Source: Candidatus Poribacteria bacterium | GTDB taxonomy: Bacteria > Poribacteria > WGA-4E > PCPOR2b | DNA: 64,000 nucleotides | Assembly (NCBI GenBank): GCA_965215015.1 | Contig: OZ244042.1 | Location: forward strand, 5,312,001-5,376,000 | Direction: 5' to 3' | Shown here: positions 1 to 64,000 of the stretch, piece after piece | How the letters are laid out: each line of letters starts with the position of its first letter | Numbering within the stretch: position 1 is the first letter of the stretch | Program-made: the position numbers and the translations under genes | The notes under the pieces: model-generated | Told to the model about the DNA's origin: nothing | Seen by the model: the letters and a program-made list of their open reading frames with translations, nothing else | Database searches by the model: none

Positions 1-2704
1 GCCCTACCATCGCCCCGATAAATGCAAAGGGTACGGTCGTCAGAATAATCACCGGTTGGAGGAAGGACTTGAACTGGGTCCCTAATATGAAATAGACCAG
101 CATAACCCCAAAGGCGAAGAAGACAGGGATGCTTGAGAAAGCCTTCTGATATTCGGCAAATTGACCGCCGGATTCGAGTGTGTAACCCGGGTAGCGCGAG
201 CTGATTTGATCAAAATGGGCGCGGAGCCTCTGGTTTACTCTGACTGTGGAGGTCACTTTCTGATCGACATTGGCGGTGATTGTGATGGCTCTTTCCTGTT
301 TGAAGCGGTGAATTATGGAATGACCTTGCTCGACATTCATTTGGGCGACATCTCGGAGGGGGACTGGTACACCCGTTGTCCCCATCAATTTCAGGTCCGC
401 GACATCCTTAAGCCCCGTGCGTGCGGATTCGCTGAATTTGACAACGACATCAATCTCCTCATCGCCATCGCGGAATACAGTTGCCTTCGTGCCTTCAAAG
501 GCATTGCGCGCGGTGAAGGCGATTTGTTGGAGCGTCAGTCCGTATTCGTTCGCTTTGTCCTCATCAATATGTAGTTTGATCTCCTCTTTGCCTAGGGCGT
601 AGTTGTCCTGAATATCAGTGACTCCGGGGATTTTTGCAAGTTCGGCTTTCAGTTCGTCGGTGAGCCCTTCCAGTTCGTCGAAATATTTTCCTTTTACGAT
701 TGCTTCAACATCTGTGCCGGCGGGGGGGCCTTCTTCCCTTGTCTGAAATTCGATCTGCTCAGGTCCCGCGATACGGCTGGCTTTCTGGCGGACATCTGCG
801 ATAATTTCCGCAAGTTCACGCTTCCGATGCTTGGCTTCGACAACCTCAACATGGAGCGTTCCCAAGTGGCTATTGAGGACACTTCCGGTATCCGTGATGC
901 GAATGCCCGTTTTGGTGATGATTGCCTTGATTTCAGATTTTGGCAACGCAAGCGTAACTGCCTCCAGCTGCCGCATCACCTCATCCGTCGTTTCCAGGCG
1001 GGCTCCCACCGGCAGCGTGACGTAGACAAAAAACATTGGATACTCATCGCCGTGGAACATGTCGACCTCAACCAGTCCGAAGGGGATTGGGAGGAAACTC
1101 AAGAATAGACAAACGACAATACCTCCCAGCACCCAATAGCGATAGCGTAATGTGAATGTCAAGAGTTTGGTATAGGGCTTTAATAAGTAGCGCATCAGTC
1201 TATCCCGAAATCTGGAACGTCCGATTTTTCCCCAATCCGCGATATGGGATGGCAAAATGAAGAAACATTCAAACAGCGATGCGGCAAGCGTCAAGGCAAC
1301 GATGATTGGGATAATCTTCATGAATTTGCCAACAATCCCCGGTAAGAGTGCAAGCGGGAGGAAGATGGAGGCGGTTGTTAAGGAAGCGGTTATCACTGGC
1401 CAAACGACCTCATGTGCACCGTTGACTACGGCTTGGATCAGCGGGTCCCCTTCCTGCATCCGACGGAAGATATTTTCCATCACAATAATCGCATCGTCCA
1501 CGATGATACCAAGCACCAACACCAATCCAAACAGCGACATACTGTTGATCGATTCGTCGGCGAGCCCCATGAGCCCAAAAGTAATCAGGAGGGTCAGCGG
1601 GATGCCGATGGCGACAAAGATGGCGTTCCTCGGTCCCATGAAAAGGTATAAGACAAGGAGAACGAGCACTACCCCGAAAAGTGCGTTATTTTGCAGCTTG
1701 CCGAGCGAATCACGAATATAGATTGAAGTATCATTCACTAATGTAATTTCCACGCCGTCCGGCAGTCGATTTGTCCGGTATTTCTCCACTAGGGTTCGTA
1801 CTGTATCGACAATCCGGATGGTGCTGCCTTCGCCCCGTTTTGCCACCGAGAGCGTAAGTGCCGGCTCACCATTCAAACGGGAAATCACGGTCGGCTCTTC
1901 GTAGGTATCTCGGACCTGCGCGATATTGCCGACGCGGATTTTACCGCCGCCGGGAATCTGTCGCACAATCACATTTTGGATTTGGCGGATCGAATCAAAC
2001 TCGCCGACAGTGCGCAGCAGGTATTCCGCGCGTCCGATTTTCAGCTCCCCCGCGGGGACATTCATATTCTTGGCTGCCAACGCGCCCACAACCTGCGCCA
2101 AGGTCAGTGAATACCGCTCAAGGCGATTGGGATCCACCTCGACCCAGACCTCACGGTCACGAATCCCGGTGATTGAGACCTCTAAAACACCTTCAACGGC
2201 TTCGAGTTCATCCTGGAGTTCTTCCGCCAGATCTCGCATCGTTTTTTCAGGGAGGCTCCCTGCCATAACGACATCAATCACAGGCGTCAGTGTGTTAGAC
2301 TCCAACTTAAACATGGATGGGGCCTCTGCATCTTCAGGTAGATCTTGGACTTTGTCCAACTCTGTGCGGAGATCTTGATACAGTTTGTCAAACTCATCGC
2401 GTGCGATATTCTGATCGAATTTAACGCTGATATTGGCGTATCCTTCAGCGGAGGTTGAGGTGATAGACTCAATTTTATCCACATCAGCGATTTCGTCCTC
2501 AATTGGCTTGGTAATCAGTTTTTCAATCTCCTCGGGTGAAACACCGGGGTACGCCACCCAAATAATTGCCCAGTTGAAAGACATATCGCGTTCCAATTCC
2601 CGTGGCATATTGATGAGCATATACGAACCCCAAACAATTACCGCAATGGTAATCATGTGAACCAATACGGGATTTCTGATGAACAGTCTGAATACGGACT
2701 TCAT
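1..2704 (-). CDS. RND efflux transporter permease subunit (AcrB/AcrD/AcrF family), 3' end runs off window
   Basis: Manual translation from ATG at 2704: MKSVFRLFIRNPVLVHMITIAVIVWGSY...YPGVSPEEIEKLITKPIEDEI. Frame confirmed at 961 and at 58 (QPVIILTTVPFAFIGAMVG, typical RND TM). Absent from the ORF track because it has no stop in the window. Confidence 0.9.
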   Translation of the reverse strand, partial: MKSVFRLFIRNPVLVHMITIAVIVWGSYMLINMPRELERDMSFNWAIIWVAYPGVSPEEIEKLITKPIEDEIADVDKIESITSTSAEGYANISVKFDQNIARDEFDKLYQDLRTELDKVQDLPEDAEAPSMFKLESNTLTPVIDVVMAGSLPEKTMRDLAEELQDELEAVEGVLEVSITGIRDREVWVEVDPNRLERYSLTLAQVVGALAAKNMNVPAGELKIGRAEYLLRTVGEFDSIRQIQNVIVRQIPGGGKIRVGNIAQVRDTYEEPTVISRLNGEPALTLSVAKRGEGSTIRIVDTVRTLVEKYRTNRLPDGVEITLVNDTSIYIRDSLGKLQNNALFGVVLVLLVLYLFMGPRNAIFVAIGIPLTLLITFGLMGLADESINSMSLFGLVLVLGIIVDDAIIVMENIFRRMQEGDPLIQAVVNGAHEVVWPVITASLTTASIFLPLALLPGIVGKFMKIIPIIVALTLAASLFECFFILPSHIADWGKIGRSRFRDRLMRYLLKPYTKLLTFTLRYRYWVLGGIVVCLFLSFLPIPFGLVEVDMFHGDEYPMFFVYVTLPVGARLETTDEVMRQLEAVTLALPKSEIKAIITKTGIRITDTGSVLNSHLGTLHVEVVEAKHRKRELAEIIADVRQKASRIAGPEQIEFQTREEGPPAGTDVEAIVKGKYFDELEGLTDELKAELAKIPGVTDIQDNYALGKEEIKLHIDEDKANEYGLTLQQIAFTARNAFEGTKATVFRDGDEEIDVVVKFSESARTGLKDVADLKLMGTTGVPVPLRDVAQMNVEQGHSIIHRFKQERAITITANVDQKVTSTVRVNQRLRAHFDQISSRYPGYTLESGGQFAEYQKAFSSIPVFFAFGVMLVYFILGTQFKSFLQPVIILTTVPFAFIGAMVG

Positions 2705-2789
2705 TGTGGGTTTTCCTTTCTAGCCATTTAATTGACGGAAAAATTTGGGGATGGGTTTATTGTTACGGATGGGGCTATGGATTGGGCAA

Positions 2790-3800
2790 GATGCGCGACC
2801 TACCGCTAAGATTAAGAACCTACCCCCCCTAACCCCCCCGCAAGCAGGGGGGAATACGTGCAATGAATTGCACTACTACAAACAGCAGGAAAAGGAGGCG
2901 TGCCCACACCCCTAAGATAAGAACCTACCCCCCCTAGCCCCCCCGCAAGCAGGGGGGAAGACGTGCAATGAATTGCACTACTACAAACAGCAGGAAAAGG
3001 AGGCGTGCCCACACCCCTAAGATAAGAACCTACCCCCCTAGCCCCCCCGCAAGCAGGGGGGAAGACGTGCAATGAATTGCACTACTACGAACAGGAGGAA
3101 AAGGAGGCGTGCCCCCACCCCTAAGATAAGAACCCCCCTAGCCCCCCCGCAAGCAGGGGGGAATTTGTTGGTGGAGGGCAATCCGTGGAGGGTGGTATCG
3201 CTCTAGTCAGATGGGTTTGGCTTGGGGTTTTGTGAATACGGTATCTCCTCCCCCTGCTTGCGGGGGGATTGAGGGGGGTAGCCTCTTTGTTGGTGGGGGG
3301 CAATCCGTGGGAGGTGGTATCGCTGCTGAGGGTAAGAAGTGCGGTCGTGCCCCACTGCTAAGATAAGCCCCCCTAGCCCCCCCCGCAAGCAGGGGGGCAG
3401 ACGTGCAATGAATTGCACTACTACGAACAGGAGGAAAAGGAGGCGTGCCCCCACCCCTAAGATAAGAACCCCCCTAGCCCCCCCGCAAGCAGGGGGGAAT
3501 TTGTTGGTGGGGGGCAATCCATGGTAGGTGGTATCGCTCTAGTCAGATGGGTTTGGCTTGGGGTTTTGTGAATACGGTATCTCCTCCCCCTGCTCGCGGG
3601 GGGATTGAGGGGGGTAGCCGCAATGTTAGATAGAGAGGGCACCGCCGGGGGAAAGCCTCCCTAACCCCAAATACCCATACGGACTCTCTTCCCCCTGCTA
3701 AATACCCTGTGGGTTGTCCGTTAATTCTAGGCTCATTGAGCCTAGAACGGTCTGATACCGTGTGGGTATTCGGGATTGAGGGGGGTAGCCTCTTTGTTGG
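2790..3800. repeat. Mosaic intergenic repeat cluster: ~105-bp tandem units of CCCCCTAGCCCCCCCGCAAGCAGGGGGG plus a GTAG-REP (GTGCAATGAATTGCACTACTAC), and a ~220-bp internal duplication (~3064-3283 vs ~3400-3619)
   Basis: Units start at about 2814, 2919, 3024 and 3128; the same modules recur at 26690-27450. Confidence 0.9.
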
Positions 3801-3963
3801 TGGGGCGTCCACCCTTACTTCCGCATCGTAGTGATCCAATAGGCTTGACGTTATTGATGTTTTCAGGTATTCTTTGGTTGGAACTAGTAGAAAGGGGCAC
3901 AGCAATTTAATTAAACGATAGTAAGCGTTAGTAGCGTTGATGGCTAGGGGGCAAATCTGAATC

Positions 3964-4389
3964 ATGGGTTGGATTAAATATGCAGCGGTTACCGCATGTG
4001 CATTGGCGGCTGCAGATCTTTTTGTGAAATTGGCAGCGGGCAGGCTTTCTAACAGTTTGGCGGTATTAATATACGGGACCTGTACCTTCTCGACTGGCCT
4101 GGCTTGGGTGCTGTGGAAATGGGCGCGTGGCATACCGCAAGAAGCTCAACCTTTAGGGGTTTTAGCGAGTATGGGTGTGGGATTTGCGTTCAGCGGCGTG
4201 ACTTTAGGATTGTATGTAACCTTTGGTGCAGGGGCCCCAATTTCTCTCGGTTCACCCGTTATCCGGTTTGGCGGGATATTACTGACCAGCATAGCGGGCA
4301 TGGTATTATTACGGGAGCCTCTCACGTTACGATATGTTATCGGCCTGCTTCTCGTTTGTGGTGGTATGTATCTGATTATTACAAGATAA
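3964..4389 (+). CDS. EamA/DMT superfamily small membrane transporter
   Basis: 141 aa, ~5 TM helices, C-terminal 'LLREPLTLRYVIGLLLVCGG' EamA-type motif. Confidence 0.8.
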   Translation: MGWIKYAAVTACALAAADLFVKLAAGRLSNSLAVLIYGTCTFSTGLAWVLWKWARGIPQEAQPLGVLASMGVGFAFSGVTLGLYVTFGAGAPISLGSPVIRFGGILLTSIAGMVLLREPLTLRYVIGLLLVCGGMYLIITR

Positions 4390-4394
4390 ACCAA

Positions 4395-5210
4395 TCATAC
4401 GGACAACATAATCCCGGCTCCGAATCTGCCCGTCCTACCCCTTTGGTGCCGCTCGGAAAAAAACAGATGTGCATTACAATAGGTGCATATCTGGGGTACC
4501 TCTATGTTTTGTGCGGGGATACCCGTTTCTATGATTTGCCGCTTGTTGGCTTCCCAGAGGTTAAAATACCCTTTGCCATCGGAGGTCTTGTTGTCGATAT
4601 AGCCCTCCGTGCTGCCAAAGGTATCCTCAACTTGTGCGATGACTTCGGGACCGACTTCGTAATGACAGGGACCGATGGAGGGGCCTATCCCTACCAGAAC
4701 ATCGGTCAGCTTGCAGTTAAACTTTTCCTTTAAGGTATTTGCCGTGTTCTGAGCAGCCAGTTTGACAGTCCCCCGCCAGCCGGCATGTACGGCGGCTATC
4801 ACTCGCTTTTGGGGATCGAAGAAGAGAATCGGCACACAATCCGCCATAAGAACCATCAGACATAAGTGGGGAACGTCTGTTACTATTGCATCTGTCGCTT
4901 TAACTGCCGTATCGAGGTCAGCTGCACCGTAGCCCCTCATTTTTTCTGTCACGATTGTCACCGTACCGCTATGAACCTGTCTCGCGATTGTAAAATCGGA
5001 GAGTGAAATTCCGATATTGGCTGCCAAACGTTTACGATTTTTCAGGACAGTTTTAGCGGTGTCTTCAACGTGGAGGCCTAAATTAAGGGATTCGTAAGGC
5101 GGGGGACTCAGCCCGCCGATTCGGGTCGAAACAAAGTGGTCAGCCCCGCTCTGTTTCGACAGGTTCTTGAATCGGAATGTGGACAATGATTGAAGGCGTG
5201 TTTCTAACAT
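4395..5210 (-). CDS. pgeF: Peptidoglycan editing factor PgeF / YfiH laccase-like purine nucleoside phosphorylase
   Basis: STRIGG, SLNLG, QVHS, ADCVPI, AVHAGWRG, GIGPSIGPCHYEV, CTYC motifs. Start moved to ATG 5210. Confidence 0.9.
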   Translation of the reverse strand: MLETRLQSLSTFRFKNLSKQSGADHFVSTRIGGLSPPPYESLNLGLHVEDTAKTVLKNRKRLAANIGISLSDFTIARQVHSGTVTIVTEKMRGYGAADLDTAVKATDAIVTDVPHLCLMVLMADCVPILFFDPQKRVIAAVHAGWRGTVKLAAQNTANTLKEKFNCKLTDVLVGIGPSIGPCHYEVGPEVIAQVEDTFGSTEGYIDNKTSDGKGYFNLWEANKRQIIETGIPAQNIEVPQICTYCNAHLFFSERHQRGRTGRFGAGIMLSV

Positions 5211-5214
5211 GATC

Positions 5215-6210
5215 TTAGGAATTGCTTTCAAGGGCTTGGATCAATCCACGCATGTGCCCGACGCAGTAAGCAATGTACTCCCTGCCTTCTGGCCCATCTG
5301 TGGTGAGTCGCATGATGTGGTCGTAGTCGATGACAGCGTCGTAGCCCACATCGTGCAAGGCTTTAGCCACGCGGTACATGTCCATGTCGCCGGCGTCGGG
5401 GATTACCTCCTCGTACCCCTTCTTTTCGGGAATTTTTCCGCGTACGTTGCGGAAATGGACGTGGAAAATTTTGCCCTGTTCCCCAAAGTGCCGAATGCCC
5501 TCAAAAACATCTTCGCCTGATTCGTAACGGGTGCCCACGCAAAAGGTCATGCCGTTGTTCGGAGAGGGGACTTCGGAAAAGAGGCGGTCAAAAGCGGCGA
5601 AGTTATAGAGAATCTGTGGTACGCCATAGAGGTTGGGAACCGGTGGATCGTTGCCGTGCATGGCAACCTTGACGCCGGCCCTTTCGGCCACAGGCACAAC
5701 GTTTCTGAAGATTTCCAGGGTACGCTCCCAGATTTCATCGTGGGTTGGTGCCCCTTCTGGTGGGGATTGGTCGAGGGCTTCGCTCAAATCGACTTTCAGG
5801 TGTTGGTATCCGCCCCGTCCCTCAATGAAGCTGTGCATAGCCTCCGGGAAATGACCGAATTGGCCCGCCTGGAAACATTGGATACCCATCACCGGCAGAT
5901 TAAACTCGCCGCAGAGTTCGGCGTTGACAATCAGGTTGTCGATTTCTGCTTCGGAGCCGGGTTGACCGAGAAAGGTCTTGATACAGTCGCCGTTAGAGGT
6001 GTTGGCGCGCTCGATCTTGAGCCCAGCTCTGTCAATGGCTGCTACTACTTTTTCGAGTCCTTCGCGATTTGCGCGCCCGCCGGCTTCTGAGTAACCGGGA
6101 CAGATGTCTAAGGTGATGTCTACGCAATCAACGCCGATCTGTTTGAGAAAGCGGAGATCGTTTGGACGGTTTAACCAGTCGGGACTGATGCGGGTGCCAA
6201 TTTTCATCAT
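5215..6210 (-). CDS. Mannonate dehydratase (UxuA)-like sugar acid dehydratase
   Basis: VPVAERAGVKVAMHGNDPP, NNGMTFCVGT, IFHVHFRNVRG, GDMDM, DYDH. AAGGAG RBS before MMKIG at 6210. Confidence 0.8.
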   Translation of the reverse strand: MMKIGTRISPDWLNRPNDLRFLKQIGVDCVDITLDICPGYSEAGGRANREGLEKVVAAIDRAGLKIERANTSNGDCIKTFLGQPGSEAEIDNLIVNAELCGEFNLPVMGIQCFQAGQFGHFPEAMHSFIEGRGGYQHLKVDLSEALDQSPPEGAPTHDEIWERTLEIFRNVVPVAERAGVKVAMHGNDPPVPNLYGVPQILYNFAAFDRLFSEVPSPNNGMTFCVGTRYESGEDVFEGIRHFGEQGKIFHVHFRNVRGKIPEKKGYEEVIPDAGDMDMYRVAKALHDVGYDAVIDYDHIMRLTTDGPEGREYIAYCVGHMRGLIQALESNS

Positions 6211-6367
6211 TTTTTGTTCTCCTTGTAGATAAGAGTAGATAAGATCGGGATTCAAAGCCGCCGAGGCTAATGAAGCATAATACGTAATGCGTAATATGTA
6301 AAGAGAAACGGAACGGAGATTCCCGTTCCCTCCAAAATAAACCGATAGTGCCAGATGTAAGGCGGAA

Positions 6368-7508
6368 CTAATGGACTTGGCCGCGGGCGGCGATGTCCCA
6401 TTGTTGGGTGATTTGTCCATCCTTTAGCACTGTGTAGGTGTCTAATAGGTTCGCAACAACACATGAGTGATTTGGTACTAATCGAACCTTAGTACCTGTT
6501 TCCAGATCAAAATCTTTGCGTATGACAAACCCATGTTCTTCCGAAAGTCTGGTGACAATCATCTCATGATTTGCATCCTCGAACCGATTAGCGGGGTACG
6601 CAAGCCCGAATCCTTCCATACCCGGCATCCCGTGCGCGCCTTGATCGGAGCTCAAGGTTTTGGATCCGGCGTCGATAATAAAGTATTCCGAGTTTTGACT
6701 TACCACCGTCGCTAACACGGAGAGCGCGATCTGGTTTAGCGCAATCACCTTGAGACGCAGCGGCATTCTATCCATAAAGATGTAATTGCCCGGTCGGATT
6801 TCCGTGATGCCATCGTAGCTATCGCTCACAAGGGTGCCGGGTGTGGATCCAACAGACACCTCCGCAACCTCGATGCCGTTGCTTTCGAGTTTTTTCCGCA
6901 CGCGCATCATAATTTCGCACTCCTCTTGGGCGACTTTTCGCGCTGCATCGGCGTCCGCTGCGCCATAAGTATGCCCGGCGTGGGATAAAAGCCCCACAAA
7001 ATTTAGAGCGGGTTCTTGGATGATTTTTTGGACTAGCCCAACCAAGCCGGGATCGTCTTCCGTGAGTCCACAGCGGTGTAACCCCACATCTATCTTCAAG
7101 AAGATACTAATCTGTTTCTGGTGTTTCTCCGCTACCTGAGCAATCGCATTTACCCCCACAGGGCTATCGACAATGAGTCGGAGGTCAACGTCATGTGTCT
7201 TTGCAGCAGCTCAGGCGGTCGAGCTTTGACGCAACGACCAAGGGATACGCCACAGTAACGGAGCGAATCCCGTTGTTGATAAAAACGAGTGCCTCGTCTA
7301 CCTTTGAGGAGGTAATTCCGACTGCGCCTGCGTCTATCTGTTGCCGGGCGAGCTCAAGACACTTGTGGGTTTTGATATGTGGGCGGACATTGACACCACG
7401 CGTATTGGCGATGTTCTGAATCAGTTGGATGTTGGCTTGTAACCTGTCCTGATCTAACAAGATGTGAGGGGTTTCTAGTTCTAAAAGCGATGTGTTTATC
7501 TGTCCCAT
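6368..7508 (-). pseudogene. DSD1/D-threonine aldolase-like PLP enzyme (alanine racemase fold), frameshifted near 7211
   Basis: The N-half has VRPHIKTHK (PLP lysine); the C-half has KIDVGLHRCG, LLSHAGH, GSTP, EIRPGNY, DAGSKTLSSD, SEEHG, PNHSC. The frames join as ...KLDRL / AAAKTHDVDLRLIVDSPVGVNAI with a one-base offset. Confidence 0.8.
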
Positions 7509-7750
7509 GCGTTTGCCTCCAAATGTAAGGCGTGGATCATGTTAAAAGAAAGTGCAAATTATTAAAGCATCCGCGAATTAACGCAAATCTTTGTAAAAAA
7601 AAGAAAGATTAAAGACGGACAACTACAAGGGTTACGCCTACAGTCCGCCCAAAACTCGAAATGTTCGGGGAGGAAACCTCGCCCCTACGAGTTGAAGTGC
7701 GTCGTTTTTATTGAGAGTAGTCATCCGTTGTCCTTACTTTGTTAAATACA

Positions 7751-9931
7751 TCATATTGTCACATAAATGGGGCTTGCCCATGCCTTTGCCCCATCTGTTT
7801 GTAACACTCGGACCCAATACGGATGGCAGCCGATGGGCAACGCTGCTTCTCGAAACGTAAACGCTACTTCTCTGCCAATGCCGAGCGGCAACCGTTCAAA
7901 CACAACCTTCATATCAATCCCACCGGCCTCAACGATAATAGGCGAATCGCCAATCTCCTGAAGCGGGACACGCTGATTCAGCACCGGCGTCTTAAAATCG
8001 AGGGTTGCCTCAGAGGGGGTGTCAAGCCTTAGGATTACGCCGTCAGCGTCTCCGGTTGTCACAGATTTCCAAGACACCGTTCGATCCGTTACCCCCTCGA
8101 TACCTTCAGCCGGGGAATCGAAGGCGTAACCTTTCGCCCCCAGAATCCGCCCCCTATCTATCTCAAGGCTTCCGTCCCATCGCACCAGCCGGTTTCGTGC
8201 CCGGATGCGCTGCCCTGACCACGCAACTCGAATCTGATCTCCTGCCCGCTCGGTTGTTACGGGGACAGTGTGAATGCGCTCCAAGCCTCTGAAGATGTCT
8301 ATCCGCTCGATGGGGGCGGTGCCAACTACGTTCACAGAGATTTCCGGCGGTTGGCTCCCCTGATACGCCCCTCCCATCGGTGTGCCATCTGCGGTCACAT
8401 CAAGCAGGATACGCTGACCGGTCGTTCCGTAACATCGACGGGCTTTCAGGGCTTCCCACAGTCCCTCCCGCGTCAACTCCGCTGCATAGATGCAGGTCAA
8501 TCCACCGTACACACCGAACGAACCGCTGCCCGGAGGCGCAGCACCGGGGCGTCCCTTGTGGTCATCACTACCGGCGGTGAAACCGATTCGATAGCCTTTC
8601 TCCAATGCTTCCCGCAGAAACCACTCGAACTCTCCCCACTCGGAATAGACCTCAATGAGCGGTTCCAGTTCCGGGTCGTGCCAATTGAGGTTGGCGTAGC
8701 GTCCTCCGACATGGGGCAGCAGCAGGACATCTCCGTTCCGGGAGTCTTTGACCTGCCCTCGCAGTGTGGTGTAGAGTTCTGTGACATGTCTGCAGTCGGT
8801 ATCGATATCCGATTTGTCAGGGATTAGCACATGGCTGGAGCGGTGCAGGGGCCCATCGTCCCCCGGATAGTATACGTTGTGGTCGCCTCCTAGCGGTGTG
8901 TTCGCTGACCACTCATACCCGACAAAGGTGACAAAGCGACCGGGGTCGTATTGGGTATTCGCCTGTGCCTTAATCTCCCCCCAGATTGCCTCGGTGATTT
9001 GGAAGTCGTTTCCCTGATGTCCGGCGAAGTCAATTAGTGCTGCCTCCCGTGCAAACCGAAAATAGGAGGAGACCGGATTGGTGCCAACGGTTTCTTCGCT
9101 CTGTCCGTGGAGATCGCCCCAGAAGGGTTGATGTATGTCTCGACTTTCCACACAGCGGAGTGGATTTCCTTTCGCCGCCAAGCTGTTTTCTGTGTCTGTT
9201 GCTCCCACCCGATAAATTCCTGTCGTGGATGCTCTTACACCTTCAAAACGGCGCACACCGTGGTCTGTGGGTTGAAACTGATATGTCTCCGGCAAGCCCG
9301 TCAATCCCTCAGCGTTGATTTGGACTGTCCCCATATATCCGGTGCTCGGATTGCCCCAGAGATCTTCTACCTTAACCCCGATCCATGTTTCCGCATCGGG
9401 TGTGGTTTCCGACGGGCCTAATACCACCAACCGATGGGGGGAACCGCTGATAATTGGGATCTTTGGAGACAGCACCTCTGTGTAAACCCACGTTCCGCAC
9501 CAATCGACAGCAACGCGAAATTCAAACGCCGCTTTGCAAAAGGTCTGCGCTCGACTCCCCGGACTGCCCCCTGAGGTATCTCCGAGTGTTAAGGTGATGC
9601 TATCCCCCTCGGAGAGGGAATCGTCGAATACATCAACAGTCACGCAAAGTCTCCAAGGGCGGATATAACGTTGCTTTTCAAACTTCGCTCGCAGCGATGC
9701 TGTACCTGTCGTAGAGACGGAGGCATATTCGGGGGCGGACGGATTTTCAAATTGGGGGGCCGCCCAATCGCTGACATCGCGCCAAGCAAATTTAATAACC
9801 CCACCGTCATCGACGCCGTATTGACCGACATGGTAGGTGATGCGCCATGTGCCGACCGATCCCGCCACGATAGGAGCGTCCGGATCAATCTCTGCCCAAC
9901 CGTATAACGCACGAATTTCTGATTCCGTCAT
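7751..9931 (-). CDS. DUF3604-type PHP-like metallohydrolase
   Basis: FWGDLHGQS, GYEWS, GDHNVY, PHVGG, EVYSEWG, GSDDH, LWEALKARRCYGTTG, AWASPI. Confidence 0.8.
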   Translation of the reverse strand: MTESEIRALYGWAEIDPDAPIVAGSVGTWRITYHVGQYGVDDGGVIKFAWRDVSDWAAPQFENPSAPEYASVSTTGTASLRAKFEKQRYIRPWRLCVTVDVFDDSLSEGDSITLTLGDTSGGSPGSRAQTFCKAAFEFRVAVDWCGTWVYTEVLSPKIPIISGSPHRLVVLGPSETTPDAETWIGVKVEDLWGNPSTGYMGTVQINAEGLTGLPETYQFQPTDHGVRRFEGVRASTTGIYRVGATDTENSLAAKGNPLRCVESRDIHQPFWGDLHGQSEETVGTNPVSSYFRFAREAALIDFAGHQGNDFQITEAIWGEIKAQANTQYDPGRFVTFVGYEWSANTPLGGDHNVYYPGDDGPLHRSSHVLIPDKSDIDTDCRHVTELYTTLRGQVKDSRNGDVLLLPHVGGRYANLNWHDPELEPLIEVYSEWGEFEWFLREALEKGYRIGFTAGSDDHKGRPGAAPPGSGSFGVYGGLTCIYAAELTREGLWEALKARRCYGTTGQRILLDVTADGTPMGGAYQGSQPPEISVNVVGTAPIERIDIFRGLERIHTVPVTTERAGDQIRVAWSGQRIRARNRLVRWDGSLEIDRGRILGAKGYAFDSPAEGIEGVTDRTVSWKSVTTGDADGVILRLDTPSEATLDFKTPVLNQRVPLQEIGDSPIIVEAGGIDMKVVFERLPLGIGREVAFTFREAALPIGCHPYWVRVLQTDGAKAWASPIYVTI

Positions 9932-10028
9932 AGATTATTTCTCCACGAAATGCCAGCACAGGCGCGCTACCGATCCTGGTGGATTGGGCCGAGAACTATG
10001 GCGCAACGTTGTTGGTATTTTCGAGACT

Positions 10029-10994
10029 TTAGTACCACGCCGCTTTGTTGACCACGTTGCGTAACGGTTCACCGGCAGCAAACCGACGGACGTTTTCGAG
10101 GATGATTTCAAATCGGCGTTCAGGGATATTCTCGGCATCCTTCACGGCGATGTGGGGTGTGAGCAGAACGTTGGGTAGATTCCATAAACGGTGATCCGCC
10201 GGCAGCGGTTCTATCTCGAATACGTCAAGCCCACACCCAGCAATTTCGCCTCGCTCAACAGCGTCTGCGAGGTCGTTGATTTTCATCGTTTTGCCGCGAC
10301 CGATGTTGATAAAGTAGGCGGTGTCCCTCATCAGGCGGAAACGTTGAGCATTCCATATCCCCTCAGTTTCGGGTGTGTGCGGCGTTGTCGCTATTATGAA
10401 ATCGGCGCGTGGCAGCAGGGCATCCAAATCCGTCGGTGGGTGCATCTCGACGTATGGGAGGTCATATTCGGGTCTCGGCTCTACACCGATTACTGTCATG
10501 CCAAATTCTGCACATAGTCTCGCTGTCTCATGACCGATGCCTCCCACACCGAAGATTAGGGCGGTGGATTCAGCGAGATCGACATACCCATTTTTACGGG
10601 CGTCCGGGTCCCATCTTCGCTCCCGTTGTGCCTCGACGTAGTAAGGCAATCCCCGGGAGAGCGCGAGCAAGAACATCATAATATGGTGGCTGATGTGATC
10701 ATAGTAGATACCGCGTGGGTTACAGATCACCACGGGGTGCTCAATCAGTTCCTTATAATAGTAGCCCGGGAAGGGGCCTGCATCTGGATTTTGCAGCCAC
10801 CGCAATTTTGTCGCGCCCTTCAGCGCATCGGGCGGCACCCAACCGAATGCCGCATCAGCATCGGCGATTTCACGGCGTGCTTCTTCGTCTGTTTTGGGGA
10901 GCTCGACCCGATACTCCGGGAGGTTTGCCTCCAGACGCGGGGCAAACTCGCGCTTGAGGTCGTCTAACGGTGGCATCATTACAAATTTAATCAT
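10029..10994 (-). CDS. D-2-hydroxyacid dehydrogenase (NAD-binding)
   Basis: GVGGIG Rossmann motif, INIGRG, LDVFEIEPLP, LLTPHIA. Confidence 0.9.
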   Translation of the reverse strand: MIKFVMMPPLDDLKREFAPRLEANLPEYRVELPKTDEEARREIADADAAFGWVPPDALKGATKLRWLQNPDAGPFPGYYYKELIEHPVVICNPRGIYYDHISHHIMMFLLALSRGLPYYVEAQRERRWDPDARKNGYVDLAESTALIFGVGGIGHETARLCAEFGMTVIGVEPRPEYDLPYVEMHPPTDLDALLPRADFIIATTPHTPETEGIWNAQRFRLMRDTAYFINIGRGKTMKINDLADAVERGEIAGCGLDVFEIEPLPADHRLWNLPNVLLTPHIAVKDAENIPERRFEIILENVRRFAAGEPLRNVVNKAAWY

Positions 10995-11039
10995 GGTGTG
11001 TTCCTCTATAATTGCTAGGATATATGTAAAATACCTTTA

Positions 11040-11400
11040 AGACCCCCCTCGGTCCCCCCGCAAGCGGGGGGATGGGTGCAGGCGTGGTTCATTCACAGTC
11101 CCTGCCGTAAGAACCCCCCTCGGTCCCCCCGCAAGCGGGGGGATGGGTGCAAGTGGGGTTCATTCACAGTCTCTACTACACTTTCATTGCCATAAGACCC
11201 CCCCTCGGTTCCCCCGCAAGCGGGGGGAGGGTGCAAGTGGGGTTCATTCAGACCCCCCCTCAGTCCCCCCCGCAAGCAGGGGGGATGGGTGCAGGCGGAG
11301 GGGAAACCGTGTGGGTATTCGGGATTAGGGGGAGGTGCCTGCCTACAGCACAGACAATCCCCAGGCCACAGGGGAACCACAAGGGTTCCCCCTACACAAG
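11040..11400. repeat. Four tandem C/G-rich palindromic units (CCCCCCTCGGTCCCCCCGCAAGCGGGGGG...GTTCATTCA) plus a GTAG-REP at ~11371-11395
   Basis: Units at about 11041, 11112, 11196 and 11251. Confidence 0.85.
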
Positions 11401-11456
11401 CCCCAATCGTTTCAGAGGCCTTAGGATTGGTTCAATTTGTCGAATATCAACAGGGT

Positions 11457-13097
11457 TTAGCCGAAGCGGGATCGGCGAGCCTCCATATTGGTGTGCACAT
11501 CGAGCAGTACCGTGCGACCGTCCGCGTTCAGTTGCTGCGCCTGCTCAAGTGCGGGAACCATTTCACTCGGTTTAACCACGGTGATGCCGACTGCCCCCAT
11601 GCCTTCAGCAATCTTGGCGTAATCGCCTGTCATTTCCGTTGTGCCAAATTGGTCGCGGGCCGTCGGATAGCCGCCTGGGTAGGTTGCCATTCCACCGTTA
11701 TTGAGGACAACGGTAGTGATGGGCGCATCAGCGCGAACAGAGGTTTCGATGTCTAAGCCGGACATACCAAAAGCGCCATCGCCCATGAAGTTCAAGCAGA
11801 ACTTATCGGGCTTTGCGATCTTCGCCCCAATCATCACCGGTATTCCGAAACCGAGGTGGGTGGTTTTGCCCCAACCGATGTAGCTGTGCGGCACCGTTCC
11901 GGGGTAGAAGGGCATGATTGAATCGCGCGGGGCACCGGCATCGTGGGTAACGATGCTGTTCTCCAAATCCATTGCCTTGACCATATCCCCAATCACACGG
12001 TATGTGTTAATGGGCTCTTCGTCGGAGGTGAGCAGGGAGTCCCACTCTGCCAGCCACGTTTTTTTGAGTTTGGCAATATCTGTGGCGACGTGCGTTTTGC
12101 CTTTTCTCCCGTTTTCGCCGAGTTGGGCTTTGGCTTCCTCAATCATAGCCTGCAACGTCAGCTTAGCATCACCGGGCAGTCCGATGTCAACGGAGAAGTC
12201 TTTGTTGATATCCTCAATACTTTCGGCGTTGTGGATGATGACCTTACCCTCCGGGATGGGTTGACCGTAATGGGTGCGGGTCATACTTGAGCCGATGGCG
12301 AATAGCACGTCCGATTCCTGTAACCACGTCCGTGCAGGGAGGGTGGTCGCGCCGCTCCCGGAGCCAACGGAGAGGGGATGACGCTCGTCGAAGGAGGATT
12401 TACCGGGCATCGTGCAGTACACCGGTATCTCGGTCAACTCAGCAAATTCTGTGAGTGCCTCGGTTGCCCCGGAGAGCAGCACCCCCATACCGGACCAGAT
12501 GACCGGTTTCTTCGCGTTTAGCAGTTCCTTAACGGCGTCTTTGATATCGCCGGGAGCTGGGATTTGAAGTGCTCGTTTCGGTGGCTTGTAGTTGAGCCCA
12601 TCGTCTGGGACTTCTTGCAGCCCAATGTCGCCCGGTGTCTCAACGATTACGGGCCCGGGGCGTCCATTCCGAAGCTGGTGGAAAGCCCGCCGCATGACGC
12701 TAGCAACTTGACTCGGTTTTGTAATGACTTCGCCATACTTTGATACTGTCTGATATGTGCGAACCGGTGAGAAGGAGGGACGGACCGCATACTCGTCAAT
12801 TGCGGGGCCGCCCGGCAGGTACAGAATTGGAACGTTGTCCGCAAAAGCCTGTGCGATACCGCCCATAGAGTTTTCCGCGCCGGGGCCGCCTTGTGTGATG
12901 ATGACGCCGAATTTATTACGGTTGTTGACACGGCTGTATCCATCAGCTGCCATAACGGCACCGCGTTCGTGCCGAAACATGACGGTCCGAATGCCTTCTT
13001 GAGCAGTCGCTTCGATGAGTTGATTGGAGGGGAAACAGGATATCCACTCAACGCCTTCGATTTTCAAGATTCGCGCTACGGCTTGTGTTGTGTCCAT
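11457..13097 (-). CDS. Thiamine pyrophosphate-requiring enzyme (acetolactate synthase-like)
   Basis: RHERGAVMAADGYSR, GPGAEN, RPGPV, GDGAF...LNNGG TPP-binding motif. Confidence 0.9.
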   Translation of the reverse strand: MDTTQAVARILKIEGVEWISCFPSNQLIEATAQEGIRTVMFRHERGAVMAADGYSRVNNRNKFGVIITQGGPGAENSMGGIAQAFADNVPILYLPGGPAIDEYAVRPSFSPVRTYQTVSKYGEVITKPSQVASVMRRAFHQLRNGRPGPVIVETPGDIGLQEVPDDGLNYKPPKRALQIPAPGDIKDAVKELLNAKKPVIWSGMGVLLSGATEALTEFAELTEIPVYCTMPGKSSFDERHPLSVGSGSGATTLPARTWLQESDVLFAIGSSMTRTHYGQPIPEGKVIIHNAESIEDINKDFSVDIGLPGDAKLTLQAMIEEAKAQLGENGRKGKTHVATDIAKLKKTWLAEWDSLLTSDEEPINTYRVIGDMVKAMDLENSIVTHDAGAPRDSIMPFYPGTVPHSYIGWGKTTHLGFGIPVMIGAKIAKPDKFCLNFMGDGAFGMSGLDIETSVRADAPITTVVLNNGGMATYPGGYPTARDQFGTTEMTGDYAKIAEGMGAVGITVVKPSEMVPALEQAQQLNADGRTVLLDVHTNMEARRSRFG

Positions 13098-13272
13098 CTA
13101 TAGGATTCTCCTTTGGTTGTTGGTTCATTGGTTTACGAGTTCATAGGTTCATTACACTCACTGGGTATTTCGTCGAGATATGAATCGTGATCTACAGGAA
13201 TAGGGGGTAGCTTGGGTTATTATAACGGATTCGCTATAGTTTCGCAAGCATTATGATTTCCGTTACGCATGC

Positions 13273-13301
13273 TTGACAACCCACGAGAAACTGGATAAAA
13301 T
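13273..13301 (+). promoter_or_regulatory. Sigma70-type promoter for the ECF sigma gene
   Basis: TTGACA-N17-TAAAAT. Confidence 0.6.
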
Positions 13302-13464
13302 AGACTTTGTATGCAGTTGTTCGGTTATGTATACAATCTGGTAATAGGTAACTACTGACTTTCCTGTATTTTCCCAAGGAATAATGCGTAATATTAGCAA
13401 TTTCTTTCTTACGCATTATTGCGTATTATTCTTTTGCGTCCCAACCTCTATATGGCTGAGAAAA

Positions 13465-14052
13465 TTGAACGACCAACACGTCTCTAGCGAAGCGCGATCC
13501 CATGACCTCAGTGACCATGCGCTTGTCCGCCGGTGTCAAGACGGTGACAAGCAAGCCATGGAAACCCTTATGCGCCAGTATCAGCAGTGGGTGTATAATG
13601 TCGCTTACGGGATACTCGCGAATCCTGAGGATGCCAGCGATGTGGCGCAGGATGTTTTTCTGTGGCTTTGGGAAAATATTGGACAGTTTCGATTCAAATC
13701 TCAGTTTTCGACGTGGCTCTACCGGATTGTTACTAACAGGTGTCTCAATTTGAAAGATCAGCGGCAGAGGCGTAAGACCGATCCGATGGAGATTGATGAC
13801 TCGCAGCCGTGGGTGCCGCTCGACACGACCACCCCGGAAAGTACGGTCTTGTTGGCGGAACAACGGGAGCTTTTGCAAAAGGCACTTGCTGCCCTCAAAG
13901 ATGATTACCGAAAGATACTGATTCTTCGCGAAATGCAGGATTTGTCCTATGAGGAGTTGGCAGAGGTGCTCGGTTGCTCTGTCGGGCGTGTTAGATCACG
14001 GTTGCATGAAGCGCGTCAGGCGTTGCGAAAGGCGATACAACGGCTTGAGTGA
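13465..14052 (+). CDS. ECF RNA polymerase sigma factor (RpoE/SigW-like)
   Basis: DASDVAQDVFL, FSTWLYRIVTN, LSYEELAEVLGCSVGRVRSRLHEAR. Start uncertain (TTG 13465 vs ATG 13384). Confidence 0.9.
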   Translation: MNDQHVSSEARSHDLSDHALVRRCQDGDKQAMETLMRQYQQWVYNVAYGILANPEDASDVAQDVFLWLWENIGQFRFKSQFSTWLYRIVTNRCLNLKDQRQRRKTDPMEIDDSQPWVPLDTTTPESTVLLAEQRELLQKALAALKDDYRKILILREMQDLSYEELAEVLGCSVGRVRSRLHEARQALRKAIQRLE

Positions 14053-14315
14053 TGTGTAAGCGTGAAACGTGAGAAGAAACCGTTCGCCGCGCTGGGGCTG
14101 TGTTGGTTCATTGGACCGATGCTTCATCAAGGATTCAGGGATTTAACCGGATAGAAGTTGTGAAGTGCTGTTATAGATTTATTATTTCGACGAGGCTTTG
14201 CAGGTGGTGCTAGGAGCCCAACCTGCAAATTATGGAGAAGGTTGGGGCGGGCGAGGAAGCCCGACCTACCAGCTGGCGAAATATGCCGTTACATCAACCT
14301 GAAAGGATTTCTGTC

Positions 14316-15071
14316 ATGTCATTTCCACTTGCCTACAGTGCCCTCCGTTGGGAAACACCTAATTTGGAACAGACGTTGGTACAGCTCCGAGAGGCTGGCT
14401 GGGACGGTTGGGAAGCCCGTCAGTCGCTCGATTGGCTCGGTTCTGCGCGTCGCGTTACTCAGATTTGCGACGCCGTTGGTATACGGGTCGCTGCGATTTG
14501 TGGTCCGAATGTTACGCTCGACGTGGCGCATCCAACCCATGAAATTAACAAGCGGCGGATTGAGTTCGCCTCGGACCTTGAGGTGCCTACCTTTATGACC
14601 AAGGGACCGGGACGGCTCGACAGCGAGACTACAGACCTCGATCTAGATCGGATGGCGGCTGTCTATGAGGATCTCGCTGCTTATGGCGAACCGCTCGGTG
14701 TTACTGTTACCTTCCACCCACATACGGGCCATCTGGTGGACAGTGCCGATGAGTGGAAGCGATTTATGATGCGTCTCGAGCGGTGCCGTCTCTGTCTCGA
14801 TATGTCTCATGCTGTTCACTGGGGCTATGACCCCATTGCGGCGGTTTACGACTATCGGAATCGTATCTCCTATGTCCATCTCCACGACTATAAGGATGGT
14901 GGCAACGTCGAGCTCGGTGAAGGGCTCATGTGCGACTATCCCGCTTTTCTGAGGGCACTGGAAGATGTTGGCTACAACGATTGGATAACCGCCTGCCCGG
15001 GAGCGACGGAGCGTACTGACGAAGCGAAGATGCGAATTAATCGTGCTTACCTGAAAAGCATAGGCTATTGA
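14316..15071 (+). CDS. Sugar phosphate isomerase/epimerase (IolE-like TIM barrel)
   Basis: FHPHTG, CLDMSH, YVHLHD, ELGEG. GAAAGGA RBS before ATG 14316. Confidence 0.8.
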   Translation: MSFPLAYSALRWETPNLEQTLVQLREAGWDGWEARQSLDWLGSARRVTQICDAVGIRVAAICGPNVTLDVAHPTHEINKRRIEFASDLEVPTFMTKGPGRLDSETTDLDLDRMAAVYEDLAAYGEPLGVTVTFHPHTGHLVDSADEWKRFMMRLERCRLCLDMSHAVHWGYDPIAAVYDYRNRISYVHLHDYKDGGNVELGEGLMCDYPAFLRALEDVGYNDWITACPGATERTDEAKMRINRAYLKSIGY

Positions 15072-15220
15072 TGTTGGTTCGTTGATGTGATTGGAGTCGT
15101 ACGATTCGACGTGCAGTGATTGGCGCAATGGTTACGGCATACGGCGTATGCCTACAACTTTTACTGGATTAGTTCACCTGTCTCTATTTCTCTTTTGACA
15201 TAAGGAAGGAACGAAGTCAC

Positions 15221-17692
15221 GTGCCCCGACCGGCTCTCCGCACCCTCGTTCCCTATGCGCTCGGCGTTTTTATTGGGGGGTTCTTGCCAATTCCACTCTT
15301 TTGGATTTGGTTGATTGGACTCACCTGCCTCATCGGCGGCGTTGGGTTATTCTATCTGCGGAAAGCGGAGGCTCATACAGCGAGAATAGGTTGGGTGCTC
15401 CTATTGGGGGCACTCTGTGCTTGTGGCATGTTCCGTCTGAAGGTTGTGCTGACTTCACCCATCCCTCTAGATTTCTATGATCAGCGGGTACATTTTTCCG
15501 GGGCAATGGCGTATCAGCCGGAGCGGGGAGAGCAGTGGGAGGCAGGGTATGCGCGTGGGACTATCCGCCCGGTCGGAAATTCAGATTTAGCGGTGAAGGC
15601 TAAACTCCTGATCCGATTCCGCGAACCGATCCCTTTGCGCTATGGTGATCGGATTGAAGTTGGAGGGGTGTTGCGGCGTCCAAATGGGCAACGCAATCCG
15701 GGGGGCTTCGATTACCGTTTCTATCTCGCCCGTCGGCAGGTGTTCGGGATTCTGCAGCTGCATCGAGGTCAGGAGATTGTCCCGACGGGTCGATCCGGTT
15801 TTCCGCTATTACACTGGACGGAAGGGTTGCGCCGGCGGGTGGAGGCCGTTATTGATGCGGCGTATCGCGAACATCGGATTCACTCTCAAGTGCTCAAGGG
15901 GATGTTCCTTGGACAGCGAAGCGGATTATCACCCGATATTCTTGACGCATTCCGCAATAGTGGGAGCATACATATTCTTGCGGTGTCGGGGTTGCACGTT
16001 GGACTGATTGCGACTGTCTGCTTTTTCGGTTTTTCGCTTCTGCACCTCCCTCGAAAAACCACTGACCTGCTGACGATTGCTGCTGTGATTCTCTATGCCT
16101 GCCTTGTCGGTTTTCGCCCGTCCGTTTTCCGTGCCTCGCTGATGGCGGTTATCTTTCTAATATCACGGATTATAGAGCGAGATCGGGATCTATTCAATCT
16201 GCTTGCGTTTGCTGCGTTCGTTTTGTTGCTGATCAATCCGGCGCAGCTGTGGGACGTCGGCTTCCAACTCTCTTTCGGCGCGGTGGCAGCTATCCTTTAT
16301 CTGGCCCCTAAGTGGGAGCATTTTATTGGACATATCGTTGGTCTCGGTCGAATTGCCCCAAAGGTAGATTTCGATAGCACGATGCCCTCTCGCGCTGCAT
16401 GGGGCCGAGCGGTGTGGTGGTTGGTGATGGGGTTTGGGGTGACGTTATCCGCACAGGTGGGTACAACTTTAATCATCGCATGGCACTTTCATCGGATTTA
16501 CCCGATGGGTCTCGTTGTAGGACCCTTTACTGTCGGCCTCGCCGCGGTTCTGGTCAACATTACGTTGGTCTCGGTCCTGCTCGGCTTAATCTGGTTGCCA
16601 CTTGCGATGCCGTTTGTTTATGCCAACCACTTTATCCTCCTGATCTTTCTGAGTCTGATCAAATTTTTCGGTCAATCGTGGACAGTGTTGAAGACGCCAA
16701 CGCCAAGTTTCGGTTTTATTATTCTTTACATCGCGGGTTGTCTCGCAGTTGTGCACTGGGTTTGGGTGTGGATACACCGAAAGAAGGCTATGGTGATTGG
16801 GTTGATAGTCCTGTCAATCTGGATCTGGGACACCGCTTGGCGTGAGCGGGGCAGGTTGTTAGATATTACGTTCCTTGATGTTGGGCAGGGGGACGCGGCA
16901 TTTGTCCGGTTTCCTGACGGAAAGACCATGCTGGTCGATGGGGGCCGCAATTCATCGAGGATTGAAGTGACTGAAGAGGGAATCACGATCCGGGTGGGTT
17001 ATGACCATGGGGAGCGGACACTTGACCCGTTTTTATGCCACGAAGGGGTTTTTAGGCTAGACCTGCTCCTTTTAAGCCATCCCGACAATGACCATGGGGG
17101 TGGGTTTGCGCACATTTTGCGCGGGTTTGGTGTCGAGCGGGTGTTGGGAGTGCCCCATCAGGATTTGCACCGTTCAACGCACCGCATCCTACATGAAATT
17201 GTTGATGCGAAGGGTATTCCCCATGAGCTTGGTTATGCTGGATCAATTAACCTGACTCCTACGGCGCGATTGGAGTTGCTGCACCCATTTGACGCAGCCT
17301 CGACAAATCTGCACGATAGGGATGTCAACAACGATTCACTTGTTCTGAAGGTGACTTATGGTGACGTGCGAATTTTGTTCACAGGAGACATCAGACGAAA
17401 GGTGGAATTGAGATTGGTTGAATTGGGAGAAGATTTAGCTGCAGAGATTATTAAGGTGCCCCATCACGGGAGTAAAACCTCGAGCAGCGCGGAATTCCTC
17501 GATGCTGTGCGTCCTCAATACGCGATTTTCTCGGTGGGGCAACGGAATCGATACCGTTTTCCGTCTGAGATGGTCCTCGAACGTTATCGAGAGCGGGGGA
17601 GCCGTATAATGCGGACGGATCAGCTGGGGGCTATCCGGTTGCGAACCGATGGACGGCGGTGTTGGATTACGCATCATGTGGAAGAGCCGTGA
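15221..17692 (+). CDS. comEC: DNA internalization competence protein ComEC/Rec2
   Basis: RNPGGFDY, HILAVSGLHVG, PSVFRA, GFQLSF, FLDVGQGDA, SHPDNDHGGG, KVPHHGS. Confidence 0.95.
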   Translation: MPRPALRTLVPYALGVFIGGFLPIPLFWIWLIGLTCLIGGVGLFYLRKAEAHTARIGWVLLLGALCACGMFRLKVVLTSPIPLDFYDQRVHFSGAMAYQPERGEQWEAGYARGTIRPVGNSDLAVKAKLLIRFREPIPLRYGDRIEVGGVLRRPNGQRNPGGFDYRFYLARRQVFGILQLHRGQEIVPTGRSGFPLLHWTEGLRRRVEAVIDAAYREHRIHSQVLKGMFLGQRSGLSPDILDAFRNSGSIHILAVSGLHVGLIATVCFFGFSLLHLPRKTTDLLTIAAVILYACLVGFRPSVFRASLMAVIFLISRIIERDRDLFNLLAFAAFVLLLINPAQLWDVGFQLSFGAVAAILYLAPKWEHFIGHIVGLGRIAPKVDFDSTMPSRAAWGRAVWWLVMGFGVTLSAQVGTTLIIAWHFHRIYPMGLVVGPFTVGLAAVLVNITLVSVLLGLIWLPLAMPFVYANHFILLIFLSLIKFFGQSWTVLKTPTPSFGFIILYIAGCLAVVHWVWVWIHRKKAMVIGLIVLSIWIWDTAWRERGRLLDITFLDVGQGDAAFVRFPDGKTMLVDGGRNSSRIEVTEEGITIRVGYDHGERTLDPFLCHEGVFRLDLLLLSHPDNDHGGGFAHILRGFGVERVLGVPHQDLHRSTHRILHEIVDAKGIPHELGYAGSINLTPTARLELLHPFDAASTNLHDRDVNNDSLVLKVTYGDVRILFTGDIRRKVELRLVELGEDLAAEIIKVPHHGSKTSSSAEFLDAVRPQYAIFSVGQRNRYRFPSEMVLERYRERGSRIMRTDQLGAIRLRTDGRRCWITHHVEEP

Positions 17693-17749
17693 GATAGGGG
17701 TCGCAGAAACCCCTTGCAATGCTGTGGGTTTGTGTGATACTATCGCAGC

Positions 17750-17785
17750 GTACCCCCCCTAACCCCCCCGCAAGCAGGGGGGAAT
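17750..17785. repeat. Single C/G-rich palindromic repeat copy
   Basis: TACCCCCCCTAACCCCCCCGCAAGCAGGGGGGAA, as at 2821. Confidence 0.8.
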
Positions 17786-17917
17786 TTGCAAGCCGAGGGA
17801 GGAGGCAACCTGTAAGGAGGGGAGGGGGTAAGTGTGAGGTAGAAAACTCACCAGGGGAAATCAAAAAACAACGCTCCCGCAAGTAAATGATACGATGACA
17901 ATTGTGGAGGTAACCGT

Positions 17918-19318
17918 ATGAGCCTGAAAATAGAGTTAAAAAATCTTGGTATCTTGAAGCAGGCGGAATTTTCGCTGGGGGATTTGACCCTTATCTGCGG
18001 GAAAAATAACACCGGCAAAACCTATGCAGCCTATGCACTGTACGGTTTCTTGGATTCTTGGCGTGGACTGATTGATTTCGGGGTAAGTAATGATCAAATC
18101 CAACACCTGCTTACAGATGGTGGCATCGAAATTGAATTGGGAGGATATGCCGAAAGGGCGGATCGGCTGCTTGCAGAGGCGTGTCAACGATATACCGATC
18201 AACTGGATAGAATGGTTTTTGCGGCAACTGAAGGCCGGTTCCGTAACAGCGAATTCCACATCCAGATAGGAGCAATTGACATACGCGATAAAGAATTCAA
18301 ACGCGAAATGGGAATTGCTCAAGAGCAGCTTCTTAGCTATTCAAAGGAAAAGTATAGTGAACAACTCGCGGTAAGTTTGGTGGTAAAAAGAGACGAGGAG
18401 AGAGAAATTAATCCTTCTTTTATAGGAGAAACTATTAACTTTATTATCGGTTACGCTATTTTTTCCGATTTTTTGCCCCTTCCTTTTATTTCGTCAGTTG
18501 AGCGCACCGGAGTCGCTATTTTTCGACGGAAACTCGAATTTGCTCGGAACCGCCTGCATGAGGAAATAGGAAGAGTGAACCCAAAGATTAATCTTCAGGA
18601 GCTATTCTTCAAGGCATACCAAAGTTACCCTGTGCCGATAGAAAACGGTGTGGATTTTATGCACAACCTTGAAGATATTTCACAAAGACAAAGTTTTATC
18701 GGCAAAGAACACCCCGAAGTATTGAACGATTTCGCTGACATTATTGGTGGTGAGTACAACATAACACAAAATGACCAACTTTACTATATCCCCAAAGGAA
18801 CGCGGATCAAATTGACGATGGTTGAAAGTTCAAGTGCTGTGCGTTCACTTGTCGATATCGGTTTTTATTTGCATCATGTCGCCCAAAAGGGGGACCTGCT
18901 TATGGTAGATAAGCCGGAGCTAAACCTACATCCGGAAAATCAGCGCCGCATTGCCCGACTGTTTGCGCGTTTGGTGAATTTGGGCGTTAAGGTCTTTATC
19001 ACCACCCATAGCGATTACATCGTCAAAGAATTGAACACTCTCATCATGCTCAATCACGATAAGTCACACCTGAAAAAAATTGCCAAAGATAACGGTTATG
19101 ATATAGATGTTGAGGGGATCAACGCTACCCAGGTCAAGGTCTATACAGCCGAAGAAGCGTTGATGCCGTTACAGGAAGGACAAAAGAGGCGTAGAAGGGG
19201 ACACACGCTCGAGCCTGCGGATATCCATCCAGAGCTCGGCATTAAAGCCCCCAGTTTTGACGATACCATCAATGAGATGAATAGGATTCAGAGAGATATT
19301 GTATGGGGTGCGGAGTAA
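17918..19318 (+). CDS. ABC-type (AAA_15/AAA_21-like) ATPase with non-canonical Walker B
   Basis: Walker A GKNNTGKT, degenerate signature SSSAVRS, Walker B/D-loop MVDKPELNLHP, H-loop ITTHS. Confidence 0.85.
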   Translation: MSLKIELKNLGILKQAEFSLGDLTLICGKNNTGKTYAAYALYGFLDSWRGLIDFGVSNDQIQHLLTDGGIEIELGGYAERADRLLAEACQRYTDQLDRMVFAATEGRFRNSEFHIQIGAIDIRDKEFKREMGIAQEQLLSYSKEKYSEQLAVSLVVKRDEEREINPSFIGETINFIIGYAIFSDFLPLPFISSVERTGVAIFRRKLEFARNRLHEEIGRVNPKINLQELFFKAYQSYPVPIENGVDFMHNLEDISQRQSFIGKEHPEVLNDFADIIGGEYNITQNDQLYYIPKGTRIKLTMVESSSAVRSLVDIGFYLHHVAQKGDLLMVDKPELNLHPENQRRIARLFARLVNLGVKVFITTHSDYIVKELNTLIMLNHDKSHLKKIAKDNGYDIDVEGINATQVKVYTAEEALMPLQEGQKRRRRGHTLEPADIHPELGIKAPSFDDTINEMNRIQRDIVWGAE

Positions 19319-19322
19319 GACC

Positions 19323-19880
19323 GTGAACGATATTGAAATATTGAAAGAAATGCTTAGCTGTAAGGTCCGGGTTGAGTTACAACAGGGGGCTAGCAAACGC
19401 CCCTCTGTCAAACTAAGAGACGAGCAATCCAAGGTGATTGTAGAAATAGAAAACCTTCCTCAAAACTCAATTGTGATCAGACCGGAGGCCTTTCTATTTA
19501 GATATGCTGTCTTTGCGGGTTTAAAGGGCGAGCGCAAACGGGCTGATTTCGTGATTGTATCCAACGAAGGCACAAGAAAATGGATCGTTTTTATCGAGAT
19601 TAAAAAGGGTGGGATAGGCGGGGAAAGGAGAGAGAGAGTTATTGCACAATTACGAGGCGCCCAGTGTATTATGGATTACTGCAAATCTATAGGAAGGGAG
19701 TTCTGGGCAGCAAAAGGGTTTCTCGGAGGCTATAACTACCGATTTGTAGGCATCGTAGATATTAACAACATTAACAAGGAACCAACACACCCCTTTCAGT
19801 CCCAAGGAAAGCATAACCGCCCTGATGTCTTTCTGCCAATTTCAGGAAGGCAGAATCTTTATTTCTACGAGCTGACCTGA
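19323..19880 (+). CDS. Hypothetical protein with PD-(D/E)xK nuclease-like motif
   Basis: KRADFVIV...IVFIEIKKG...VIAQL. GTG start 4 nt after the ATPase stop. Confidence 0.65.
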   Translation: MNDIEILKEMLSCKVRVELQQGASKRPSVKLRDEQSKVIVEIENLPQNSIVIRPEAFLFRYAVFAGLKGERKRADFVIVSNEGTRKWIVFIEIKKGGIGGERRERVIAQLRGAQCIMDYCKSIGREFWAAKGFLGGYNYRFVGIVDINNINKEPTHPFQSQGKHNRPDVFLPISGRQNLYFYELT

Positions 19881-20091
19881 TGAGGTATCTTGATGGCACT
19901 ACATCCCAGTATTTGATGAGGCATCGAAAGATGCTATGACTCTTGCGCTATAGTCGTGGCTCAACCTACCAGGACAGTTACACAGCAGGATTTGGTGTTT
20001 CCTTCAAACGTTCAACTGCGTAAATCTTAAAGTGTTAAACTTTGTTAAATGACATTGCAGATATAAAAATATACATAGAACGGAGAAATTC

Positions 20092-21375
20092 ATGGGTCAG
20101 TCGAGTTCAAAACTTATTTTGGCAGGGTGGTTAGCAGACGGTCTTGGTGGCGAAGCCAAGGCCGATCAGGCGATTCTAGTGACGGGTGATTGCATCACTG
20201 CTGTGGGACCGCGGGAGGCGATTCAGCGGCAAACGCCGCCGGACGCCGATCAGATTGACCTGAGTCGTTTTTGTGTGACGCCAGGGTTGATTGATGGGCA
20301 CACGCATCTGAGTCTGGCGGGTGATGGGCGTAGCTATGTTGAGATGTTCACCGAGACTGATGAGATGATGGTGCTCACGGGGGCAATGAATTTGCGGCGT
20401 CATTTGGCTGCCGGTATCACTACCATCCGCGAACACGGTGCGCGCAATCGGGTGGGATTTACGCTCAAGGAGGGGCTTGGTCGCGGCTACATTTCGGGCC
20501 CTCGTATGCTTGTGAGCGGGCGACCTATCACCTGTACCGGCGGGCATTTCCACATGTGCAATGAGGTCGCGGATGGCGAGGCAGAGATGCGCCGTTCTGT
20601 CCGCCGCTTGGTGCACGAAGGCGCGGATTACATCAAAATTATGGCTTCTGGGGGTGGCACCGCAGGCACGATTCCCGGTCGTGCGAGTTATACCGTTGCG
20701 GAACTCCATGCCGCCGCCCACGAGGCGCATCACTTTCACCGTTTAACGGCGGCGCATTGTCGCGCGAAAGAGTCAATGGTGCGAGCGGTTGAGGCGGGTA
20801 TTGATTTGATGGAGCACGCGGAATTTCTGGATCCGGATGACCAACTGCGTTTCGATCCGAAGATTGCTGAGATGATGGCAGAATCAGGTATCTGGATCAG
20901 CCCAACGCTTCAGGCGTGGACGGGTTATCCTGCGATTGTCAGGCTCACGGCCCAGCGGGATGCGGGTACAATTTCGCCCGAAGGCGAAGCGGATTTGAGA
21001 CGACTTGAGGAGCGGGCGGAGGTGCGCTTGGATGTGATGCGGCGTATGTTGGACTACGGTATGCGGGATCGGATTGTACCGGGTACGGACTCCGGCGTCG
21101 GCGACCTTGCCTTTGGACATATAGATTACGATTTGCAGTTACTGGTTCGTGTTGGCTTTACGCCTGCCGAGGCCCTTGTTTCTGCCACCAGTATCTCCGC
21201 TGCAGCAATCGGTATGGGGGGCGAGATTGGTGTGATCGCGCCGGGCAGGGTTGCGGATCTTGCTGCCTTCGACGGTGATCCAACTGTCGATGTTTCGGCT
21301 TTCAGTCGTGTGGTAGCGGTGTTTCAGAGGGGTCAGTGTGTCCGAATGGACCCAGAAGGTTCATCGGTTCATTGA
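20092..21375 (+). CDS. Amidohydrolase family protein (prolidase-like)
   Basis: PGLIDGHTHL, GITTIRE, TGGH, IKIMASGG, AAHC, MEHA, GTDSG, ADLAAFDGDP. Confidence 0.9.
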   Translation: MGQSSSKLILAGWLADGLGGEAKADQAILVTGDCITAVGPREAIQRQTPPDADQIDLSRFCVTPGLIDGHTHLSLAGDGRSYVEMFTETDEMMVLTGAMNLRRHLAAGITTIREHGARNRVGFTLKEGLGRGYISGPRMLVSGRPITCTGGHFHMCNEVADGEAEMRRSVRRLVHEGADYIKIMASGGGTAGTIPGRASYTVAELHAAAHEAHHFHRLTAAHCRAKESMVRAVEAGIDLMEHAEFLDPDDQLRFDPKIAEMMAESGIWISPTLQAWTGYPAIVRLTAQRDAGTISPEGEADLRRLEERAEVRLDVMRRMLDYGMRDRIVPGTDSGVGDLAFGHIDYDLQLLVRVGFTPAEALVSATSISAAAIGMGGEIGVIAPGRVADLAAFDGDPTVDVSAFSRVVAVFQRGQCVRMDPEGSSVH

Positions 21376-21629
21376 ATTGACGAACATTAATACCAGGTTC
21401 CTGATAGATTGGGATTTTCAACTTGTCGGTCGAGATTCGTATCTCGACATTAAAATGTCAATTTTGGAAAATCGACCTACTTAACGGGCGGCCCCTCCGA
21501 CAGAAAAACTAATGGTTGATGGAAGGATTTGGCTGACGGATTGGAAAAATGGCGAATATCTTGCAATCTGATTCCATTGTCAAATTGGGCTTTGATCTCG
21601 GGCGCGTAAAACGATAGGAGAAATTGGAG

Positions 21630-22790
21630 ATGGCAAATCAACCCACCGTCACGATTGAACAATGGTTTACCGAGGGCTGGAAGCTGTACAAACGGCATCC
21701 GGTCACTTTTTTCTTTGCAAGTTTGCTTGGATCGTTAATTTGTATCCCACCGGCTTTTCTGTTTTTCGCTGCCCCGCTTTATGCGGGTTTGTATTATATG
21801 GCGTTGAAAGTGATGCGTGGAGAAAAGCCACGGATTCGCGATATTTTCAAGGGATTTCGCCGGTATTGGGGCGCGTTATTTCTATGGTGGTTATCTCTGA
21901 TTGCATTTATCGTGCTGTGTACAACGGGGATTGGCATCTTGGTAACACCACTGGTCTGGGCGATTTCGATGTTGGCGTTTCCATTGCTAATTGATGAACG
22001 GAAAGGCGTTGGTTCCGCCTTTGATACTGCGTTTAAGACTGTGTTTACATGGAAGAATTGTGCACGATTGTGGCTGTATGGATTGGCGGTGCCCCTTGTC
22101 TCATGTCTTGGCGTGTTGGGTTTTTTCTTCGGTCTTTTTATCACCGTTCCGCTTGCCGTTTGTGTTCAAGTGATTGCCTATCGGGACCTCTTCAAGCCTG
22201 AGGAAGCCATTCAACAGGAGGTGCTTGAGCCGTGGCAGGAATATCCCTTCAAACTCAAAGCCAAATATATTGGACCTGTTTCGCGAATTCGTGACATCCG
22301 CAACCAAATTTTTGAGCAGATTCATTCTGCTAACGATGGTGTCAAATCGCTGCTGGAAGGTTCGATTGAGCATATTGATAATGTTTTCGCGAAAGCTGCC
22401 CACCTCATTCATCGTCAACAACAGCTTGATGACTACCTAGAAACAACGAACATGCAAACGCTGCACAATGAAAAGATAGAAATCACGAGAAAATTGGCAG
22501 AGTCACCCAACGCTGCGGTGTATGCTCAATATGAGGAGGCATTACAAACCCTTGAGGAACGTATTGAAAATCATGGGCGGCTTGAAGAATTAAGGCAACA
22601 GATTGATGCGCGGTTAATGACAATTCGTGTGTCGCTTGACAACACACATGCCAAAATCATCCGGATCCGGACGACCGAGATAAGTAACGCTCATCTTGAA
22701 AGTGATGATGTTTCTAAAGCCTTGCGCGATTTACAGATTGAGATGGATGCGTTGTTGAAGAGTCTAGATGAAATGTCGGAGGCAGCTTGA
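21630..22790 (+). CDS. Membrane protein (N-terminal multi-TM domain) fused to a long C-terminal coiled-coil
   Basis: Hydrophobic helices in aa ~25-185, then ~190 aa of heptad-rich helical sequence. Confidence 0.75.
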   Translation: MANQPTVTIEQWFTEGWKLYKRHPVTFFFASLLGSLICIPPAFLFFAAPLYAGLYYMALKVMRGEKPRIRDIFKGFRRYWGALFLWWLSLIAFIVLCTTGIGILVTPLVWAISMLAFPLLIDERKGVGSAFDTAFKTVFTWKNCARLWLYGLAVPLVSCLGVLGFFFGLFITVPLAVCVQVIAYRDLFKPEEAIQQEVLEPWQEYPFKLKAKYIGPVSRIRDIRNQIFEQIHSANDGVKSLLEGSIEHIDNVFAKAAHLIHRQQQLDDYLETTNMQTLHNEKIEITRKLAESPNAAVYAQYEEALQTLEERIENHGRLEELRQQIDARLMTIRVSLDNTHAKIIRIRTTEISNAHLESDDVSKALRDLQIEMDALLKSLDEMSEAA

Positions 22791-22831
22791 CAGGATAGCC
22801 GTTGGTTCATTAGTTCATGCTCATTTTTTCA

Positions 22832-23526
22832 GTTTGTAGTAGCGCGATTGATTGTGCGTCCCAACGGGTGATGAATCGCCCTACTCCATACATGAGGAAA
22901 CGATGATGCGGTTTGTAGTAGCACAATTCATGGCGCGTCCCAACGGGCGATGAATCGCCCTACTCCATACATGAGGAAACGATGATGCGGTTTGTAGTAG
23001 CGCAATTCATGGCGCGTCCCAACGGGTGATGAATCACCCTACTACATACGTGAGGAAACGATGATGCGGTTTGTAGTAGCACAATTCATGGCGCGTCCCA
23101 ACGGGCGATGAATCGCCCTACTCCATACATGAGGAAACGATGATGCGGTTTGTAGTAGCACAATTCATGGCGCGTCCCAACGGGTGATGAATCACCCTAC
23201 TACATACGTGAGGAAACGATGATGCGGTTTGTAGTAGCACAATTCATGGCGCGTCCCAACGGGTGATGAATCACCCTACTACATACATGAGGAAACGATG
23301 ATGCGGTTTGTAGTAGCGCAATTCATTGCGCGTCTCAACGGGCGATAAATCCCCCTACTCCATACATGAGGAAACGATGATGCGGTTTGTAGTAGCGCAA
23401 TTCATTGCGCGTCCTAACGGGCGATCAATCCCCCTACTCCATACGTGAGGAAACGATGATGCGGTTTGTAGTAGCGCAATTCATTGCGCGTCCCAACGGG
23501 CGATCAATCCCCCTACTACATACATG
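22832..23526. repeat. Tandem array of 9 x 79-bp GTAG-REP doublets (REPIN/BIME-like)
   Basis: GTAG starts at 22836, 22915, 22994, 23073, 23152, 23231, 23310, 23389 and 23468 (exact 79-bp period). Each unit has GTAGTAGCGCAATTCATTGCGC and the inverted GGGCGATGAATCGCCCTAC. Confidence 0.95.
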
Positions 23527-23548
23527 GGGTGATAGTGGAGGAGGAAGT

Positions 23549-24997
23549 GTGGAAAGGGAGAGCGACTGTCGGACTTCAGATTTTCATGTTGTATTATTGA
23601 GCAACTCTCAGATTAGAAGGGTTTTTCTGCCCTGTTTTTTTTATTTCGCGTTCTTTTGTTGGATAGCTACCGCGGCTGAATCCGCGCCACACCCAAGATT
23701 TGGAGGCATCTTACAGGGGGCAATTTTTCAGCCAGTTACAACGCTTGATGCGGTCAACTATCTCAGTTTTGCGGAGTTACAGGTCGCATCAAATCTGTAC
23801 GAGGGGTTGGTAAAACGAGATCGGTTCGGACGAATGGGTGCTGCCGTTGCCCAGGGGTGGACGCATTCCGATGATCACCGAATTTGGACATTTGTAATCG
23901 CACAGGGGATAGCATTTCACAACGGCAAACCGGTGACAGCGGTTGATGTGAAACTGGCTTGGGAGCGATTTGTGCGAGATGGGGTATGGCTGGTTTCTCC
24001 ACAACCCTTATTGCTGATTCGAGGTGCCGAGGCGTATCGAAACAACACGGTGACACAGATTGAAGGGATTCAGGTGCTTGATGATTCCCGCCTCCAAGTT
24101 ACATTGGAAGCGGGTGATCCGGAATTTCTGGGGAAACTGACCTCGCCGGCGGCGTGGGTAGTAACACCGGGGGATTCGCAACCCATTGGTACGGGGCAAT
24201 TTCGCTTGGAGTCCTTTGGTCGGACAGAGGTGCGATTGATGGCGAACTCGGATTACGTTTGGGGCAGCCCTTATTTGGAGCAGCTGACTTTCCGTTATTA
24301 TGCAAATTTAGATGAAGCTCTGTTTGATTTTGAATCGGGCGTTTTAGACGCCTTGCCGCTTCCCGTTACAGAGGTGGAGAGACGCCAACGTGAGCGGCTT
24401 GATGACATTTTGATCCAGACAGATGCGGCAACGCTTGTATATCTTCGTCTACCCGATGAGGTTGAGCTTGTCAGGGTGCCGCAAACCTCACCTGGACCGA
24501 CTTGGCACAATGTGCTGAAATATGCCGTTGATCCACGCGCACTCTTACATTTACAGTACGGGGAAAATCCCTCCAAAATGGTATTGGTTCCCTTTCCGTT
24601 ACCCCACAATCGTGTAAAGGCGCGCAGACGGTTGAGGCATGCAGGGTGGAATGAGCCGCTCAATCTGGTCTATGCACAGCTGCCGGACAACACGGGCAAT
24701 GCGATTGCAACGTGGCTAGCGCGTAATTCTCTTTCGCAGATTGGGTTGCAGGTAGAGGTCAAAGCGGCGGATCCCGATAGTTTACAGGGCGGATTCAAGG
24801 GAGATACGACGTTGGCTTTGCTATCCATGCCAGTTGCGCTAGAAAACGGTGCTGCATCTTTAAACATCGGTCCGCCCAATTCTTTGATTCCGCTTTATCT
24901 CCTACCTGCTAGCTTTCTATGTCAGTCGAAGGTCCGGGGAGTGAAGGTTGTATCGGGGGGCGTCCTTGCATTTGAGGGCGCGTGGCTAGCGCAGTGA
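23549..24997 (+). CDS. ABC transporter substrate-binding protein, family 5 (OppA/DppA-like)
   Basis: GGIL...TLD...NLYEGLV, WTF...FHNGKPVTAVDV, PIGTGQF. GTG start after GGAGGA; the ORF-track start at 23405 lies inside the repeat. Confidence 0.8.
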   Translation: MERESDCRTSDFHVVLLSNSQIRRVFLPCFFYFAFFCWIATAAESAPHPRFGGILQGAIFQPVTTLDAVNYLSFAELQVASNLYEGLVKRDRFGRMGAAVAQGWTHSDDHRIWTFVIAQGIAFHNGKPVTAVDVKLAWERFVRDGVWLVSPQPLLLIRGAEAYRNNTVTQIEGIQVLDDSRLQVTLEAGDPEFLGKLTSPAAWVVTPGDSQPIGTGQFRLESFGRTEVRLMANSDYVWGSPYLEQLTFRYYANLDEALFDFESGVLDALPLPVTEVERRQRERLDDILIQTDAATLVYLRLPDEVELVRVPQTSPGPTWHNVLKYAVDPRALLHLQYGENPSKMVLVPFPLPHNRVKARRRLRHAGWNEPLNLVYAQLPDNTGNAIATWLARNSLSQIGLQVEVKAADPDSLQGGFKGDTTLALLSMPVALENGAASLNIGPPNSLIPLYLLPASFLCQSKVRGVKVVSGGVLAFEGAWLAQ

Positions 24998-25240
24998 TGC
25001 GTGATTTTAGGAACGAGTTGACATCTGCTCACCCCGAGTGACTAATGCGGAATAATACATAATGCGTAAGGGAGGGTGCAAAGATACCCGGAACATCGCG
25101 CAACAGTTTTGGCTCAATTTACCAAACACCAGAGTCCCACACGATTGGTATTTGATCCCGAAGTTTTTTGGTGAAAACTCGGGGGCTGTTGCACGATTTC
25201 TTAACATGAGCCACTTTATTTTTCGTGGAGGATATATTCT

Positions 25241-26101
25241 ATGCGTGGATTAGATTCTGAACAGATTGCGTTTTACAAAGATCGAGGCTACCTCTTAGTG
25301 GAGGATGTGATCCCTGTCGAGGCCTTGCAACTGCTGATTTCGGAGTTAAACGAAACCGTGGACCGGAACGCTCGAAAAGCGCGAGCAAAGGGAGAGTTAT
25401 CTGAGCTTTTTGAGGATGAGCCTTTCGAGCGGCGGTTGGCTCGGATTGTGGAATCTGTTACCCATCCGTCTGATACCTCATTTACTGATACCCTCTTCGA
25501 GGGATTGCACGGTAAGTTAAAGACAGAGGGTATGTTTGCCCTGCTGACGCACCCGGCTATCTTGGACATTGTTGAATCGTTGATTGGGCCAGAAATCCTG
25601 GCGCATCCCCAGTTCAATATCCGTCCGAAATTGCCCAATCAGGATACTTCTGTGGTTCCCTGGCATCAAGACTTAGGGTATTTACAACCGGACGCTTCAA
25701 AGACTTTTATGGTCAACTTCTGGATTCCGCTTGTGGATGCAACGGTGGAGAACGGTTGCATGGAGGTGATTGCAGGAAGCCATAAGGCACCGCTGATTAA
25801 CCATGTTACAGGGTTGGGACCGGGGCGCAATTTTAAGGGCATTGTCGATGCGGCGTTGCCCGATGGTGAGCAGGTCCAGTGTCCGGTCCGATTAGGCAGC
25901 GTGTTGCTCATCCAGCATAAAACCATTCACCGCTCGGTGCCGAACGGCTCCGACCACGTCCGCTGGAGTTTAGACCTACGCTATAGCGATTCTCGGATGC
26001 CTACCGGGCGGGATGGGGTGCCGGGGTTTATCGCGAGAAGCAAGGCACAGCCAGCGTCTGTGGCAAATAACCTTGAGGATTGGCTAAAATTGTTTGAGTA
26101 G
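25241..26101 (+). CDS. Phytanoyl-CoA dioxygenase (PhyH) family 2OG-Fe(II) oxygenase
   Basis: PWHQD, WIPLVDATVENGCMEVIAGSH, TIHRS..N.S..R.S. Confidence 0.9.
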   Translation: MRGLDSEQIAFYKDRGYLLVEDVIPVEALQLLISELNETVDRNARKARAKGELSELFEDEPFERRLARIVESVTHPSDTSFTDTLFEGLHGKLKTEGMFALLTHPAILDIVESLIGPEILAHPQFNIRPKLPNQDTSVVPWHQDLGYLQPDASKTFMVNFWIPLVDATVENGCMEVIAGSHKAPLINHVTGLGPGRNFKGIVDAALPDGEQVQCPVRLGSVLLIQHKTIHRSVPNGSDHVRWSLDLRYSDSRMPTGRDGVPGFIARSKAQPASVANNLEDWLKLFE

Positions 26102-26104
26102 ATA

Positions 26105-26683
26105 ATGATTAGAAAAGTAAGCATGGCATTTTGCCTCATCGTGACCGTTCTGTTTATTTGGGTCTGGCACCATCAGAGTCAGTTTAATGACCATTCGCGC
26201 AAGGGCTTTTTTCATTTGAGGAATGGCGAATTGGATGAAGCGGCTGAGGCGTATACCAAAGCGATCAAGAACAAAGAGCGGACAATCTTTTTCACTCAAG
26301 AACCTTCGGCGTATAATAATCTCGGTCAAGCGTATCTGCGTAAAGGGGAGTACGCTTCGGCGATCGCTGCGTTCCAAAAAACACTGGCAATGCGGCCCGA
26401 TGCGGTTGGGGCTTATATCAATCTGGCAACCGCCTATCTGAAACAGAACTTACCAGATTCGGCGATTGAATCTTGTGAATCCGCAATTGAGATAGCCCCA
26501 GATGTTGCACACCTCCACTTTAACCTCGCTTGTGCCTATGCGCTTAAAAACGAGGACCAGAAATCAATTGATTCCCTCCAGAGAGCGGTTGCGCTTGATG
26601 GACGGATGCGGATACTTGCAAGAGAAGACAGCGTATTCGATCGCCTCCGCTCACACCCCATTTTTTCTGCTTCGTCTAAGTGA
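26105..26683 (+). CDS. Membrane-anchored TPR protein
   Basis: N-terminal TM; TPR units AYNNLGQAY, AYINLATAY, HFNLACAYAL. Confidence 0.85.
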   Translation: MIRKVSMAFCLIVTVLFIWVWHHQSQFNDHSRKGFFHLRNGELDEAAEAYTKAIKNKERTIFFTQEPSAYNNLGQAYLRKGEYASAIAAFQKTLAMRPDAVGAYINLATAYLKQNLPDSAIESCESAIEIAPDVAHLHFNLACAYALKNEDQKSIDSLQRAVALDGRMRILAREDSVFDRLRSHPIFSASSK

Positions 26684-26689
26684 GTAACC

Positions 26690-27450
26690 TACCCCCCTCA
26701 GTCCCCCCGCAAGCAGGGGGAGCTACCCCCCTCAGTCCCGAATACTCACACGGTATCTCTTCCCCCTGCTTGAGGGGGGTAGGCTCAATGAGGCAGGAAC
26801 TGACGGACAACCCACCGGGTATTTAGCAGGGGGGAATTTGTTGGTGGGGGCCAATCCGTGGAGGGTGGTATCGCTGCTGAGGGTAAGAACGCGCAATGAA
26901 TTGCGCTACTACAAACAGGAGAAAAAGGAGGTGTGCCCTACCGCTAAGATAAGAACCCACCCCCCTAGCCCCCCCGCAAGCAGGGGGGGATTTGTTGGTA
27001 GGGGCCAATCCGTGGAGGGTGGTATTGCTGCTGAGGGTAAGAAGTGCGGTCGTTCCCTACTGCTAAGATAAGAACCCACCCCCCTAGCCCCCCGCAAGCA
27101 GGAGGGAAGACGTGCAATGAATTGCACTACTACAAACTCACGCCCCCTCTATACCCCCGCAAGCCGGGGGGGATTTGTTGGTGAGGGACAATCGGTGGAG
27201 GGTAGTATCGCTCTAGTAAGATGGGTTCGGCTTGTGGTTTTGTGAATGAAGTGCTGAATCTTCGGGACAGGATATGGCAGTGTCCGAACGGCGATACAGA
27301 GTTAGATAGAGATTGCACCGCTGGGGGAAAGCCCCCCTAGCCCCAAATACCCATACGGTATCTCTTCCCCCTGCTTGCGGGGGGATTGAGGGGGGTAGGG
27401 TCAATGAGGCAGGAACTGACGGACAACCCACCGGGTATTTAGCAGGGGGA
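26690..27450. repeat. Mosaic intergenic repeat cluster, same modules as 2790-3800
   Basis: Shares TTGTTGGTGGGGGCCAATCCGTGGAGGGTGGTATCGCT, CTAAGATAAGAACC, CCCCGCAAGCAGGGGGG, CAATGAATTGC(G/A)CTACTAC and GGACAACCCACCGGGTATTTAGCAGGGGG. Confidence 0.9.
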
Positions 27451-27609
27451 GGGAGAGGGCCGCAGGTTCCGCTTCCCTCTAAAGGGAATGCTTATGGCCT
27501 CGTGGATTCATCGGGAGAAGAACGCAGAGAATACGGTTCTCCCGCTTTATGAGTCTCTCAATGAGTTTCTTAGGTCAATAGGTGTCGCTGCGGTTGTGAA
27601 AATTTCTGC

Positions 27610-27638
27610 TTGACAATTTGTGGGTTGGTATGTATAAT
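27610..27638 (+). promoter_or_regulatory. Perfect sigma70 promoter of the tRNA/rpmG-secE-nusG operon
   Basis: TTGACA-N17-TATAAT. Confidence 0.85.
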
Positions 27639-27652
27639 TAACAGTTGCGTTT

Positions 27653-27725
27653 GCTGGCGTAGCTCAGTTGGTAGAGCGAGTGATTTGTAATCACTTAGTC
27701 GGGGGTTCAAGTCCTCTCGCCAGCT
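27653..27725 (+). tRNA. tRNA-Thr(TGT)
   Basis: Cloverleaf GCTGGCG...CGCCAGC, anticodon loop TTTGTAA, GTTCAA T-loop. Confidence 0.95.
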
Positions 27726-27743
27726 TTCACTCTATCTTAAAGT

Positions 27744-27825
27744 GGGGGGATACCCAAGTGGTCAACGGGAGCAGACTGTAAATCTGTTGGCACTGCCTGC
27801 GGAGGTTCAAATCCTTCTCCCCCCA
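27744..27825 (+). tRNA. tRNA-Tyr(GTA)
   Basis: GGGGGGA...TCCCCCC acceptor stem, loop CTGTAAA, long variable arm. Confidence 0.95.
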
Positions 27826-27873
27826 TCATTCCTAAGCGTCGGAGACGCGGCCCTGTGGCGTCCCAAGCAAAAC

Positions 27874-27946
27874 GCGGGAGTAGCTCAGTTGGTAGAGCAT
27901 TGGCCTTCCAAGCCAATTGTCGCGGGTTCAAGTCCCGTCTCCCGCT
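27874..27946 (+). tRNA. tRNA-Gly(TCC)
   Basis: GCGGGAG...CTCCCGC, loop CTTCCAA. Confidence 0.95.
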
Positions 27947-27983
27947 TTTAGGTTTTGCTTCCAGGCGTGTGTTTCCTAGTTAT

Positions 27984-28059
<76 letters not shown>

Positions 28060-28104
28060 TCCCGTTTTTTGACTCGCTGCAGTCAAAGGAAATTGGGGGG
28101 TATT

Positions 28105-28257
28105 ATGCCAAGAGATATTGTCACGTTGGCGTGTGATGATTGCAAACAGCGAAATTATGCCACAACAAGAAACAAAAGAACGCAGCAAGCGCGTTATGAG
28201 TTGAAGAAATATTGTCGCTATTGTCGTAAGCACACACCGCACAAAGAGGTTCGATAG
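28105..28257 (+). CDS. rpmG: 50S ribosomal protein L33 (Zn-binding type)
   Basis: MPRDIVTLACDDCKQRNY...LKKYCRYCRKHTPHKE. Confidence 0.95.
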   Translation: MPRDIVTLACDDCKQRNYATTRNKRTQQARYELKKYCRYCRKHTPHKEVR

Positions 28258-28280
28258 CGTTTTAATTAATTTTGTCTTGC

Positions 28281-28354
28281 AGGCCAGTAGCTCGAACGGC
28301 TAGAGCGTCGGTCTCCAAAACCGAATGTTGGGGGTTCGAATCCCTCCTGGCCTG
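28281..28354 (+). tRNA. tRNA-Trp(CCA)
   Basis: AGGCCAG...CTGGCCT, loop CTCCAAA, canonical position before secE. Confidence 0.95.
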
Positions 28355-28376
28355 CCTTTTTTGTTTTTGGTGACCT

Positions 28377-28754
28377 ATGATAACACGTATAAAGACGTTT
28401 ATTCGAAACATTCGGGCTGAATGGGATAAGGTATCCAAGCCGGACCGGAAGGAAGTGCAAGGCAATACCCTTGTGGTGATTGTGGCTTGTGTAATTTTGG
28501 GAATTTTCCTCTGGATCGTTGACGGAAATACAGAGTATCCCGGGTGGGTTTCTATACACGGTATCATTTTACTGGTAGGAATTATCGTGTGTGTAACCGT
28601 GGTTGCAAAACGCTATACACCGAGATGGCCAATTGCGTTTTTAATTTCCCTCATTCCATTGATAGTTGTGGCTGCTTCCTATTTCGCTCTCAACTATTCC
28701 ATTGAAGGTTTCGGGCTGGCTTTGTTACGTAGCCTGTTCATTCGGACAGGTTAA
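28377..28754 (+). CDS. secE: Preprotein translocase subunit SecE (extended C-terminus)
   Basis: FIRNIRAEWDKVSKPDRKEV..NTLVVI motif; lies between tRNA-Trp and nusG. Confidence 0.85.
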   Translation: MITRIKTFIRNIRAEWDKVSKPDRKEVQGNTLVVIVACVILGIFLWIVDGNTEYPGWVSIHGIILLVGIIVCVTVVAKRYTPRWPIAFLISLIPLIVVAASYFALNYSIEGFGLALLRSLFIRTG

Positions 28755-28794
28755 TCCGCGGGCAAGTCTAACTGATTTCAGATGTAGGTGCGTT

Positions 28795-29340
28795 ATGGAC
28801 GGTTTTTGGTATATTCTTCATATCTATTCTGGGCATGAAAAAAAGGTAAAACTAAACCTTGAGCAACGGGCGCGAGCGTTGGGGTTAGAGGAAGAAGTTT
28901 GCCAAGTAATTGTTCCAACCAAAGAGGTTGTAGAAATTAAAAACGGCAAAAAACGGACATTTGAACGTCCATCTTACCCCGGCTATCTCCTCGTCCAGAC
29001 AGCACACGAACTTCGCGCAGATGCTTCAAACGAGGCAAGTCAGCGGAGTTGGCACCTCATCCAAGATACGCCGAGTGTTATGGATGTTATTGCCCCACTT
29101 ACTGAAGAAGAGGTTCAGCATGTTCTCAATCTGTCAACAGATGAGGAGAAAAAGCCGGCACCTCCAATGGTAGAGCACGCGATTGGCGATAAAGTCCGAG
29201 TGATTGATGGCCCGTTTAAGGAGTTTCCCGCAGAGATTAATGGGATTGACGCAGATAGACAACGCCTACATTTGACGATTTCTATCCTAGGCAGATCTAC
29301 GCCGATTGAACTGGATCATTTCCAGGTAGAAAAGATATAG
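28795..29340 (+). CDS. nusG: Transcription termination/antitermination factor NusG
   Basis: WYILHIYSGHEKKVK, YPGYLLV, KOW GDKVRVIDGPF, ILGRSTPIEL. Confidence 0.95.
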   Translation: MDGFWYILHIYSGHEKKVKLNLEQRARALGLEEEVCQVIVPTKEVVEIKNGKKRTFERPSYPGYLLVQTAHELRADASNEASQRSWHLIQDTPSVMDVIAPLTEEEVQHVLNLSTDEEKKPAPPMVEHAIGDKVRVIDGPFKEFPAEINGIDADRQRLHLTISILGRSTPIELDHFQVEKI

Positions 29341-29347
29341 GTTCCAT

Positions 29348-29485
29348 TTGCAAGAGGAATTAGCGGAGTTGCCGATTGGTGAATTGGGACGCCGGATTGA
29401 GCAAGCAATTCAGAAGTTAATCGGTGAGAGACAGGAGCAGCACCCTGAAGGTCCAGAGAAACCGAGGGATTAGGAGGGGAACGCC
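29348..29485 (+). repeat. Orphan duplicate of the 3' end of gene 31080-31739 plus RBS
   Basis: Near-identical to 31614-31751 (offset 2266 bp); begins 8 bp after the nusG stop. Confidence 0.9.
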
Positions 29486-30469
29486 ATGTTCAGGCTATCC
29501 TATGACAAAAGGCTGTTCCGTTTGGCCCTTTCAATTTTCTTATTATTGATAGCGAAAACCCCAGTCCCCGCCGTTGGTGCTGACGGTAAACTTATCTTCA
29601 GCCATAGGGTTGAATTGTGGACGATGAACCCCGACGGCACCAATCCGCAAGCTCTAGGCATTGAAGGGAGGCAACCGAGTTGGTCGCCAGATGGCAGCCA
29701 AATTGTGTTTATAGTTTACCACCGTGGCGATAAAATGGGAGGCAAAAACCGGTTTACCGAAACGTTCATCATCAATGCCGACGGGAGTGACCGGCGTTTG
29801 CTGATGAGTACCCAACATTTAGAGTGGAGATTGGATAGCCTTCCGGTCTGGTCTCCAGATGGCAGCCGCATCGCTTTTTTTTCTAATCGTCCCGGGCGAG
29901 ATGACATTTTCGTCATTGATGTTGCGGGGGAGAATCTGACCAATTTGACGAATTCACCAGAGATTCATGAACGCGTCCCATCGTGGTCTCCGGATGGGAC
30001 GCATATCCTGTATAAATCATGGGATGACCATTTTCACACGCTGCGTTTAGCCGATGGGCATAAAACACAGGTGACTCAGGCCCAAGGAGATCGCCGCTTC
30101 CCCGTCTGGTCGCCGGATGGGAAACAGATTGCCTTCGCCGGCGATGTACGGGGTGAGGTAGATAATTTGGATATCTATATCATGGACATCGAAACCGGCG
30201 TCGAAGAACGACTGACAGTCCACCCTGACGATGATTTTCGCCCTGCATGGTCTCCGGATGGGAAGCATATCGTGTTTGAATCCAAGGGGGATGGGGGGTA
30301 CGATCTCTATCGTATCACGGTCGCTTCAGGAGAAGTGGTCCGGTTAACCCAGCTCCATGAAGTCAATGGATTTTTCTCAGATTGGTGTTGCATCGGGGCG
30401 TGGCCGGCAAACGTCAATCCGCGCCATCGCGAACTAATTCGGTGGGGACAGTTGAAAGTCAATCGCTGA
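29486..30469 (+). CDS. Secreted PD40/TolB-like beta-propeller, copy A
   Basis: Signal peptide, repeated PxWSPDG blades, C-terminal VNPRHRELIRWGQLK. Confidence 0.9.
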   Translation: MFRLSYDKRLFRLALSIFLLLIAKTPVPAVGADGKLIFSHRVELWTMNPDGTNPQALGIEGRQPSWSPDGSQIVFIVYHRGDKMGGKNRFTETFIINADGSDRRLLMSTQHLEWRLDSLPVWSPDGSRIAFFSNRPGRDDIFVIDVAGENLTNLTNSPEIHERVPSWSPDGTHILYKSWDDHFHTLRLADGHKTQVTQAQGDRRFPVWSPDGKQIAFAGDVRGEVDNLDIYIMDIETGVEERLTVHPDDDFRPAWSPDGKHIVFESKGDGGYDLYRITVASGEVVRLTQLHEVNGFFSDWCCIGAWPANVNPRHRELIRWGQLKVNR

Positions 30470-30528
30470 TTAAACGGATTAAAGGATGCCACAGATTAAA
30501 TCCGCGAAGTCAATAGGAGACGATAGTA

Positions 30529-30590
30529 GTTGACCCGAGCGAAATTCACGCTGCTATTTGCGATTTTACTGAATCCGTATAGCGTCTCCT
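30529..30590 (+). pseudogene. Degenerate 5' remnant of the matrixin gene
   Basis: Encodes LTRAKFTLLFAILLNPYSVS*, matching MLPRATFTLLFAIILNL of 34848; preceded by the same spacer as at 32739-32795. Confidence 0.7.
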
Positions 30591-31079
30591 GACATTGAGA
30601 TAGGATCGGCAGAAGCACCGGGGACAACTGTAGTTACACCCACTACACCAAACGCTTCTTGAGAAATGCGAGCCCAACTCAACATCAACCTCATGTTTCC
30701 CCTCACGCTCGGGGGTACCTCGATGGCAGGATGCGGCATAAATCTGCCAGCAGGTAAAGGAGATATATGGTAGGACTCACGCATTTCCACAGGGAACACC
30801 GCTCGTTGTTCCCTACGAACCCCTTATCGCACCTTTACTGTATATAGTTGCCCGATTCATCGGGCGTTGGTAACGGTGTCCAGCGGCGATAAATCGCCGA
30901 GGATACCGTGACTCTTGTGCTAGAGTCATGGCTCAACCCACCCTGAACATTGCGCGACCTTTTCTGGTGTTGGCTTTGAGCGTTCAATCGCGTAATTCCT
31001 AGTATGATATAATGCAACTGTCTTCGAGAAAACCTGATGCGATATTTTATTTCAATCCTAATTTAACAAGGAATTCAAG

Positions 31080-31739
31080 ATGAAACAGAGAAGCTTTACC
31101 CATCAATTGACTGTGTGGGCCGTGGCCGTTGCCATTCTAATCATCGTCTATCCAGCACAAGCGTCAATCGTCGGTGCGTTGACATTAGACGATTTGCTAC
31201 GCGGTTCAACACTGATTGTCCAAGGCGAGGTCTCGCGAATCCACAGCCAGTTCGACCCAAACCACAGAACAATCTATACGGAACTTGATATTAGATACCG
31301 CGCTAACGATGGCATCCTCTTTGAGGACCGTGAAAAGAATGACAGCGTCAGAAGGCGCTCTCCCAATACTGTGACACTTAAATTGCTCGGTGGCAGTGCC
31401 AATGTGCCTACGCCCCAAGGCGTCAAGAGACGGGTCTTAGTGGTTGTGGGCAACCCCGGATTTCAAGTCGGTGAAAGGGTGCTGCTGTTTGCGTCTCCGG
31501 GAAAAAATGAGTTTTTGGGTTTCTTTCGGTTGTCTGGTATGGCACAAGGGAAGTGGCGTATCGAAAACGGCGTAGCGAAACGGAGCAGCGGCGGGGCTCA
31601 AATTATTGGTCAGTTGCAAGAGGAATTAGCGGAGTTACCGATTGGTGAATTGGGACGCCGGATTGAGCAAGCGATTCAGAAGTTAATCGGTGAGAGACAG
31701 GAGCAGAACCCTGAAGGTCCAGAGAAACCGAGGGATTAG
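31080..31739 (+). CDS. Secreted hypothetical protein resembling the NTR/OB-like domain often found N-terminal to bacterial matrixins
   Basis: Signal peptide ending AQA; LTLDDLL..STLIVQGEV, TIYT, LLGG, GNPGFQVGERVLLF, GMAQGKW. Family assignment is from recalled pattern only. Confidence 0.65.
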   Translation: MKQRSFTHQLTVWAVAVAILIIVYPAQASIVGALTLDDLLRGSTLIVQGEVSRIHSQFDPNHRTIYTELDIRYRANDGILFEDREKNDSVRRRSPNTVTLKLLGGSANVPTPQGVKRRVLVVVGNPGFQVGERVLLFASPGKNEFLGFFRLSGMAQGKWRIENGVAKRSSGGAQIIGQLQEELAELPIGELGRRIEQAIQKLIGERQEQNPEGPEKPRD

Positions 31740-31751
31740 GAGGGGGACGCC

Positions 31752-32738
31752 ATGTTCAGGCTATCCTATGACAAAAGACTGTTCCGTTTGGCCATTTCAA
31801 TTTTCTTATTATTGATAGCGAAAATCCCGGACTTCGCTGCTGCTGCGGAGGGTAAACTTGTCTTCAGCCATAGGGGTGAATTGTGGACGATGAACCCCGA
31901 CGGCACCAATCGGCAAGCTCTAGGCATTGAAGGGGGGCAACCGAGTTGGTCGCCAGATGGCAGCCAAATTGTGTTTATAGTTTACCACCGTGGCGATAAA
32001 ACGCAAGGCAAAAACCGGTTTATCGAAACGTTCATCATCAATGCTGACGGGAGTGACCGGCGTTTACTGATGAGTACCCAACATTTAGAGGGGAAAATGG
32101 ATTTTAGTCCCGCTTGGTCTCCGGATGGCAGCCGCATCGCTTTCTCCTCTGATCGTCCCGGGCAATATGACATTTTCGTGATTGATGTTTCGGGGGAGAA
32201 TCTGGCCAATTTGACGAATTCACCAGAGATTCATGAATACGCCCCATCGTGGTCTCCGGATGGGACGCATATCCTGTATAAATCATGGGATGACCACTTT
32301 CACACGCTGCGTTTAGCCGATGGGCATAAAACACAGGTGACTCAGGCCCAAGGGGATCGCCGCAATCCCGTCTGGTCTGCGGATGGGAAACAGATTGCCT
32401 TCGCCGGCGATGTACGGGGTGAGGTAGATAATTTGGATATCTATATCATGGACATCGAAACCGGCGTCGAAAAACGACTGACAGTCCACCCTGACGAGGA
32501 TTTTTGCCCTGCGTGGTCGCCGGATGGGGCGTATATTGTGTTTGAGTCCGATAGGGGGGATAGGGGTTACGATCTCTATCGTATCACGGTCGCTTCAGGA
32601 GAAGTGGTCCGGTTAACCCAGCTCCATGAAGGCAATGGATTTTCCCCGGATTGGTGTTGCATCGGGGAGAGGCCGGCAAACGTCAATCCGCGCCATAGCG
32701 AACTAATTCGGTGGGGACAGTTGAAGGTCGATCACTGA
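31752..32738 (+). CDS. Secreted PD40/TolB-like beta-propeller, copy B
   Basis: As copy A. Confidence 0.9.
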   Translation: MFRLSYDKRLFRLAISIFLLLIAKIPDFAAAAEGKLVFSHRGELWTMNPDGTNRQALGIEGGQPSWSPDGSQIVFIVYHRGDKTQGKNRFIETFIINADGSDRRLLMSTQHLEGKMDFSPAWSPDGSRIAFSSDRPGQYDIFVIDVSGENLANLTNSPEIHEYAPSWSPDGTHILYKSWDDHFHTLRLADGHKTQVTQAQGDRRNPVWSADGKQIAFAGDVRGEVDNLDIYIMDIETGVEKRLTVHPDEDFCPAWSPDGAYIVFESDRGDRGYDLYRITVASGEVVRLTQLHEGNGFSPDWCCIGERPANVNPRHSELIRWGQLKVDH

Positions 32739-32795
32739 TTAAACGGATTAAAGGATTCCGCAGATTAAATCCGCAAGGTCAAAAGGAGAAGATAG

Positions 32796-33764
32796 ATGTT
32801 ACCTCGAGCGACATTCACGCTACTGTTTGCGATTATACTGAATTTACTCCTGTTTCCTCTTGCGGCTGCTGCTGCGGAGGGTAAGCTTGTCTTCAGCCAT
32901 AGGGTTGAATTGTGGACGATGAACCCCGACGGCACCAATCCGCAAGCTCTAGGCATTGAAGGGAGGCAACCGAGTTGGGCGCCAGATGGCAGCCAAATTG
33001 TGTTTATAGTTTACCACCGTGGCGATAAAACGCAAGGCAAAAACCGGTTTACCGAAACGTTCATCATCAATGCCGACGGGAGCGACCGGCGTTTACTGAT
33101 GAGTACCCAACATTTAGAGGAGAAAATGGATTTTAGTCCCACTTGGTCTCCGGATGGCAGCCGCATCGCTTTCTCCTCTAATCGTCCCGGGCAATATGAC
33201 ATTTTCGTGATTGATGTTGCGGGCGAGAATCTGACCAATTTGACGAATTCACCAGAGATTCATGAATGGGTTCCATCGTGGTCTCCGGATGGGACGCGTA
33301 TTCTGTATAAATCATGGGATGACCACTTTCACACGCTGCGTTTAGCCGATGGGCATAAAACACAGGTGACTCAGGCCCAAGGAGATCGCCGCTTCCCCGT
33401 CTGGTCGCCGGATGGGAAACAGATTGCCTTCGCCGGCGATGTACGGGGTGAGGTAGATAATTTGGATATCTATATCATGGACATCGAAACCGGCGTCGAA
33501 AAACGACTGACAATCCACCCTGACGATGATTTTCGCCCTGCGTGGTCGCCGGATGGGAAGCATATCGTGTTTGAATCCGAGGGGGATGGGGGTTACGATC
33601 TCTATCGCATCACGGTCGCTTCACGAGAAGTGGTCCGGTTAACCCAGCTCCATGAAGTCAATGGATTTTTCTCAGATTGGTGTTGCATCGGGGTGTGGCC
33701 GGCAAACGTTAATCCGCGCCATCGCGAACTAATTCGGTGGGGACAGTTGAAAGTCGATCGCTGA
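32796..33764 (+). CDS. Secreted PD40/TolB-like beta-propeller, copy C (matrixin-derived signal peptide)
   Basis: As copy A; N-terminus MLPRATFTLLFAIILNLLL. Confidence 0.9.
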   Translation: MLPRATFTLLFAIILNLLLFPLAAAAAEGKLVFSHRVELWTMNPDGTNPQALGIEGRQPSWAPDGSQIVFIVYHRGDKTQGKNRFTETFIINADGSDRRLLMSTQHLEEKMDFSPTWSPDGSRIAFSSNRPGQYDIFVIDVAGENLTNLTNSPEIHEWVPSWSPDGTRILYKSWDDHFHTLRLADGHKTQVTQAQGDRRFPVWSPDGKQIAFAGDVRGEVDNLDIYIMDIETGVEKRLTIHPDDDFRPAWSPDGKHIVFESEGDGGYDLYRITVASREVVRLTQLHEVNGFFSDWCCIGVWPANVNPRHRELIRWGQLKVDR

Positions 33765-33821
33765 TTAAGCAGATTAAAGGATTCCGCAGATTAAATCCGC
33801 AAGGTCAAAAGGAGAAGATAG

Positions 33822-34790
33822 ATGTTACCTCGAGCGACATTCACGCTACTGTTTGCGATTATACTGAATTTACTCCTGTTTCCTCTTGCGGCTGTTGGTG
33901 CGGAGGGTAAACTTGTCTTCAGCCATAGGGTTGAATTGTGGACGATGAACCCCGACGGCACCAATCGGCAAGCTCTAGGCATTGAAGGGGGGGAACCGAG
34001 TTGGTCGCCAGATGGAAGCCAAATTGTGTTTATAGTTTACCACCGTGGCGATAAAACGCAAGGCAAAAACCGGTTTATCGAAACGTTCATCATCAATGCT
34101 GATGGGAGCGACCGGCGTTTACTGATGAGTACCCAACATTTAGAGGGGAGATTGGATAGCCTTCCGGTCTGGTCTCCAGATGGCAGCCGCATCGCTTTCT
34201 TCTCTAATCGTCCCGGGCAATATGACATTTTCGTGATTGATGTTTCGGGAGAGAATCTGACCAATTTAACTAATTCACCAGAGATTCATGAATACGTCCC
34301 ATCGTGGTCTCCGGATGGGACGCATATCCTGTATCAATCATGGGATGACCACTTTCACACGCTGCGTTTAGCCGATGGGCATAAAACACAGGTGACTCAG
34401 GCCCAAGGAGATCGCCGCAATCCCGTCTGGTCTGCGGATGGGAAACAGATTGCCTTCGCCGGCGATGTACAGGGTGAGGTAGATAACCTGGATATCTATA
34501 TCATGGACATCGAAACCGGCGTCGAAAAACGACTGACAGTCCACCCTGACGAGGATTTTCGCCCTGCATGGTCTCCGGATGGGGCGTATATCGTGTTTGA
34601 ATCTGAGGGGGATGGGGGGTACGATCTCTATCGCATCACGGTCGCTTCGCGAGAAGTGGTCCGGTTAACCCAGCTCCATGAAGGCAATGGATTTTCCCCG
34701 GATTGGTGTTGCATCGGGGTGTGGCCGGCAAACGTTAATCCGCGCTATAGCGAACTAATTCGGTGGGGACAGTTGAAGGTCGATCGCTGA
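33822..34790 (+). CDS. Secreted PD40/TolB-like beta-propeller, copy D (matrixin-derived signal peptide)
   Basis: As copy C; 1026-bp period. Confidence 0.9.
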   Translation: MLPRATFTLLFAIILNLLLFPLAAVGAEGKLVFSHRVELWTMNPDGTNRQALGIEGGEPSWSPDGSQIVFIVYHRGDKTQGKNRFIETFIINADGSDRRLLMSTQHLEGRLDSLPVWSPDGSRIAFFSNRPGQYDIFVIDVSGENLTNLTNSPEIHEYVPSWSPDGTHILYQSWDDHFHTLRLADGHKTQVTQAQGDRRNPVWSADGKQIAFAGDVQGEVDNLDIYIMDIETGVEKRLTVHPDEDFRPAWSPDGAYIVFESEGDGGYDLYRITVASREVVRLTQLHEGNGFSPDWCCIGVWPANVNPRYSELIRWGQLKVDR

Positions 34791-34847
34791 TTAAGCAGAT
34801 TAAAGGATTCCGCAGATTAAATCCGCAAGATTAAAAGGAGAAGATAG

Positions 34848-36551
34848 ATGTTACCTCGAGCGACATTCACGCTACTGTTTGCGATTATACTGAATTTACT
34901 CCTGTTGTCGAATTGGGTGGTTGCAAGTGATGGAGTTTTCACACTAATGAAGCCGCTCACATCGGACTTCAGTGTTGACGATAGAGATTATTGGGATATG
35001 CAGTATATTAACCCACTTACCGATACCGCCCCCCATTTTTTCGCGCATCAATCACACCCCGTGATTACGTACTATATTGCCGCATCGCGGCCAGATGAGG
35101 GTGAAACGAGTGGCACTCAGAACGTCACCGGCACGGAGGTTAGGAAAATTCGAGAGGCTTTCAAAGATTGGGGGCAGGTTACAATTGGAAACGTCGTTCA
35201 CGGCAACCGTCGATCCGCGATTGAATTTATCGAAGGCGGCAAGGTCCCCCCAGATGCCGAGGGCAGATATAACCTCATTGACGATAACAAAAATGTTATC
35301 TACTGGAGTGCTGACAATGGCTTTTTCGGAAGCGATATAGATTTTACAACTCAAGATTGTAGGGCTGGGACTTTAGCGGTTACTTTACTGACCTTCGATG
35401 TGACGGACCCCAATCAGGTCAAAATCGCCGACGCCGATATCGCTTTGAATGGGTCGTTAAATGAGATACTAACGAATCGGCCGAGAGATTATAAATGGAC
35501 CACCAGCGATGGCTTTGACCAGAAGGGCCGTCTCAAGAGGTGTGAGGCGGATATACAAGGGGTTGTCACCCACGAAATTGGGCATCTGCTCGGCATCGGT
35601 CATTCCCCACGGCCAAATAACTCTCAGACCCCTGATGATGTAACGATGTGGGATGGAGATAGCTGGTCAGTATACCTTTTCGACGATTGGGATACCATGC
35701 GAGACTTATCAAACGACGACATCGCCGCCATCCAGTATATGTACGGCAATCCATCCGCAGCGGATCCCGATGACTATCCCCTCCACGTGCCGCGGGTTTT
35801 CCAAAGCATTGAAGAGGCAGCCGAATTTGCCGCGGCGTCTTCGTTTGCTCAGACGATACTCGTCAGTGCCAACGCCAGCCTTGTTGATCCGGTGGATAGG
35901 GCATCAACGACTCCCATAACAGTCGTAATCTCTGCTAAGGACCGGTTGAAAATCGAGGGTTCTATAAACATCAGCTGTCAAACAGGTGCGAAACTCGAAA
36001 TTCAAGGTGCCCTTATCGCTAATGCGGTGGGCTTTCAGTCAACGACGTCGAGCGAAAAATGGGGTGGGATAGTTCTCAAGAACGAGGGAGAGGTTCAACT
36101 CACTAACTGCACGTTAAGCGACGCGCTCACCGCCATCACATGCGAAAATCCCACAGGGACCGTCATCATCCAAAACTGCACCTTCGAGAGCAACGACCAG
36201 GATATTTTCGGCTGTGCCGCTGCCTCGCCGGCACCGATGCGGGTAGACTCTATTCCCCGAACGAACAAACTCTTGCTGAACTATCCGAACCCGTCCAATC
36301 CTGAAACGTGGATTCCGTATCAGCTTGCCAGCGATGCCGATGTACAGATTTTAATCTATGATACAGAAGGGGAGTTGGTGCGTCGGTTAGATTTAGGTCA
36401 TCAGGGGGCAGGCTATTACACGGATCTGGGTCAATCCGCGTATTGGGACGGTCGCAACGAACGGGGAGAATCGGTGGCAAGTGGAGTGTACTTCTGCACA
36501 CTGACGGCCGATGACTACACCGAAACCCGTAAGATGCTGATTCTGAAGTAG
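34848..36551 (+). CDS. Secreted matrixin (M10/MMP-like) zinc metalloprotease with beta-helix-like segment and FlgD-Ig/T9SS-like C-terminal domain
   Basis: HEIGHLLGIGHS (HExxHxxGxxH), Met-turn VTMW, LSNDDIAAIQYMYG; CTD NYPNPSNPETWIPYQL...WDGRNERGESVASGVYF...RKMLILK. Confidence 0.9.
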   Translation: MLPRATFTLLFAIILNLLLLSNWVVASDGVFTLMKPLTSDFSVDDRDYWDMQYINPLTDTAPHFFAHQSHPVITYYIAASRPDEGETSGTQNVTGTEVRKIREAFKDWGQVTIGNVVHGNRRSAIEFIEGGKVPPDAEGRYNLIDDNKNVIYWSADNGFFGSDIDFTTQDCRAGTLAVTLLTFDVTDPNQVKIADADIALNGSLNEILTNRPRDYKWTTSDGFDQKGRLKRCEADIQGVVTHEIGHLLGIGHSPRPNNSQTPDDVTMWDGDSWSVYLFDDWDTMRDLSNDDIAAIQYMYGNPSAADPDDYPLHVPRVFQSIEEAAEFAAASSFAQTILVSANASLVDPVDRASTTPITVVISAKDRLKIEGSINISCQTGAKLEIQGALIANAVGFQSTTSSEKWGGIVLKNEGEVQLTNCTLSDALTAITCENPTGTVIIQNCTFESNDQDIFGCAAASPAPMRVDSIPRTNKLLLNYPNPSNPETWIPYQLASDADVQILIYDTEGELVRRLDLGHQGAGYYTDLGQSAYWDGRNERGESVASGVYFCTLTADDYTETRKMLILK

Positions 36552-36655
36552 TGGCAGGCTCGTGCGTCTGTCAATTGATGAAAATTACACGATCTGAGTT
36601 TAGTTATCTATTTGATGCAATAGGTAGCAACTTAGGTTAGATTAAGGAGATATAG

Positions 36656-37081
36656 ATGGCTAAGAAGGTTGCCGGGGTTGTTAAACTTCAGCTGATATCC
36701 GGGCAGGCGACGCCGAATCCACCTGTTGGTCCGAGCCTCGCCCCTTATATGATTAATATCCCGGAATTTATCAAGTCTTTTAACGGTCGAACGCAGGATC
36801 AACAGGGGTTAGTGGTTACGACTGTTGTCACCTGTTACGCAGATCGTTCGTTCACTTTTGAAGTGAAATCGCCGCCGACAGCTGTGTTGTTGAAGCAGGC
36901 AGCAAAGCTGGCGAAAGGGTCCGGCGAGCCCAACCGCAATAAGGTCGCTTCCGTAACATCGACGCAGGTTCAGGAGATAGCCCAAACGAAGTTGCCAGAT
37001 CTGAATACAACCAGCTTGGAATCTGCGGTGCGGATGGTTGCAGGGACGGCACGGAGCATGGGAATTACTATCAATCAATAA
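36656..37081 (+). CDS. rplK: 50S ribosomal protein L11
   Basis: MAKKV...[11 protein letters not shown]...GTARSMGI. Confidence 0.97.
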
Positions 37082-37099
37082 TTGTTGGAGAGGATGACA

Positions 37100-37798
37100 A
37101 TGGGCAAAAGAGGAAGAAGATACCGTGAAGGTTCACAACTGGTTGACCGCTTAAAGCTGTACGATTTAGATGAAGGTGTGCAGCTGTTGAAAAAGTCTGC
37201 GTCAGCAAAGTTTGAAGAGACGGTCGATTTGGCGGTACATCTTGGCGTAGATCCCCGGCACGCGGATCAGAATATCCGGGGCACTGTTTCTTTACCGCAT
37301 GGCACCGGTCAGGAGATACGCGTTGTTGTTTTCGCTCAAGGGGATAAGGCTCGTGAGGCAGAAGAGGCGGGAGCCGATGCGGTTGGCACCGATGACCTCG
37401 TCGAAAAGATTGTTGATGGCTGGTTGGACTTTGACGCAACTGTTGCGACCCCGGATTTGATGCGGTCGATCATGCCGAAGTTGGGGCGGATTCTCGGGCC
37501 GAGAGGCTTAATGCCGAATGCAAAAGCAGGAACTGTCACTATGGATGTGGCAGAGATAATTCGCAGCATTAAAGCTGGGCAGATTGAGTATCGAGTCGAG
37601 AAGCAATCGGGAGTGATTCAGGCCCCTGTAGGCAAAGCTTCGTTTGACAATCATCAAATTAAAGAAAACATCCAAGCGGTGATGGGTGCCCTGATGCGGG
37701 CCCGTCCGTCTTCTATCAAAGGAAGATATGTGAAGACTATTGCAGTCTCATCAACGATGGGCGTTGGAATTCGTCTAGAGCCGCAGCAGTTTAGCTAA
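37100..37798 (+). CDS. rplA: 50S ribosomal protein L1
   Basis: AKFEETVD, DQNIRGTVSLPHGTG, LGRILGPRGLMPN, SSTMG. Confidence 0.97.
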   Translation: MGKRGRRYREGSQLVDRLKLYDLDEGVQLLKKSASAKFEETVDLAVHLGVDPRHADQNIRGTVSLPHGTGQEIRVVVFAQGDKAREAEEAGADAVGTDDLVEKIVDGWLDFDATVATPDLMRSIMPKLGRILGPRGLMPNAKAGTVTMDVAEIIRSIKAGQIEYRVEKQSGVIQAPVGKASFDNHQIKENIQAVMGALMRARPSSIKGRYVKTIAVSSTMGVGIRLEPQQFS

Positions 37799-37862
37799 AT
37801 TGAACACAATAAGCCATTAACGATTTATTACCAAAATTGAATACATGATACTGACTGTAGCT

Positions 37863-38027
37863 ATCGTCGTAGACAGTGGGTGCAATTCTGCTTAAACGAA
37901 TATTCGGCCTACCGAGGCGGATGTGCTATTTACCAATTTCTACTTTCGGACCGGATTGATAGAAACTGGTAGGTGCGATCCATAGATGTGGAAATAAAGC
38001 CTCCTATACGACAGGAGGTTTTTTTTA
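37863..38027 (+). ncRNA. Ribosomal protein L10 leader with attenuator hairpin
   Basis: CGTAGACAGTGGGTGC...CTTAA...CCTACCGAGG pattern, then GCCTCCT..AGGAGGT+T8, directly upstream of rplJ. Confidence 0.8.
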
Positions 38028-38069
38028 TGTCGGGTGCGAGTGACCGAACTAAAAGAGAGGGGGTATCGA

Positions 38070-38636
38070 ATGCCTAATGAAAAAAATATCCAACAGGTAG
38101 AAAGCATTCGAGAGGATTTCCGGAGCTCGGAAGTCATTATCCTGACAGAGTATCAAGGATTGACTGTTGAGGAGATAAACGAGTTACGGAATCAATGTCG
38201 TGAGGCGGAAGTCCAATATAAAGTTTATAAGAACACACTTATCAATGTTGTCGCTCAAGAGTTAGAGATTGAAGGTTTAGAACCTTACCTTCAGGGGACC
38301 ACAGCCGTTGCAATGGGCAACGATCCGGCTGCATCCGCAAGGATTTTAAGGGATTTTAGCAGCGAACATGAAAATCTGAAAATTAAGGGGGGTATACTTG
38401 GTAAGAGGACCATTGACGCGACAGCAACTGAAGGGTTGGTCGATATGCCATCGAGGGAACAACTGATTGCCATTGCTGTCGGTGGTCTGAAGGCTCCCAT
38501 TTCCGGGCTTGTCAATGTCCTGCACCAGGGTTCTCCGCTGACTGGGCTTGTTAATGTTCTGGATGGTTCACTCCGTCAGGTAACGACGGTATTACAGGCG
38601 ATTGCTGATCAGAAGAAAGAGGCTGAATCAGCTTAA
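38070..38636 (+). CDS. rplJ: 50S ribosomal protein L10
   Basis: EYQGLTV, YKVYKNTL, LQGTTAVA, IKGG, MPSREQL. Confidence 0.95.
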   Translation: MPNEKNIQQVESIREDFRSSEVIILTEYQGLTVEEINELRNQCREAEVQYKVYKNTLINVVAQELEIEGLEPYLQGTTAVAMGNDPAASARILRDFSSEHENLKIKGGILGKRTIDATATEGLVDMPSREQLIAIAVGGLKAPISGLVNVLHQGSPLTGLVNVLDGSLRQVTTVLQAIADQKKEAESA

Positions 38637-38716
38637 CTTGGGTTAAACACGGTCTTCAGCAATCAGATAAAGGTTGAGTGCTGATGGACTCTATTTTTTA
38701 AGAAAGGAACGTAACA

Positions 38717-39121
38717 ATGGCTGATGTTGAAAAACTAATCGATGAGATTAGTAATATGACAGTTTTAGAGCTTTCCGAATTGGTAAAGGCACTTGAAGAT
38801 AAGTTTGGTGTGAGTGCTGCTGCCGCTGCGCCGATGATGATGGCACCCGGCGTGGTGCCGGGAGCGGCAGAAGGTGCCGCGGCTGACGCTGCCCCTGAAG
38901 AAGAGGAGCAGACCGAGTTCGATGTCCAGTTGAAAGAGATTGGACCGAGTAAGATTCCGGTGATTAAAGAGGTGCGTGCGGTCACCGGGCTCGGACTTAA
39001 AGAAGCCAAAGAGGCGGTTGAGGCTGCGCCAAACGTTATTAAGGAAGGCGTTAGCAAAGAGGAAGCTGAGGAGATTAAGAGTAAGTTGGAAGCTGTTGAT
39101 GCAGTCGTAGAAATTCTCTAA
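38717..39121 (+). CDS. rplL: 50S ribosomal protein L7/L12
   Basis: [50 protein letters not shown]. Confidence 0.97.
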
Positions 39122-39145
39122 TCCTTAACTTTGCTCAATTTACAT

Positions 39146-39186
39146 AAACCCATTGTAGTCTTATGGCTGCGATGGGTTTTTCTTTT
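39146..39186 (+). terminator. Rho-independent terminator after rplL
   Basis: AAACCCATTGTAGTC-TTAT-GGCTGCGATGGGTTT followed by a T-rich tail. Confidence 0.75.
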
Positions 39187-39219
39187 GGCTCATGTTAAGA
39201 AATCGTGCAACAGAGTCCA

Positions 39220-39420
39220 AGACCCCCTTCTATCCCCCCGCAAGCAGGGGGGACGTTCCAAGCCCCCCCTCTATCCCCCCGCAAGCAGGGGGAGAGCCAA
39301 GGGCCATTCGGTTGCGCCTACCACTGATAAATAACGGGTGGAGGACGTTCTAAGCTCCCCCTACCCCCCCCACAAGCGGAGGGGAAGATAACCGTGGGGG
39401 TATTCGGGATTAGAGGGGTG
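39220..39420. repeat. C/G-rich palindromic repeat cluster
   Basis: Three CCCCCC(G/A)CAAGC..GGGG units and the GGGTATTCGGGATT module. Confidence 0.8.
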
Positions 39421-39543
39421 CCTGTCCATCGAAGATTCTCGGACCGGGGATAAGTTTACCCCGTCAAATGTCAACAGAACTTAATCAACCAATGAACAGA
39501 TGGTTTTCACGCTTCAGGTTCTCGGTGTAGAGGGCTAACCTGC

Positions 39544-40377
39544 ATGGTGCTTATCTTTTATCTCGTTTTTAGCCAATTAGCGGTCGGCGGTCTTGCGCTG
39601 CTGCTCATCATACCTAAGGACTTGGTGGGACGCGGATTTTACCGACTCATGGCACTGATTTACCTGCTTGTCATGGTCTTTGCGCGTTGTGCGAACTTGG
39701 CAATCAACGGCAATTCCGTCAGTCTTAGTAATTTCTTCCTGGCATGGGAGGGACACGATTCCATTTTTGTCCTTGTGTTCTGTTTGTTCCTCCTTCTGTA
39801 TACGATAAGTTTGTGGTTGAAACAGCTTTTAATTAATCGCCTCTTATTAGTTGTGGGTGCAATCTACGGTATCATCTGGATGGTATACAGCGCACAATCC
39901 TATGCGGAGTTGATTGACATTCCTGCGGGAAAATTTCTGTTGTCCGCACAATTTCTTGTTTCCGCCGTTTTGTTAGGTTCTGTCAATAGCGGCATGTGGT
40001 TTGGGCATTGGTATCTTGTGACCCCCAACCTGCCCGTTATCCACCTGAAGCGATTCAATCAAATCTTCTTGGTGTCGCTGCTTTTATCAATTTCGTTTTT
40101 CATACTAAATGTATGTCTTCGATGGCAGGCAGTGGAGGTGAGTCCACTGAATTTTTTTCATCAGGTTGCATTTTGGTTGCGGCTTCTCATCGGATTTGGC
40201 GGATCCGCACTGCTATATATCATTATTTGGGATTGCCTGCGCGATAAATCCACCCAGCGGGATGTCGTCGGGGCGACCCGCGCTGCAACCGGGTTTCTCT
40301 ACATTGCTATGTTGACAGTATTTATAGGTGAGTTTTGCGGGCGGCTGCTGCTTTTGGAAGTGCGGTTTATCTTGTAA
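39544..40377 (+). CDS. Polytopic membrane protein (~8 TM, GHWYL motif)
   Basis: Hydrophobic throughout; MWFGHWYLVTPNLP and AATGFLY motifs. Confidence 0.75.
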   Translation: MVLIFYLVFSQLAVGGLALLLIIPKDLVGRGFYRLMALIYLLVMVFARCANLAINGNSVSLSNFFLAWEGHDSIFVLVFCLFLLLYTISLWLKQLLINRLLLVVGAIYGIIWMVYSAQSYAELIDIPAGKFLLSAQFLVSAVLLGSVNSGMWFGHWYLVTPNLPVIHLKRFNQIFLVSLLLSISFFILNVCLRWQAVEVSPLNFFHQVAFWLRLLIGFGGSALLYIIIWDCLRDKSTQRDVVGATRAATGFLYIAMLTVFIGEFCGRLLLLEVRFIL

Positions 40378-40397
40378 TTGTGGAAAGGAGGCGGGGC

Positions 40398-43004
40398 TTG
40401 CGGCAAAAATATGGTCCTATTTTCGTAGGGATTTTCGGCTTACTGCTGATAATAGTGTCGGTGGACGCGCAGATTATTAGCCCGGAGGAAGCGATCGGCT
40501 TTCCTGTAGGGGCGGATTACAAGCTGGCGCGTTGGGAGACGATCAGCGGCTATCTGCAATCACTGGCTGCGAGTTCGGATCGGGTCATCCTAGAGGAGCG
40601 CGGCAAAACCACCGAGGGGCTCGACTTTGTGCTAGCCCTCATATCGTCGCCAGAAAATTTGGCGAACCTTGACTACTACAAAGCTATCCAGCGCAAACTT
40701 GCCAATCCGCAGGAGCAAGAATTAGCGGAGTTAAAGCAACTGTCGAGAGAGGGAAAAGCGGTCGTCATGATTAGCTGCAACATCCACTCGACGGAGATTG
40801 CTTCGTCTCAGATGTCAATGGAATTGGCGTATCAACTAGCGACGGAGAACACGCCGGAGATTGAAGAGATTCTGGCAAACACCATCCTGCTGCTGATTCC
40901 GTCCGCCAATCCTGACGGGTTGAACATGGTGGTTGATTGGTACGAGCGCACCGTCAACACGCCGTATGAAGGGGCACCGATGCCTTGGCTCTACCACAAA
41001 TATACCGGACACGATAACAACCGGGACTGGTTCATGCTGACACAAACCGAAACGCAGTTAGTAACCCAGATCCTCTACGAGGAGTGGTTTCCTCAAGTGG
41101 TCTACGATGTGCATGAGATGGGGAACAGGGGGGCGCGGTTCGTGATTCCGCCCTATTTTCATCCTGTCAACCCGAATATCCCGCCGCTGTTGCAGCGTCA
41201 ACTTTCGCTAATTGGTGCACAGATGGCACTGGATCTCACATCGCAAAGGTTTACTGGGGTGTTGTCCAACGCGGTGTACGATATGTGGTGGCACGGCGGT
41301 TTTCGCACCGTGCCGTATCGGCACAACATGATAGGTATTTTGACGGAGGCTGCGAGTGTCAATATCGCTTCGCCAGTTTTTCAGCCGAGATTGAGTTTGA
41401 GGGGGCACCGACGGGGGTTGAGCGAGTACGCGCAGCAGACCAACTTTCCGGAACCGTGGCCCGGCGGTTGGTGGCGGCTGCGCAACATTATCGAATACGA
41501 GAAGGCGGCAGCGTATTCAATCCTATCAATTGCTGCGAAGCAGAGAGAGATGTTTCTCACTAATTTTTATAAGATGGGATTAGACGCCGTCGAGAAAGGA
41601 GAACAGGAGCCACCGCGCGCATTTCTGGTGCCGATGGATCAGCGGGATATCAATACTGCGTTCAAGATGCTGCGAATTCTACAGCGGGGCGGTGTGAAGA
41701 TTCATCAGGCGAACACGAATTTTACGGTTGATAATGTTGAATATCCTGCGGGAACCTACGTCGTCCTGATGGCGCAGCCCTTTCGGGCACATGCCAAAGA
41801 TCTCCTTGAAGTACAACACTATCCTCGGCGCATCCCTGCACCCGGTGCGCCGCCGGAACGGCCGTATGACATTGCGGGCTGGACGTTGCCGATGCAGATG
41901 GGCGTCAAGGTTATCAAGGCGGTAAACGCATTTAGGGCAGACTTAGCACCCGTTGAGGAGATCCCGAAAATGGTGGGCAAACTCCACCTTGACGGGGTTG
42001 ATTTCCAAGACTCGGTCGTCTACATCTTCAAAAACCGAACGAACTTAGAAACCGTAGCACTGAATCGGTTGCTCCGAAAGGACAGATATACAATCTATCA
42101 GCAGCAGGGAGAAGTTGTGTGGAAGGATTTGCACCTGCCCCGCGGGGCAATTATCCTTAAATCAGACCGAATACCGGGGAGCGATTCCGCCGAATTACGT
42201 AATTTTGCTGAATCGCTTGGGATTGAAATCTATGCGCTAAATCAACGCTTCGTAGAGGTCGAGGCACAACTGAGGCAGCCGCGCTTGGGGCTCTATAAGC
42301 CGTGGGTGGCGAACATGGATGAGGGCTGGACTCGGTGGGTGCTGGATGAGCATGAGTTTCCCTATCGCAATTTGACAGATGCGGAAATCCGTGCCGGAAA
42401 TTTAGCTGAGTGGTATGACGCTATAATCCTGCCCGACATGAAGGCGTCGACGATGATTAAAGGACACGCGGCGGGCAGCCTACCGCCGGAGTACGTAGGC
42501 GGCATTGGATTAGAAGGTGTGGCTAACCTTCGTACCTTTGTTGAACAAGGTGGCATGCTTATCTGCTTGAACTGGGCGACAGGGCTGCCAATGAAACATT
42601 TTGGACTGGAGATTAACAACGCTGTGGAAGTGAATCAATCGGGTCCGCAAAAATTGACAGGAACGGAATTTTTTTGTCCCGGCTCGCTGCTGCGCGTTTT
42701 TGTTGAAACCACCCATCCAATCGGTTACGGGTTGGAGCGTGAGATGGCGGTCTTTTTCAAGTCGGGGCCGGCGTTTGAGGCGCGAGGAGGCAAACGGATT
42801 GCGGCTTATCCCAACTTCAATCCACTCATGAGTGGTTGGATCGAGGGAGAGAAACGGATTCGTCAGAAAGGGGCACTCTGGGAGGTCAAGCTGGGAAAGG
42901 GGCGTGTGATTCTGTTTGGCTTTAAACCGCAGCATCGGGCGCAGTCGCACGGAACATTTAAGCTGCTGTTCAATGCGATTTACTATAGCGTCATCAAAAA
43001 ATGA
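40398..43004 (+). CDS. M14 family zinc carboxypeptidase with C-terminal class I GATase-like domain
   Basis: IHSTE, NPDG, DNNRDW, DVHEMG, DEGWTRW. AAGGAGG RBS before TTG 40398. Confidence 0.9.
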   Translation: MRQKYGPIFVGIFGLLLIIVSVDAQIISPEEAIGFPVGADYKLARWETISGYLQSLAASSDRVILEERGKTTEGLDFVLALISSPENLANLDYYKAIQRKLANPQEQELAELKQLSREGKAVVMISCNIHSTEIASSQMSMELAYQLATENTPEIEEILANTILLLIPSANPDGLNMVVDWYERTVNTPYEGAPMPWLYHKYTGHDNNRDWFMLTQTETQLVTQILYEEWFPQVVYDVHEMGNRGARFVIPPYFHPVNPNIPPLLQRQLSLIGAQMALDLTSQRFTGVLSNAVYDMWWHGGFRTVPYRHNMIGILTEAASVNIASPVFQPRLSLRGHRRGLSEYAQQTNFPEPWPGGWWRLRNIIEYEKAAAYSILSIAAKQREMFLTNFYKMGLDAVEKGEQEPPRAFLVPMDQRDINTAFKMLRILQRGGVKIHQANTNFTVDNVEYPAGTYVVLMAQPFRAHAKDLLEVQHYPRRIPAPGAPPERPYDIAGWTLPMQMGVKVIKAVNAFRADLAPVEEIPKMVGKLHLDGVDFQDSVVYIFKNRTNLETVALNRLLRKDRYTIYQQQGEVVWKDLHLPRGAIILKSDRIPGSDSAELRNFAESLGIEIYALNQRFVEVEAQLRQPRLGLYKPWVANMDEGWTRWVLDEHEFPYRNLTDAEIRAGNLAEWYDAIILPDMKASTMIKGHAAGSLPPEYVGGIGLEGVANLRTFVEQGGMLICLNWATGLPMKHFGLEINNAVEVNQSGPQKLTGTEFFCPGSLLRVFVETTHPIGYGLEREMAVFFKSGPAFEARGGKRIAAYPNFNPLMSGWIEGEKRIRQKGALWEVKLGKGRVILFGFKPQHRAQSHGTFKLLFNAIYYSVIKK

Positions 43005-43208
43005 AATCCCTTAGCACTTACACCCTTCATTAGTAGGGCACGCCGATCGGTCTGCCCTAGGAACTTCTTGCTGTAGTTGCCCGATTCATCGGGCGTTGGC
43101 AACGCGATGCCCAGCGGCGATCAATCGCTGAAGGACAAGTCGAAGCCTCTCGGAACGGAGGGGTTGAACGCTTGAGCGATGTGGAAACGACAGTCTCACC
43201 AAAGGTTA

Positions 43209-44657
43209 TTACTCCGCTGTTAGACCTGCATAGATTTTTCGTCCTTCATGAAATAGGTGCAAAATCTCTTCCCGCTGCTTATCTTGGGTGAATTTACCAA
43301 TCCTACTGATCCAATCGATAGAATCATCAATTGAGCGGACAAAGAACGCCGCAGACTCCTGTGCGATGCCGGAGGGGCGTCCCGTCCCAATCTGCACCGG
43401 ACTGGTATGTGCATATATTGACTGTGCAAAGCTATCCCTCACATCACCATAGGCACGTGCGGCAATCCAACCGTCCGTTTCGATTTCAAGATCGAATCCC
43501 CACTCACCATGCTGTGACGGTTTTTCGTTGAACTCCCGGCGTTGTGCGATGCTGCCGTTATGGATGAGCTCCACGCGGTTAATCGGATAGTGGGAATTCC
43601 ACGAAATCTGTCCTGAAAGTTTGCGGGGTGTTCCCTTTGGAGAGTCAATCCGTCCACCGGGCATCGTGCCGTCAACGGTAAGAAATAGCGCGGGCCCATT
43701 CGTGATGAATGTATTTCCCCCCTGCAAACCCCGTAACCAGTTCTCGTAGGTAAATTCCTGATCTGTTTGGACATAGACACGGTTATTTGAGCAGATAAAC
43801 CAATCGGTGCCGGTTGATGCCGGCAGCGAAATGCCACAGTTGAGCAGATGATACCAGATGTCATACTCGGGATCCATCCAGTATGGATCGAAGAGGTTAA
43901 AGGCATCTAGCTTGCCCAACGCTGCTGCGACCGGTGCCTCCATCCCGATTCCGTTGTGGCACCATAGGACAATACCGCCTTGCCGTTTGGCGTCGTCACA
44001 GGCGTAGCAGAGCGGCGGATAATCGGGATCGAAATCGCTGACGAGATCGCCGCGGCTGACCGGTTCTACCACGTTCCGGATACGCAGCAGCATGATATGC
44101 CCATACGCCATACCGCCCCGGCGGTAGTTGTGCCGATTCTCCTCTCCGCAGTCGACAAGGTGGTGTGCGGTCGAATAGTCCGTCATAAATCCGATTGGGT
44201 ATTTGTTGCTGGCATAGGGCAGCTCACGTCGCTGCAGGATGCTCACCACGGTTACGCTCAGATCATGGACCTTCGGGTCCAGGTTCAGTCGAACATCGGG
44301 CTGCATCTCATTCTCGCTGTAGTGGAGATGCGTATTGCCCGGATACCAGTTTTGCGATGGGAGATCTGTCCACCGTTTGAGTTGCAACTCGACATCAACG
44401 TGCCCTTTTTGGGGGGCTGAGACCACTTGCCGCAGCGGTTCATACTCTGTGCCCCGTTCAACAATAATGTCCGTTGAACCCCGTGGGACATTCACCGTAA
44501 ACTCGCCTGCACTATAAAAGAATGGTTCGCCGGGACCGACTTTCAAGATGCTATCAGCGGGATGTACAAAATTACCGCTGCTCGTCAGCACATGCACTTT
44601 TGCTTCGACCGGTTCGCCTGAAATGCTATCTCGAATGACCCCGTGTAGTGTTCCCAT
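43209..44657 (-). CDS. CehA/McbA-type PHP metallohydrolase
   Basis: GNTHLH, GEENRH, YGH, WCH, WYHLLNCG, GTD, RVYV, TFITNGP, AHTSP. Confidence 0.8.
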   Translation of the reverse strand: MGTLHGVIRDSISGEPVEAKVHVLTSSGNFVHPADSILKVGPGEPFFYSAGEFTVNVPRGSTDIIVERGTEYEPLRQVVSAPQKGHVDVELQLKRWTDLPSQNWYPGNTHLHYSENEMQPDVRLNLDPKVHDLSVTVVSILQRRELPYASNKYPIGFMTDYSTAHHLVDCGEENRHNYRRGGMAYGHIMLLRIRNVVEPVSRGDLVSDFDPDYPPLCYACDDAKRQGGIVLWCHNGIGMEAPVAAALGKLDAFNLFDPYWMDPEYDIWYHLLNCGISLPASTGTDWFICSNNRVYVQTDQEFTYENWLRGLQGGNTFITNGPALFLTVDGTMPGGRIDSPKGTPRKLSGQISWNSHYPINRVELIHNGSIAQRREFNEKPSQHGEWGFDLEIETDGWIAARAYGDVRDSFAQSIYAHTSPVQIGTGRPSGIAQESAAFFVRSIDDSIDWISRIGKFTQDKQREEILHLFHEGRKIYAGLTAE

Positions 44658-44720
44658 CAATTTTCTCCTTCATCATGATAACGCAGCGTAATCGTCTCTC
44701 AATAGATTGGGACGCGGACG

Positions 44721-44749
44721 ATTATAGCATTACGCGCTATTTTGGTCAA
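44721..44749 (-). promoter_or_regulatory. Sigma70-type promoter for the metallohydrolase
   Basis: Minus strand TTGACC-N17-TATAAT with extended -10 TG. Confidence 0.6.
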
Positions 44750-44779
44750 GTTGTTAGGCTCTATTGACGTTTGACGGCA

Positions 44780-44990
44780 CATAGGTTGGGTTGAACGGGA
44801 ACTGTGAAACCCAACACTCAATCCAACTGAAGCGGGAAACAGTAGCAGGCACGCTCCACCGTGCTGTCCCCCCCCGCAAGTGAGGGGGGAAATCGGGTCA
44901 ATGAGCCGGGAATTGAGGGACATCCCGCTTGCGGGGGGTGGGGGTATTTAGCAGGGGGAAGGGGTTACGGCATACGGCGTATGCCGAATA
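44780..44990. repeat. REP-like palindromes and mosaic repeat modules
   Basis: TAGGTTGGGTTGAAC..GAAACCCAAC, CCCCCCGCAAG..GGGGG, GGGTATTTAGCAGGGGG, CGGCATACGGCGTATGCCG. Confidence 0.7.
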
Positions 44991-45534
44991 CTAGCCACTT
45001 ATGGGCTGAGCACCAATCCGTTGGACGAGAGAAAATCGCCCCCCCGATAAATCGGGCTGCAAACACCTACGATTGGGTACTTATCATCGAATGACGGACA
45101 CGCCTCACATAAGTGTCAATACGCCCTAGAGATTTTCCGTCTTACAAAATTCCCACCGAGATCAACGAAAAATCAGGTCAGGCGAACCTTTTCCCTCTGA
45201 GTAACGCCTATTAGTGTGAAGGGATAACAGTGGGATGCTTTCGGCGATGTGATGGGGTTTTGGTCTTAGGGGCGTGTTAAGAATGAGGGCAGGTGACAAG
45301 TGAGGCGTGAAACGTGAGAGAATTAGAATATACCCGCCCTATGCTCTCCAATGGCTGAGGGCGTTTTTCCGATTTGCAGGACCTATAAAGTTTCTGTCAG
45401 TATATGTAGTTATCAACATAGGGGGAGACGTGAGCTTCTGTGGGAGCGTCCTTCTGTACGCGATAATCTCGAAAATAAAGGCAGAGCTGCCTCTCCTATA
45501 CAGATGAGGAAATCTACGCCACGAGTTGCTTTAT

Positions 45535-47169
45535 TTAGGATGGGGCTGCAGCTGCCGCCGGGATGCTTTTGATATATTGCTCGATTCCTTTGGCAATCGC
45601 TGTTGCCAGCTGACGTTGGTATGCTTTTGTGGTGAGCTTTTTCCCTTCCGTTGGATTTGAGATAAAGCCGACCTCAACAAGCACTGCGGGAACTTTTGTC
45701 CCGATGAGGACCACGAAGGGGGCGTGCTTGACCCCCCGATTCTTCACCTGTTTTCCTGATGTCAGCTGCGCCTGAATGAGTTGTGCCAGCCGACGGCTTT
45801 CCGTGCTTTTGCTCTCCTTGAGTATTCTTCCCACAAGTGCATCCAACTCCTTCATGTTGTACTCTGCCCCTATGTTTTCACGCCTGGCGGTCATTCGGGC
45901 GGATTCGTCGGATGCTAGGGCAAGGTAGTAGGTCTCTATCCCCACAGCCTTATGGGAGGTGCTAGCATTGGCGTGGATGCTGATGAACAGATCGGCTTTC
46001 TGGTTGGTTGCAAACTGTGTGCGTTTTCTGATCGGGATATAAACATCGGTTTCGCGTGTCAGCCGTACATTGTATCCTTTCTTAACGAGGATGTCGCGCA
46101 GTGTTTTTGATAGACTGAGCACAATCTGTTTTTCTTGCCGTGTTTGACTCACGGCACCGGGGTCTTTGCCGCCGTGTCCCGGATCGATAACAATCGTTTT
46201 GACGCTCAAGCCCAGTTGCTGTGCCAGCGATGGATCGGCAGCAGGTTTTGATGTTTTCGGTAGTTCAGGTGTAGGTTGTGCCTTGTCCGGCCGCGTTACT
46301 GTTTTGGTTTTAGCGGGGGACTTCTGTGATGGCGGTTTTGCTTCACTTGGCGGCGTTACTATTTTGGTCTTAGCGTCGGCTTTCCTCGGCGGTGGAACAA
46401 CATCAACGGGTTGAGGCACTTTCGGCGGTTCAGGAGAGGGCTCGATCGCTTCCGGCGGTGTTTTTGGAAGATCCGGTTGAGCGACTTGAGGGGATTCTGG
46501 CGGTACAATTTCAGATGGAGAATCGATGGGTGCAGCCTCCTCCGTTTGTTCGGTATCAAGGCGTGAAGCCCGTTTCTCTGCTTGGGCGATGATTTGGAGA
46601 TCTTGGCTTCGCTGAGAGAGTGCGTCGTAGGTAATACGTGCTAATGTGAAATAGCCTTGGGCTTCGTATGCTCTGCCGAGGCGCAACTGCGCCTTGTCGG
46701 CGATTGTGTGGTTGAGATAGTGCCCGATCACGGTTTGATAGTGTGTCACTGCCGCCCCGCGGTCTCCAAGCCGATCATAGCAGTCTCCTAGCCAGTAGTG
46801 TGCTGTTGCTGCGTGTGGTGAATCAGGGTAATTTTGGAGTAGCTTTTTGAGTGCGGTAATTGCGTTGTCAAGTCCGGGTTGTTCGTTCCGTTGTCCCAAC
46901 CAGAGCCAGCAAGAGGCGATAGCATATTGTGCGTCGTCTGCCCACTCCCCTTCCTTATCTGCGTCAATGGTACGCTGAAATTCTTTAATCAAGGAGCCCC
47001 ACTCTGCCTCGGTGGCTGGAATCTCTCCGTGCACGAGTTGGTGATGCTTGGCTGAAGCCGCACTATAGAGCAATAATGCGTCAGGAGGTGCTGGTGACGG
47101 CGGCATTGCGGGCGCGCAAGCCAGCAGCAGAGATGCGAGTAAGATCAACGGGTATGTGTATGTTTTCAT
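45535..47169 (-). CDS. N-acetylmuramoyl-L-alanine amidase (Amidase_3), lipoprotein with TPR domain and Pro-rich linker
   Basis: Lipobox LLLAC; TPRs; IVIDPGHGGKDPGA, FISIHANA, VLVEVGFISN. Confidence 0.9.
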   Translation of the reverse strand: MKTYTYPLILLASLLLACAPAMPPSPAPPDALLLYSAASAKHHQLVHGEIPATEAEWGSLIKEFQRTIDADKEGEWADDAQYAIASCWLWLGQRNEQPGLDNAITALKKLLQNYPDSPHAATAHYWLGDCYDRLGDRGAAVTHYQTVIGHYLNHTIADKAQLRLGRAYEAQGYFTLARITYDALSQRSQDLQIIAQAEKRASRLDTEQTEEAAPIDSPSEIVPPESPQVAQPDLPKTPPEAIEPSPEPPKVPQPVDVVPPPRKADAKTKIVTPPSEAKPPSQKSPAKTKTVTRPDKAQPTPELPKTSKPAADPSLAQQLGLSVKTIVIDPGHGGKDPGAVSQTRQEKQIVLSLSKTLRDILVKKGYNVRLTRETDVYIPIRKRTQFATNQKADLFISIHANASTSHKAVGIETYYLALASDESARMTARRENIGAEYNMKELDALVGRILKESKSTESRRLAQLIQAQLTSGKQVKNRGVKHAPFVVLIGTKVPAVLVEVGFISNPTEGKKLTTKAYQRQLATAIAKGIEQYIKSIPAAAAAPS

Positions 47170-47237
47170 GGTGTTCTCTAAGATGTACTTTTCTTACTGA
47201 TAATGTCAGAGCGGTGTAAGGCCGATCCATGAAGCCC

Positions 47238-48104
47238 TTAGTCTGCTGATTTGCTCAGTTGTTTATGCAGACTGTTCGCAAGCGCGGCAAACTCAGCGAT
47301 GCTCAGCGTTTCTCCACGTCGCTGTGGATCGATAGCGAGTTGGGCACAAATGGCATTAAACACTTCAGTAGAAATAGAAACGCCATTTTTCAGGAGTGCG
47401 TTTCGTAACATTTTGCGCCGAGATTGGAACGCAGCCCGGACAATTTGAAAGAAGAGTGTCTCATTTTTAACGGTGACTTGAGGAGTATCGCGCATCCGCA
47501 GCTTTAGAACGGAGGAATTGACCTGTGGTGAAGGGAAAAATCGATCCGGCGGAATCGTGTGTACAATTTCAGCCTCGGCATAGTAGGAGACACCAATAGA
47601 GAGGGTGCCGTAACGTTTGTTCCCCGGCGGTGAGATGATGCGTTCAGCGACTTCTGTCTGCATCGTCAGGACGCAAGCACTGATTTTTTGGTGGCACTTC
47701 AGTAGCTCCCATAGAAACGGTGTGGTGATATAGTAGGGTAGGTTGGCGACAATTTTGGTATGTTGGGGTGGGAAGTCATTCAGCAGGGTGGGAAGATTCT
47801 GTTTGAGAATATCCCCTCGGATTAGAGAGATGTGAGGCGTTTTTGAGAATTTGAGCTGTAGTTCTGTGTATAGAAATTCGTCGATTTCAATCGCAGTGAC
47901 CCTTTTGGCGGTAGCCGCTAGCGCAGAGGTCAAAAATCCGAGTCCCGCCCCAATCTCCAAGACGAAATCAGCATCGGTCAATTTTGCCCCCCACGTTATC
48001 TCTTGCAAGGCGTGTGGATCAATCAGGAAGTGTTGACCAAGTTTTTGGTTGGGGTTTCTGCCGGTGCGTTTGAGGAATTCACGAACCTGTTGGTAGAGCG
48101 TCAT
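47238..48104 (-). CDS. rsmA: 16S rRNA m6,2A dimethyltransferase RsmA/KsgA
   Basis: LGQHFL, EIGAGLG, VANLPYYITTP, MQTEVAERI, RRKML, RGETLS. Confidence 0.95.
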   Translation of the reverse strand: MTLYQQVREFLKRTGRNPNQKLGQHFLIDPHALQEITWGAKLTDADFVLEIGAGLGFLTSALAATAKRVTAIEIDEFLYTELQLKFSKTPHISLIRGDILKQNLPTLLNDFPPQHTKIVANLPYYITTPFLWELLKCHQKISACVLTMQTEVAERIISPPGNKRYGTLSIGVSYYAEAEIVHTIPPDRFFPSPQVNSSVLKLRMRDTPQVTVKNETLFFQIVRAAFQSRRKMLRNALLKNGVSISTEVFNAICAQLAIDPQRRGETLSIAEFAALANSLHKQLSKSAD

Positions 48105-48483
48105 TTTTGCCGATTTTGTATTTGGGTGGAGGAAGGATTTGCCGCCGAAAGATACTATGACTATTGTGTCATAGAATACCAGACACGATGGGGCGATAAT
48201 CCTGGCTCCATCCGCCCGGAACGTTGCGCGAGAGTCCGGGGGTTTTCAATCCACCAGGACAGTCGCACAGCAGTGTTTGGTGTTTCCTTTGAGGGTTCAA
48301 CTGCGTAAGTCCTATAGGGATTTGCTTTTAACCGTTCAACCCAACCTACGATACTCGCATTCTCAGTGCACAATAGTAGGTAGGCTCCGCGGTGCCATAA
48401 TTTGCATAAAGATTACAGTATATTGCTTTAAATCCCAATCGATCGGGATAGAGGTTACGACATACGGCGTATGCCTACTACTT

Positions 48484-49365
48484 TTAGTGTATGGTTACGC
48501 CAACCTCTCGTGAGACGTGCCGGATGTATTGCTGCCCTGCGATGGTGTCTTCGTAGGGGAAGTGTTCCACATAGAGCGTAACATCGTGGTTTAGCTCATC
48601 CAGTCGTCGAAGGATGGTTGCATAGTCCATAACGCCGGATTCATAACGGTGCTCTGCTTCTTTTGCTCCCGGAACGGCTTCGTCTATGTGAACGACTGAT
48701 AAGCGTCCACTCTCGTTCTGGCGCACGGCTGACATCGCTATGTCTTTTGCGTGGAGCGCGGTAATTTTATCGCCCACCCCATCGAAAATCTGATTCACCA
48801 GCTCTGTTGTTCTGTAGAACAGATGGGGCCAGGTCAGGTTTACGCAGTCCATCAGTGCCTTCATTCGGGGAGAGGAGGCTGCCTCAAACATCTCTTTGTA
48901 CCGTTCCACGGAGCAGAGCGGACTCATGATATGGGGGTGTGCGGCAACGTCTACCTCTGCTGCCTCTGCCTCCCTTGCCAAATCCACCGCAGCATCGAGG
49001 CATCGCTTCCACGCCTCGTCGGACCACATTTGGGGTGTGCATCTGTAGGTTAGTCCGACGTTAAACCCGACGCAGTGTGCACCTAAGATCCGAGCGTGAC
49101 GTAGTTGGCGGCGATAGTGTTCGATCGCTGACTGGTACTCGGCTTTATCTGCTGCGCCAAACCCGCTGTGAAATGCACTAAACTCACCCGGTCGGATGTC
49201 GTGATCTTCGAGGAATCTCCTTACATCCTCGACATCTGCATCGCTCCAAACGGCGGGTATACTCATGGAGACCGTTTTTACTTCCATGATTCCAACTGTG
49301 CGGAGAAACGCTTCCCGTTCCTCTGCTGTCTTTCCCGGTTGTATGCTTGGACTCATTAAAATCAT
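48484..49365 (-). CDS. Sugar phosphate isomerase/epimerase (xylose isomerase-like TIM barrel)
   Basis: LMDCVN, LHAKD, GVMDY, LYVEH. Confidence 0.8.
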   Translation of the reverse strand: MILMSPSIQPGKTAEEREAFLRTVGIMEVKTVSMSIPAVWSDADVEDVRRFLEDHDIRPGEFSAFHSGFGAADKAEYQSAIEHYRRQLRHARILGAHCVGFNVGLTYRCTPQMWSDEAWKRCLDAAVDLAREAEAAEVDVAAHPHIMSPLCSVERYKEMFEAASSPRMKALMDCVNLTWPHLFYRTTELVNQIFDGVGDKITALHAKDIAMSAVRQNESGRLSVVHIDEAVPGAKEAEHRYESGVMDYATILRRLDELNHDVTLYVEHFPYEDTIAGQQYIRHVSREVGVTIH

Positions 49366-49380
49366 CTGACTCTCCTCTAT

Positions 49381-49443
49381 AAAAGAAAAGCCTCTTGATG
49401 CTGATGGGAATGTGCATCTATGCGATCGTGTGCATCAAGAAGC
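49381..49443 (-). terminator. Terminator-like hairpin with large loop
   Basis: Minus strand GCTTCTTGATGC...GCATCAAGAGGC-TTTTCTTTT. Confidence 0.6.
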
Positions 49444-49620
49444 AAGCGAGCTAGCTCTAACAATCTTCCCCACGGATTTTGTTTGGGGATAAGTAGTTAC
49501 TGACTTTTAATAAAACGCAAGGACGCCCCCCCTCAGTCTCCCCGCAAGCGGAGGGGAAAAGAACCGTGTAGGTATTCGGGACTGAGGGGACGACGTTGCG
49601 TTAAATTCAGAGAAAAGCCC

Positions 49621-50484
49621 CTATCTACTCATTGCGTTTTGTTTTATAGTACCCCATTTTGTAGCGAGCTTTTGATGCGGGTCCACGCTGAGAAACTGGT
49701 CTCCGGGGGCCAGCATAATTTCTTGGATTTCTTCCTCCGTGAAAGCAACCTTCCAGATCATCACCTCATCGATAGCACCTTGGAACGGTTCACTAAACAT
49801 CGCGTATCCGCCAATCGTGATGGGACCATTAGCGGGTAGGGGTGGTTTTGTTCCGTTGCCTTTAGACCAGTCCTTTGCTTCATGGCCCTTATTAACGCCG
49901 CCATCTCGGCTCGATTTCTGATTTTTTCCATTCAGATAGATTTTCATCGCTTCGGGGTTTCCAAAAGTATTGGTGGCAGCGATATGGGTCCACTTATCTA
50001 TCGGTACAGAGTCCCATATCCCTGTGACACGATGAAAGTCCTGATCTCCTTTATCTCGATAAAAGAAAGATGGATCTACGGTCTCCAGACGCAGGGCATA
50101 ATTTGCCTTGTTTGCGTCAGGACTATTATAGAGAATTCCACGAGCCCCAGGCCTTGCGACATCCATATTAACCCAAGCCATAAGCGTGATTTCGTCCCCC
50201 CCTTCAAAGGCGAATATTTTATCTGCTGGGGTGCGGACGATACCGGGGTCATTGATGGCAAAACGTATGGCTTTTCCAAATTTCCCATCGTCCCACTTCC
50301 AGTTTCCTTCCAACTTGCCGTGATTTTCAAATTCGGACATGTCCGCTGTCGTTTTTCCTCTTCCTTCGTCAAAAGGGATATACAGCACTAAATCCTTCGG
50401 GTCTCGTTTTCCGTGGACTAAGGATGGCGGAGTCAGGAGTAAAAGGACACCTGCTATAAAGAGAAAAGAAATTTTCGTTTTCAT
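49621..50484 (-). CDS. Secreted LamG (concanavalin A-like) domain protein
   Basis: Signal peptide, LVLYIPFDEG, GKFGKA, ITLMAWV, WTHIA, IYLNG, FQGAIDEV, tail VDPHQKLATKWGTIK. Confidence 0.9.
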   Translation of the reverse strand: MKTKISFLFIAGVLLLLTPPSLVHGKRDPKDLVLYIPFDEGRGKTTADMSEFENHGKLEGNWKWDDGKFGKAIRFAINDPGIVRTPADKIFAFEGGDEITLMAWVNMDVARPGARGILYNSPDANKANYALRLETVDPSFFYRDKGDQDFHRVTGIWDSVPIDKWTHIAATNTFGNPEAMKIYLNGKNQKSSRDGGVNKGHEAKDWSKGNGTKPPLPANGPITIGGYAMFSEPFQGAIDEVMIWKVAFTEEEIQEIMLAPGDQFLSVDPHQKLATKWGTIKQNAMSR

Positions 50485-50536
50485 CAAAAACCTCCTTAAC
50501 TATGCTAAAGGTTCGATGGATTTTTACAGATCCGCT

Positions 50537-51170
50537 TCAGAGACTTTGTTTTAGCGTTGCCCATGTCGTTGCTAGCTTGCCACGGGGCTCGACATCAAGA
50601 AACTCGATTCCCGGTGCCAGCATAATTTCTTGGATTTCTTCCGCCGTGAAGGTTCCCTTCCAGATCATCACCTCATCAATGAGACCTTGGAATGAGTCAA
50701 GCATCAGAAGTCGACCGGTCGCGCACAGGAATGCTGTGACACGAAGGACACTCCAAAACCATCTTATCACGCATAATAAGCTGTCCATCCACCCCTCGAT
50801 AATCTGCGGGACGGTAACCCCAATCAAAATGCGCTGCTGGGTACTTTTTCCCTTGTTCGGGACAGCCGTCAGAATCACAATAGCGAAGAACACCTACTCT
50901 TGACGATGGTAAGTCTAATTTCAATTGAGCCATGATCCATCCTTTTGTAACTTTAAAGTAATGATCGGGACGTATCCCGATCAGTTTGAATTTACTTAAC
51001 AAAACACTTAACTAAGCCCGCCGTAACGAAAATAGGTCTTTCGTCGTCCTTCCTTTTACTTCGTCGAAGGGGAAATAGAGGGCTAGTTCCAATCCGCGAC
51101 GCTGTTTTCCGCTGACTAGGGCTGGCATTAGAAACAAAAGGAAGCCCATTATGATTGCCAATGCTTTCAT
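50537..51170 (-). pseudogene. Disrupted LamG gene: N-terminal fragment (51012-51170) and C-terminal fragment (50537-~50695) flanking foreign DNA
   Basis: Manual translation from ATG 51170: MKALAIIMGFLLFLMPALVSGKQRRGLELALYFPFDEVKGRTTKDL..*. C-fragment: FQGLIDEVMIWK...VEPRGKLATTWATLK. Confidence 0.85.
50697..50933 (-). CDS. Small putative Zn-ribbon protein (78 aa)
   Basis: AAAGGA RBS; MAQLKLDL...CDSDGC...CPSC... Confidence 0.5.
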   Translation of the reverse strand: MAQLKLDLPSSRVGVLRYCDSDGCPEQGKKYPAAHFDWGYRPADYRGVDGQLIMRDKMVLECPSCHSIPVRDRSTSDA

Positions 51171-51345
51171 GTTTCGTACCCCCTCTCAGGCAGCCGATCA
51201 CCAATTTTGAGTACTTCCCTACCGTAGAGCCTAGTATTCCGCATTGTCGAAGCCTACCCCAATCCATCGGAGAATTGGAGCCCCGAAAGTGGCTCATAAG
51301 TGTGGCTACATCCCTGACTTTCCGCATTTACAACCAAGCCTGAAC

Positions 51346-51404
51346 TAAAAAAGCCTCCTGATGCTGATAGGAAGTGTATCTGTTTCATATAAACATCAGG
51401 AGGC
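51346..51404 (-). terminator. Terminator-like hairpin after LamG gene, paralogous to 49381-49443
   Basis: Minus strand GCCTCCTGATG...CATCAGGAGGC-TTTTTT. Confidence 0.7.
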
Positions 51405-51439
51405 GAATAATGTTATCCTTGCGGGTTTAAGTTTGTTGA

Positions 51440-52300
51440 TTAGAAACTTCGTCTTAGGGATGCCCATGTTGTGGTGAGCTTCCCACGGGGTTGAACAGCA
51501 AGGAACTCATCCCCCGGTGCCGACATAATCTCTTTGATTTCATCTGGTTCAAAAACTCCCCTCCAAATCATGACTTCATCAAGCGAGCCGTGGAAGAGAT
51601 GTTTGCCCTCGCCGCCCCAACGGGAGGCGATATCGATGGGTCCCGGTGCCGGAATTGCCTTAAAATTTCCGTTGCCGTGACTCCATCCACTGGGACGCTC
51701 TTCGCCATCTACATAGAATTTCATCGTATCTCCCTTGCCTAGAATAGCACTACACGCAACATGCACCCACTGCTTCGTCGGTAAAGGGTCCCCTCTTGCT
51801 GTCTTACGATGCCAGTCTGCGTCTGCTGCATCTCGATAAAACAGCGCGGGATGGCCGGGGTCTTCTATCCGAAAACCGTAATTTGCGTTATTTCCTTCAG
51901 GACGATTGTAGATAACCACAAACTGATTAATTCCAGCCCAGGCCCAATGGTCCGTCTCATTTTTGATCCATGCCATAAGTGTGATTTCCACATTCCCCTG
52001 AAAGGCAAGGCTATCACTTTCTCGGGTTCGGATATTATCAGTACCTTCGGGATCGCCATCTCCATCCTTCATGTTAAACCGCACGGCTTTCCCATATTTT
52101 CCATCAATCCATTCTCCACCCCTTAACCTGCCATCGGCTTCGCTTTCGGACTTGTCCTCCACGGTTCTACCGCCGCCTTCGTCAAGGGGATAATAGAGCA
52201 CTAATTCCAATCCAGGGCGCTGTTTCCCGTTGCCCAACGGGGTAAGGATTAAAAGGACACCTGCTATCAGCAGAACGAAAATCGTTACTTTCATCTTCAT
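51440..52300 (-). CDS. Secreted LamG domain protein
   Basis: LVLYYPLDEG, GKYGKA, ITLMAWI, WVHVA, FYVDG, FHGSLDEV, tail VQPRGKLTTTWASLR. Confidence 0.9.
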   Translation of the reverse strand: MKMKVTIFVLLIAGVLLILTPLGNGKQRPGLELVLYYPLDEGGGRTVEDKSESEADGRLRGGEWIDGKYGKAVRFNMKDGDGDPEGTDNIRTRESDSLAFQGNVEITLMAWIKNETDHWAWAGINQFVVIYNRPEGNNANYGFRIEDPGHPALFYRDAADADWHRKTARGDPLPTKQWVHVACSAILGKGDTMKFYVDGEERPSGWSHGNGNFKAIPAPGPIDIASRWGGEGKHLFHGSLDEVMIWRGVFEPDEIKEIMSAPGDEFLAVQPRGKLTTTWASLRRSF

Positions 52301-52687
52301 TGCTTCCTTTCTCCTTTGCTATTGCTCTGTAGATACGGTTAAGGTTATGGCTTACACAGTTGAACGTTCAAGCCCTCGTAGTTCGGTGATGAATCACCGG
52401 ACCATACGACTCACGCCCCCCTATGTTGACATACGCCCAAAGTTGAAACACTAGGATTCTTGCAAATCCCACGGTTCTAGTATACCACAAAATCCGAATG
52501 GATACAAAACTAAAACAGATTGGTATTCCAAAAATAAAGCCTAGGATTTTAGCCCTAAAGGCGTTTTTTAATAGCAGCCCTCCCCTTGTTTTTTTAGGGT
52601 TCAAGCTGTTGTATGGAGAGTTTGTAATTGAGCCCTAATTGCTTAATCTATAAATTAGGGACGATAGGATTGCTAATGATACATAGG

Positions 52688-53896
52688 TCAATCGTCTGCC
52701 TGCATCAGTTCAACTACACGGTCTAAGATTCGATCAGCGACTTCGCGTTTGGAGAGCAGGGGCAGTTGTTCGCAGTTCCCGCTTTGGTCCAACAGGGTCA
52801 CGATGTTGGTATCCCCTTCAAAACCCGCGCCTTCTGCCAGGACGTCATTGGCTACGATGAGATCGCAGTGTTTCTTGATCAGCTTCTTTTGGGCGTTTTC
52901 CAAAAGGTCATCCGTCTCGGCGGCGAAACCGACTGTAATCTGTCCTTTCCTTTTGCGTTCACCCAGAGCTTGTGCGATATCCGGGTTTTGTTCGAGGGGG
53001 ATGGTCAATTGATCGGCGGTTTTCTTGATTTTGTTCGGGGAGAACGCTTGTGGGCGGTAGTCGGCGACGGCTGCTGCCATCACCACGATGTCGGTCTGAT
53101 CGAAGCGTTCGAGGAGTGCGTTTTGCAGCTCCAGTGTGGTTTCTATATATCGGATTTCGACGCTTGTGGGCGGTGTTGCTGTGGCTGGCCCGCTGATGAG
53201 GAGAACCTCTGCCCCGCGATCTCGTGCCGCTTCGGCGACCGCGTATCCCATTTTTCCGCTGGATCGGTTGCTGATAAAACGCACTGGATCGAGGTATTCC
53301 CGCGTGGGTCCTGCTGTGACAACGACTCGCTTCCCGTTTAGGTCTTTGAGTGTGTTCAGCATTTGCGTGATACGTTCCAAGATGACCTCGACCGTGTTCA
53401 GGCGTCCCATCCCCTGCTTTCCAGAGGCGAGATCGCCGCTGACAGGTTCGACAAATTCCACGCCGTGTGACTGCAATTTTTGGATGTTTGCCGCGACATA
53501 CGGGTTTTCATACATGTGTTGTTCCATCGCGGGCGCGATCAGGATGGGACAGTGGACGGAGATTGCGACGGTGGAGAGCGCGTTGTCGGCGATGCCGTTC
53601 GCTATCTTCCCGATGATGTTTGCCGTGGCGGGGACGATTGCCAGCAGATCGGCTTTGTCTGCGAGATCGATGTGCACCGGCTTCCAGTCGGAACCGAGAT
53701 CGAAGAGGTCAAGTAGCACAGGGTTTCGGGAAATGACCTGAAATTGGATCGGCTGCACCAGGCATGCCGCGTTTTCTGTCATGACTACATACACCGAGTG
53801 CCCCTGCTTCACCAATTGGCTCGCTATATCGATAGATTTATGGATGGCAATTCCGCCGGTAACGCCGAGAATGATGGTCTTATTTTTTTTGTTCAT
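52688..53896 (-). CDS. coaBC: Bifunctional phosphopantothenoylcysteine decarboxylase/ligase
   Basis: LGVTGGIA, PATANII, APAM, VTAGPTREYLDPVRFISNRSSGKMG, AAVADY, GFAAET. Start set at ATG 53896. Confidence 0.95.
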   Translation of the reverse strand: MNKKNKTIILGVTGGIAIHKSIDIASQLVKQGHSVYVVMTENAACLVQPIQFQVISRNPVLLDLFDLGSDWKPVHIDLADKADLLAIVPATANIIGKIANGIADNALSTVAISVHCPILIAPAMEQHMYENPYVAANIQKLQSHGVEFVEPVSGDLASGKQGMGRLNTVEVILERITQMLNTLKDLNGKRVVVTAGPTREYLDPVRFISNRSSGKMGYAVAEAARDRGAEVLLISGPATATPPTSVEIRYIETTLELQNALLERFDQTDIVVMAAAVADYRPQAFSPNKIKKTADQLTIPLEQNPDIAQALGERKRKGQITVGFAAETDDLLENAQKKLIKKHCDLIVANDVLAEGAGFEGDTNIVTLLDQSGNCEQLPLLSKREVADRILDRVVELMQADD

Positions 53897-54027
53897 TATG
53901 CTATCTTCCTGTGCTTTTGACAATATATTGTCTGAATCGGGATTTACAGGATTAGCGGATTTTCAGGATAATCCATTGTGGGGAGATGGAATCGAGGGCG
54001 TATCTCAGATTGCCACTCTCCAGTCGG

Positions 54028-57000
54028 TTACGATGTAAGTGCCGGCAATCCCTCCACAATTGCTACTGTCTCCAAACTGACTGCAATCACCTTCCCGATT
54101 AGCTTGACGATGTACTCTGGATCGTCCGGGCGGTTCGGGTCGTTGAGGATGCTGCTGCGTTTGTCTGTTTTGACGCAATACTGGTTGATTACCCATTCCA
54201 ACGCGGACCGATTCCCAAGCCGATAGTCAAACGCCTGTGCCGGTATCCCGTCGAGGGTTAGGAAGTTGTTGTACTTTATTTGCGTTTTGTCTTTGGACAA
54301 CTTCATCTTCTTCACCCTCCAATCGAGCGGCACCTCACGGTTTTCGATGAATGCGAGCTGATATTCGGGCATCTCCTCATAGCCGATGTGGATTTCCGCC
54401 AACCGTTGTCCCGCTTTGGCAAACCCCCAAAAGTCGGGGGTGTACGGCAGGCGCGGCAGGTCGCGCTTGAGGTTCGCTTGATACCGTTCCCGATAGTCGG
54501 GGTGATGCAAGAGGGCGTAGACGTAATGAAAAATGTCCCACTTGGCGATTTTCTCATCTTGATAATGTGTTCGGAATTGTGTTAACGCCCAATCGGTGAT
54601 GTTTTCGCGGCGGTTTGTTCCGTCCTCGTCGTAGGTGTAAAAGGGGAAGCATTGGGCCTTTTCAAAGGCTAAATCTAAGGTAGGAATCCTGTTTGTTATA
54701 AGACAACCAAAGCCTTTTCTATCACCAATACCAGCAACACAAATCACCCGATTTTCTGTTTCGGCCTCTGGTGTGGGAAAGATAGATGGTAACACATACA
54801 CGCAATTGTTCATAACCCGATCAAAGTAGAGGTTTGATTTTGTGAAAGGACGGTAGAATGAACTTCTCACCTTGTGTTCGGTATATTCGGCGATTCTCTC
54901 TCGTTTTAAGTGCTGTCTTAATTCCCGATCCCACTTGATTTTCTTGTCATCATAAACCACAAAATCATCGACATTTGCGTTCCGATTGACTTGACGTTTC
55001 CATCGATCGACTTCTGCATTGTAGGTATCAATCATACCGCTTATGTTTTCAGCCAAAGCGTTTCGATTAAAGTTGTACGCCCACGCATCGCGATTGGTTT
55101 TAACGCCGTTGCTGAACCTGTGAAAGATTACCTCCATCACCTCACTTTTTTCTGTCTTCGCTTTCTTTGTCCCTATCGGGATAAAGGTTTCAAATTCGGC
55201 GTGGAGCCCCTCTGTCAACCATGTGTGGCGTGTGTCGGGAAGAATGGTCTGCCAATCTAGATTGCCTATATGTCCATACTCATTCAGAAAATCGAACTTT
55301 CGTTTTTTGTTCCATTGGTCATCGGTGCGATAGTAAAAGATACAAGCAGAGACCGAGCCTCCTCTGTTTGTAGTAGGGCGATTCATCGCCCGTCCGTTCT
55401 TCACAAATAGATTAATGCTCACGCCGACCCGTATCCCGAACACATTGGCATCCGAGACCTTCAATCCCTTCCGTGCATTTCCGCCCAAGTCCAAAATATA
55501 AATCGCGTCGAAATCGTCTGCAAGGTGTTTCCGCATTCCGTCAAACGCCACATCACCGAGAAAGCTGTTGTTGGTCACGAAGGCGATAACCCCTTCCTCA
55601 CCAATCCGATCCGATGCCCACCGAATTGCTTTTACATACGGATCGTAGAGTTTACTTTTGAGCGTCGCCTTGGAATCTTTTGCATAGGTTTCTGCAACCC
55701 GTGCGTCCATCGCTGGATATTTCCGATTCCTGTTATTGTCGCTATCGTTGACCTGACCGACGTTATAGGGTGGATTGCCAATAATCACAAACATCGGGGC
55801 CACCTTCTGACTCTCAACGCGCTGGGTGTTCTCCGGCGCGAATAGCGGCAACTGTCGCTCCTCTGCCAGTTCAAACGTATCCACAAGACAGATGCCCTCA
55901 AAGGGACGATACGTGCCTATCGCCTCGTAAAATTCATGCTCGATATTCATTGACGCGATGTAGTACGGCAGCAGCATCACCTCGTTGCAGTGCAATTCTG
56001 TCGTATATTTTTCCGACAGCGCAGTCTTGCGAATTTCGCGCATCGTCCGCACGATAAAATTGCCCGTTCCAACAAACGGGTCGATGATGTGGACACCGGC
56101 ATCGGAGACCGACCGATTAAATTCAGTCTGTAATATCTCCTCAACACTTCTCACCATAAAATTGACAATCGGCTGCGGCGTGTAGACGATACCGTGTGTA
56201 TCGGCGACCTCCACCGAAAAACCTTGAAAAAACTGTTCATAAACGGTGTTGAGAAATCCCTGTTTTTGGGAGAAGTCGTTGATTGTTGCCGCTGTGCGCT
56301 CGATTGCTGCATAGAAAGGGTCAAGGCTACGGAGAAAATCATCGCGGCTAAACGACTGTGAGGTGAGTGCGTCTACTACCTTCTCAATTTCATTGGCGAT
56401 GACATTGCGGCGGGTGAAGTCGGGGTTATCGAAAACGGTGCGGAAGATGCGCTCGGTCAAGAGGTGCTGGATAAGCATCTCCTCGACAGCGGCTTCGGAA
56501 AGATTGGGGTTGATTGATTGCTGACATTTCTCGTAAAAGGCCTTAAATGCCCCGGTAAAGTGGGGGCTGGTCTCCCGTTCCTTTTGGATTAAATCCGCTA
56601 GCTCGCTCCCGATGTCGGGGACTCTGTTCTTAAAATGTGCAACTGCCTCCTCCCATTGGGTGTATTCTGGTGGCCGGTATGCAAAAAAGGTGTCGAGAAT
56701 CTTTATCAGTTGGGTAGGGTCGGTGAGGTCGGCTTGGTGTATCTGCTGACCGTTCTGCCAAAGGTGTGCGCGGTGTGGGGTTTGGAAGAGGATATTGTTG
56801 CGGGGGTATCCTTTTTCCAACTTTCGTCCGATTTCGGTAATCAGGTCGTCGTGGCTATCCTTCGCTTCCCAATAGCCGTGAATCAGGTTAAAATTGTCAA
56901 TCAAGGCACCGTCAACAACAATACGCCTGTTTTGATCTCCAGTCATTGAATATTCAGGGACGAGCGTCCAATCAAACTGGCGTCCACAGGATTCGAGCAG

Positions 57001-57120
57001 AAATTGGAAGGCTGATCGAACGGCGGTTTCGTGCGTGACACCCAATCGAGTGTATCGATCGAGTGCGGTGTAGTAGTCTCTGATGGGTTTGTGAGTGGGT
57101 TTGAGGGTGAGGGTTAGCAT
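54028..57120 (-). CDS. Single-chain restriction-modification enzyme (type IIG/ISP-like: nuclease + N6-adenine MTase + TRD, no helicase)
   Basis: N-terminal VDG...WEAK nuclease motif, GIVYTP, DPFVGTG (motif I), GNPPY (motif IV), ISP-like C-terminus (YRPF, DIFHYVYALLH, YRLGNRSALEWV). Confidence 0.85.
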   Translation of the reverse strand: MLTLTLKPTHKPIRDYYTALDRYTRLGVTHETAVRSAFQFLLESCGRQFDWTLVPEYSMTGDQNRRIVVDGALIDNFNLIHGYWEAKDSHDDLITEIGRKLEKGYPRNNILFQTPHRAHLWQNGQQIHQADLTDPTQLIKILDTFFAYRPPEYTQWEEAVAHFKNRVPDIGSELADLIQKERETSPHFTGAFKAFYEKCQQSINPNLSEAAVEEMLIQHLLTERIFRTVFDNPDFTRRNVIANEIEKVVDALTSQSFSRDDFLRSLDPFYAAIERTAATINDFSQKQGFLNTVYEQFFQGFSVEVADTHGIVYTPQPIVNFMVRSVEEILQTEFNRSVSDAGVHIIDPFVGTGNFIVRTMREIRKTALSEKYTTELHCNEVMLLPYYIASMNIEHEFYEAIGTYRPFEGICLVDTFELAEERQLPLFAPENTQRVESQKVAPMFVIIGNPPYNVGQVNDSDNNRNRKYPAMDARVAETYAKDSKATLKSKLYDPYVKAIRWASDRIGEEGVIAFVTNNSFLGDVAFDGMRKHLADDFDAIYILDLGGNARKGLKVSDANVFGIRVGVSINLFVKNGRAMNRPTTNRGGSVSACIFYYRTDDQWNKKRKFDFLNEYGHIGNLDWQTILPDTRHTWLTEGLHAEFETFIPIGTKKAKTEKSEVMEVIFHRFSNGVKTNRDAWAYNFNRNALAENISGMIDTYNAEVDRWKRQVNRNANVDDFVVYDDKKIKWDRELRQHLKRERIAEYTEHKVRSSFYRPFTKSNLYFDRVMNNCVYVLPSIFPTPEAETENRVICVAGIGDRKGFGCLITNRIPTLDLAFEKAQCFPFYTYDEDGTNRRENITDWALTQFRTHYQDEKIAKWDIFHYVYALLHHPDYRERYQANLKRDLPRLPYTPDFWGFAKAGQRLAEIHIGYEEMPEYQLAFIENREVPLDWRVKKMKLSKDKTQIKYNNFLTLDGIPAQAFDYRLGNRSALEWVINQYCVKTDKRSSILNDPNRPDDPEYIVKLIGKVIAVSLETVAIVEGLPALTS
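55366..55395. repeat. GTAG-REP palindrome inside the R-M coding sequence
   Basis: GTTTGTAGTAGGGCGATTCATCGCCCGTCC, same frame and flanks as the array unit GTTTGTAGTAGCGCAATTCATTGCGCGTCC. Confidence 0.8.
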
Positions 57121-57146
57121 TGTGTTTTTAGGGCAAGCGAAGGTTG

Positions 57147-57650
57147 TTAGAGGTTGTTTGGCTCAGACAGCACTCTCACTAGATTCCGGCTTTTTCCGCA
57201 ATGCCCTACCCGAATCCGCAGATTACTGCCGCGAAAGTTCACATTAAGTTGTTTTGTCCCTCTGGGATTAATCCATTTAATGCCCCGCCCTTGGAACAGG
57301 ATTGGTCTGTAAACGGTTTTCAGAGCCCTCATTCTTGGAGCGATGTTGGCGGCAAAGTTCAAACTGTTTTGCAGCTTTTCAGTTACCTCCGATTGTTCGG
57401 CTTTGCCGCTCTTGAGTTCAATGGGTGCCGCAACGAGGTTGTTTTCAGTGATGTCAATAAAGAAGAGAAGACGGTCACACCGTTTCTCTGTTATGTTGCG
57501 TGAATCGAACTCACGCTCGACATCTATCACAACCCGATGGAAGGGTATATCGGTCATGTCCACACTACAGCCCTCACCTCCACACGAATCGGTAAGACTT
57601 GATTTATCCACCCGTTCCCGGATAGCGTTGAGAACCTTATTCACATTCAA
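57147..57650 (-). CDS. Hypothetical protein with PD-(D/E)xK nuclease-like motif
   Basis: KRCDRLLF...APIELKSG...EKLQNS; overlaps the ATPase stop. Confidence 0.65.
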   Translation of the reverse strand: MNVNKVLNAIRERVDKSSLTDSCGGEGCSVDMTDIPFHRVVIDVEREFDSRNITEKRCDRLLFFIDITENNLVAAPIELKSGKAEQSEVTEKLQNSLNFAANIAPRMRALKTVYRPILFQGRGIKWINPRGTKQLNVNFRGSNLRIRVGHCGKSRNLVRVLSEPNNL

Positions 57651-59109
57651 GTTCGCTCTCGTCTTTCAGTTCCTCAATTCGGTTCTGCAAGCCGGCCCAA
57701 CGGTTGTAAAGGGATTCGGCCACATCCTCATAATCCTCAGGCTCGATGCCTACAATGTGATCGAATTGAATTTCCTTCACCGGCTGATCTTTTTGGAAGT
57801 GCCACGCTCCCACTTCATCCGGTAACAGCCAATCGTTGGTTTCTTTTTTTAGCGCATTTTTTTCCTTGAGCATACCGACACGCACCAAGTTTCCAATCTC
57901 TTGGAGCATGTAGTCGCTATGTGTTGTTACAAGCACCCGTACTCCAGCACGGACCAAGCGAGCGATGGTCTTTGCCATGTCAGCCTGAGCGGCGGGGTGC
58001 AGATGGGCTTCCGGTTCCTCAATAATGAGCGTGTCGCCGGGACGGACGAGCCCGCGGATGAACAGCACAAGGGGAGCGAGTTCAGATACCATTGACGAGG
58101 AACGGGTCAGACTAATGTCCTGTTTAGTTTCTTGGGGACGATAGCGAAATTCTGGGTACCCCGCCGGTGAGGGCTTTATGATTATCTGTCCATTGAGCAG
58201 ATCGTCTTCCAATACATTGGCAATGTGACTGATTCCGTCGTCCGGTTCTGTGCTTTTCCTTAATCTTGCACGTCCTTCGTAGAGTATGAGTTTTTCTATG
58301 AAGTCTGCTACCACGCCCGAAAGGGTCGGAATCTCTGACGCTTCCAAGCCAACGCGGGTAGAACGTGCTACAAGTGAACTTGCTATTACCCGATGGCTCT
58401 GCATGATGCCACTCCGGGCGGCGGGGAGATAGTAAGCTTTTTGTTCACATCTGCGATATTCGGACAAGAGTGCAATGATATCGTCAAAATCAATTAGCGG
58501 AATCGAGGACAACCGATCCGCTGGAAAAATGGTAGCGTTTTCGTTGATCGCTCCATCTATGGCGATTCTTGATTCAGAGACTCCCATTGTCAAAGACCAG
58601 AGGTCCTGGTTCTCCTCACCGACTATCAGTGAAATAGTGATTTCATCGTTTTGGTCCCCGATCGACCGTATTAACCCTGAAACGGAATCGAGGTCGAAAC
58701 AGCGTAGGAGTTTGGTCTTTAGATCTGGTCCGAGGAAGGACGGGGTCCTAAGTTTCGTCTGTGCCCGTTCGCGCACCCCTTGGGGTAGGTCCGAGAATTT
58801 GAAGGGTTGATCCCAGCTTGCCTTGTTGAATGCGTTCAGAAGTTCTTTCTTGTCTACCGGAGGATTGTAATCTAAGCCATACGCTAAGAGCCGTAAGATG
58901 TGCAGCACAGGAAATCCTGAGAATTCCTCAAAGAGGTGGTGCAGCGCGTAGATTAGCATTGAAAGATAGGTCTTACCGGTGTTACTCGGTCCGACAAATA
59001 CCGTTAAGGGGCGAAGGTCGAGATCGGCTTCTGCAATCGGTCCGAAGTTGCGGACTGAGATTTCGACTTTCGGTGTATTGCGGGGTTTTGCCCTGTCATC
59101 TCCGTTCAT
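57637..59109 (-). CDS. ABC-type (AAA_15/AAA_21-like) ATPase
   Basis: NFGPI, GPSNTGKT, LPAARSG, SSSMVSE, IIEEPEAHLHP, VTTHS. Confidence 0.88.
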   Translation of the reverse strand: MNGDDRAKPRNTPKVEISVRNFGPIAEADLDLRPLTVFVGPSNTGKTYLSMLIYALHHLFEEFSGFPVLHILRLLAYGLDYNPPVDKKELLNAFNKASWDQPFKFSDLPQGVRERAQTKLRTPSFLGPDLKTKLLRCFDLDSVSGLIRSIGDQNDEITISLIVGEENQDLWSLTMGVSESRIAIDGAINENATIFPADRLSSIPLIDFDDIIALLSEYRRCEQKAYYLPAARSGIMQSHRVIASSLVARSTRVGLEASEIPTLSGVVADFIEKLILYEGRARLRKSTEPDDGISHIANVLEDDLLNGQIIIKPSPAGYPEFRYRPQETKQDISLTRSSSMVSELAPLVLFIRGLVRPGDTLIIEEPEAHLHPAAQADMAKTIARLVRAGVRVLVTTHSDYMLQEIGNLVRVGMLKEKNALKKETNDWLLPDEVGAWHFQKDQPVKEIQFDHIVGIEPEDYEDVAESLYNRWAGLQNRIEELKDESELECE

Positions 59110-59173
59110 GTTAATTTTCCTTTTCGTTGATGCCGGGGTACTGTGGAAAGGGGGTTTTCAGCTATGCGTTCTG

Positions 59174-59812
59174 CTATTGGGGAGTAGAAAACTCTTGAGA
59201 GATTACATCGAGAAGCTGCCCGTCAATTCGACAGCGTTCTGCGGAGATGACGTGGCGAATTTGAGTCGCAGCTTTCTTGACATTATGGTCCGGATTCACG
59301 ATACAGTAGTTGTAGTCTACAATATAAGCGAACTCTGATTTCGCTGTTAGCAAACGCTGTTGAAGTTCCGAATCAGATTCTGTCCTGCGGTTGCGAAGCC
59401 GCTTCTCTAAACTTTCAAGGGAGGGAGGTAAGAGAAAGATGCTGGTGCACCGGATGTCAAGGTTTTTTATCTTTTTCGCCCCGTGCACATCAATTTCTAA
59501 AATCAAATCCTTACCGCTTTCGATGGTTGATTCTATCGTGGATTTTAGGGTGCCGTAGTAGTGTCCGCCATATTTCACCCACTCTAGAAAACCTCCCCCC
59601 TGAATCAGGGCTTCAAATTTGGTTTGGTCTAAAAAATGGTAGTCGACACCATCAGTTTCATTGGAGCGGGGTGGACGAGTCGTTGCGGAGATCGAAAACT
59701 CTAATGTTGTATCGACTTTACAAAGTTCTTTGATAACACTGGTTTTGCCGGTTCCAGAGGGGCCCGATATAACAATGAATAATCCCTTTCGGGATGGTCG
59801 ATTATTCCACAT
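59174..59812 (-). CDS. gmk: Guanylate kinase
   Basis: SGPSGTGKT, SISATTRPPR, GVDYHF, YYGT, LEIDVHGA. Confidence 0.95.
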   Translation of the reverse strand: MWNNRPSRKGLFIVISGPSGTGKTSVIKELCKVDTTLEFSISATTRPPRSNETDGVDYHFLDQTKFEALIQGGGFLEWVKYGGHYYGTLKSTIESTIESGKDLILEIDVHGAKKIKNLDIRCTSIFLLPPSLESLEKRLRNRRTESDSELQQRLLTAKSEFAYIVDYNYCIVNPDHNVKKAATQIRHVISAERCRIDGQLLDVISQEFSTPQ

Positions 59813-60686
59813 TCTGAACCAATTCCCGAATTTTTTCAATCTCTGTTTTCAGGGCAACGGTGGTGTAGGAGATGGCAGATCGAGACGCTTTGGCGGAGAT
59901 GGTATTGGCCTCTCGATTCATTTCTTGTAGTAGAAAATCGAGTTGTCTGCCGATGGGTTGGGTTGCTTGCAGATATTCATCAAACTGAGAGCAGTGGCTG
60001 TCGAGGCGCACCAGTTCCTCTGTGATGTCTGAACGAGAGGCGATGATGCCCGCCTCCATCGTGAGGCGATGTGGGTCAATTTTAACACGCTCCTCAAGGA
60101 GTTCGTTCAAACGTGCTTCGAGTCTTGTATGCGTGGATTCCACGAGATTCGCGCTAGCCGCTTTTATCTTCCGGGTCAGAAGCTGGACAGAGTGGAGGCG
60201 TCCTTTGACTTCTTCCAACATGGCAGCTCCTTCTGCCTGCTTGGTTGTTTCCAATCCCTCCAGAGCGGTTTCTAGGTGAGGTTGTAACACCTTCCACACT
60301 AATTCTTCGTCCAAATCGGCTTTCTGTGCAGTTAGGACGCCGGGGAGCTGGACTAACAAAGCGAGCGACACCTCATCACCGAATTGCAGCCTATTTTGCA
60401 ACTTTACAAGTGCTTGATGGTACCGCTCCGCCAGATTAGAATTGAGAAGGGGGAGTTGGTTTGAAACGGATGCGTCTTCGGTCCACTCAACTATGGCTTG
60501 GATTTGTCCTCTCGAAACTCGATTCCGTATGGTGCTATTGATTTGATGGTCAAATCTGGAGAGAAATTCTGGGGTACGGACGGTTACTTTACAGTAGCGG
60601 GCGTTCCACGATTTGATTTCAATGATTAATTGGCCAAAGGGTGTTTCTGCTTTATGCCGGCTGTAACCCGTCATGCTTCTAATCAT
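59802..60686 (-). CDS. yicC: YicC/YloC family endoribonuclease
   Basis: MIRSMTGY, DITEELVRL, GRQLDFLLQEMNREANTI, EKIRELVQNVE. Confidence 0.93.
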   Translation of the reverse strand: MIRSMTGYSRHKAETPFGQLIIEIKSWNARYCKVTVRTPEFLSRFDHQINSTIRNRVSRGQIQAIVEWTEDASVSNQLPLLNSNLAERYHQALVKLQNRLQFGDEVSLALLVQLPGVLTAQKADLDEELVWKVLQPHLETALEGLETTKQAEGAAMLEEVKGRLHSVQLLTRKIKAASANLVESTHTRLEARLNELLEERVKIDPHRLTMEAGIIASRSDITEELVRLDSHCSQFDEYLQATQPIGRQLDFLLQEMNREANTISAKASRSAISYTTVALKTEIEKIRELVQNVE

Positions 60687-60688
60687 GA

Positions 60689-61147
60689 TTAATCTGCCGC
60701 TTCCTGCCATTCCACTAAGATTGGAGATTCAACACGAATTGCATCTTTGATGCAGACTTCTTCACAGAGCTTGCATCCAACACAATCTTTCGGTTTCGCA
60801 AGTTCGCAGATACCGAAGAAACTCTCGGCGTGTTCGCCGGTCACGGGGTCTTTTAGCTCTAGGCAATCCCACGGACAGATGTGGACGCAGAAATCACAAC
60901 CAGAGCAGAGTTCCTCATAGATGATGGCGATTGGGCGATCTTTGGGACGCTTGATAAATTTAGCGACATCTCCATTCTGATCGTGGATGGCTTCAACCGG
61001 GCAGACCATACCACACGCACTACAGTCGATACAGATATCCGGGTCTATGATATGAAGCATTTTGCGGTCGCCGGTGATAGCATCAACGGGGCAATTTGTT
61101 AGACATGCCATACAACCGACGCATTCTTCTGTTATGTAGTAAGCCAT
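60689..61147 (-). CDS. Polyferredoxin with four 4Fe-4S motifs
   Basis: CVGCMACLTNCP, CIDCSACGMVCP, CSGCDFCVHICP, CVGCKLCEEVC. Confidence 0.9.
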   Translation of the reverse strand: MAYYITEECVGCMACLTNCPVDAITGDRKMLHIIDPDICIDCSACGMVCPVEAIHDQNGDVAKFIKRPKDRPIAIIYEELCSGCDFCVHICPWDCLELKDPVTGEHAESFFGICELAKPKDCVGCKLCEEVCIKDAIRVESPILVEWQEAAD

Positions 61148-61379
61148 TAAAAACGCGCTCCCTCCTTAATGAATTTGAGAAATCTTTCACTTGGAATAAG
61201 TGATGGAAATCAGCGGTCAATGCGGATAAGTTTTAGGCAGACAACTGATCACCCCTAATTATAACATGGATACTACGATTAAATCAACAGAGAATCGTCA
61301 TTTGATTTTTAGTAAATTGATCTAAATTGTCACATGGCGGTGCGCCGGGGCTCTGTTGGTTCATTCGCTCATTGGTGCA

Positions 61380-61632
61380 ATTGTAGTAGGCCTGCTCCAG
61401 TGTGCTGCCCCCCCCTCAGTCCCAAATACCCACACGGTATATCTTCCCCCTGATTGAGGGGGTAGGCTCAATGAGCCAGGAAAGGAATAAATCGTTTCTT
61501 GTAAACCATAACCGCTACTCCTTTCTGTCAAGAACCCCACCCATTCTACGCGCAATGAATTGCGCTACTACGAACTCTTATAACATCCATGTTAAGAACA
61601 TGAATACGGAACGTAGATTTGCGTTCCCTACA
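61380..61632. repeat. Mosaic repeat modules and GTAG-REPs
   Basis: CCCAAATACCCACACGGTAT, GGCTCAATGAG, CGCGCAATGAATTGCGCTACTAC, GGAACG..CGTTCCCTAC. Confidence 0.75.
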
Positions 61633-61655
61633 AAGGATTTGCCCTATCTTTTTTA

Positions 61656-61684
61656 TTGACAGCGTTTCCACAAAACGGTATGAT
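61656..61684 (+). promoter_or_regulatory. Sigma70-type promoter for the esterase operon
   Basis: TTGACA-N17-TATGAT. Confidence 0.65.
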
Positions 61685-61761
61685 GAAAAATCAAGGAATA
61701 GGGCTAGGAGCAGATTGCCTATCCTCAATTTACGCTTCATGTTTGACGGAGGTATCGGGTT

Positions 61762-62640
61762 ATGTATTCACCAAATGATGTTCGGGAGTTCTGGGAAGGG
61801 ACACGTGCGGTACTCGATGAAATTCCGATGAAGCCTGAACTCTCACCTGCGCCTGAGTTGAGTGGTAGAGAGTTCGAGACCTATAACGTGGTGCTGACCA
61901 GTTTTGGCGGAATCAAACTCCGGGGTTGGTACTCGGTGCCGAAGGATAAGCCGCGGGGAAAATGTCCCGCCCTTCTCGCTGTCCCTGGTTACAGTGGGAG
62001 CAAGCAAATCCCCACTCATATGGTGCTTCAGGGATACGCTGTCCTTACGCTGTTTCCGCGAAGCCAGGGGGAGAGCAAGGCCGAGTGGCAGATTGAATCG
62101 GGGACGTACCTCACCTATTATATTACAGATCGGGACAGGTATTTTTATCGTGGGGCGTATATGGATTGTGTGCGGGGTATCGATTTTTTGGTGGGTTGCT
62201 CTGAAATTGATGTGGATCGGATTGGAATGTGGAGCCGCAGTCAGGGCGGTGGATTGACGCTTGCAACGAGTTCCTTGGATACGCGAATTAAAGCCGGGGT
62301 TGCCGAAGAACCGTTTTTGTGTAACTATCCGCTCTCAATTGAGGTGAAAACGAACCCGTATGTCGAGCTCGGTGAATATCTAAGTCAACACCCTGAGCAA
62401 AAAGAGACCGTTCTCGAAACACTCACTTATTTTGATCCGCTTAATCTGGTGGAAATGATTACCTGTCCTATGCTGGTTAATATCGGAATGAAAGACGACG
62501 TTTGCCCGTACCACACGATTATTCCTGTGTTTGAACGGATTGCAAGCCAGAAAGCGTTGATGATCTACCCCGATTTGGGGCATTCATCATGTACCGATTT
62601 CAACAACCATGCGAAAAATTGGTTGGATTTATATTTGTAG
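61762..62640 (+). CDS. Acetylxylan esterase / cephalosporin-C deacetylase (CE7) family
   Basis: PGYSG, YRGAYMDCVRGIDFL, SQGGG nucleophile, YFDPLN, DDVCP, GH. Confidence 0.88.
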   Translation: MYSPNDVREFWEGTRAVLDEIPMKPELSPAPELSGREFETYNVVLTSFGGIKLRGWYSVPKDKPRGKCPALLAVPGYSGSKQIPTHMVLQGYAVLTLFPRSQGESKAEWQIESGTYLTYYITDRDRYFYRGAYMDCVRGIDFLVGCSEIDVDRIGMWSRSQGGGLTLATSSLDTRIKAGVAEEPFLCNYPLSIEVKTNPYVELGEYLSQHPEQKETVLETLTYFDPLNLVEMITCPMLVNIGMKDDVCPYHTIIPVFERIASQKALMIYPDLGHSSCTDFNNHAKNWLDLYL

Positions 62641-62664
62641 CCAAAATTTATCAGGAGAGATCCA

Positions 62665-63750
62665 ATGCTAACGTATCAAGATATAGGCATCAAACCTTTT
62701 ATTAACGCAAGTGGAACCATCACAACGCTTGGTGGCAGCATCATGCCGACGGAGGTTGTCGAATCCATGCGTGAGGCGGCAACTTCGTTCATCCATCTCA
62801 ATGAACTCCACGAGAGGGTTGGCGACAAGTTGGCGGAGATGATTGGGGTTGAAGCCGCATTCGTTTCTTGTGGGGCGGCAAGTGGCGTCCAGGTCTCTGC
62901 CGCCGCATGTCTGACAGGCACAGATGTAGACCGTGTTCACAAGCTACCTGACACGAGCGGTGCAAAAAACGAGTTTATTATTAGCCTAGTTGATTCGCAT
63001 TACTATATTCATCAGGGAATCGAGGCGGTCGGTGGAACGTTGGTCAGGGTTGGCACCCGCGAAGCGGTTACGGCAGTGGATATGATAGATGCGATTGGTC
63101 CCAATACCGCGGCGATTGTCTTCTTCTTTGGGGCGCAGCCGAAAGAGCAGCTTGCAGAAATTATTCCTAAAGCTACGGCGCGTGGGGTGCCTGTGGTCGT
63201 TGATGCCGCAGCGCAACTGCCGCCTCGGTCTAACTTGACAGAGATTGCTGGAATGGGAGCGTCGTTGGTGAATTTCAGCGGCGGAAAGGGGATTCGCGGT
63301 CCCCAAAATTCAGGCTTGGTCATTGGGAAACAGGAGTTTGTCGAAGCAGCGCGTCTCAACTCTAACCCGCACAGCGCAATTGGACGCGGCATGAAGGTTG
63401 GCAAAGAGGAGGTCATGGGGCTGCTCACAGCGGTTGAAATCTTCCTGGCGAAAGATGAGAAAGAGGAGTATGCCGAGTGGCGTGCACAGATGGAATATAT
63501 CGCTCAAGCCGCCGAGTCAATTGATGGAGTCCACGCACAGGTAGTTGATGCCAAGCAGCATCCATCGGTACACATCACCCTCGACGCCTCGTGTGGGAAA
63601 ACAGCGGAACAGGTGAATAGCGAGTTGAGAGCGGGGGCTCCCTCTATCGTGAACGGTGGAGGTGCGGATAGTGTGGTGTTCAATTCGATGACGCTGATGC
63701 CGGGTGAAGAGGAGGCTATAGCCAAGCGTTTGGTTGAAGTGTTGACGTAG
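62665..63750 (+). CDS. SelA-like PLP-dependent enzyme (DgaE/D-glucosaminate-6-P ammonia-lyase-like)
   Basis: INASGTITTLGGS, VDAAAQ, FSGGKGIRGPQ, IGRGMKVGKEE. Confidence 0.85.
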   Translation: MLTYQDIGIKPFINASGTITTLGGSIMPTEVVESMREAATSFIHLNELHERVGDKLAEMIGVEAAFVSCGAASGVQVSAAACLTGTDVDRVHKLPDTSGAKNEFIISLVDSHYYIHQGIEAVGGTLVRVGTREAVTAVDMIDAIGPNTAAIVFFFGAQPKEQLAEIIPKATARGVPVVVDAAAQLPPRSNLTEIAGMGASLVNFSGGKGIRGPQNSGLVIGKQEFVEAARLNSNPHSAIGRGMKVGKEEVMGLLTAVEIFLAKDEKEEYAEWRAQMEYIAQAAESIDGVHAQVVDAKQHPSVHITLDASCGKTAEQVNSELRAGAPSIVNGGGADSVVFNSMTLMPGEEEAIAKRLVEVLT

Positions 63751-63796
63751 GGCGTGAAACGTGAAAAGATAGGGGCATTGCGCCGAGGGGGAAGTG

Positions 63797-64000
63797 ATGG
63801 ACCGAAACCTGATGAGCAATGAGGAAAACTATTGCTTCGATGTCGCTGGTTATCTAATCGTTCGAGATGTCTTGACGCAGGAAGAGATTGCGGCGTGTAG
63901 CCGGGATCTCGATCAGGAGGGGACTACCCCGCTAGCGGAGTCTTTGGCAAGGCTGCGCGACCATCCCCGACTGGTGTGGTATCTCAACCAGATCTGTGGG
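63797..64000 (+). CDS. PhyH-family dioxygenase, 5' partial
   Basis: MDRNLMSNEENYCFDVAGYLIVRDVLTQEEIAAC...LRDHP; open to the end of the window. Confidence 0.65.
   Translation, partial: MDRNLMSNEENYCFDVAGYLIVRDVLTQEEIAACSRDLDQEGTTPLAESLARLRDHPRLVWYLNQICG

What the first reader, a model, noticed from the sequence alone, without database searches (positions are those of the whole stretch)
29486..34790. Four-copy beta-propeller array shuffled by recombination, with variation focused on one position of each blade
Seen: four PD40 genes (A-D) are near-identical, yet differences cluster just before each P-x-WSPDG (GRQ/GGQ/GRQ/GGE; WRLDSL/GKMDFS/EKMDFS/GRLDSL; ERV/EYA/EWV/EYV; RRF/RRN/RRF/RRN; DDFR/EDFC/DDFR/EDFR; VNGFFS/GNGFSP). 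The sharing patterns are mutually incompatible: most sites group A+C vs B+D, blade 2 groups A+D vs B+C, and VASG/VASR groups A+B vs C+D. No single duplication tree explains this. Inference: segmental gene conversion builds combinatorial binding faces on a secreted propeller, i.e. a variable receptor or adhesin repertoire. No RT or recombinase is present in the window.
Basis: partly seen in the sequence, partly recalled or inferred. Interest (0 to 1): 0.82.

Follow-up and report, generated by a model that had tools for sequence, protein, structure and literature searches.

The report
Recombining tandem PD40 propeller genes
Four side-by-side copies of a secreted propeller-shaped binding protein have swapped pieces by ordinary recombination, and their remaining differences sit mostly at the mouth of each propeller blade, a pattern that recurs in other such arrays of this genome but is not shown to be a programmed diversity system.

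Summary
Four intact PD40 genes (A-D) are 86-91% identical in protein. Their informative sites split three incompatible ways: AC|BD 21, AD|BC 17, AB|CD 4. This is non-random along the gene (PHI-like p 0.0002-0.033; runs 12 vs 21, p 0.0009; A-D blade-2 tract p 0.0002).

Amino-acid differences concentrate in the six residues before each P-x-W (15/36 vs 31/258 columns). The same holds in five other PD40 arrays of this genome (30/174 vs 89/1342).

The mechanism is ordinary homologous recombination (gene conversion or unequal crossover) in a lineage-specific expansion. Relatives carry the same cassette, nusG-orf219-PD40-M10 protease-rplK, with one or two PD40 copies. Copies within a genome are more alike than orthologues, which indicates concerted evolution.

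No reverse transcriptase is in the genome and no tyrosine recombinase in the window.

Diversifying selection is not shown. dN/dS is 0.28-0.63 overall and about 1 in the hot windows. The "one face" claim is only moderately supported: 26 top, 11 bottom, 4 middle.

PD40 proteins are a known expanded class in sponge microbiomes. An earlier scan note (e1-777563) reports partial homogenisation of another gene pair in this genome, not this locus.

Verdict: real, a new member of a known kind, moderate interest.

The parts
28795..29340 (+). nusG, left border of the inserted cassette
   Evidence: Pfam NusG + KOW. 90% identical over 181 aa to the gene at the same place in G004 and G002.
29345..29485 (+). 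Relic of the 3' end of the 219-aa gene, duplicated together with copy A
   Evidence: 94% identical to 31611-31751 (repeat family D6; alignment).
29486..30469 (+). PD40 copy A (327 aa, MF-type signal peptide)
30470..30574 (+). Inter-copy spacer plus a degraded start of an MLP-type signal peptide with no start codon
   Evidence: 87% identical to the spacers and starts after B and C, 84% to that after D. Alignment columns 1100-1199. Sequence shown.
30771..31001 (.). Dispersed short repeat (MITE- or REP-like)
   Evidence: BLASTN finds well over 150 partial or full copies across the genome at 68-96% identity.
31080..31739 (+). orf219, a secreted protein of no known family and a conserved cassette member
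   Evidence: No Pfam or NCBIfam hit. 85-87% identical orthologues at the same place in G004 and G002. TIMP/NTR is only a weak lead.
31752..32738 (+). PD40 copy B (328 aa, MF-type signal peptide)
32796..33764 (+). PD40 copy C (322 aa, MLP-type signal peptide)
33822..34790 (+). PD40 copy D (322 aa, MLP-type signal peptide). This copy was modelled.
29828..29881 (+). Blade-2 exchange tract in A. Its counterparts are D 34149-34202, B 32094-32147 and C 33123-33176. A matches D and B matches C, against the AC|BD background.
   Evidence: 12 consecutive AD|BC informative sites, including synonymous ones. GENECONV-like p 0.0002. Coordinates.
34158..34163 (+). Example of the hottest pair of codons (W-4, W-3, just before the Pro of P-x-W), blade 2 of D. 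All 24 such pairs are listed.
   Evidence: 9 of 12 such codon columns vary in amino acid in this array, and 18 of 58 in five other arrays.
34848..36551 (+). M10-type metalloprotease with a beta-helix and a T9SS type A sorting tail. Its first ~19 residues are identical to those of C and D.
   Evidence: Pfam Peptidase_M10, Beta_helix, FlgD_ig. TIGR04183 scores 27.9, above its cut-off of 23. Shared start shown.
36656..37081 (+). rplK (L11), right border of the cassette
   Evidence: 93% identical orthologues flank the cassette in G004 and G002. Named L11 by one source.

Best explanation
This is a lineage-specific expansion of a secreted six-bladed PD40 (TolB-type) beta-propeller gene, from one or two copies to four. 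The gene belongs to a conserved cassette, orf219 - PD40 - M10 metalloprotease, that sits between nusG and rplK.

The copies exchange sequence by ordinary homologous recombination, either gene conversion or unequal crossing-over between tandem repeats. This keeps them 93-95% alike (concerted evolution) and leaves a mosaic of short tracts. That much is shown.

The remaining differences concentrate in the end of the D-to-A loop and the first residues of the inner strand A of each blade, above all the two residues before the Pro of P-x-W, and in the B-C loops. These lie on the side of the propeller around the central channel that such domains usually use for binding.

Inferred, not shown: the copies are binding modules with slightly different ligand preferences. 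These few positions either resist homogenisation or are old alleles not yet erased. The ligand, and any link to the neighbouring protease, are unknown.
For: Recombination:
- Three incompatible partitions, 21/17/4.
- PHI-like and runs tests and a GENECONV-like tract.
- Flanks group A with B: the orf219 tail is 94% identical and both have MF signal peptides. The bodies group A with C and B with D.

Concerted evolution:
- Two signal-peptide types (MF and MLP), with the same junction into the mature part, occur in this genome, in G004 and in metagenome proteins.
- Yet within-genome copies are 0.926-0.949 identical against 0.80-0.83 to orthologues. The G004 pair (0.849) is also closer to each other than to G000 copies.

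Expansion:
- G002 has 1 copy and G004 has 2 in the same nusG...rplK cassette.
- Only 4 of 20 genomes of the genus hold this subfamily at E<=1e-100.

Focus of variation:
- 15/36 vs 31/258 columns.
- Replicated in five other arrays, 30/174 vs 89/1342.
- W-4/W-3 vary in 9/12 columns here and 18/58 elsewhere.
- Top half 26/139 vs bottom 11/120.

Fold:
- PD40 x5 by Pfam.
- The model has six blades closed by N-terminal strands plus the C-terminal DWCCIG strand, pLDDT 73.
- Best structural matches are TolB and S9-peptidase propellers.

Generality and exclusions:
- A second four-copy array at 2.91 Mb is also mosaic: 26/14/12, runs 10 vs 28.8.
- No special machinery was found: no RT, no A-bias, no integrase in the window, no meaningful inverted repeats.
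Against: - Phasing of the four copies rests on one assembly. The public contigs I could lay are short and none bridges a copy.
- Selection at the hot positions is unresolved. Hot-window dN/dS is 1.2-1.34 (interval 0.73-2.17) here and 0.53-0.81 in the other arrays. Between species it is 0.2-1.1. Local synonymous divergence at the hottest codons is also raised.
- Sharing of hot alleles with the two G004 paralogues is weak. Only 12 usable sites exist, and the pattern A,C = type 1 / B,D = type 2 occurs at 4 of them.
- The face assignment is topological, taken from a model of moderate confidence, and 11 of 41 variable residues lie on the other half.
- No expression or binding data exist.
Confidence: 0.6

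Rival explanations
1. One reading: a selected, recombination-fed repertoire. Gene conversion among copies is favoured because it creates new combinations of blade-mouth residues. This would give a variable receptor or adhesin set under diversifying selection.
For: - Hot positions replicate in six arrays.
- pN at W-4/W-3 over gene-wide pS is 2.81 (1.57-4.51) here and 1.68 (0.96-2.52) in five other arrays.
- The same positions carry 5-8 different residue pairs among 21 orthologues.
- The genome holds about 38 short PD40 proteins in 8 tandem arrays.
- A known analogue exists in fungal WD-repeat het genes (PMC1805685, abstract).
Against: - Only four copies and essentially two haplotypes, with one clear cassette swap.
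- Local dN/dS at the hot codons is about 1 (0.291/0.271).
- The hot-window interval includes 1.
- The exchange is mainly homogenising.
- There are no silent cassettes or an expression site. All copies are complete, each with its own ribosome-binding site.
Confidence: 0.25
2. A purely neutral picture. The loops are simply the least constrained part of any propeller, and the pattern is incomplete homogenisation of recent duplicates with no functional differentiation.
For: - Hot-window dN/dS is near 1.
- Between species the same window runs at 0.2-1.1 against 0.10-0.21 for the rest.
- Synonymous divergence is also raised at the hot codons.
Against: - All four copies are intact, with signal peptides and ribosome-binding sites.
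- Multi-copy arrays recur through the genome and genus.
- Cold-region dN/dS of 0.19-0.55 shows the copies are under constraint.
Confidence: 0.3
3. An assembly artefact. The four copies, or their mosaic linkage, are chimeras of strain variants collapsed or mis-joined in a metagenome assembly.
For: - The genome carries a 3.89% contamination estimate.
- No laid contig spans a whole copy, so linkage is unverified.
Against: - The genome is a single 5.94-Mb contig.
- Each copy has distinct flanks (orf219 tail, MF or MLP starts, a degraded start after A) that fit a coherent duplication history.
- A separate four-copy array is mosaic too.
- Related single-contig genomes show the same cassette with one or two copies.
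Confidence: 0.07
4. A dedicated diversification machine: a diversity-generating retroelement, or a site-specific shufflon or invertase.
For: None found beyond the site-focused variation itself.
Against: - PF00078 finds nothing in the whole genome, while the control genomes ring.
- Mismatches are at A in only 17-25% of cases for any template/target pair.
- All 11 tyrosine-recombinase hits lie outside the window.
- No inverted repeats flank the genes.
Confidence: 0.02

Closest known systems
TolB C-terminal beta-propeller (Tol-Pal system)
   Same: Six-bladed PD40 propeller. The best solved-structure matches include TolB from E. coli, Yersinia, Salmonella and Acinetobacter. The repeat signature P-x-W-S-P-D-G is shared.
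   Different: It has no TolB N-terminal domain. It scores 157 bits against the 343-bit cut-off of TIGR02800 and matches only profile positions 196-325. It lies between nusG and rplK beside a metalloprotease, not in a tol-pal operon. It is multi-copy.
PD40 / TolB-like 'eukaryotic-like proteins' enriched in sponge microbiomes
   Same: PD40 is listed among ELP classes enriched in Ircinia microbiomes (PMC9531527, passage read). A TolB-like propeller entry is enriched in Spongia officinalis (PMC5735121, passages read). This genome holds 48 PD40 hits, and an earlier scan note calls its relatives Poribacteria.
   Different: Those papers report domain counts only. In the passages I read they do not describe tandem arrays, recombination mosaics or position-specific variation.
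Podospora anserina HNWD (het-d/het-e) WD-repeat family
   Same: A beta-propeller repeat domain evolving by concerted evolution, with exchange between family members and a few variable positions per repeat on the interaction surface (PMC1805685, abstract read).
   Different: There the exchanged unit is the single repeat, repeats within a gene are nearly identical, and positive selection was demonstrated. Here whole-gene copies exchange tracts, blades within a gene are only 76-83% alike over 42 nt, and selection is unresolved. This is a secreted bacterial protein, not a cytoplasmic NLR.
Bacterial gene-conversion families with silent cassettes (pilE/pilS, vlsE and similar; recalled, not searched)
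   Same: Segmental non-reciprocal transfer between paralogous sequences changes exposed residues.
   Different: There are no truncated or promoterless donor cassettes and no single expression site. All four genes are complete, each with a start codon, signal peptide and ribosome-binding site.

Membership tests
PD40 (WD40-like beta-propeller repeat, PF07676) | Repeated ~38-aa PD40 units above the Pfam gathering score | tested here: met
   A scores 135 bits and B 156 bits against a cut-off of 20.9, five stretches each.
PD40 (WD40-like beta-propeller repeat, PF07676) | Closed propeller fold | tested here: met
   The AlphaFold2 model (pLDDT 73.3, pTM 0.69) has 22 strands in six four-strand blades. 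Foldseek matches TolB and S9-peptidase propellers at E 1e-14.
TolB proper (TIGR02800) | Full-length match above the equivalog cut-off, including the N-terminal domain | tested here: not met
   157.3 bits against a 343.15 cut-off. Only profile positions 196-325 of 418 are matched.
TolB proper (TIGR02800) | tol-pal operon context | tested here: not met
   The neighbours are nusG, orf219, an M10 protease and rplK, in three genomes.
Diversity-generating retroelement target | Reverse transcriptase nearby or in the genome | tested here: not met
   PF00078 gives 0 matches in the 98%-complete genome, while the controls ring.
Diversity-generating retroelement target | Differences confined to template adenines | tested here: not met
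   17-25% of mismatches fall at A for all 12 ordered pairs.
Silent-cassette antigenic variation systems | Truncated donor cassettes plus one expression locus | tested here: not met
   All four ORFs are complete with signal peptides, and an AAAGGAG site precedes C, D and the protease gene.
HNWD-type hypervariable WD repeats | Near-identical repeats within a gene, exchanged as units | tested here: not met
   The only inter-blade DNA similarity is a 42-nt stretch at 76-83% between blades 3 and 5 (family D7).
HNWD-type hypervariable WD repeats | Positive selection at a few surface positions per repeat | tested here: inconclusive
   At W-4/W-3, pN over gene-wide pS is 2.81 (1.57-4.51), but local pS is 0.27. 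The hot-window interval includes 1.
Sponge-symbiont eukaryotic-like protein class PD40 | Encoded by a sponge-associated symbiont | tested here: inconclusive
The evidence is indirect. I did not establish the habitat.
Tandem paralogues under concerted evolution | Paralogues within a genome more alike than orthologues between genomes, although the duplication is older than the split | tested here: met
   Identity is 0.926-0.949 within G000 and 0.849 within G004, against 0.80-0.83 between them. The MF and MLP signal types and their junction are shared across genomes.

The most novel reading that the evidence does not exclude
The roughly 38 short PD40 propellers of this genome, and the hundreds in its genus, may form a recombination-fed recognition repertoire. 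Two residues at the mouth of each blade (W-4, W-3), plus the B-C loops, would set ligand specificity. Tandem arrays would act as pools in which gene conversion both homogenises the scaffold and reshuffles blade cassettes. This would be a bacterial counterpart of the fungal HNWD WD-repeat repertoire, used to recognise host (sponge) matrix, cells or phage.
Probability: 0.2. Interest if true: 0.75.

Novelty: new member of a known kind. Interest (0 to 1): 0.42.

Why it matters
If the hot positions are specificity determinants, this genome offers a compact natural experiment. It has eight arrays of one scaffold with a handful of defined variable residues. These could show what the much-counted but functionally unknown PD40 'eukaryotic-like' proteins of sponge symbionts bind, and whether bacteria use concerted evolution plus cassette exchange to diversify a propeller face as fungi do with WD repeats.

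If the pattern is neutral, it remains a clean example of concerted evolution in a bacterial tandem array lodged inside the nusG-rplK cluster.

Tried and rejected
DGR, shufflon or invertase. No RT in the genome, no adenine bias, no tyrosine recombinase in the window, and only chance-level inverted repeats.

Promoter and terminator scan of 28000-37500. It found 8 promoter-like and 3 terminator-like sites, fewer than in shuffles (10.7 and 9.5). Nothing about transcription units can be said. Rfam found only five tRNAs upstream.

Public reads.
- Eight runs were listed. I laid four of them (X4, X7, X1, X2).
- All are short contigs. In X4 and X7 all 30 bins have cover, and 52 of 67 and 51 of 76 contigs are at least 99% alike. 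These runs may be the sample the genome came from.
- No listed piece bridges a copy, so copy number and phasing remain untested.
- X1 and X2 cover 19 and 16 of 30 bins. The uncovered parts allow no conclusion.
- A loose end at 32840/34892 turned out to be cross-mapping from a relic fragment at genome 3.176 Mb, not an alternative junction.

Trans-specific sharing of hot alleles with the two G004 paralogues. Only 12 usable sites exist: A 8:4, C 7:5, B 4:8, D 4:8. This is too weak to claim.

Other points.
I used strand topology instead.
- One search failed on a regular expression and was corrected.
- Tree-based site-wise dN/dS was not attempted, because recombination invalidates a single tree and no codon-model software is installed.
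- Literature: searches found no paper that links gene conversion with sponge-symbiont repeat proteins. In one search, none of the 10 listed papers (of 20) contains 'gene conversion'.
- PMC13747020 matched only in its reference list and was not used.

Full report
**What is there**

Window 29486-34790 holds four intact + strand genes for PD40 beta-propeller proteins: A 29486-30469, B 31752-32738, C 32796-33764 and D 33822-34790. Pfam finds five PD40 repeats in each of the two scanned. They are 86-91% identical in protein and 92.6-94.9% in DNA over the mature part.

The array is not contiguous. Between A and B lie the following:
- a spacer with a degraded start of a signal peptide that lacks its ATG (30470-30574);
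- a short dispersed repeat (30771-31001) with well over 150 copies in the genome;
- a 219-aa secreted protein gene of no known family (31080-31739).

The 141 bases upstream of A copy the 3' end of that 219-aa gene at 94% identity.

D is followed by a 567-aa M10-type metalloprotease with a beta-helix and a T9SS type A sorting tail. Its first ~19 residues are identical to those of C and D.

The whole block lies between nusG and rplK.

**Is the mosaic real?**

Over 897 aligned bases of the mature region there are 42 informative sites: 21 group A+C against B+D, 17 group A+D against B+C, and 4 group A+B against C+D. Synonymous sites take part in all three patterns, so convergent amino-acid choice cannot explain it.

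The patterns are clustered along the gene:
- A PHI-like statistic lies below its permutation distribution: p 0.0002, 0.0004 and 0.0032 for three window sizes, and 0.0038-0.033 after keeping one site per codon.
- There are 12 pattern runs where 21.0 are expected (p 0.0009).
- A GENECONV-like scan finds a tract in blade 2 where A and D agree at 13 consecutive polymorphic sites (p 0.0002), and an A-C tract at 30088-30167 (p 0.015).

The flanks tell a third story. A and B share the orf219 tail and the MF-type signal peptide, while C and D share the MLP type. No single tree fits. Sequence has moved between copies.

**History**

Related genomes of the same genus carry the same cassette between nusG and rplK. 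G002 has orf219, one PD40 gene and the protease. G004 has orf219, two PD40 genes (MF type, then MLP type) and the protease. Only 4 of 20 genomes of the genus hold this subfamily at E<=1e-100, so the four-copy state is a recent expansion.

The MLP-type start is the protease's own signal peptide. This is what a duplication of [PD40 body + spacer + start of the next gene] would produce. The junction into the mature part looks the same in this genome, in G004 and in a metagenome protein, so the two-type state predates these species.

Yet copies within a genome are more alike than orthologues between genomes. Identity is 0.926-0.949 within this genome and 0.849 within G004, against 0.80-0.83 between them. 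That is concerted evolution. In G004 the 3' tail has dS 0.158 against 0.46 elsewhere, another conversion trace.

A second four-copy PD40 array at 2.91 Mb in this genome is mosaic as well: 26/14/12 informative sites, 10 runs against 28.8 expected. An earlier scan note on another locus of this genome also reports partial homogenisation of a gene pair (e1-777563; not tested here).

**Where the differences lie**

In the six residues before each P-x-W (or D-W), 15 of 36 columns vary in amino acid, against 31 of 258 elsewhere (OR 5.2, p 4.7e-5). Synonymous-only columns are 1 of 36 against 28 of 258.

The genome has 48 PD40 hits. About 38 are short proteins of 304-369 aa with a common C-terminal motif (EW...WGxIK), in eight tandem arrays. 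Six of these arrays have 86-97% identical copies.

In the five arrays other than this one the same window is enriched: 30/174 vs 89/1342, OR 2.9, p 1.4e-5. The peak is at W-4 to W-1, with a second rise at +10 to +15, the B-C loop. In this array the two residues W-4 and W-3 vary in 9 of 12 columns; in the other arrays they vary in 18 of 58. Among 21 orthologues the same positions carry many residue pairs.

**Structure**

The model of D (pLDDT 73.3) shows six blades, the last closed by N-terminal strands plus the C-terminal DWCCIG strand, and a poorly predicted tail. The nearest solved structures are TolB and S9-peptidase propellers.

By DSSP class the variable residues are: strands 20/141, D-A loops 9/42, B-C loops 8/32, A-B turns 2/24, C-D turns 2/31 and tail 5/22. 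I assigned strand halves and loops to the two faces by propeller topology. That gives 26 of 139 top-half residues variable against 11 of 120 bottom-half (p 0.03), with 4 in the middle. Synonymous-only columns run the other way, 10 vs 16.

So the variable residues lean to the channel-mouth face but are not confined to it. This rests on topology, not on 3D distances.

**Selection**

Gene-wide dN/dS between copies is 0.28-0.63. In the hot window it is 0.66-1.5 and in the rest 0.19-0.55.

| Comparison | Estimate | Interval or note |
|---|---|---|
| Hot window, this array, vs local pS | 1.20 | - |
| Hot window, this array, vs gene-wide pS | 1.34 | 0.73-2.17 |
| Hot window, five other arrays | 0.53-0.81 | - |
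| Hot window, between species | 0.2-1.1 | rest of gene 0.10-0.21 |
| W-4/W-3, this array, pN / gene-wide pS | 2.81 | 1.57-4.51 |
| W-4/W-3, five other arrays, pN / gene-wide pS | 1.68 | 0.96-2.52 |

At W-4/W-3 local pS is also high (0.27 here and 0.16 in the other arrays). These patches may therefore be older alleles that escaped homogenisation rather than fast-evolving sites.

Some hot alleles recur in the G004 paralogues (F/L at blade 4, FS/FA at blade 6, R or Y at blade 3), but the count is too small to prove it. Diversifying selection is therefore possible but not shown.

**Mechanism and rivals**

No reverse transcriptase is found in the genome, there is no adenine bias, no tyrosine recombinase lies in the window, and there are no flanking inverted repeats. 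All four copies are complete, and C, D and the protease gene are each preceded by an AAAGGAG site, so there are no silent cassettes. The simplest mechanism is RecA-type recombination between tandem repeats.

An assembly chimera cannot be excluded, because the public contigs I could lay are short and bridge nothing. The coherent flanks, the single-contig genome and the parallel arrays argue against it.

**Comparison with what is known**

The proteins are PD40 propellers but not TolB: 157 bits against a 343-bit cut-off, no N-terminal domain and no tol-pal context.

PD40 and TolB-like domains are already counted among repeat proteins enriched in sponge microbiomes (PMC9531527 and PMC5735121, passages read). 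One distant hit is named Candidatus Poribacteria.

The closest analogue in mechanism is the Podospora HNWD family. There, WD repeats undergo concerted evolution and four surface residues per repeat are under positive selection (PMC1805685, abstract). In that family single repeats are the exchanged unit and selection was demonstrated.

My three searches found no paper that describes recombination mosaics in such bacterial arrays.

**Verdict**

The recombination inference is right. The 'combinatorial repertoire' reading is plausible but unproven. This is a new member of a known kind (tandem paralogues under concerted evolution with surface-focused differences) in a known expanded protein class. 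Interest is moderate.

Noticed in passing
window 30771-31001: A short dispersed repeat (about 230 nt) with well over 150 full or partial copies across the 5.9-Mb genome at 68-96% identity. It is MITE- or REP-like and sits between copy A and orf219.
   Followed up: partly
G000:C1 about 3175980-3176400 (locus L010): A relic fragment holding a PD40 C-terminal tail (80% identical to residues 269-322 of D), the inter-copy spacer and the first 44 bases of the MLP signal peptide, followed by unrelated sequence. A stretch like window 30580-30701 also lies nearby, in a different order.
   Followed up: partly
L026 (G031:C234) 10860-11702; protein P0020: The orthologue in G031 lacks exactly one blade. 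The sequence jumps from '...GDRRN' to 'SAWSPDG...', as expected from recombination between blade motifs, and it lies outside the nusG-rplK context.
   Followed up: partly
window 34848-34905 vs 32796-32853 and 33822-33879: The M10 metalloprotease and PD40 copies C and D share an identical signal-peptide start (about 57 nt). This suggests that the MLP-type PD40 copy arose by duplicating the PD40 body together with the start of the protease gene.
   Followed up: partly
window 31080-31739 (orf219): A secreted 219-aa protein with no Pfam or NCBIfam family. Its nearest named ESM-Atlas clusters are TIMP/NTR-like at scores of 0.89 and 0.83 (leads only). This is intriguing beside a matrixin-type protease, but the mature N-terminus has no Cys.
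   Followed up: partly
whole genome G000; e.g. C1:2911896-2916307, 4938619-4946859, 1791710-1795782: There are 48 PD40 hits. About 38 are short proteins sharing a C-terminal motif (EW...WGxIK), in eight tandem arrays. The 2.91-Mb four-copy array is as mosaic as the one studied.
   Followed up: partly
window 28795-37081; L024, L025: A three-gene secreted-protein cassette (orf219, PD40, M10 protease) splits the otherwise tightly conserved nusG-rplK junction in at least three species of the genus.
   Followed up: partly
L024 (G004) two PD40 genes, 3' ends: The two G004 paralogues have dS 0.158 in the last 22 codons against 0.46 in the rest, a sign of gene conversion in that genome too.
   Followed up: no
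window 27653-28354: Five tRNA genes, with rpmG lying between the last two of them, upstream of secE-nusG.
   Followed up: no
window 29971-30004, 33266-33299, 34292-34323: The DNA that encodes VPSWSPDGT in blade 3 is an imperfect palindrome (CGTCCCATC...GATGGGACG). It shows up as 'inverted repeats' between copies and is probably incidental.
   Followed up: no
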